Source of the DNA: Sulfurimonadaceae bacterium
GTDB taxonomy: Bacteria; Campylobacterota; Campylobacteria; Campylobacterales; Sulfurimonadaceae
NCBI GenBank assembly: GCA_041546225.1
Contig: JBFEWT010000017.1
Coordinates: 1 to 27,212, forward strand
DNA length: 27,212 bases
Direction: 5' to 3'
Positions 1 to 27,212 of this stretch are shown in pieces (positions within the stretch are counted from its first letter, which is position 1; every line of letters begins with the position of its first letter). Below the pieces are notes generated by a model that saw only the letters and a program-made list of their open reading frames with translations, was not told where the DNA came from and did no database searches. Position numbers and translations under genes: made by a program.

Positions 1-28
1 AAGTGTCCCATTTGATCTTATTTTACTC

Positions 29-58
29 AAAAAAGCGTGAGGTCGCTCACCCTTTTTT
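29..58. terminator. Bidirectional rho-independent terminator downstream of the aldehyde dehydrogenase gene
   Basis: aaaaaagc-GTGAG-gtcg-CTCAC-ccttttttga: a 5-bp GC-containing stem flanked by an A6 tract upstream and a T6 tract downstream. It lies about 80 nt past the stop (139) of the minus-strand ALDH gene and forms a hairpin plus U-tract on either strand. Confidence 0.5.
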
Positions 59-138
59 GAGATATCGTCATACCTGCATGCTTCACCAAGTAGACACGCC
101 GAAACGGCGACTTTTCTCTTGCGCAATTGTTGCGCTTT

Positions 139-1554
139 CTAGCAGATAATGACCGATTTGATCTCAGTCATCTCTTCGATAGCGAAGTACGGGCCCTCAC
201 GGCCGACACCGCTGAGTTTCACACCGCCGTATGGCTGGATATCGAAACGCAGCGTCGGCATATCGTTTACGACGACACCGCCCGCTTCCAGGGTATCTAT
301 GGCCTTCTGCGCCAGCTTCAGGTCGTTGGTGAAGATGGAAGACTGCAGGCCGTACGGCGAGTTGTTCATCCGCACGCACGCATCGTCGAAGTTCGCCACT
401 TTGACAAGGCTGACGATAGGGGCGAAGACCTCTTCGCAGACGATGGCCATATCGTCCGTCACATCGGCCATCACACACGGGTGGAAGATGCGCCCGTCGA
501 CTTTTGGTTCCGTAAGCGCACGCGCACCTTCGTCTATGGCGCTCTGAACCCACCCCATGGCACGGGTCGCCGCGTCATCGTCGATCAGCGGTCCCATAAA
601 GGTCGTCTCCTCATACGGCGAACCGACAGACAGCTTTTTTGTTGCCTCTGCCATCTTCAGCGCAAACGCATCATAGACCGCCGCGTCTACATAGATACGC
701 TGCAGCGAGATACAGACCTGCCCGGAGTTGATAAACGCGCCCAATGCGCAGCGTTCGGCTGCCAGATCGAGGTCGGCGCTCTTGTCGATGAAGGTCGCCG
801 CGTTTCCGCCGAGTTCCAGACTTACCTTTTTGATACCCGCGCTTTTGGTGATGATCTCACCGACGGGAACGGAACCCGTAAAGCTGATGACACGGGGGAT
901 ATCGCTTCCCACCAGCGTACCGCCTACTTCCGCGTCACCGTAAACGACACTCAGCGCATCCTTTACCGCGTACTCGCTCTCGATGAACATCTTCGCGAAC
1001 GTATACGCCGTCAGCGGCGCTTCGGGTGTAGGCTTCAGCACGACCGCATTGCCTGCGACCAGTGCCGGTGCCAGTTTGTGCGCGACAAGGTTCAGAGGAA
1101 AGTTGAACGGGGTGATGGCGACAACGACGCCGACAGGATCGCGTCGGTAGAAGGCCATCGTCTTTTTGCCGCTTGGCATCGCGTCGGTGTTGATGGTCTC
1201 GCCATGCATCGTACGCATCGTCTCCGCAGCCAGCGTCACCGTCTCGATACAGCGTTCCACTTCCACACGGGCAAACTGTATGGGCTTGCCCACCTCGTCC
1301 GTAATGGTTCGGGCAAGCTCTTCTTTGCCCGTTCTGAGCTTGTTAGCGACATCAAGCAGCCAGTTGCAGCGCTGTGAAAGCGTTGACGCTTTCGCATCTT
1401 TGGCCGCTTCTTTGGCGATGGAGAGCGCTTTGGCAGCATCTTCAGCGCGGCAGACAGGCGCACGGCTTACGACTTTCCCTTCATAAGGGCTCTGGCGTTC
1501 GCTCCACTGTGATGAAACCGCTTCGGTTGAACCAAAAAAGATCTTTGCATCCAT
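139..1554 (-). CDS. NAD(P)-dependent aldehyde dehydrogenase, 471 aa
   Basis: Full-length ALDH-family translation with catalytic Glu in ELGGNA, catalytic Cys in GQVCIS, and an FTGSVPVG Rossmann motif. ATG at 1554 is preceded by a GAGGA RBS. The 416-aa plus-strand ORF 127..1377 is its antisense shadow. Confidence 0.9.
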   Translation of the reverse strand: MDAKIFFGSTEAVSSQWSERQSPYEGKVVSRAPVCRAEDAAKALSIAKEAAKDAKASTLSQRCNWLLDVANKLRTGKEELARTITDEVGKPIQFARVEVERCIETVTLAAETMRTMHGETINTDAMPSGKKTMAFYRRDPVGVVVAITPFNFPLNLVAHKLAPALVAGNAVVLKPTPEAPLTAYTFAKMFIESEYAVKDALSVVYGDAEVGGTLVGSDIPRVISFTGSVPVGEIITKSAGIKKVSLELGGNAATFIDKSADLDLAAERCALGAFINSGQVCISLQRIYVDAAVYDAFALKMAEATKKLSVGSPYEETTFMGPLIDDDAATRAMGWVQSAIDEGARALTEPKVDGRIFHPCVMADVTDDMAIVCEEVFAPIVSLVKVANFDDACVRMNNSPYGLQSSIFTNDLKLAQKAIDTLEAGGVVVNDMPTLRFDIQPYGGVKLSGVGREGPYFAIEEMTEIKSVIIC

Positions 1555-1574
1555 ACTCTATCCTCATCTGTAGT

Positions 1575-1600
1575 GAGCCGATTATACAGGCAATAGTTTT
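1575..1600 (-). promoter_or_regulatory. Candidate sigma70-type promoter for the ALDH gene
   Basis: Perfect TATAAT on the minus strand (reverse complement of attata at 1581..1586), directly preceded by TG. It sits about 27 nt upstream of the ATG and a GAGGA RBS follows. Confidence 0.3.
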
Positions 1601-1692
1601 AAAAAAGCGTGAGCTTTGGAATGATTAACGCACTTTTTATCTTAAGCATACTAAAATCCACACATAACAAACAAGCAACAAAGGACCCGTAT

Positions 1693-2148
1693 ATGTTGAA
1701 ACTTGAAATCACCCCCGGTCAGCTTGGCGTACGTCCCCCCGTCACCAAACCGCACCCGGGCTTTTTGTACGAAGTGGGCGAAGAGCGTTTTCGCAAACTT
1801 GTAGACGACCACTATGAGCTCATCCGCAACAGCGATATCTCTTTTCTTTTCCCAATCCATGACGAAGACGATTTCGCAGCGGCAAAAAAACATGCTGCGG
1901 ATTTTCTTATTCAGATCTGCGGAGGACCTGACTATTTCAACCAGTCACGCGGCGAGCCGCGCATGGTCGGACGCCACGCACCGTTCCGCATCGACGAATC
2001 CTCCCGCCGCCGCTGGCTGGAGTTCTACGCCGAACTGCTCCCGCCGCTTGAAAAAGAGGGAATCAACCCCGAGTATATAAAATCGTTCTGGGACTACCTC
2101 GACATCTTCTCTATCTGGATGATCAATACGCCTACGATGCCAAAGTAG
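1693..2148 (+). CDS. Group II truncated haemoglobin (trHbO/YjbI-like 2/2 globin)
   Basis: The translation aligns by eye to trHbO/YjbI: the B10 Tyr is in the DDHY context, and ICGGPDYF, RHAPFRI and WLEFY correspond to the GGP and RHxPFxI blocks of M. tuberculosis trHbO and B. subtilis YjbI. I place the start at ATG 1693 with an AAGGA RBS at 1681. The ORF-track GTG at 1609 adds a hydrophobic extension without an RBS. Confidence 0.8.
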   Translation: MLKLEITPGQLGVRPPVTKPHPGFLYEVGEERFRKLVDDHYELIRNSDISFLFPIHDEDDFAAAKKHAADFLIQICGGPDYFNQSRGEPRMVGRHAPFRIDESSRRRWLEFYAELLPPLEKEGINPEYIKSFWDYLDIFSIWMINTPTMPK

Positions 2149-2284
2149 GTTTTACACCCCGCTGCCGGCTACTGCGCCGGGGGCAAAAAGCACTCACATT
2201 CTGTTTCAACCCTATTAAAACCCAATTTCGCTAAAATACCTCAATTTTTCATATACCCATTTAACATACATTTTGGAGAACCCA

Positions 2285-3202
2285 ATGACAGAAGCCAAAA
2301 CCATCTGGATGAACGGCGAATTCAAGCCGTGGAACGAAGCGACGACACACGTTCTGTCGCACTCACTACACTACGGCAATGCGGCCATCGAAGGTACTAA
2401 AGCCTACAAGACCGACAAAGGTTACGCGATCTTCCGCCTGAACGAACATACAAAACGCCTGCTCGAATCGGCGAAGATGACGCTTATCGACGTCCCCTAC
2501 ACTGTTGAAGAGCTCAACAAAGCGCAGATCGAACTGGTAAAGCAGAACGGGTTTACAGGCGACAACGTCTATATCCGTCCGCTGGTCTTTCTGGGTTACG
2601 GCGTCATGGGCGTCTACCACAAAGAAGCACCGGTAGAGACCGTACTTGCAGCATGGGAATGGGGTGCGTACCTCGGTGAAGAGGGTCTTCAAAAAGGGAT
2701 CAAACTCAAGATCGCATCGATGACACGTCCCTCGAACACCTCCAACATGGGCAAAGCAAAAGCGGCGGCGAACTACCTGAACTCGCAGATGGCGAAATAT
2801 GAAGCCATCGACTGCGGTTATGACGAAGCCCTTCTCCTTGACGATCAGGGGTATGTGGCCGAAGCGAGCGGCGCGTGTTTCTTCATGGTCAAAGACGGCA
2901 AGCTCATCAGCCCGCCGAACGACAACAGCCTCCAGTCGATCACACAGAAAACGGTCATCGAGATCGCTGAAAAAATGGGCATCGAAGTTCTCCGCCAGCG
3001 CATCACGCGCGAAGAGATCTATGTCGCCGACGAAGCGTTCCTGACAGGTACGGCTGCGGAGATCACCCCGGTACGCAATGTCGACGCGCGCATCATCGGC
3101 TGCGGAAGCCGCGGGCCGGTCACAGAGAAGATCCAGAGTGCCTATTTCGACATCGTATTCGGCCGAAACCCTGATTATGAGCACTATTTGACATACGTTT
3201 AA
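2285..3202 (+). CDS. ilvE: Branched-chain amino acid aminotransferase
   Basis: The roughly 305-aa translation shows class IV aminotransferase motifs (YGNAAIEGTKAY, PLVFLGYG, TGTAAEITPV). ATG 2285 has a GGAG RBS 6 nt upstream. The ORF-track TTG at 2273 is less likely. Confidence 0.9.
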   Translation: MTEAKTIWMNGEFKPWNEATTHVLSHSLHYGNAAIEGTKAYKTDKGYAIFRLNEHTKRLLESAKMTLIDVPYTVEELNKAQIELVKQNGFTGDNVYIRPLVFLGYGVMGVYHKEAPVETVLAAWEWGAYLGEEGLQKGIKLKIASMTRPSNTSNMGKAKAAANYLNSQMAKYEAIDCGYDEALLLDDQGYVAEASGACFFMVKDGKLISPPNDNSLQSITQKTVIEIAEKMGIEVLRQRITREEIYVADEAFLTGTAAEITPVRNVDARIIGCGSRGPVTEKIQSAYFDIVFGRNPDYEHYLTYV

Positions 3203-3247
3203 TAAGAAACGCTAGACTTACACAAAACTAACAAAGGGAAACTCCTT

Positions 3248-4321
3248 ATGGCTACAGACATGAACGACTACTTCAACAAGAAGAAGAGCGAAAACCGCGG
3301 CGGCGGTGGCGGATCTAATCCGAAAATGCCAAAAGCACCAAAATTCGATTTCAATTTCGGCGGCAGCAAAGCCGGCCTGCTATATGCCATCGGTGCGATC
3401 ATCGTCGTACTGATCATGGCAAAACCGTTTGTCATAATCACCGAGGGTGAACGCGGTATTCTTGCGACCAACGGTAAGTATGAAGAGCAGGCGCTGCTGC
3501 CGGGTCTTCACTTTATCGTCCCGGTCATCCAGAAGGTCTATATCGTGGATACGAAAGTCCGTATCATCAACTATGCAGACCGTATTGAACGTTCGGCTAT
3601 CAGCGGTGAAGGTATCGAGATCAAACCTGCCGTTACCGTACTGGACAAGCGCGGTCTTCCCGTCTCTATCGAGCTTACCGTTCAGTACCGTCTGAATGCG
3701 ACGTTCGCTGCACAGACCATCTCAAACTGGGGCTTCAGCTGGGAAGAGAAGATCATCAACCCGGTCGTACGTGACGTCGTACGTAATGTCGTCGGTCAGT
3801 ACGATGCCGAATCACTGCCGATCAAGCGTAACGAGATCGCTGTGCTGATCGAACAGGGTATCCGCGACAACGTTTCAAAGCAGAAGAACACACCGGCGGA
3901 ACTTCAGTCTGTTCAGCTGCGCGAGATCGTCCTGCCGCAGAAGGTAAAAGACCAGATCGAACGCGTTCAGGTCGCCAAGCAGGAAGTCCAGCGTGCAGAG
4001 CAGGAAGTCCAGCGCGCCAAGCAAGAGGCACTGAAGCGTGCAGCTGAAGCACAGGGTCGTGCAGAAGCGGTCAAGATCGCAGCCGAAGGTAAAGCGAAGG
4101 CCATCATGATCGAAGCCGACGCGCAGGCATCGGCGAACAAAGTCATCTCACAGAGTCTGACGACTCAAATCCTTCAGCTTGAGCAGATTCAGGTACAGGG
4201 CAAGTTCAACGACGCGCTCAAAGAGAACAAAGATGCGAAGATCTTCCTGACACCTGGCGGTTCGACTCCGAACATCTGGGTTGACATGAAAGACCCGCAG
4301 CGCCAGAGCGCGATGAAATAA
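3248..4321 (+). CDS. SPFH/band-7 family membrane protein (HflK-like) with a C-terminal coiled coil
   Basis: The N-terminus has a Gly-rich tail (RGGGGGSNPK) followed by a single TM (LLYAIGAIIVVLIMA). An SPFH core follows (ITEGERGIL...IVPVIQKVYIVDTKV). The C-terminus carries heptad QEVQRA repeats rich in Ala, Glu and Lys. Confidence 0.85.
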   Translation: MATDMNDYFNKKKSENRGGGGGSNPKMPKAPKFDFNFGGSKAGLLYAIGAIIVVLIMAKPFVIITEGERGILATNGKYEEQALLPGLHFIVPVIQKVYIVDTKVRIINYADRIERSAISGEGIEIKPAVTVLDKRGLPVSIELTVQYRLNATFAAQTISNWGFSWEEKIINPVVRDVVRNVVGQYDAESLPIKRNEIAVLIEQGIRDNVSKQKNTPAELQSVQLREIVLPQKVKDQIERVQVAKQEVQRAEQEVQRAKQEALKRAAEAQGRAEAVKIAAEGKAKAIMIEADAQASANKVISQSLTTQILQLEQIQVQGKFNDALKENKDAKIFLTPGGSTPNIWVDMKDPQRQSAMK

Positions 4322-4324
4322 CCC

Positions 4325-4346
4325 TTAACTCTCTTCGGAGAGTTAA
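4325..4346 (+). terminator. Stable stem-loop immediately after the SPFH gene (possible terminator or mRNA 3' stabiliser)
   Basis: TTAACTCTC-TTCG-GAGAGTTAA: a 9-bp perfect stem with a UUCG tetraloop, starting 4 nt after the TAA stop. No U-tract follows, hence the modest confidence. Confidence 0.4.
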
Positions 4347-4402
4347 ACAAAGCCGGCGTATAGCCGATTTTGTTTAGCAATAACAGACAGGGATTTTCTT
4401 AC

Positions 4403-5083
4403 ATGCAAGAGATTATCGACCGTATCGACTGGACAAAGCAGGAGCTGCTGCCCGTCATCGCACAGGATGCGAACAACAACGAAGTGCTTATGATGGCCTA
4501 CATGAACCGTGAAGCGCTGCAGCTCTCGCTGCAGAGCAAAGAGGCACACTACTTCTCGCGCTCCAAACAGCGTATCTGGAAAAAAGGCGAGAGCAGCGGT
4601 CACATCCAGAAGATCAAGAGCTTTTTCATCGACTGCGACAACGACACCCTGCTTATAAAAATTGAGCAGGAGGGTGTGGCCTGCCATACCGGGCGACGAA
4701 GCTGTTTCTTTACCGAACTCGAATCGGGCGAAGCGACATCCGCCGTCGAAGTCGATACAGCGGCTATGTACGGTGTCATCGATGAGCTCTACCATACGAT
4801 ACTCGAACGCAAAAACGCCGATCCGGAAAGTTCATGGACGGCCAAGCTTTTCGCAAAAGGCGAAAATACCATTTTGAAAAAAGTCGTTGAAGAGGCGGGA
4901 GAGTTCAGCTTTGCCGTCAAGGACAACGACGAGGATGAGATCGTCTACGAAGCTGCCGATCTCACCTATCATGTACTCGTCGCCCTTGGCTACAAAAACA
5001 TCTCCCCCGACCGTATCAAGCAGGAACTCGCCCGCCGGTTCAACATGAGCGGGATCGCAGAGAAAAACAGTCGAGACAAATGA
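4403..5083 (+). CDS. hisIE: Bifunctional phosphoribosyl-AMP cyclohydrolase / phosphoribosyl-ATP pyrophosphatase
   Basis: The N-terminal half matches HisI (PVIAQD...EGVACHTGRRSCFF). The C-terminal half matches HisE (LYHTILERK...EAADLTYHVLVAL). ATG 4403 has an AGGGA RBS. The ORF-track TTG at 4370 is less likely. Confidence 0.88.
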   Translation: MQEIIDRIDWTKQELLPVIAQDANNNEVLMMAYMNREALQLSLQSKEAHYFSRSKQRIWKKGESSGHIQKIKSFFIDCDNDTLLIKIEQEGVACHTGRRSCFFTELESGEATSAVEVDTAAMYGVIDELYHTILERKNADPESSWTAKLFAKGENTILKKVVEEAGEFSFAVKDNDEDEIVYEAADLTYHVLVALGYKNISPDRIKQELARRFNMSGIAEKNSRDK

Positions 5084-5595
5084 AGCATCAGATAAATAAC
5101 TTTCTCGCCGGGCTCGTCACCTATGACTATATCTTTTTCGCCGCGGTGGCCCTGCTCTTTATTCTTTTGCTTGTACTCGCCGTCGTGCTGCGCAATCGCC
5201 TGACGCTTGCCGTTCTTATTATCCTGTTCGCTTTTATCGAACTCATCCTCGGCTCGACTCTTGGGTACAAGAGCATGCATGCCTACCTCTATAAAGCGGA
5301 ACTGAAAGTCACCGAGTTCAAAGCCCTTGAGTTTACCGATGCGCTTGTGCTCAAAGGCACATTGACCAATGCCTCAAAACTCCCCTTCACGCACTGCGAC
5401 GTTACTGCCGGTGCCTATAAAGTCTCCGGGAACAGCCTGCTGGATATGCTCTACCCGCTAAACCCTTTTGCAAAGGCGTCGATAGTAGTCAAACAGGATT
5501 TAGCCGTGGGAGAGAGCGTGGAGTACAAGATCATAATCGAACCGTTTACCTACAGCAACGAATACAATATCACTACCGGAGTACGATGCAGATGA
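5080..5595 (+). CDS. Hypothetical 2-TM membrane protein with a roughly 110-aa extracytoplasmic domain (paralogue A)
   Basis: The start overlaps the hisIE stop as ATGA. There are two hydrophobic helices (YIFFAAVALLFILLLVLAVVL and LAVLIILFAFIELILG) followed by a beta-rich-looking soluble domain. The same architecture appears in the next gene. Confidence 0.6.
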   Translation: MKHQINNFLAGLVTYDYIFFAAVALLFILLLVLAVVLRNRLTLAVLIILFAFIELILGSTLGYKSMHAYLYKAELKVTEFKALEFTDALVLKGTLTNASKLPFTHCDVTAGAYKVSGNSLLDMLYPLNPFAKASIVVKQDLAVGESVEYKIIIEPFTYSNEYNITTGVRCR

Positions 5596-6146
5596 CCACC
5601 TATTTTACTATATGGCATTACGCCGTTATCGCCTTTGTCGCCATACTATTTTTACTGCTCACACTGCTTTCACTGCGTGAGAAAAAACCAAATGTCCGCA
5701 ACTCGATGATATTATCCTCTTTTGTCGTAATGGTCCTCGTTGCCGCATTTATGCTCATGGCACTGGATAAATACACCAAAAAAGCGGAGGTCTTCGAACT
5801 CAAGAACCGCCGTATTCTGACCACGGAGCAGATCGTCTACAGCGGCTTTGTCCAGAATGTCGGCAACTATACGATCGGTGAGGTAAAACTGGAGATCAAG
5901 CTCGTCAACAAAGGGCATGTGACCGGTAATGTCAAAGGGGGGTCATTCTACAAACCGAGCGGGTTCTTCGACTTCTTTGGAGGAGGCGGGGACGATAAGA
6001 GAAAATACCGTCCGCAACAGGTCATCGAGACCTTTGTCATAGCAAAGAACCTCAGACCGGGCAAGACCGAGCAGTTCCATGTCTCTATGGATTACCCGCC
6101 CTATTTCAAACACACCGCTGACTTCACACGGGTGTTCGCACACTAA
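5586..6146 (+). CDS. Hypothetical 2-TM membrane protein with a Gly-rich soluble domain (paralogue B)
   Basis: It overlaps the upstream gene (ATG at 5586, or ATG at 5592 in an ATGA overlap with the stop at 5593..5595). Two TM helices are followed by a domain containing FFDFFGGGGDDKRKYRP. GGAG lies at 5578..5581. Confidence 0.6.
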   Translation: MQMTTYFTIWHYAVIAFVAILFLLLTLLSLREKKPNVRNSMILSSFVVMVLVAAFMLMALDKYTKKAEVFELKNRRILTTEQIVYSGFVQNVGNYTIGEVKLEIKLVNKGHVTGNVKGGSFYKPSGFFDFFGGGGDDKRKYRPQQVIETFVIAKNLRPGKTEQFHVSMDYPPYFKHTADFTRVFAH

Positions 6147-6155
6147 CGTGCGCGG

Positions 6156-7118
6156 TTAATACTTCAATCCGATCTTCTTCAGTGCCGCATTGATGTGGCG
6201 CACCTGCGTATTCCTGTCCCTGCACCATTGCGGTGCGATCAGACTCTCATCGTCTATACCCGCCGTAATACGCTGTACCGAGATGTTCTCGGGTTTCATC
6301 TTTATCGCTTCTACGAGTACGTCGAGGTACTCCTCTTCACTTATCGGCGTGAACTCGCCGCGTGCGTATTCATTCGCCAGTGCCGTGCGTTTAACGACAT
6401 AGAGCGGATGGTATTTGACGGAGTCGATACCCCACCCGTATGCCTGACGGGCCGTTTCAAGCATCATCGCTTTATCTTCACCCGGAAGACCGAAGATAAG
6501 ATGGCCGCAGACATTCAGACCGTAGGCTTTCGCCTTGAGTATCCACTCTTTGACATTGGCGCTGTCGTGCCCGCGGTTGATACGCTCGAGCGTTTCGTCA
6601 TAGACCGACTGGATACCGAACTCGATCCATATCTCTTTTGTTTTAGCAAGCTCTGCGAGATACTCCAGTACCTCTTCTGTCACACTGTCTGAGCGTGTAC
6701 CGATACTCAGACCTACGACGTCATCGAAGGAGAGCGCTTTTTCATAGAGCGCTTTAAGGGTCTCGATGGGCGCATAGGTATTGGTAAACGACTGAAAGTA
6801 GACCAGGAACTTCTCTGCCTTGTACTCTCTGCGCTGACGGCTGCTCAAGACATTGAACTGCTGCTCAAGCTGCAGAAGCTGTTTTTCAAGGAAAGGGTTC
6901 TCTTTGGAGTCGAGATTGAGGTGAAAGCCCTTCAGCGGTTTGACACTGTCGAGGCTGGGGCTGAAAGAGTCGTTCTCACAGAACGTACAGCCGCCTTTTG
7001 CGACGGTGCCGTCAATGTTCGGACAGGTAAACCCGGAGATGGAGATGGAGACTTTGTGGACTTTGGCACCAAACTTCTTCTGAAGGTACGTGCCAAATGT
7101 ATAGATCTGCTGCTGCAT
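6156..7118 (-). CDS. Radical SAM protein, TIGR01212 (YhcC) family
   Basis: The N-terminal CPNIDGTVAKGGCTFC motif matches the CPNRDG..GGCTFC signature of the YhcC/TIGR01212 family. I favour ATG at 7118 (MQQQIYTF). The ORF-track TTG at 7121 is one codon upstream. Confidence 0.85.
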   Translation of the reverse strand: MQQQIYTFGTYLQKKFGAKVHKVSISISGFTCPNIDGTVAKGGCTFCENDSFSPSLDSVKPLKGFHLNLDSKENPFLEKQLLQLEQQFNVLSSRQRREYKAEKFLVYFQSFTNTYAPIETLKALYEKALSFDDVVGLSIGTRSDSVTEEVLEYLAELAKTKEIWIEFGIQSVYDETLERINRGHDSANVKEWILKAKAYGLNVCGHLIFGLPGEDKAMMLETARQAYGWGIDSVKYHPLYVVKRTALANEYARGEFTPISEEEYLDVLVEAIKMKPENISVQRITAGIDDESLIAPQWCRDRNTQVRHINAALKKIGLKY

Positions 7119-7134
7119 CAATAATCAGCTTGTA

Positions 7135-8487
7135 TCAGACGATATATTCGCCGGTAAAACACGCCGTACAATATGTTGCATCCGTTGCATTGACACTGCG
7201 CAGCAATGCATCGTTACTGAGATATGCCAGAGAGTCGGCTTCGATATAGTGGCAGATCTCATCGTTGTTCATATTGGCGGCGATCAGCTTCTCTTTGTCC
7301 GGCGTATCGACACCGTAGAAACACGGGTCGGTCGTCGGCGGTGACGAGATACGCATGTGCACTTCTGCAGCGCCGGCATCTTTGAGCATACGCACGATCT
7401 GGCGGCTCGTCGTTCCGCGTACGATGGAGTCGTCGATAACGATAATACGCTTCCCTTCGATCATTTTACGGATAGGCGAGAGCTTCATCTTCACCTTCAG
7501 GTCACGCATCTCCTGTGTCGGTTCGATAAACGTACGCCCGATATAGTGGTTGCGCATGATTCCCATTTCAAAAGGAATGCCGCTCTGCTGTGAATATCCG
7601 ATAGCAGCCGGAACGCCGCCATCAGGCACCGGTACGACCATATCGGCTTCGACCGGCTTCTCTTTCGCAAGTTCCATACCCATGTTTTTACGCATCTGGT
7701 AGACGTTCTGACCGTAGACATTCGAGTCGGGACGGGCGAAATAGACATACTCGAAGATACAGTGTTTCGGCGTCGACTCGAATACCTTGATAGATTTCGG
7801 CGCTTTTCCTTTTTCAAAGACCAGCATCTCGCCCGGCTCTACATCACGGATATATTCTGCACCGATCAGGTCGAATGCGCACGTCTCGCTTGCAACGACA
7901 TAACCGTCGCCTACGCGGCCGAGGCTAAGCGGTCTGAAACCGTGAGGGTCGCGCATCGCAAACATCTTCGAGCGGCTCAGGAATATCAGCGAGTACGCCC
8001 CTTCGATCTTCTTGACGGCATCGATGATACGGTCTACCAGTTTTTTCTGATCGCTTTTTGCGATCAGGTGAATGAGGTTTTCCGTATCCATGAAGGTCTG
8101 GAAGATCGCTCCCTTTTCGATGAGGCCGTCACGGACTTCCTGTGCATTGGTCAGGTTGCCGTTATGTACTATGGAGAGCTCGCCAAGGTCGTAGCGTGCA
8201 AACACCGGCTGGGCATCCAGGATGGAGTCGTCGCCCGCCGTCGAGTAGCGCGTATGCCCTATCGCCATATGACCTTTAAGTGTCGCAAGCTTCTGCTCGT
8301 CAAAGACACGTGTCACCAGGCCACGGTCTTTGATGGTGTGCAGTTTAACGCCGTCACCGGTACTGATGCCTGCCGCTTCCTGTCCGCGGTGCTGCATCGC
8401 ATGAAGTGAAAAATAGGCAAGTCTTGAAGCCTCATCGTGGTCAAAAATACCTACAACCGCACATTTCTCATTCAGATTATCATGCAA
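7135..8487 (-). CDS. purF: Amidophosphoribosyltransferase (glutamine PRPP amidotransferase)
   Basis: It has the Ntn-hydrolase nucleophile Cys (KCAVVGIF) and a PRTase motif (IIVIDDSIVRGTTS). The C-terminal Cys cluster (CFYGV...YCTACFTGEY) is typical of [4Fe-4S] PurF. The only in-frame start is TTG at 8487, preceded by an AAAGGAAG RBS. That gives an 8-residue propeptide (MHDNLNEK) before the catalytic Cys. Confidence 0.9.
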   Translation of the reverse strand: MHDNLNEKCAVVGIFDHDEASRLAYFSLHAMQHRGQEAAGISTGDGVKLHTIKDRGLVTRVFDEQKLATLKGHMAIGHTRYSTAGDDSILDAQPVFARYDLGELSIVHNGNLTNAQEVRDGLIEKGAIFQTFMDTENLIHLIAKSDQKKLVDRIIDAVKKIEGAYSLIFLSRSKMFAMRDPHGFRPLSLGRVGDGYVVASETCAFDLIGAEYIRDVEPGEMLVFEKGKAPKSIKVFESTPKHCIFEYVYFARPDSNVYGQNVYQMRKNMGMELAKEKPVEADMVVPVPDGGVPAAIGYSQQSGIPFEMGIMRNHYIGRTFIEPTQEMRDLKVKMKLSPIRKMIEGKRIIVIDDSIVRGTTSRQIVRMLKDAGAAEVHMRISSPPTTDPCFYGVDTPDKEKLIAANMNNDEICHYIEADSLAYLSNDALLRSVNATDATYCTACFTGEYIV

Positions 8488-8517
8488 AATTCTTCCTTTT
8501 AGTTATGCTCAACAGCG

Positions 8518-9288
8518 TTATGAAATTTCAAGACAGTCAGCAATGGAGTAGAGACCGCTGTCCTGGTTTACCAACCATTTTGCCGCGCGGATCGCACCTT
8601 TTGAGAAGGTGTTGCGGCTGGTTGCCGTATGGTTGAGTTCAATGAACTCGCCGTCATTGTAAAAGCCGACCGTATGGCGTCCGACAATGTCGCCGCCGCG
8701 CAGTGCCATGACCGCGATCTCGTCTTTGGTACGCTCGCCGATATTGCCGTTACGGCCGCTGATGCGGACATCGTCCAGGTTCTGCCCGCGCCCGTGCGCC
8801 GCACTCTCTGCCAGTGTCAGTGCCGTCCCGCTCGGTGCATCTTTTTTATGACGGTGATGCATCTCGACGATCTCGATATCAAAGCCCTCAAGGGTCTTCG
8901 ATGCCGTGTTTACCAGTTTGCTCAGAAGTGCCACGCCCAGCGACATATTGGTCGCATAGAGTACCGGCATACGCTGACTGGTGTCATGGATCAGGTTCAG
9001 CTGATGCTCGGAAAGGCCGGTTGTACCGATGACCAGCGGGGTTGGAACGTCTTTCGCGACTTCGAGAAGTGCCTGCGTCGCATCAGGAAGCGAGAAGTCG
9101 ATAACGATGTCGCATCCTTTCAGGAATGTACGCATATCGTTTGTAACCAACACAGAAGGGTCAATCGAAAAATCGAGGTCATTACGGACATAGACCGCTG
9201 AAAGTGAAATATTCTCTTCCGCTTTAATATCATCAAGCAGCAGACGCCCGACACGGCCGCTGACACCAAATACACCAACTTTAATCAT
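8518..9288 (-). CDS. dapB: 4-hydroxy-tetrahydrodipicolinate reductase
   Basis: The N-terminal MIKVGVFGVSGRVGR is a Rossmann motif, and the HHRHKKDAPSGTA motif is characteristic of DapB. ATG at 9288 has a GAAGGG RBS. The ORF-track start at 9330 adds 14 unlikely residues. Confidence 0.88.
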   Translation of the reverse strand: MIKVGVFGVSGRVGRLLLDDIKAEENISLSAVYVRNDLDFSIDPSVLVTNDMRTFLKGCDIVIDFSLPDATQALLEVAKDVPTPLVIGTTGLSEHQLNLIHDTSQRMPVLYATNMSLGVALLSKLVNTASKTLEGFDIEIVEMHHRHKKDAPSGTALTLAESAAHGRGQNLDDVRISGRNGNIGERTKDEIAVMALRGGDIVGRHTVGFYNDGEFIELNHTATSRNTFSKGAIRAAKWLVNQDSGLYSIADCLEIS

Positions 9289-9321
9289 TACTGTCCCTTC
9301 GTACACACAAAAGATTCGGAG

Positions 9322-9356
9322 TTCTTCCAAAATGCCCTATCTGGGTAGTTTGGAAG
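9322..9356 (-). terminator. Candidate intrinsic terminator of the trxA-trxB transcript
   Basis: The 11-bp perfect inverted repeat GTTCTTCCAAA / TTTGGAAGAAC has a 13-nt loop. On the minus-strand transcript it is followed by tccgaaTCTTTTgtgtgt. It lies between the trxB stop (9437) and the dapB start. Confidence 0.4.
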
Positions 9357-9436
9357 AACCCTTTGCGCAATTGTACTAAAAGAGACCTCTGAGAATGCTG
9401 ATATGCACTCTCTATATGATCTCTTTTTACGTGATG

Positions 9437-10381
9437 TTAATGGTTGAGCTTTTCGTCAACGTAGCTGATGACCTGCAGGGCAGCAACGGCACCGTCGCCG
9501 GCGGCACAGACGACCTGCTTCGGTGCGTCATTGCGCATATCACCCGCAGCGAAGAGGCCCGGGACAGAGGTGTTCATCTTGATGTCTACCTGCACTTCGC
9601 CCCACTGTGTCATATCACAGATGAACGAACCGTCTTCTTGTTTCAATACACCGTTGTTAACGTCATAACCGACGAAGATGAAAACACCCGGTACGTCGAT
9701 CTCACGTGTCGCACCGTCATTCATCTTGACACGGATGCCCGTTACGCCCATCGCATCACCGTAAACCTCGTCCGGTGCCGCATTGAGAACCAGTTCGATA
9801 TTTTCCGTATTCTTGACACGTTCGATGGTGTTAGGCGCCGAACGGAACTCGTCGCGGCGGTGAATAAGATAGACTTTTGCACAGATCTTGGCAAGGTAAA
9901 GCGCCTCTTCGAGTGCCGTATCACCGCCACCGATAACTGCGACCTCTTTACCTTTGTAAAAGAAGCCGTCACAGGTCGCACAGGTACTTACACCGCGACC
10001 GAAGAACTCCGCCTCACCCGTAAAACCTGCAGGACGCGGATTTGCACCCGTACAGACGATGACACTGAGTGCCTCTTCTGTCGTACCGTCACCCTTGTGA
10101 ATAACAAAGTTATCCGCATCATTCTTGCTGATACGGGTCACTTCGACCATCGCATGTTTCAGACCGAATTTCTGGCACTGTTCAGGCCATGGCATCATCA
10201 GATCCATACCGGTGATCTCACCGGTCACACCCGGATAGTTCTCGATCTCGGAACTCTTTGTGATCTGCCCGCCGGGCATACCTTTTTCAAACATGGTAAC
10301 GTTATCCAAACCACCACGGGTAGCATAAAGTCCAGCTGTCAAACCAGCCGGTCCGCCCCCGATAATTGCACAATCTAACAT
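9437..10381 (-). CDS. trxB: Thioredoxin reductase
   Basis: It has an FAD motif ([11 protein letters not shown]), the redox-active CATCDG motif and an NADPH motif ([14 protein letters not shown]). ATG lies 1 nt after the stop of the upstream gene, which suggests translational coupling. Confidence 0.92.
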
Positions 10382-10382
10382 A

Positions 10383-10859
10383 TCAGTATTCCTTTGTAAT
10401 CTCTTCTAAAGTATCAAGTTGGCGTATCATACTGTCTTGTTTATAAAGTCCGTCTTTGACTTTTTTAATAATAAAAACGGTAGGTGTATGATAAATATTA
10501 AAGCGTTGAATCAACTGCAAAGTCGTGTTGGTACCACTGCGTACAAAGAGCGTATTCTCCGTTGATTCGAAGCTCTGCTGGTAGTAGTCGACTGCCAATA
10601 TTGGGTATGCCGCCTTAGCCTCTTTCAGCGTCTCTGCGGTACCGGGTACGTTAGAGCTGTAAAAGACGACGACATACTTTTCGGCAGTGGGTGTAAACAG
10701 TGTTTTTTTCTGATAGAAGACCCATTCAGAAAAGTTGACGAATTTATATTCGGAGAATTTGTAGTTGAAGTAAGCGAAAGCGGCAGCGACCATCGCCGCG
10801 CCAAAGAAAGAGGCGAGCAGTGTCGTGACCGAGAAGAGACCTGCTCCCCTTCGTGCCAT
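10383..10859 (-). CDS. Membrane-anchored thioredoxin-fold protein lacking the CxxC active site
   Basis: It has an N-in signal-anchor ([31 protein letters not shown]). The soluble domain resembles thioredoxin: [14 protein letters not shown] sits where thioredoxin has ..DFWA.WCGPC, and [12 protein letters not shown] matches the cis-Pro beta-strand. The protein contains no Cys. Confidence 0.6.
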
Positions 10860-10879
10860 AACTGCTCAGTACCTAGTTG

Positions 10880-11200
10880 TTATGCAAGCAGAGCGTTAAG
10901 TTTCTCTTCAAATGCCTGCTTGGAAGCAGCACCAACCATTTGCTCAACGACTTCACCGTCTTTGAAGAAGATGATCGTCGGGATAGAACGGATACCGTAT
11001 TTAATAGCGATGTCCTGCTCTTCGTCAGTGTTCACTTTACAGATCTTTGCTTTACCGTCAAAGTCTTCTGCAAGTTCTTCAACAACAGGAGCGATCATGC
11101 GACAAGGACCACACCATGGTGCCCAAAAGTCTACAAGGGCAACACCCTCTTTTACTGTTTCTTCGATGTTAGCAGCCGTAAGCTCGATATATTTAGCCAT
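10880..11200 (-). CDS. trxA: Thioredoxin
   Basis: The 106-aa translation has the WAPWCGPC active site and the GIRSIPT cis-Pro motif. An AAGGAA RBS lies 4-5 nt before the ATG. Confidence 0.95.
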   Translation of the reverse strand: MAKYIELTAANIEETVKEGVALVDFWAPWCGPCRMIAPVVEELAEDFDGKAKICKVNTDEEQDIAIKYGIRSIPTIIFFKDGEVVEQMVGAASKQAFEEKLNALLA

Positions 11201-11224
11201 GATATTCCTTCATGAAAATTTATT

Positions 11225-11245
11225 TAAAGTATTATACCTGTCAAT
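11225..11245 (-). promoter_or_regulatory. Candidate promoter of the trxA operon
   Basis: TATAAT on the minus strand (reverse complement of attata at 11231..11236) lies about 30 nt upstream of the trxA ATG, within a 180-bp AT-rich intergenic region. Confidence 0.3.
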
Positions 11246-11381
11246 TCTTTAAAATCACTTTGACCCCAAATACTGTTATTTTCAATACAGAAATGGCGTC
11301 TGGTATAAATCGGATAAATTTTATCCTATTTAAAAAACATTCTTACTAATGATATGAACTACGTTGTTTGATTAAGATATC

Positions 11382-11711
11382 TTAAAGGGTGATATTTTCG
11401 ACCAGCGACACCTTTTGTGGTGTCACAATAACCGCATCGACGACATAGTCCAGTGTGAGTCGGTGGCGCTGAAGATAGGTATCTACGGTTCGAAGGATAC
11501 GGGAAAGTTTTGTCGGGGTGATGTTTTGGATCGCGCTGCCGTAGTCGGCGGCGCTTTTGACTTCGATGAAGTGGAGCACCTCATCTCTTAGCGCGATAAT
11601 ATCGATCTCGCCGAAACGGCTGTGAACGTTGCGGTCGATAATATCGAAGCCCTGCTCACGCAGGAAACTGCAGGCTCTCTCTTCCGCCTGCAATCCCGCT
11701 GCGAGGCTCAC
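11382..11711 (-). CDS. yraN: YraN/UPF0102 family protein (predicted PD-(D/E)xK-type endonuclease)
   Basis: GLQAEERACSFLREQGFDIIDRNV...GEIDIIAL...IEVK matches the UPF0102 signature (AE..A...L...G, GEIDLI, E.K). The GTG start lies 1 nt after the stop of the upstream FdhF-like gene. Confidence 0.8.
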   Translation of the reverse strand: MSLAAGLQAEERACSFLREQGFDIIDRNVHSRFGEIDIIALRDEVLHFIEVKSAADYGSAIQNITPTKLSRILRTVDTYLQRHRLTLDYVVDAVIVTPQKVSLVENITL

Positions 11712-11712
11712 G

Positions 11713-13785
11713 CTATGCTACCGGCGCCTCGGCAGGGACAATATCGACCTTGATCGATTTGAACGCCGCCGTCATGATCAGCTCATCGCGCTTGTCGCCG
11801 AAGATGGCGTTTACTTTTGATCTGGAGTGGTGAAAGGTGACAAAAAGTGTTTTCGGTTTCACCTTGTCGGTCAGCTTGACACGCAGCGGAGTCGTCTCGC
11901 CGTGCTCGTTCTTCAAGATCACATACTCTGTAGGGAAATCTTTTGCATCCTCTTCGCAGACCAAGAGCACGTCTTCATCGTAACGTTTGTTCAATGACTC
12001 GCTTCGCTTGGTCTGCGCCGCATTGTTGTAGTGCGCCAGGGTACGTCCCGTAGTCAGATGATACCCCTCCAGGCGATCTTCGAGAATCTCTTTGATCATC
12101 CCGCGTTCCTGGTACTGATGGTAATGGAACTGCCCAAGCCCGTCGGGAGTTCTAAAGTCAAGCAGGTGCAGTACCGGCGTATCTTCGTTATATACCGGCC
12201 ACTGAAGTCCGCGTTTGCGATGGCGCTCGAGTCTCAGGTACGATGCCCCGCTGTAACGCTGCGTTGCCGTCTTGCGCACCTCTTCCCAGACGTCGTTGCT
12301 CTCTTTATAGTCGTAGTTGGCCCCGAGCTTGTTGCTTAGCATCTGGATCACTTCCCAGTCATCGGGGAGGTCGCTCTGTACCAGCGGCTGCGAGAGGTGC
12401 AGACGGCGCATCGCATTGACATAGACGCCGGTCTTCTCATACGCCGACTTCACACCGACGACAATATCCGCACGCTGTGCGATGTCGGTCATAAAGAGTT
12501 CCTGAACCAGGATGAACTCCAGCTGGTCCATCGCTTTTTCGATCTTGTTGATGTTAGGGTGGATATGCATGATATCTTCGCCCATGTTGTGCAGGGACTT
12601 TATCTTGCCCTCGAGCATCGCATCGATGAGGATCGGTGTCGCCAGGCCGGACTCTTCGGGTGTCTGATAATCCGGCTCATAATACGGCAGACAGCCCATA
12701 TCGCAGGCACCCTGCACGTTGTTCTGACCGCGTAGCGGCATGAGGCCTACGCCGTGGCGGCCGACATTGCCCGTCAGAAGCGCCAGGTGGGTGATCGCCA
12801 TTACCGCGTACGAACCGTCTGTATGTTCGGTGATGCCCAGACCCCAGAAGATCATCGAGTTTTTCACGGCATATTCGCGCGCGATGTTCGGGATGAGTTT
12901 GGCAAGGTGTTCATACCCCTTGAGCTGCTTGAAGTAGTCCGGGTTGGCATACGGGTCGCTGAGTATCTTCTCTTTATACTCCTCGAACCATTTCGTGCGC
13001 GTTGCGATGAACTCTTTGTTATAGAGCTCCTCTTCGATGATGACATGGGCCATCATATTGAGGACAAGCAGGTTCGCTTCGTGCGGGATGATAGCCTGAT
13101 GCTTGGCGTACTTCATCAGTTTGATCTCGCGTACGTCCAAAACGGCCAGGTTGTTGTTTTTACGGGCCGCGTCGATCATACGGTTGGCTACGATAGGGTG
13201 TGCCTCGGTCGTGTTCGAACCGATGACGATCATGAACTCTGTTTCATAAATATCGTTATACGGGTTGGTAGCAGCGCCCTCGCCGATGGTCGTACGCATA
13301 CCTTTCAGGCTCGGTGCGTGGCAGACGCGTGCACAGTTGTCGATGTTGGGTGACTTGAGGGTCTGGCGGGTATATTTCTGGAACAAGAACGCGCTCTCGC
13401 ACGAGGTTCGCGCCCCGCCGATAGAGCTGAGGCTGTGACGCCCGTACTTCTCTTTGATCTCGAGCATCTTCATCGCCGATGCCGTTGTCGCACCCTCAAG
13501 ATCGGTCGTGTACCAGGTGTCGTCAAGTTCGCCCAGCGATGAGGCGATGGCCTCTTTGATGTGCGGGTTCTTCTCTAAAAAGCTCTTCTTGACACGCGGC
13601 TGACGGACACGTTCGTCCGAAGCGACAAAGTCAAAACCGTACTTGCCCTTGATACAGAGTTTCCCCTGTGATACATATCCATCCGGGGATGCGCTGATCT
13701 TAACTATTTTGTTGTCTTCAACTTCACCGACGATGTCACATCCGACACCACAATAGGTACATACGCTGTCAATCATCTTTGCCAT
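11713..13785 (-). CDS. Molybdopterin (bis-MGD) oxidoreductase of the formate dehydrogenase H (FdhF) family, Cys variant
   Basis: It has the N-terminal [4Fe-4S] motif CTYCGVGC...C. The block CARVCHAPS corresponds to E. coli FdhF ARV-U-HGPS, with Cys in place of selenocysteine. The 690-aa length fits a stand-alone FdhF. ATG at 13785 is preceded by a GGAG RBS. Confidence 0.8.
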   Translation of the reverse strand: MAKMIDSVCTYCGVGCDIVGEVEDNKIVKISASPDGYVSQGKLCIKGKYGFDFVASDERVRQPRVKKSFLEKNPHIKEAIASSLGELDDTWYTTDLEGATTASAMKMLEIKEKYGRHSLSSIGGARTSCESAFLFQKYTRQTLKSPNIDNCARVCHAPSLKGMRTTIGEGAATNPYNDIYETEFMIVIGSNTTEAHPIVANRMIDAARKNNNLAVLDVREIKLMKYAKHQAIIPHEANLLVLNMMAHVIIEEELYNKEFIATRTKWFEEYKEKILSDPYANPDYFKQLKGYEHLAKLIPNIAREYAVKNSMIFWGLGITEHTDGSYAVMAITHLALLTGNVGRHGVGLMPLRGQNNVQGACDMGCLPYYEPDYQTPEESGLATPILIDAMLEGKIKSLHNMGEDIMHIHPNINKIEKAMDQLEFILVQELFMTDIAQRADIVVGVKSAYEKTGVYVNAMRRLHLSQPLVQSDLPDDWEVIQMLSNKLGANYDYKESNDVWEEVRKTATQRYSGASYLRLERHRKRGLQWPVYNEDTPVLHLLDFRTPDGLGQFHYHQYQERGMIKEILEDRLEGYHLTTGRTLAHYNNAAQTKRSESLNKRYDEDVLLVCEEDAKDFPTEYVILKNEHGETTPLRVKLTDKVKPKTLFVTFHHSRSKVNAIFGDKRDELIMTAAFKSIKVDIVPAEAPVA

Positions 13786-13924
13786 CAGAACACTCCGTAG
13801 GGCTTTGGGGAGTCCAGCCCATTTTAAAATTGTTGAAGTTTACAATCTTGTCTCTTAAGTATTGCGGAAAATGCTCCAAAAAGCATTTGATTAAATAAAC
13901 TCTAAGAAGAGCGCTTCACACTCT

Positions 13925-15541
13925 TCATTCAGTGTCAAAATCCAGCTGTTCTGGTCTCATCTCTTCTTGGCCGAACCTGATGTGCAGCTCTTTGTCGTAA
14001 AAGAAGCGCACGACCTCTTTGTCCAGCGCGTTCTGTTCCGCCATCGACTCCATGATGCGTTTTACCATACTCATAGGCATGGTCTCTTTATAGGGTCTGT
14101 CCGAAGCGGTCAATGCCTCAAAGATGTCCGCGAATGCCAGTATCCTCGCTTCGAGCGAAAGCTCTTTCGCGCTTAATCCCAGCGGGTAACCCGTCCCGTC
14201 AAGCCGCTCGTGATGGCCGCCGGCGATTTCGGGAACTCTTCGCAGTTTCTTCGGAAAGGGAAGCTGCCGCAGCATCTCGTGGCTAACGCGGGCATGATCG
14301 TTGATGATCTCGCGTTCAGCACTGTTCAGCGTCCCTTTGGCGATCGTAATATTTTCAAGTTCGTCCCTGCTGAGAAGCGGCTCTTTTTTGCCGCCGGCAC
14401 ACCACTCTCTTTTGGCGATCTCATGCACCCGCGCGATATCATCTTCGTGCATCACTTCGCCGCCTATGTTGATGCTCTCCAAAAAAGCCATCTCTTCATC
14501 AAGCATCTGAACATCCCGCAGGAACTCCGCTTTGCGTTTTTCAAGCACTGCATCTTCTTTGCCCCCCAAAGCCTCTTTCTCTTTATAAAAAGCGAGTTCG
14601 CGCTCTCTCTTCAGCAGCTCGAAACGCATTTTGACTATTTCGATACGGTCGTATATCGTTTCGAGTTTCGTCGTCTTGTTGATGACGTATTCGGGTGTAG
14701 TGATCTTCCCGACATCATGCATCAATGCAGCGATATGAAGCTCTTCGAGCTCATGCGCATCATAATATATATCTTTAAACACGCCCTCGTCCGAAGCGTT
14801 GATCGCTTCACTCATCAAGCCCGTTATCTTCGCCACTTTCCTGATGTGTCCCCCCGTATGCGGAGACTTTTCATCGATGGCGGTCGCGATACTTTGGATA
14901 AACGACCGCAAAAGCTTCTTCAGGTCATTGATGAGCTGTGTGTTTGTAAGCGCAACGGCCGCCTGCGATGCCACGGAGAGTGCGATATCCCTGTCGGCTT
15001 GCGTAAAGGAGACGATCTCCCCGCTGCGAGGATCGATCCGGTTTATCAGCTGGCATACCCCGATGATCTCCGCTTCATGATTGCGCATCGGGATGACCAG
15101 CATCGACTTTGAACGGTAGCCGGTGCTGGCATCGAACATCTTGGTGCCGGTAAAATCCCACGCGTTCGTAGTGTGCACATCATCGATGGCGACTACTTTA
15201 CCTTCAATGGCGCACAGCACGGCGACCATTTCCCTGTTCTCGCTGCCATCTTCGCTGTAGAGCCGCAGCGGCTCCCATTCAATAGGTTCATGCGTACCGC
15301 CCATCTTTACACCCAGCGAGTCGGTCTGGACCACATTGAACTCCAAAAACTGCTCGTCCGCACTTTTCAGGTAAAGTGTCCCTGCATCGGCAGTGGTCAA
15401 TGTTTTCAGCTCCGTCAGGATCAATTCGAGCAATACATTGCGGTCGTGTTCCGCAGAGAGTGCCATACCGATCTTGTTGAGCTGCCCGATCAAAGCCTCT
15501 GCACCCTCTTCTCCTGTACTCCCCAGATGTATATCACTCAT
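13925..15541 (-). CDS. GAF-domain HD-GYP phosphodiesterase (probable c-di-GMP hydrolase)
   Basis: The C-terminal region has HD (ALMHDVGK) and GYP ([16 protein letters not shown]) motifs. A roughly 200-aa GAF-like sensory domain lies N-terminal to it. Confidence 0.85.
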
Positions 15542-15699
15542 TAAAGCAGCCTGTTGTCTGAAATTTTACGCATGTCATTTTTAAAGATGCTATTGACCTA
15601 TTCTACCATAGCGGCGTATTCAGTAAATTAAGTGCTGATGGTACGGCTGCGGCATAACGTGTTCAGGCCTCAAGGCAGGTGGGAAGAGTGGTTTGATCA

Positions 15700-15747
15700 G
15701 TTTTGAAAAGAGAAGAAAAAAGCAGGGTACGCAGACCCGAAGGGTCA
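15700..15747 (-). terminator. Candidate terminator after hom
   Basis: On the minus-strand transcript, a GACCC-TTC-GGGTC hairpin overlaps the TGA stop. A second short GGGT..ACCC stem follows, and then TTTTTTCTTCTCTTTTC. Confidence 0.35.
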
Positions 15748-17004
15748 GACGATACGGATCATCACCGGTTCGGCAGCGATGAATGCAAAAGCGTTCAATG
15801 ATTCTATAACACGCTGGATATCTGCTTCGATCGCGATGTGTGTTGAGAAAAGAAGGTTGGCATAATTTCCATCAGTAGGACGCTGAAGCATCGTCTCGAT
15901 GGAGATGTTGTGCTCTCCGAAGAGCTTTGTGATCTGTGCAAGGACACCCGGCTTGTCTTCAACTTTCAGGCGGAGGTAGTACTTGGATGCGATACGCTCT
16001 TTCGCTTTGAGTTTCAGACCCGCTTCGAGCGGTTTGTCAAAGCCCAGCATCGGTGCACGCTTACCGGAGCGGACAATATCGATAATGTTCGCGACCACGG
16101 CGCTCGCAGTAGCGTCACCGCCGGCACCCGGGCCGTAGTAGAGTGTCTCGCCGACACGGTCGCCGACGACGCTGATCCCGTTCATGACGCCGTCGATCTT
16201 GGCGATCATCTCATCTTTTTTGACCAGTGCGGCATGCACGCGCAGTTCCACTTCGTCGCCGTCACGCTTGGCGATACCGAGCAGTTTCACGGCATACCCG
16301 AACTCTTTGGCAAAAGCGATGTCGTCTTGTGTAACGTTCTGTATACCCTCGATGAGTATATCTTCGGGCTTGGCATCGATGCCGTAAGCGATGGAAGCGA
16401 GGATGAGCAGTTTATGTGCCGCATCGAAACCGCCGATGTCGAAGGTCGGGTCCGCTTCCGCGTAGCCAAGGTCCTGCGACTCTTGCAAGATGGCGTCAAA
16501 GGCGACACCCTCGTCCATCATCTTCGTCAGCATATAGTTACACGTACCGTTCATGATACCCATGATCGATTCGATGTGGTTTGCAGAGAGGCCGTCGCGC
16601 AGCGCGTTGATGATAGGAATACCGCCGGCGACACTTGCTTCGTATTCGAATGCCAGGTCTTTGGCGATGTCCTGGAGTTCGTAGCGGTGGTACGCCAGCA
16701 GCGCTTTGTTCGCCGTGACGACCGCTTTGCCGTTTTGCAATGCTGTCTTGACCACTTCGAACGGCTCTTCAACGCCGCCCATCAATTCGACGACAATGTC
16801 GATCTCGGGGTCGTTGACGATATCGTACGGATCTGCCGTAAGGGCGATGTCGATATCGCGCGCTTTGTTCAGGTTACGCACGACGCCGCTTTTTACAACG
16901 ATCTCGTCACCCGCACGTGCGGTGATCATCTCTTTGTTGTCACTGAGGATCTTAACGACCGAGGTACCTACTGTTCCAACGCCTATGACACCGACTTTAA
17001 TCAT
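15745..17004 (-). CDS. hom: Homoserine dehydrogenase
   Basis: The N-terminus has an NAD motif (MIKVGVIGVGTVGTSVV) and the core has a homoserine dehydrogenase catalytic domain. The C-terminus has an ACT domain. The ATG overlaps the upstream stop (TAATG). Confidence 0.92.
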   Translation of the reverse strand: MIKVGVIGVGTVGTSVVKILSDNKEMITARAGDEIVVKSGVVRNLNKARDIDIALTADPYDIVNDPEIDIVVELMGGVEEPFEVVKTALQNGKAVVTANKALLAYHRYELQDIAKDLAFEYEASVAGGIPIINALRDGLSANHIESIMGIMNGTCNYMLTKMMDEGVAFDAILQESQDLGYAEADPTFDIGGFDAAHKLLILASIAYGIDAKPEDILIEGIQNVTQDDIAFAKEFGYAVKLLGIAKRDGDEVELRVHAALVKKDEMIAKIDGVMNGISVVGDRVGETLYYGPGAGGDATASAVVANIIDIVRSGKRAPMLGFDKPLEAGLKLKAKERIASKYYLRLKVEDKPGVLAQITKLFGEHNISIETMLQRPTDGNYANLLFSTHIAIEADIQRVIESLNAFAFIAAEPVMIRIV

Positions 17005-18227
17005 TACTTACTCTCACTCTCTTCAAACTGCTGCAAAAAGCGTTTGATGTTTTTCGCGGCCTGACGGATGCGATTTTCGTTCTCGATCAATGCGATACGC
17101 ACATAGCCCTCGCCATAATCACCGAAACCGATACCCGGTGCGACAGCGACCTGCGCTTCGACGAGCAGGCGCTTGGAAAACTCAAGAGAACCGAGGTGTT
17201 CGACGCACGGAGGGATCTTGGCCCAGACGAACATCGATGCCTTGTTGCGGCGGATCGGCCAGCCGGCGCGGTTAAATGCATCCAGCAGTACATCCTGACG
17301 GACATCATACTTGTGAATGATCTCTTCCACACAGGTCTGATCACCGTTAAGCGCTACGGTCGCCGCCACCTGGATCGGTGTGAACATACCGTAATCCAGC
17401 CAGCTTTTGATCTTCTGCAGGGCGCCGATGAGCTTTTTGTTACCGACAAAGAAGCCTACGCGCCAACCGGCCATGTTGTAGCTCTTTGAGAGGGTAAACG
17501 ATTCCACAGCGACATCCTTCGCACCCGGTACGGACATGATGGACGGTGTCATGTAGCCGTCAAACGTGATGTCACCGTAAGCGATATCGCTGATGATGTA
17601 AAAACGCTCTTTTTTCGCCAAGGCGACCAGGCGCTCATAAAACTCCGGTGTTACCGTTGCCGTTGAGGGGTTGTGCGGGAAGTTCACTACGACATATTTC
17701 GGTTTCGGGAACGAGTCTCTGAACGCATGGTCAAGGTTGACAAAGAACTGATCCTCATCGACATTGTAATCTTCATCGAACGGCAGTTCCATCTTCTGGA
17801 CATTACCGCCCGCAAGGATAAACGCATACGAGTGGATCGGGTATGTCGGATCAGGTACGACTGCCACGTCACCCGGGTTCGTAATAGCATAGGCGAGGTG
17901 CGCGTAGCCCTCTTTCGAACCCATCGTCGCTACTGCTTCCGTCTCAGGGTCAAGGTCGACATCGTAACGGCGCTTGTACCAGTCACAAATCGCCGTACGC
18001 AGTTTGATAATGCCTTTGGAATTCGAATAGCCGTGAGTCTTTGTCTTCTGTGCCGACTCAATCAGCTTTTCACGAATATGCTCAGGAGTATCCCCATCCG
18101 GGTTACCCATACTAAAATCGATAACATCGGCACCGGCACGGCGCTCTGCCATTTTCAGGTCATTGACTTCTGCAAAAACATATTTCGGCAGACGCTTAAT
18201 CCGGTCAAATTCAATTTCGTCAAACAT
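17004..18227 (-). CDS. PLP-dependent class I aminotransferase (AlaC/AspB-like)
   Basis: It has a PLP-lysine motif (SKSYNMAGWRVGF), a GNP motif (FSMGNPDGDTP), and a conserved N-terminus (LPKYVFAEVNDLK). At 407 aa, it is translationally coupled to hom. Confidence 0.85.
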   Translation of the reverse strand: MFDEIEFDRIKRLPKYVFAEVNDLKMAERRAGADVIDFSMGNPDGDTPEHIREKLIESAQKTKTHGYSNSKGIIKLRTAICDWYKRRYDVDLDPETEAVATMGSKEGYAHLAYAITNPGDVAVVPDPTYPIHSYAFILAGGNVQKMELPFDEDYNVDEDQFFVNLDHAFRDSFPKPKYVVVNFPHNPSTATVTPEFYERLVALAKKERFYIISDIAYGDITFDGYMTPSIMSVPGAKDVAVESFTLSKSYNMAGWRVGFFVGNKKLIGALQKIKSWLDYGMFTPIQVAATVALNGDQTCVEEIIHKYDVRQDVLLDAFNRAGWPIRRNKASMFVWAKIPPCVEHLGSLEFSKRLLVEAQVAVAPGIGFGDYGEGYVRIALIENENRIRQAAKNIKRFLQQFEESESK

Positions 18228-18234
18228 AGGATTC

Positions 18235-19053
18235 CTACTTTACTCCCTGCGCCTGAATGCGCAGTCCGTCTTTAATATTTTTTAGACTGTACAGATCCCC
18301 TATCTTCACATAGGCGGTATCACGCGGAAGCGCCAGGGTTATCTGCCAGGTTTTGCGGTCGCGTTTATAGACTTTCAATAAACGCAACGTACTGTCATAA
18401 AATGCGACGTAAGGATACCAGTTATTTCCTTTTAAACTCCATACGGTAAGACGTTTTACATTGGAAACATCCAGCCAATGGGCATCCAGGGAACGTTTAA
18501 ACGTAAGCTCTTCGCCATTGAGTATCTTCGTCAGATCAAGATGTGCCTGTGACATGTCGATCTCGTAGTGCCATTTTTGAGCGCTGTCGCGGACAACATC
18601 GACAATATCGCAGCCGCGTTTGTTGAGCTCGCTTCGCAGCATGGTCGGGTCGGTCGCATACTCCGAGGTAAGCTTTATCTTCCACGCAAACGCACTCTCA
18701 TCGAGCTTCGACTCCTCCGTAACATACCGGTAGTAGCCCATGGAGCGCAGCACGTCACCCATGATTTTGACAAAAAAGAGCGGCTGTCCGTTGGTCGAAA
18801 AAGTGATCTCCAGCGACTGCGGTGACTCAAAATAGAGGTTGAGCAGGCCGTTCTCTTTAAGCGTCTCAATGACTTTTACCGTGTCGATACGCTCATTGTG
18901 GTAGTAGTTCTCATAAGGCGAGAAGATGATCTCTATAAACGCCCTGTTCTCCTCGAACGTCTGCGCTTCTATGATGGACTGGACCTTTTCAAAGAGCAGT
19001 TCGTCCGCGCGCAGCGAAAGGAAAAGGAGGGCCAGGAGCCAAAACAGTCTCAC
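18235..19053 (-). CDS. Secreted hypothetical protein, 272 aa
   Basis: The GTG start overlaps the upstream stop (GTGA) and follows a GGGGAA RBS. The N-terminus (M)RLFWLLALLFLSLRADE is a signal peptide. I recognise no catalytic motif. Confidence 0.55.
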   Translation of the reverse strand: MRLFWLLALLFLSLRADELLFEKVQSIIEAQTFEENRAFIEIIFSPYENYYHNERIDTVKVIETLKENGLLNLYFESPQSLEITFSTNGQPLFFVKIMGDVLRSMGYYRYVTEESKLDESAFAWKIKLTSEYATDPTMLRSELNKRGCDIVDVVRDSAQKWHYEIDMSQAHLDLTKILNGEELTFKRSLDAHWLDVSNVKRLTVWSLKGNNWYPYVAFYDSTLRLLKVYKRDRKTWQITLALPRDTAYVKIGDLYSLKNIKDGLRIQAQGVK

Positions 19054-19790
19054 CAGTCACTTCCCCTGTTCTTTACGATAAACTGCTCTTGATTGATGCG
19101 CACAAGCACACCGTCTTCATACAGCAGGCGTACACGCTTGCGGTCATTAAGGTCGAGTGTCTCGTCACCATGCTCGACTTTAACCTGCCCGTGCCCCATA
19201 ATGATCAGCCAGGACTTCTCCGCATCAAGCTCAAAAGCCTTTTCGGTCATTCTGGTCGTTCGTTTATTGTTCTCAAGGTCGATCATGCCGACCCAGAGGT
19301 TCATCTTGGGAACAATAGCCAGGTGGCGTACGACGGCGACCGGCTCTTCGACGACCGGCTCTTCGACCTGAGCCGCTTCCATCTGCGCTTTCGTCTCCTG
19401 GATCAGTGCCGTATTGAGATCTGAAACCGCCGGTTCCTCTTCCTCTTCGGAGCCGTTAAATGCAATAATGGCCAAAACGATGACGATGATGACGATAGCG
19501 CCGATCACCCCTTTGTTGAGTGTACGCTCCTGCTGTTTATCACCGGATTCCGCAGAAACACTCATCGCTTCGTCTGCATCGCCCGCATAACGGAGGTACT
19601 CCTCTTTCAGGGCACCAAGGTCTATCGAATACTCGCGCTCAAGGATCGAGATAAAGCCCATAAACTGGATCTTGTTCAACTTCTCAAACGACTTCTCCAG
19701 TATCAGTTCAATGTTTTTTCTTGATATGTGTGTCGTATCGTGGATCTTTTGCGCCCCGAGACGCTTTAAATGTTCAAAACCGTCTACCAT
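19050..19790 (-). CDS. RodZ-like cytoskeleton-associated protein (HTH domain, TM, C-terminal DUF4115-like domain)
   Basis: The N-terminus has an XRE-like HTH (TTHISRKNIELILEKSFEKL). An acidic linker follows, then a TM helix (GAIVIIVIVLAIIAF), a Glu/Pro-rich spacer, and a C-terminal roughly 70-aa beta domain as in RodZ. Confidence 0.65.
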   Translation of the reverse strand: MVDGFEHLKRLGAQKIHDTTHISRKNIELILEKSFEKLNKIQFMGFISILEREYSIDLGALKEEYLRYAGDADEAMSVSAESGDKQQERTLNKGVIGAIVIIVIVLAIIAFNGSEEEEEPAVSDLNTALIQETKAQMEAAQVEEPVVEEPVAVVRHLAIVPKMNLWVGMIDLENNKRTTRMTEKAFELDAEKSWLIIMGHGQVKVEHGDETLDLNDRKRVRLLYEDGVLVRINQEQFIVKNRGSDW

Positions 19791-19791
19791 C

Positions 19792-20469
19792 TTATCGCAT
19801 CCTGTCCATCAATATTGCAGCTGCCGCACTGACATTAAGTGAATCGAAATCGTTCGCCATCTTAATGCTGACCTTATGGTCGAGACGTTTTTCGGCCCGG
19901 GCAGGTATCCCCTCGGATTCGTTACCCATGACCAATGCCCGTTTGCCTGCAGGAGAAACGTTTCGGACATCTTCGCCGTCCATCACCGCGCCGTAGGTCT
20001 CAAATCCTGCGAGTTTCAATTCGTTCAAAACATCAAACAGGTTGGTCTGCACCACAAGCGGCATGTCGTATAGTGCTCCGCTGCTACTGCGTAATATCGG
20101 CTCAAGGGCCAATTGCTTTAATCCGCAAACGATGACGGCTCCGGCCCCGAGTGCATAGGCGCTGCGGATGATAGCCCCGATATTGCCCACATCGGTAAGC
20201 CCGCTCAGGACCACTACGAACTCATGCTTCGTGACCTCTTTGAGATCACGAAGGCGGATCTCGTCAACCTCTGCCAAAAAACCTTGATGGTTACCGCTTT
20301 TACTTTTTTGCTGTGCTGCTTTTTCATGCAGGCGTTCCACGGCAAAATCCATCCGCATGAGGCGGCTGTACTCTTTTTTCTCGATCTCTTTTGCAAGATA
20401 AAGTGTCTTGATTTTGTCAGGGTGGCGCTCAACTACATAATAAACGGGCTGTTTTCCATAAATAATCAT
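19792..20469 (-). CDS. TrmH/SpoU-family RNA 2'-O-methyltransferase (RlmB-like)
   Basis: It has SPOUT motifs (VVVLSGLTDVGNIGAIIRSAYALGA, ALVMGNESEGI, LNVSAAAAILM). The stop lies 1 nt from the downstream start. Confidence 0.85.
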   Translation of the reverse strand: MIIYGKQPVYYVVERHPDKIKTLYLAKEIEKKEYSRLMRMDFAVERLHEKAAQQKSKSGNHQGFLAEVDEIRLRDLKEVTKHEFVVVLSGLTDVGNIGAIIRSAYALGAGAVIVCGLKQLALEPILRSSSGALYDMPLVVQTNLFDVLNELKLAGFETYGAVMDGEDVRNVSPAGKRALVMGNESEGIPARAEKRLDHKVSIKMANDFDSLNVSAAAAILMDRMR

Positions 20470-20521
20470 GGGTAGATAGTAGCAAAAAGAGGCTTAAACG
20501 TATAAAAAATACAAATATTTT

Positions 20522-21334
20522 TTATTCTGAATCGAGAAGACGCTGGTAGCAGGCCTTGGGGTGCTCGCCGGTGATCTTGGCGATGAGTTTTGCGGCGGCT
20601 TTTTTAGGAATGTCCAGGGCAAGGACATCTTTTTCGGAGAATCCGCCCTGCTGCTGTTCCCCCGCTTCGATAACGACGACCCACTCGCCCTTGATCCCGC
20701 CGGCCAGGAGTGCCAGCAGCTCAGACGCTGTCCCGTGATAGTAGTGCTGGTACTTTTTACTCAGCTCCTTCGCAAGGAAAAGCCGGCGCTGCGGGGCCTC
20801 TTCAGCGATCTCTTTGAGCATCTTTTCAAGACGGTGGGGTGATTCGTACAACACGGTCGTATACCCGTTGTAAAGCGCTTCGTTCAAGGCTTTTTTCCGG
20901 TCACCGCCTTTGTGCGGCAAAAAGCCGAAAAAGAGCATCTGTGTCGTGACAAACCCGCTGGCGACAAAAGCCGTAAGCGCAGCATTTGCACCGGGGAGTA
21001 TGTCGTACTCTACTGCGTGATCGATACAGTAGCGGATGAGCGCCTGCCCGGGATCGCTGATACCCGGCATGCCCGCATCGCTGGCATAAACGACATTCTG
21101 CTCAAAAAACGACGCTTCGAGCGTTTCAATGAAATGGTGCTCATTATGCGAATGCAGTGCAATAAAACGGGGGTCTTTTGTCGTCAGGTCGTAACGTTCT
21201 TTTAAAAGGTTAAGGAGTTTTTTCGTAACGCGGGTATCTTCACAGAGCAGCACATCGGCCTCGCTGAAGACCTCCATGGTCCGCAGCGAGATGTCGCCGA
21301 TATTGCCGATAGGCGTGGGGACAAGTGTCAACAT
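20522..21334 (-). CDS. rsmI: 16S rRNA (cytidine1402-2'-O)-methyltransferase
   Basis: It belongs to the tetrapyrrole-methylase superfamily, and the N-terminus LVPTPIGNIGDIS...VLLCEDTR is typical of RsmI/YraL. It is 270 aa. Confidence 0.88.
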   Translation of the reverse strand: MLTLVPTPIGNIGDISLRTMEVFSEADVLLCEDTRVTKKLLNLLKERYDLTTKDPRFIALHSHNEHHFIETLEASFFEQNVVYASDAGMPGISDPGQALIRYCIDHAVEYDILPGANAALTAFVASGFVTTQMLFFGFLPHKGGDRKKALNEALYNGYTTVLYESPHRLEKMLKEIAEEAPQRRLFLAKELSKKYQHYYHGTASELLALLAGGIKGEWVVVIEAGEQQQGGFSEKDVLALDIPKKAAAKLIAKITGEHPKACYQRLLDSE

Positions 21335-21354
21335 CGCCTATGCAGCCAAAAGGC

Positions 21355-21555
21355 TTAGTCCATGTTGTAACGTTTTTTGAACTTCTCGATACGTCCGGCA
21401 GTATCAACAACTTTCTGTGAACCTGTATAGAACGGGTGACACTCGTTACAGATATCGATCTTCAGTTCCGGAAGTGTGCTTTTTGTCTGGAAAGTGTTTC
21501 CGCATGCACAAGATACTGCACATTCAACTACGTTAGGGTGAATTTCTTTTTTCAT
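21355..21555 (-). CDS. rpmE: 50S ribosomal protein L31 (zinc-binding type)
   Basis: The 66-aa translation begins MKKEIHPN. It has two Cys pairs (C..C ... C..C) and ends RYN(M)D, like L31. Confidence 0.93.
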
Positions 21556-21782
21556 TTCGTTTGCCTTGGATGATACACGTCATTGTACGTATATCTGTAT
21601 ATTTTACTCCCGTACAGGTGCGGGGAATTGGACGCGAATTTTAGCGTAAAAAACTTTTTTTTACAACTGCCCTCTCTTAAAGTCCTTCAAAACCATAGAG
21701 AAGATGTCACTTACTGTACGTTTTTAATTGTTTTTTAATACTTTAATCCAGTTGGAGCACCATTACAATTGGTAACAAACCG

Positions 21783-21832
21783 TTTCATATCGCTTATTAT
21801 GAAATAGCGATTAAAGGAGTTACCTATATAAT
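21783..21832 (+). promoter_or_regulatory. Promoter of the TonB-dependent receptor gene, with two overlapping inverted repeats (candidate operator) just upstream of the -10
   Basis: The -10 TATAAT lies at 21827..21832, and the RBS TAAGG..CAGG lies 8 nt before the ATG. IR1 is TTTCATA (21783..21789) / TATGAAA (21798..21804). IR2 is ATCGCT (21789..21794) / AGCGAT (21806..21811). The two are interleaved across the -35 region. Confidence 0.35.
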
Positions 21833-21866
21833 AAAAACAAATCCTATCTAAGGCAGGCCATACATA

Positions 21867-23999
21867 ATGTTACGCATCCCTACTCTGCTCCTTACCGCAT
21901 CTCTGTGCTCTTTCGCCGTCGAGAACGACACACAAATGTCCCAGATACTGACCCTGCTTGACGAAGTGAGCGAAATAGCGACCAAGAAAGGGATGAATGT
22001 CGACTACCTCCCCTCTGTCGTGACCGTTATAGATGCCGATTCGCTGCAGGCCTCCGGTGCACAGAATCTCAGCGAGGCCCTTGACCTGCTGCCGGGTATC
22101 CAGGTGCAGATAAGCCCGATGGGCTACCCCATGATCACCGTGCGCGGGCTCAAAAACCCCAATGCCTACCTCTCGGACAAGATAAAACTGCTCATTGACG
22201 GCAACGGGGTCAATACCGAGACATACGGTACGGCTTACCACTATATGGATTTCCCGCTGGCCATGGTCGAGCGTATAGAACTGCTGCGCGGTCCGGGCTC
22301 GACCATTTACGGTGCCGGTGCGTTTTACGGCGCGGTGAACGTCATAACCAAAAGCGGCGAAGGGCTTACAGCCAATAAGACCTATACCAGTCTGGGAAGT
22401 TATAAATATGCCCTTGGCGGGGCGACGACCTATACCGATACCGGGGAGTGGAAGATCTTTGCTGACGGTTACTACCAGTTCAGCGATAAACAAATCGACA
22501 TCGGTGATGAATCCAGCAATCCTACACAGCCCTATACCAATGACGTCTTTGATGACTTCTCCATCGGTATGCGGGCCAAAAAGGGCAATTTTGAACTTCA
22601 GGCACGCTATAAGCGCAATGTCGTCGGAAACCATTACGGCTTTGAGGGAAAACTCGTCCCCTATCCTGAGAACGATCATGAAAATGCACACTTTTTTGCC
22701 CAGATCTCCTATGAGAGCGCACTTTTTTCAGACTGGAAAGTAGCGACCAAGGCCGCGTTCAACCAGCATGAGCTTGATGTTACGGCAGACCTTTACCTGC
22801 TTTCGAAGATCAACAGCAACCTGCAAAAGAACATGACCGACTTCAACCTGACGGCTACCGAGGGACAGAGATACAGCGAACATAACAGCGAACGCTCTGC
22901 GGAAGCCGAAGTGACGTTGCTCCCTTCCGTTCCCGAAGGGCACGATCTTCAACTGACCTTCGGAGCACGTCACGCCTGGCTGATCAAAGACAGTTTTTCC
23001 AATAACCTCGAAGACCTCATCTATGATAACTGGGACTACATCGTAACGCATCCTGATTATCCCAACTTCTATTATAACGGCGAACCTGCCCTCAATCACG
23101 ATCAGACCGATACGCTGCTGAGCCATAAAGTGAGCCGGACCAACCTTTACGCGTCGCTGCAGGAGCTTTATGCCATCACCGATGCAATTGACCTGACACT
23201 GGGTGTCCGTATAGACAACTACTCGGATTTCGGAACGCAGCCGAGCTCACGCGCCGCGCTTGTCTGGCGCGCTAACGACAACATGATCTTCAAGCTTCTC
23301 TACGGTTCAGGCTTCAGAGCACCAAGCTGGGTGGAAGCCTACGCCAATCCGCACATCAATTTCCGTGCAGGCGACGAGGATATCAAACCCGAAGAGACCC
23401 ATACCTATGAAGCGGTTGCGATCTACAAGCCCTCTATGGGTCAGAAGGTAGCATTGAACTTCTTTTATGCCGATCTCAAGAACGTCATCGACATCGAAGA
23501 GGAGTTTTTGACTGAGACGGGGTATAGAAACTATGACAGCCGCCACAGTCAAGGGGTGGAGATGGAGTATTTTTACCGTGCAGACACACAGCATGAACTC
23601 TATCTAAACGGTACATGGCAGGAGACGACATATATCCTTCCCGAATACTACGTCGAAGTCGATATGCCCGATGTGTCCGATTATATGTTCAAAGCGATGC
23701 ATATCTACCGTGCCACTGCAAACCTGAGTTTCGGTACCACATTCCGCTGGTACAGCGCGACCAACCAGAATGAGATCTTCACCGATCCCTACTGGGGCGA
23801 TCGCGATACGACGGTGCCGATTCAGCGCGTCTGGGATGAGACCGTTACCTTCAAAGCCTCGCCCGGCAGCCTGATACGCCTGAGTGTTAAAAACATTTTC
23901 GATGATGTTATACGCGATCCGAGCTACTACTACCGTACAGAAAACGGCGTGATCAGAGAAGGCAGGAACTTCCTGCTGAGTTATTCACAGAGCTTTTAA
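21867..23999 (+). CDS. TonB-dependent outer-membrane receptor
   Basis: It has a signal peptide (MLRIPTLLLTASLCSFA) and a plug domain (DYLPSVVTVIDADSLQASGAQNLSEALDLLPGIQV...IELLRGPGSTIYGAGAFYGAVNVITK). A long beta-barrel region follows, and the C-terminus is an aromatic residue (..SYSQSF). Confidence 0.9.
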   Translation: MLRIPTLLLTASLCSFAVENDTQMSQILTLLDEVSEIATKKGMNVDYLPSVVTVIDADSLQASGAQNLSEALDLLPGIQVQISPMGYPMITVRGLKNPNAYLSDKIKLLIDGNGVNTETYGTAYHYMDFPLAMVERIELLRGPGSTIYGAGAFYGAVNVITKSGEGLTANKTYTSLGSYKYALGGATTYTDTGEWKIFADGYYQFSDKQIDIGDESSNPTQPYTNDVFDDFSIGMRAKKGNFELQARYKRNVVGNHYGFEGKLVPYPENDHENAHFFAQISYESALFSDWKVATKAAFNQHELDVTADLYLLSKINSNLQKNMTDFNLTATEGQRYSEHNSERSAEAEVTLLPSVPEGHDLQLTFGARHAWLIKDSFSNNLEDLIYDNWDYIVTHPDYPNFYYNGEPALNHDQTDTLLSHKVSRTNLYASLQELYAITDAIDLTLGVRIDNYSDFGTQPSSRAALVWRANDNMIFKLLYGSGFRAPSWVEAYANPHINFRAGDEDIKPEETHTYEAVAIYKPSMGQKVALNFFYADLKNVIDIEEEFLTETGYRNYDSRHSQGVEMEYFYRADTQHELYLNGTWQETTYILPEYYVEVDMPDVSDYMFKAMHIYRATANLSFGTTFRWYSATNQNEIFTDPYWGDRDTTVPIQRVWDETVTFKASPGSLIRLSVKNIFDDVIRDPSYYYRTENGVIREGRNFLLSYSQSF

Positions 24000-24667
24000 A
24001 GCAGGATTTTACTGCTGACGGCAACCGCAGCACTCTCCGACCTTAGAACCAGCGGGGTGTCGAGCCTGAACCTCCGCTGCTTCGAGAGCAGCTCACGCTC
24101 TTTTTCGCTAAAACCGCCTTCGCAGCCTATCAGCACCGTCTCGATATCCGATGTCTCCTGAAGCACGTTTTCACAAAAATCAAACACCGCCGTATCGGGA
24201 TGCGACGCAATAAACTCGCTGAGCGAACCTGCCGTCGCGAATGCCATCATGGCACTGCGCCCGCACTGCTGCATCGATGCCGTGACCATGCGTTCATACC
24301 GTTTCAGGTCGCTTCTGAAGTTCTTCTGCGAGCGTTCGCAGTTGATAAAGGTGATCTTCTCGACCCCAAGCTCATTGAGCATCGGCAGTACTTTTTCGAC
24401 CGATTTCGGGTCGATGACACACCAGCCGATATGCAGTTTTTTATCCGCTTTTACGATGGATTCCGTACTGTTTTGAAGTGTGAAACGGGCGTTGCGCCCG
24501 TCGATATCTATGAGGGAGTAGCTGTGCAGCATCTGCGTACTTTCAGGGTGCCGGAAAGCGACGACATCCCCGACCTGATGACGGCGCACCTTTATCAGGT
24601 ATTTGTAGTTCTCGCCTTTGACAAGCAGCGTTTCTTTTCCCGCATCCTCGTCAAAAAGAAAGATCAC
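23996..24667 (-). CDS. rsmE: 16S rRNA (uracil1498-N3)-methyltransferase
   Basis: It has a PUA-like N-terminus. The SPOUT C-terminus carries GCEGGFSEKERE, which matches the RsmE GPEGG(F/W)S motif. The stop codon overlaps the stop of the convergent TonB-receptor gene. Confidence 0.85.
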   Translation of the reverse strand: MIFLFDEDAGKETLLVKGENYKYLIKVRRHQVGDVVAFRHPESTQMLHSYSLIDIDGRNARFTLQNSTESIVKADKKLHIGWCVIDPKSVEKVLPMLNELGVEKITFINCERSQKNFRSDLKRYERMVTASMQQCGRSAMMAFATAGSLSEFIASHPDTAVFDFCENVLQETSDIETVLIGCEGGFSEKERELLSKQRRFRLDTPLVLRSESAAVAVSSKILL

Positions 24668-25071
24668 AGTACCATCCAGGCGGTGATACCGGCTGTCCAG
24701 ATCATCTCTGCTCCAAGAATACGCAGGGCGATACGCTTGTACGACGCCATCGCATCCTCTTTTCTCGGATCGGTACGTTTGAGTATCTTGTAGCGTTTGA
24801 CCTCGAGTACGATCATCACGATACCGAATACGATCATCACAATGTTCTCAACCGTAAAGTCAAGATGCTTTGCGGCCATCATAATCGTACCCGTAAAGAG
24901 CACTGCAGCGATAAGTGTCGCGCCGACCGGCATCCAGACACGTGTCTTGTTGGCATACTGGTAGATATTCTCCGCCATCAGCAACTGTACTATATTAAGC
25001 CCTGTCACACCTATCAACGCCCAGACGACGAAGGCATGAACACCGATTGTCATTGTATACATCTCTTCCAT
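24664..25071 (-). CDS. Small polytopic membrane protein (about 4 TM), function unknown
   Basis: It has four hydrophobic helices and its stop overlaps the rsmE start (ATGA). It is the first gene of the minus-strand rsmE array. An alternative start at ATG 25053 (MTIGVHAF..) has a GGAAGAG RBS. Confidence 0.55.
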   Translation of the reverse strand: MEEMYTMTIGVHAFVVWALIGVTGLNIVQLLMAENIYQYANKTRVWMPVGATLIAAVLFTGTIMMAAKHLDFTVENIVMIVFGIVMIVLEVKRYKILKRTDPRKEDAMASYKRIALRILGAEMIWTAGITAWMVL

Positions 25072-25096
25072 AAACGAAATTTTACCCCAACTTCCC

Positions 25097-25102
25097 TATA
25101 AT
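25097..25102 (+). promoter_or_regulatory. Candidate -10 element of the moeA promoter
   Basis: Perfect TATAAT lies 27 nt upstream of the moeA ATG and an AAGG RBS follows. Confidence 0.3.
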
Positions 25103-25128
25103 CAGGTAAATGAAACACAAGGTAACCC

Positions 25129-26349
25129 ATGGCCGTCTCCGTTGAAGAAGCTTTACAGATCATTTACGATGCCGTCAGCGCAAAACAAACAGAACTTTTG
25201 CCCCTTGAGATGGCCTTGGGCCGGATACTGGCTGAAGATATCCATGCCGTGCACAACCTGCCCCCTTTTGACAACTCGGCAATGGACGGGTATGCCGTTA
25301 CCTGCGCCGATGCCGGCAAAAATGTCGAGGTACTGACGACCATTTTCGCCGGTGACGATATCGAGGCGAAAGTGTATGAAGGGGCCTGTGTCAAGATCAT
25401 GACCGGGGCAAAAATCCCCGAAGGGACCGAATGCATCGTCCCCGTCGAGAACACCACCCCCGCCGACAGTGATCATGTCACCCTGCCTGAAGCCCTGAAG
25501 CCAAGCCAGCACATCCGCCTCTGCGGCGAGGATATCCAGAGCGGCGACCTGCTCCTGCAACGCGGAGAGCAGCTCTTCGCCCACCGCATAACGCTGCTCG
25601 CATCGCAGGGCATCAGCCATGTCAACGTCCACAAGAGACCGCGCATCGCCCTCTTTGCATCGGGCAGCGAACTGAAGATGCATTTTGAGAGTGTCGAAGC
25701 GCACCAGCTTTACAATACAAACACCCCGACCTTCAACGCCCGCGCACAGGAGCTCGGTTGCGAGATCAGTTTCGTAGGGACGGCGAAAGACAGCCTCGAT
25801 GAGATCAAGAAGTATATCGGCAGCGCCCTCGACTCCGATCTTATCATCACATCCGGCGGTGTGAGCGTCGGCGACGCGGACTACACCAAAGAGGCTTTCG
25901 GCGCTTTCGGTTTCGAGACACTTTTCGATAAGATCAACATCAAACCCGGGAAGCCGACCACCTTTGGACGCATCGGCACAACCTACGTGCTCAATCTTCC
26001 GGGCAATCCGCTCGCAGCTGCGATGAACTTCGAACTCTTTGCACAGAGCATCATCCTCGCCCTCAGCGGTGCAGCACGCAAGCATCTCGGCAGTGTAAGT
26101 GCCCTCATGGCGCATGACTTCTCGCTCAAGCCGGGCCGCCGCACGTTGGTACCGGGCTATTATGACGGCACAACCTTTACCGCCTGTGCGAAATTTGCCC
26201 CGGGCATGATCTCCCCTCTGGCACAGTCAAACGGGTTCATCATGATAGACGAGAGTCTGGACGCCTTGCCCGAAGCAAAAGCTGTCAAGTTCATCCCTAC
26301 CCGTTTTCAGATGACACAGGAGAGCGCACAGGACCTGGTCACAAAGTAA
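25129..26349 (+). CDS. moeA: Molybdopterin molybdenumtransferase
   Basis: It is 406 aa. LPPFDNSAMDGYAV and GGVSVGDADY are MoeA/gephyrin-E signatures. Confidence 0.9.
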   Translation: MAVSVEEALQIIYDAVSAKQTELLPLEMALGRILAEDIHAVHNLPPFDNSAMDGYAVTCADAGKNVEVLTTIFAGDDIEAKVYEGACVKIMTGAKIPEGTECIVPVENTTPADSDHVTLPEALKPSQHIRLCGEDIQSGDLLLQRGEQLFAHRITLLASQGISHVNVHKRPRIALFASGSELKMHFESVEAHQLYNTNTPTFNARAQELGCEISFVGTAKDSLDEIKKYIGSALDSDLIITSGGVSVGDADYTKEAFGAFGFETLFDKINIKPGKPTTFGRIGTTYVLNLPGNPLAAAMNFELFAQSIILALSGAARKHLGSVSALMAHDFSLKPGRRTLVPGYYDGTTFTACAKFAPGMISPLAQSNGFIMIDESLDALPEAKAVKFIPTRFQMTQESAQDLVTK

Positions 26350-26353
26350 GACG

Positions 26354-26932
26354 ATGCCGCGCTTCTTTGTCTTAAGGTCCTACGCCCTTCCTCTCCTTCT
26401 CCTCTTCACCGCTCTATTTACCCAACTGGCGGGGCCCGAAGCGACGGCGCTGCTGCGTTATGAACAGTCGTTCATAACTGATGGAGAGCTCTGGCGCCTG
26501 CTGAGTGCGCACCTGGTACACCTTGACTGGACACACTTCTGGATGAATGCCGCCGCACTGGTGTTTATATGGATACTTGTCGGAGACTTTCTGACCCAGA
26601 CGGAGTGGGTCTCTACACTCTTCGCGAGTGCAGTGGGCATCACACTCGGTTTTTACCTTTTTATGCCCTCTTTGCAGTGGTATGTCGGGCTTTCGGGTGT
26701 TTTGCATGCGCTGCTGATATGCGGTGCGTTGATGGGAACAGTGCAAAAAGATCGTCTCAGTATGATTCTCCTGACAGGCATCATTGTCAAACTCATGGCA
26801 GAACATTTCTACGGTGCGTTCTCATCGGAAATCATAGAGGGGAGTGTCGTGACGGAATCGCACCTTTTCGGTGCGCTCATGGGAATGGCCTCAGCCTTTG
26901 TCATAGGGCTGAGAAGAAAATTTAGTTCGTAA
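26354..26932 (+). CDS. rrtA: Rhomboid-family intramembrane serine protease, rhombosortase-like (192 aa, 6 TM, no extra domains)
   Basis: Rhomboid motifs are intact. TM2 has WRLLSAHLVHLDWTHFWMN (GlpG: WRYFTHALMHFSLMHILFN). TM4 has GLSGVLHAL (GlpG: GLSGVVYAL, catalytic Ser). TM6 has ESHLFGALMG (GlpG: AHIAGLAVG, catalytic His). It starts 4 nt after moeA. It is convergent with, and overlaps by 11 nt, a gene whose product ends in a GlyGly-CTERM signal. Confidence 0.78.
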   Translation: MPRFFVLRSYALPLLLLFTALFTQLAGPEATALLRYEQSFITDGELWRLLSAHLVHLDWTHFWMNAAALVFIWILVGDFLTQTEWVSTLFASAVGITLGFYLFMPSLQWYVGLSGVLHALLICGALMGTVQKDRLSMILLTGIIVKLMAEHFYGAFSSEIIEGSVVTESHLFGALMGMASAFVIGLRRKFSS

Positions 26933-27212
26933 TCCTGCGGCGGGCGTACATGCCGTAGAGACTCAGGAGTCCGAGTCCTAGCAGCATCCAGATACCGGTA
27001 CTGCCGCTGCCGCCGCTGCTGCTGCTATTTTCTTCCGCCATTATAGCACCCGGGTCTTTGATCTCGGCATTTGCCCAGCCATCGGCATCATTTGGACCGC
27101 CATCCTGAATAGTAAGCTGAATACACTCATCACCGCCAGTAAGCGTTCTATAATTTGATGAACCTGGAGAAGGGCATACGCCATCAACTTTTAATGCTGA
27201 CTGAACGGCATT
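26922..27212 (-). CDS. 3' end of a gene for a GlyGly-CTERM-sorted secreted protein (partial; 5' end beyond the window)
   Basis: The ORF runs open to the window edge and is not in the supplied ORF track. Its 96 visible residues are NAVQSALKVDGVCPSPGSSNYRTLTGGDECIQLTIQDGGPNDADGWANAEIKDPGAIMAEENSSSSGGSGSTGIWMLLGLGLLSLYGMYARRRITN*. They show a Ser/Gly-rich linker with GG, a hydrophobic TM segment and an RRR cluster, which is the canonical GlyGly-CTERM architecture. An Asp/Gly-rich DGGPNDADGWANAEIKDPG motif sits upstream. Confidence 0.7.
   Translation of the reverse strand, partial: NAVQSALKVDGVCPSPGSSNYRTLTGGDECIQLTIQDGGPNDADGWANAEIKDPGAIMAEENSSSSGGSGSTGIWMLLGLGLLSLYGMYARRRITN

What the first reader, a model, noticed from the sequence alone, without database searches (positions are those of the whole stretch)
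26354..27212. Rhombosortase with a convergent, overlapping GlyGly-CTERM target gene missed by the ORF track
The truncated minus-strand gene at the window edge carries a canonical GlyGly-CTERM sorting signal: ...SSSSGGSGSTG-IWMLLGLGLLSLYGMY-ARRR-ITN*. It is convergent with a minimal 192-aa rhomboid protease that has the rhombosortase architecture of six TM helices, intact Ser/His catalytic residues and no accessory domains. The two stop codons are arranged so that the genes overlap by 11 nt (26922..26932). Rhombosortase/GlyGly-CTERM is a known but sparsely characterised sorting system and adjacency to a target is its hallmark. Here the pair sits directly after moeA in a housekeeping context. 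The cargo also has an Asp/Gly-rich Ca-binding-like motif (DGGPNDADGWANAEIKDPG) and a Cys pair, and its identity lies beyond the window. This is the strongest non-housekeeping system I can see here.
Basis: partly seen in the sequence, partly recalled or inferred. Interest (0 to 1): 0.72.

Follow-up and report, generated by a model that had tools for sequence, protein, structure and literature searches.

The report
Rhombosortase beside its surface-protein client
The window ends with a gene for a membrane-embedded sorting protease (rhombosortase) lying tail-to-tail with the cut-off end of the protein it most likely processes, a known kind of system whose client here is probably a giant ten-haem surface cytochrome.

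Summary
ORF 26354..26932 (+, 192 aa) is a rhombosortase: TIGR03902 scores 144.6 bits against a cutoff of 84, while the GlpG model scores only 27. The catalytic Ser114/His170 are intact, and the model shows a six-helix GlpG-like fold.

The minus-strand frame 26922..27212 is open for all 96 codons. It overlaps the rhombosortase gene by 11 nt and ends in a Gly/Ser motif, a TM helix and RRR. It is cut because the window is a complete 27,212-bp contig.

- The tail is not "canonical". TIGR03501 gives 7.3 bits against a cutoff of 15.5. It matches a lineage-specific form of the signal.
- The "Ca-binding-like" motif is the core of the NCBIfam choice-of-anchor U domain.

The organism is an uncultured Sulfurimonadaceae. 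The same convergent pair recurs in three other lineages of rhombosortase (31-47% identical). There the client is intact: a 1391-1478-aa secreted protein with ten CxxCH haem sites, an MtrC-like domain and the same C-terminal module. A signature, NAE[IV]KDPG, is shared only by that family and the window fragment.

Verdict: a dedicated rhombosortase/client pair, a new member of a known kind. The cytochrome identity of the client is inferred, not seen.

The parts
26354..26932 (+). rrtA: rhombosortase gene (192 aa plus stop). It starts 4 nt after the moeA stop.
   Evidence: TIGR03902 scores 144.6 bits (cutoff 84), GlpG model 27.3 bits against 250. Pfam Rhomboid scores 53.8 bits. The AF2 model has pLDDT 92.9, and its best PDB matches are GlpG with TM-scores 0.62-0.74.
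26693..26695 (+). Codon of the catalytic Ser114, in the WYVGLSGVLH motif of TM4. His118 is the stacking residue.
   Evidence: S114, G112, G115 and H118 are invariant in 26 aligned rhombosortases. The motif is as described for rhombosortase in PMC3237569.
26861..26863 (+). Codon of the catalytic His170, in SHLFGALMG (the TM6 motif AHxxGxxxG).
   Evidence: H170 and G173 are invariant and G177 nearly invariant. The motif is described in PMC3237569.
26922..27212 (-). 3' end of the client (cargo) gene: 96 codons plus stop. The 5' part is missing because the contig ends here.
   Evidence: The frame is open throughout. The window equals a whole 27,212-bp contig. tblastn with an intact family member (L168 cytochrome) matches only 27051-27212, at 67% identity.
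27048..27212 (-). C-terminal part of a choice-of-anchor U domain (fragment residues 1-55). It includes Cys13, Cys30 and the QDGGPNDADG...NAEIKDPG core.
   Evidence: NF041766 scores 36.3 bits (cutoff 32) and matches profile positions 57-91. Invariant columns are Y21 L24 G27 C30 L33 Q36 D37 G38 G39 N41 D42 A43 D44 G45 N48 K52 D53 P54.
27027..27047 (-). Short acidic linker (AIMAEEN). Its length varies between strains.
   Evidence: The 99.5%-identical contig L001 carries 24 extra codons here.
26994..27026 (-). Gly/Ser-rich signature motif SSSSGGSGSTG. Cleavage is predicted after SSGG.
   Evidence: By analogy, VesB is cleaved and modified after ...SASSGG (PMC6219818). The cleavage site here is inferred, not shown.
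26943..26993 (-). Hydrophobic transmembrane segment IWMLLGLGLLSLYGMYA.
   Evidence: The sequence comes and passes the tail heuristic. A lineage-specific tail profile scores 22.4 bits, E = 3e-5, the best non-training hit among 7134 C-termini.
26922..26942 (-). Basic cluster RRR followed by ITN and the stop codon. This end would face the cytoplasm.
   Evidence: It is conserved as ...ARRKITN* in L083.
26922..26932 (.). 11-nt overlap of the two convergent genes (TTAGTTCGTAA).
   Evidence: The same geometry occurs in L001, L083 and L165. No terminator-like site lies at the junction.

Best explanation
This is a dedicated rhombosortase system in an uncultured member of the Sulfurimonadaceae (Campylobacterota). 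It consists of the intramembrane serine protease RrtA (26354..26932) and, convergent with it, the 3' end of the gene for its client protein.

The client carries a choice-of-anchor U domain. This is followed by a short variable linker and a tripartite sorting signal: a Gly/Ser motif with GG, a transmembrane helix and an RRR cluster.

Proposed mechanism, by analogy with Vibrio cholerae VesB/RssP:
1. The client is exported by Sec and held in the inner membrane by its C-terminal helix, with the RRR cluster in the cytoplasm.
2. RrtA cleaves within or just after the SSSSGG motif.
3. The new C-terminal glycine is joined to a glycerophosphoethanolamine-containing lipid.
4. The large extracytoplasmic protein therefore stays tethered to a membrane, and ultimately to the cell surface if an outer-membrane translocation route exists.

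The part of the client lying beyond the contig end is most likely a protein of about 1400 aa with ten c-type haem sites and an MtrC-like domain. That is the client found beside the rhombosortase in related lineages.

What is shown: the enzyme's identity, the tail architecture, the overlap and the conservation of the gene pair. What is inferred: cleavage, lipidation, surface exposure and the cytochrome identity of this particular client. The confidence of 0.75 is for the rhombosortase-plus-client reading as a whole; I put the enzyme identity at about 0.95, the functional pairing at about 0.85 and the cytochrome identity of the client at about 0.6-0.7.
For: Enzyme:
- TIGR03902 scores 144.6 bits (cutoff 84), against 27.3 bits for GlpG.
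- Ser114, His118, His170 and the WR and HxxxxHxxxN motifs are invariant.
- The AF2 model has pLDDT 92.9 with six long helices, and GlpG structures are its best PDB matches.

Client fragment:
- The frame is open for all 96 codons.
- The choice-of-anchor U domain scores 36.3 bits against a cutoff of 32.
- The tail is tripartite, with no Cys and no PEP motif.
- A profile built from four family tails, with the window left out, ranks the window tail as the best non-training hit of 7134 C-termini (22.4 bits, E = 3e-5).

Linkage between the two genes:
- The same convergent pair occurs in L001 and L083 (same clade).
- It also occurs in L002, L006 and L168 (Sulfurimonas; rrtA 45-47% identical; 12-nt gap).
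- It occurs again in L165 (rrtA 31% identical; the same 11-nt overlap).
- The gene on the other side of rrtA differs between these loci: moeA, infC or a TonB-dependent receptor.
- Adjacency marks dedicated, single-target systems (PMC3237569).

Client identity:
- In a BLAST ranking using only the domain core, ranks 1, 2, 3, 6 and 7 of 149 belong to the ten-haem family. The best is P0251, at 71% identity.
- The signature NAE[IV]KDPG occurs only in the 6 family members among 151 proteins, and in the window.
- Family members are 1391-1478 aa, have signal peptides and 10 CxxCH sites at conserved positions, and hit Pfam Mtrc-MtrF_II-IV (46.8 bits against 30), Cytochrome_C7 and two Golvesin_C domains.

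Mechanism precedent: VesB is cleaved to expose the second Gly of SSGG and is conjugated to glycerophosphoethanolamine (PMC6219818). The GlyGly-CTERM signal alone is sufficient for targeting to RssP and for membrane association (PMC13393428).
Against: - The general GlyGly-CTERM model TIGR03501 gives only 7.3 bits against a cutoff of 15.5.
- The isolated tail scores 22 bits to MYXO-CTERM, just above that model's 20-bit cutoff.
- The haem-binding part of the client is not in the window. Choice-of-anchor U domains also end unrelated giant adhesin-like proteins. One of these, P0264 (3358 aa), has a very similar tail.
- The pair is not universal. L004 has rrtA without the client, and L084 and L166 have the cytochrome without rrtA on the contig.
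- The L165 client, although adjacent to rrtA, has a tail without a GG motif.
- A type II secretion system is needed for surface display in Vibrio. None is visible here, and it is reported as incomplete in one related epsilonproteobacterial population genome (PMC4674564).
- No experiment exists for any Campylobacterota rhombosortase in the literature searched.
Confidence: 0.75

Rival explanations
1. The pair is a rhombosortase system, but the client in this organism is not the ten-haem cytochrome. It is instead another large surface protein, adhesin-like or enzyme-like, that merely shares the choice-of-anchor U module and the sorting tail.
For: - Choice-of-anchor U ends many unrelated proteins of 700-4900 aa.
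- Only the domain and the tail are visible in the window.
- The tail most similar by eye belongs to a 3358-aa haem-free protein, P0264.
- Bit scores of the full 96-aa fragment fall off smoothly rather than in a step.
Against: - The domain-core ranking puts the cytochrome family at ranks 1, 2, 3, 6 and 7 of 149.
- The NAE[IV]KDPG signature is exclusive to that family and the window.
- Every intact client found beside a Sulfurimonadaceae-type rhombosortase is of the cytochrome family: L006, L165 and L168.
- The family-specific tail profile picks out the window tail.
Confidence: 0.25
2. The C-terminal helix is simply a permanent membrane anchor and is not cleaved. The neighbouring rhomboid acts on other substrates, and the adjacency has no functional meaning.
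For: - TIGR03501 is not met.
- Most rhombosortase loci examined have no tripartite-tail neighbour. A rough heuristic finds 3 of 80 genome loci.
- L004 has rrtA in the same thrS-infC context without the client.
Against: - The pair is conserved across rrtA genes only 31-47% identical, while the outer flanks change.
- The literature finds adjacency precisely in single-target systems (PMC3237569).
- The motif SSSSGG resembles the mapped VesB site SASSGG.
- The protein is a rhombosortase equivalog and not a GlpG-type rhomboid.
Confidence: 0.08
3. The tail is a MYXO-CTERM or other Cys-type or PEP-type sorting signal, handled by a myxosortase or exosortase rather than by the rhombosortase.
For: The isolated tail scores 22.0-22.3 bits to TIGR03901 (cutoff 20), and 19.3 bits within the 96-aa fragment. 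Relatives of the domain do carry JDVT-CTERM tails with GGGC. One example scores 31.9 bits.
Against: - The window tail has no cysteine, whereas MYXO-CTERM and JDVT-CTERM each have an invariant Cys in the signature motif (PMC3237569; bioRxiv 10.1101/2023.06.07.544157).
- There is no PEP motif, and Pfam PEP-CTERM scores 10.7 bits against 20.7.
- No CPBP-type protease or exosortase lies in the window, while a rhombosortase is adjacent.
Confidence: 0.03
4. The minus-strand frame is a decaying remnant of a client gene, a pseudogene, rather than the end of an intact gene.
For: - The gene cannot be followed past the contig end.
- The homologue in L006 is split into 462-aa and 882-aa ORFs.
- The linker differs by a 24-codon indel between strains that are 99.5% identical.
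Against: - All 96 codons are open in the window, and all 72 in L001.
- All invariant residues of the domain are kept.
- The indel is in frame and lies in a linker.
- L084, L165, L166, L167 and L168 carry intact genes of 1391-1478 aa.
Confidence: 0.05

Closest known systems
Rhombosortase RssP (RrtA) with GlyGly-CTERM clients such as VesB in Vibrio cholerae (PMC3237569, PMC6219818, PMC13393428)
   Same: - The enzyme is the same equivalog family, TIGR03902.
- It has the same six-helix rhomboid core and the same catalytic Ser/His motifs.
- The client tail is tripartite: a Gly/Ser motif containing SSGG, a TM helix and an Arg cluster, placed after an unstructured linker.
   Different: - The lineage is Campylobacterota, not Gammaproteobacteria.
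- There appears to be one adjacent, convergent client, a dedicated system, rather than six scattered ones.
- The tail does not reach the TIGR03501 cutoff.
- The client is probably a very large multihaem cytochrome rather than a protease or nuclease.
- Dependence on a type II secretion system is unknown.
Dedicated, single-target rhombosortase systems listed by Haft & Varghese 2011 (for example Marinobacter, Ralstonia, Geobacter sp. M18 and Anaeromyxobacter)
   Same: The protease and its only apparent target are encoded next to each other. The pair behaves as a unit.
   Different: No Epsilonproteobacteria or Campylobacterota appear in that survey. Here the genes are convergent and overlap by 11 nt, so they cannot be co-transcribed.
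MtrC/OmcA outer-surface decahaem cytochromes of Shewanella
   Same: The related clients (L168, P0251) hit the Pfam MtrC/MtrF domain II/IV model above its threshold and have ten CxxCH sites. Both would be lipid-tethered extracellular electron carriers.
   Different: - MtrC and OmcA are about 650-750 aa. [quoted passage not shown]
- This family is twice as long.
- It adds Golvesin_C, PKD-like and choice-of-anchor U modules.
- It would be tethered at its C-terminus.
- Sequence similarity is limited to one haem domain.
E. coli GlpG-type rhomboid protease
   Same: Same fold (Foldseek TM-scores 0.62-0.74, 21-24% identity) and same catalytic dyad.
   Different: It scores only 27 bits against 250 on the GlpG equivalog. 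It also lacks the cytoplasmic N-terminal domain of GlpG.

Membership tests
Rhombosortase (NCBIfam TIGR03902, RrtA/RssP) | The whole-protein HMM score is above the curated cutoff and better than other rhomboid subfamilies. | tested here: met
   144.6 bits against a cutoff of 84. The GlpG model TIGR04239 scores 27.3 bits against 250.
Rhombosortase (NCBIfam TIGR03902, RrtA/RssP) | Rhomboid catalytic dyad and signature motifs: WRxxS/T in L1, GxSG...H in TM4 and AHxxGxxxG in TM6. | tested here: met
   The motifs are WRLLS, WYVGLSGVLH (S114, H118) and SHLFGALMG (H170, G173, G177). S114, H118, H170 and G173 are invariant in 26 sequences. The motifs are as given in PMC3237569.
Rhombosortase (NCBIfam TIGR03902, RrtA/RssP) | Six-TM rhomboid core without accessory domains. 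| tested here: met
   The protein is 192 aa. The AF2 model has pLDDT 92.9 with helices at 7-25, 59-79, 82-103, 114-130, 134-153 and 168-191. GlpG chains are its top PDB matches.
Rhombosortase (NCBIfam TIGR03902, RrtA/RssP) | Co-occurrence in the genome with at least one GlyGly-CTERM protein. | tested here: inconclusive
   An adjacent gene ends in a tripartite Gly/Ser-TM-RRR tail, but TIGR03501 is below its cutoff. The rest of the genome is unavailable.
Rhombosortase (NCBIfam TIGR03902, RrtA/RssP) | Cleaves the sorting signal of its client. | not testable with these tools
   This needs a mutant or mass spectrometry. The precedent exists only in Vibrio cholerae (PMC6219818).
GlyGly-CTERM sorting domain (TIGR03501) | HMM score at or above the 15.5-bit cutoff. 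| tested here: not met
   7.3 bits on the isolated 33-aa tail. The model is not listed at E <= 1 on the 96-aa fragment. Haft notes that lineage-specific models are often needed. A family-specific tail profile gives 22.4 bits, E = 3e-5.
GlyGly-CTERM sorting domain (TIGR03501) | Tripartite architecture at the extreme C-terminus: a glycine-rich motif (often SGGS), a TM helix and a basic cluster. | tested here: met
   The tail reads SSSSGGSGSTG / IWMLLGLGLLSLYGMYA / RRR-ITN*.
GlyGly-CTERM sorting domain (TIGR03501) | No cysteine in the signature motif. This distinguishes it from MYXO-CTERM. | tested here: met
   There is no Cys in the last 66 residues. The criterion comes from PMC3237569.
GlyGly-CTERM sorting domain (TIGR03501) | An N-terminal signal peptide and no other TM segment. 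| not testable with these tools
   The N-terminus lies beyond the contig end. The related intact clients L084, L168, P0251, P0320 and P0274 begin with signal-peptide-like sequences.
GlyGly-CTERM sorting domain (TIGR03501) | Encoded next to the rhombosortase when it is the only target in the genome. | tested here: inconclusive
   Adjacency is met, and no other such tail lies in the 27-kb window. The number of targets in the genome cannot be counted.
Choice-of-anchor U domain (NCBIfam NF041766) | HMM score at or above the 32-bit cutoff, with the domain placed just before a C-terminal anchor. | tested here: met
   36.3 bits over profile positions 57-91. The rest of the domain is cut off. In relatives the domain precedes varied anchors, which fits its name.
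MYXO-CTERM (TIGR03901) | An invariant cysteine in the signature motif. | tested here: not met
   There is no Cys in the tail. The HMM score is borderline: 19.3 bits in the fragment and 22 bits for the isolated tail, against a cutoff of 20.
Sulfurimonadaceae ~1400-aa decahaem cytochrome family (defined here, not a curated family) | A C-terminal module with the NAE[IV]KDPG signature and the GG-x-GS...[YW]xLLxLGL tail. | tested here: met
   The signature is found only in the 6 family proteins of 151, and in the window. The tail profile scores 22.4 bits.
Sulfurimonadaceae ~1400-aa decahaem cytochrome family (defined here, not a curated family) | Ten CxxCH haem sites, an MtrC-like domain and Golvesin_C domains. 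| not testable with these tools
   These regions lie beyond position 27212. They are present in L084, L168, P0251, P0320 and P0274.

The most novel reading that the evidence does not exclude
Sulfurimonadaceae use a dedicated rhombosortase to lipid-anchor, by its C-terminus, a decahaem MtrC-like cytochrome of about 1400 aa on the cell surface. This would be a previously undescribed route for displaying an extracellular electron-transfer protein. It could underlie the solid-phase (Mn/Fe oxide) or interspecies electron exchange that has been proposed, but not explained mechanistically, for Sulfurimonas. The window holds one such pair.
Probability: 0.35. Interest if true: 0.6.

Novelty: new member of a known kind. 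Interest (0 to 1): 0.35.

Why it matters
Rhombosortase sorting has been studied experimentally only in Vibrio cholerae, plus some work in Acinetobacter and Shewanella. There its clients are proteases, nucleases and lipases.

This locus and its relatives show the system in chemolithoautotrophic Campylobacterota as a one-enzyme, one-client unit. The client is apparently a very large multihaem cytochrome.

If so, it gives a concrete and testable candidate for how Sulfurimonas-type sulfur oxidisers place redox proteins outside the cell. That question was raised by the MnO2-dependent sulfide oxidation of 'Ca. Sulfurimonas marisnigri' and by the expression of electron-transfer genes near cable bacteria (PMC11748539).

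It also shows that the general TIGR03501 model misses lineage-specific GlyGly-type tails. Counts of rhombosortase clients in such genomes are therefore underestimates.

In itself, though, the enzyme would be named correctly by standard annotation, so the finding is not a new kind of system.

Tried and rejected
Attempts to extend the cargo gene:
- Exact-protein look-ups of the window's rhombosortase and MoeA found nothing.
- A 33-nt exact pattern from the window edge found nothing in the metagenome contigs.
- The genome-contig scan found no relative above 45% identity, so the species is not among the representatives reached.
- The only same-species contigs found are shorter: L001 at 1.1 kb and L164 at 4.7 kb.
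- phmmer against 1.84 billion representatives found no full-length protein closer than 58%.

Alternatives considered and rejected:
- GlpG-type rhomboid: rejected by HMM scores.
- MYXO-CTERM, JDVT-CTERM and PEP-CTERM: rejected for lack of Cys or PEP.

Other checks that led nowhere:
- I asked whether the TonB-dependent receptors near rrtA in the window and in L165 are a conserved third component. They are not: 26% identity over 142 aa.
- No other fragment of the cytochrome family, and no ORF with two or more CxxCH motifs, is present in the window.
- No Rfam family, tRNA, excess of terminators or promoters, or repeats occurs at the junction.
- No solved structure is related by sequence to the cytochrome family.
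- A crude tail heuristic on 80 rhombosortase loci from genomes found only 3 adjacent tripartite tails. This fits 'adjacent only when dedicated', but it is a lower bound.
Full report
**1. The observation**

The plus-strand ORF 26354..26932 (ATG, 192 aa) is present. The minus-strand frame from 27212 down to 26925 translates into 96 residues without a stop. It ends NSSSSGGSGSTG-IWMLLGLGLLSLYGMYA-RRR-ITN, followed by a stop at 26922-26924.

The ORF lister shows only a 39-aa ATG ORF here, because frames that run off the window are not listed.

The junction has no terminator-like hairpin, no excess of promoter-like sites and no repeats.

**2. The enzyme**

- The 192-aa protein scores 144.6 bits (E = 2e-42) to the NCBIfam equivalog TIGR03902 'rhombosortase', whose cutoff is 84.
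- It scores only 27.3 bits to the GlpG equivalog, whose cutoff is 250.
- Pfam Rhomboid gives 53.8 bits.

In an alignment with 25 relatives, R48, H56, H61, W109, G112, S114, G115, H118, H170 and G173 are invariant. These residues form the motifs Haft & Varghese described for the subfamily: WRxxS, GLSGxLH and AHxxGxxxG (PMC3237569).

An AlphaFold2 model is confident (pLDDT 92.9, pTM 0.88) and shows six long helices. Its best matches among solved structures are E. coli and H. influenzae GlpG, with TM-scores of 0.62-0.74 and 21-24% identity.

Public databases already name close relatives 'rhombosortase [Sulfurimonas sp.]'.

**3. The minus-strand fragment**

Residues 24-58 match the NCBIfam domain NF041766, 'choice-of-anchor U', at 36.3 bits against a cutoff of 32. 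The match covers profile positions 57-91, so the domain is cut by the window edge.

Calcium binding was not tested.

The general GlyGly-CTERM model does not accept the tail:
- TIGR03501 is absent at E <= 1 on the fragment, and gives 7.3 bits against a cutoff of 15.5 on the isolated tail.
- MYXO-CTERM scores 19.3-22.3 bits around its 20-bit cutoff. The tail has no cysteine, however, and the cysteine is the criterion that separates the two signals (PMC3237569; bioRxiv 10.1101/2023.06.07.544157).

'Canonical' is therefore too strong. The tail has the defining tripartite architecture, and its SSSSGG motif resembles the mapped VesB processing site SASSGG (PMC6219818). But it is a lineage-specific variant.

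**4. Source and limits**

The rhombosortase and PurF of the window are recorded on a contig of exactly 27,212 bp. The window is therefore a whole contig, and the client gene is cut by the end of the assembly.

PurF is 91% identical to a 'Sulfurimonadaceae bacterium' MAG and 87-88% identical to Sulfuricurvum and Sulfurimonas. The window has 51% G+C, against 31-40% in the Sulfurimonas-type loci.

The rest of the window is housekeeping: aldehyde dehydrogenase, IlvE, HisIE, PurF, DapB, a formate-dehydrogenase-like molybdoenzyme, Hom, DapL, rRNA methyltransferases, a TonB-dependent receptor and MoeA. All attempts to extend the gene failed.

**5. The pair is conserved, and elsewhere the client is intact**

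| Locus | Relation to the window | Arrangement |
|---|---|---|
| L001 | 99.5% nt identity | Same junction |
| L083 | rrtA 76% identical | Same 11-nt overlap; tail ...ARRKITN* |
| L002, L006, L168 | Sulfurimonas contigs; rrtA 45-47% identical; TIGR03902 139-140 bits (scored for L002 and L006) | thrS-infC-rrtA convergent with a large gene 12 nt away. It is 1418 aa and intact in L168, split into 462 + 882 aa in L006, and cut in L002 |
| L165 | rrtA 31% identical; TIGR03902 134 bits | Overlaps by the same 11 nt the end of a 1391-aa gene; flanked on the other side by a TonB-dependent receptor |

The outer neighbour of rrtA thus changes (moeA, infC or a receptor), while the client stays. This argues for a functional unit.

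It also fits the published rule that protease and target are adjacent in genomes with a single target, in 16 of 21 cases, and far apart otherwise (PMC3237569). The pair is not universal:
- L004 has rrtA without the client.
- L084 and L166 have the client without rrtA on the contig.

**6. What the client is**

The intact relatives (L084, L168, P0251, P0320, P0274) form one family, 42-67% identical over their full length and 1391-1478 aa long. They share:
- an N-terminal signal-peptide-like sequence;
- ten CxxCH haem-binding motifs at conserved positions;
- Pfam hits to the MtrC/MtrF domain II/IV model (46.8 bits against 30), Cytochrome_C7 and two Golvesin_C domains;
- choice-of-anchor U followed by the tail GG-x-GS-..-[YW]-x-LL-x-LGLF...R/K.

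Choice-of-anchor U itself is widespread: 1631 representatives at E <= 1e-3. It ends many unrelated giant proteins with varied anchors. The domain alone therefore does not identify the client.

Three observations tie the window fragment to the cytochrome family:
1. In a BLAST ranking with only the 58-residue domain core, family members take ranks 1, 2, 3, 6 and 7 of 149. P0251 is best, at 71% identity.
2. The signature NAE[IV]KDPG occurs only in the six family proteins among 151, and in the window.
3. A profile built from four family tails, with the window excluded, scores the window tail at 22.4 bits (E = 3e-5). This is the best non-training hit among 7134 C-termini.

I put the probability that the window's client belongs to this family at about 0.6-0.7.

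**7. Mechanism**

Steps taken from experiments in Vibrio cholerae:
- Rhombosortase cleaves the GlyGly-CTERM signal to expose the second glycine. [quoted passage not shown]
- Surface display then requires the type II secretion system (PMC6219818).
- The signal alone is enough for targeting to RssP and for membrane association. Crossing the outer membrane needs a second signal (PMC13393428).

By analogy, the client here would be exported by Sec and held by its C-terminal helix with RRR in the cytoplasm. It would then be cut by RrtA at SSSSGG and lipid-tethered. Everything after 'the genes are adjacent and of the right families' is inference for this organism.

The outer-membrane step is the weakest link. 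No secretion genes are in the window, and a related epsilonproteobacterial population genome was reported to have an incomplete type II system (PMC4674564).

**8. Comparison with what is known, and novelty**

As an enzyme, this is a member of a known family that standard annotation would name. As a system, it is a dedicated rhombosortase/client pair of the type described in 2011, but in a phylum absent from that survey.

No paper in the searched library links rhombosortase to a cytochrome client. Extracellular electron transfer has been proposed for Sulfurimonas without a defined outer-surface component (PMC11748539).

The finding is therefore a new member of a known kind. It has a moderately interesting, but here only inferred, cargo.

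Noticed in passing
window 27021-27047 compared with L001 989-1080: The linker between the choice-of-anchor U domain and the sorting tail differs between two contigs that are otherwise 99.5% identical. L001 has 24 extra codons (ISAPESDVITGDGDITTGDIGVTTGGG) where the window has IMAEEN. This is a strain-variable, repeat-like linker.
   Followed up: partly
window end (27212); L001, L002 and L025 contig ends; L166 3405-10337: Several independent assemblies break inside or right at the client gene. L166 carries two tandem paralogues of the ~1400-aa cytochrome gene. Paralogy and strain indels probably cause the contig ends.
   Followed up: partly
window 9437-10381 (-) compared with L164 62-1003: The thioredoxin-reductase-like gene is only 70% (nt) and 80% (aa) identical to its counterpart in L164. 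The adjacent 3.6 kb (dapB-purF-mnmL) is 99.2% identical. The sharp boundary near 9289 suggests allelic replacement by recombination.
   Followed up: partly
L006 10597-14715: In this Sulfurimonas MAG the client is split into a 462-aa ORF and an 882-aa ORF in different frames. The orthologues in L168 and L084 are single genes of 1418-1435 aa. This is either a frameshift error or a pseudogene.
   Followed up: partly
L165 10040-10176: The 1391-aa cytochrome overlaps a bona fide rhombosortase gene by 11 nt. Yet its tail (KKSKWWLGAFEIWFIFILGFIAIGRFANTKISV) has no Gly-Gly motif and only a weak basic cluster. Whether it is still processed is unclear.
   Followed up: no
L006 10582-10600 compared with window 26922-26932: The 11-mer at the junction is still recognisable in Sulfurimonas (TTAGTCTGTAA against TTAGTTCGTAA). 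Reading the L006 client past its stop gives RRK*NITD*, against RRRITN* in the window. This hints that the junction is ancestral and that the stop positions have shifted.
   Followed up: no
L084 719-1384 and 5660-6328; L165 5334-5990: Small paralogous cytochromes of about 220 aa, each with five CxxCH sites, flank the giant cytochrome gene in some loci. They are possible electron-transfer partners. None is present in the window.
   Followed up: no
window 5080-5595 and 5586-6146 (+): Two tandem, overlapping DUF2393 paralogues (123.9 and 88.4 bits) lie directly after hisIE.
   Followed up: no
window 13925-15541 (-); 1609-2148 (+): A 538-aa GAF plus HD-GYP-type (HD_5) signalling protein lies next to a formate-dehydrogenase-alpha-like molybdoenzyme gene (11713-13785). 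A truncated-globin family protein is encoded near the left end.
   Followed up: no
window 18235-19053, 19050-19790, 10383-10859 and 24664-25071 (all -): Four ORFs of 135-272 aa have no NCBIfam or Pfam hit. The 135-aa one, between rsmE and moeA, looks like a multi-pass membrane protein.
   Followed up: no
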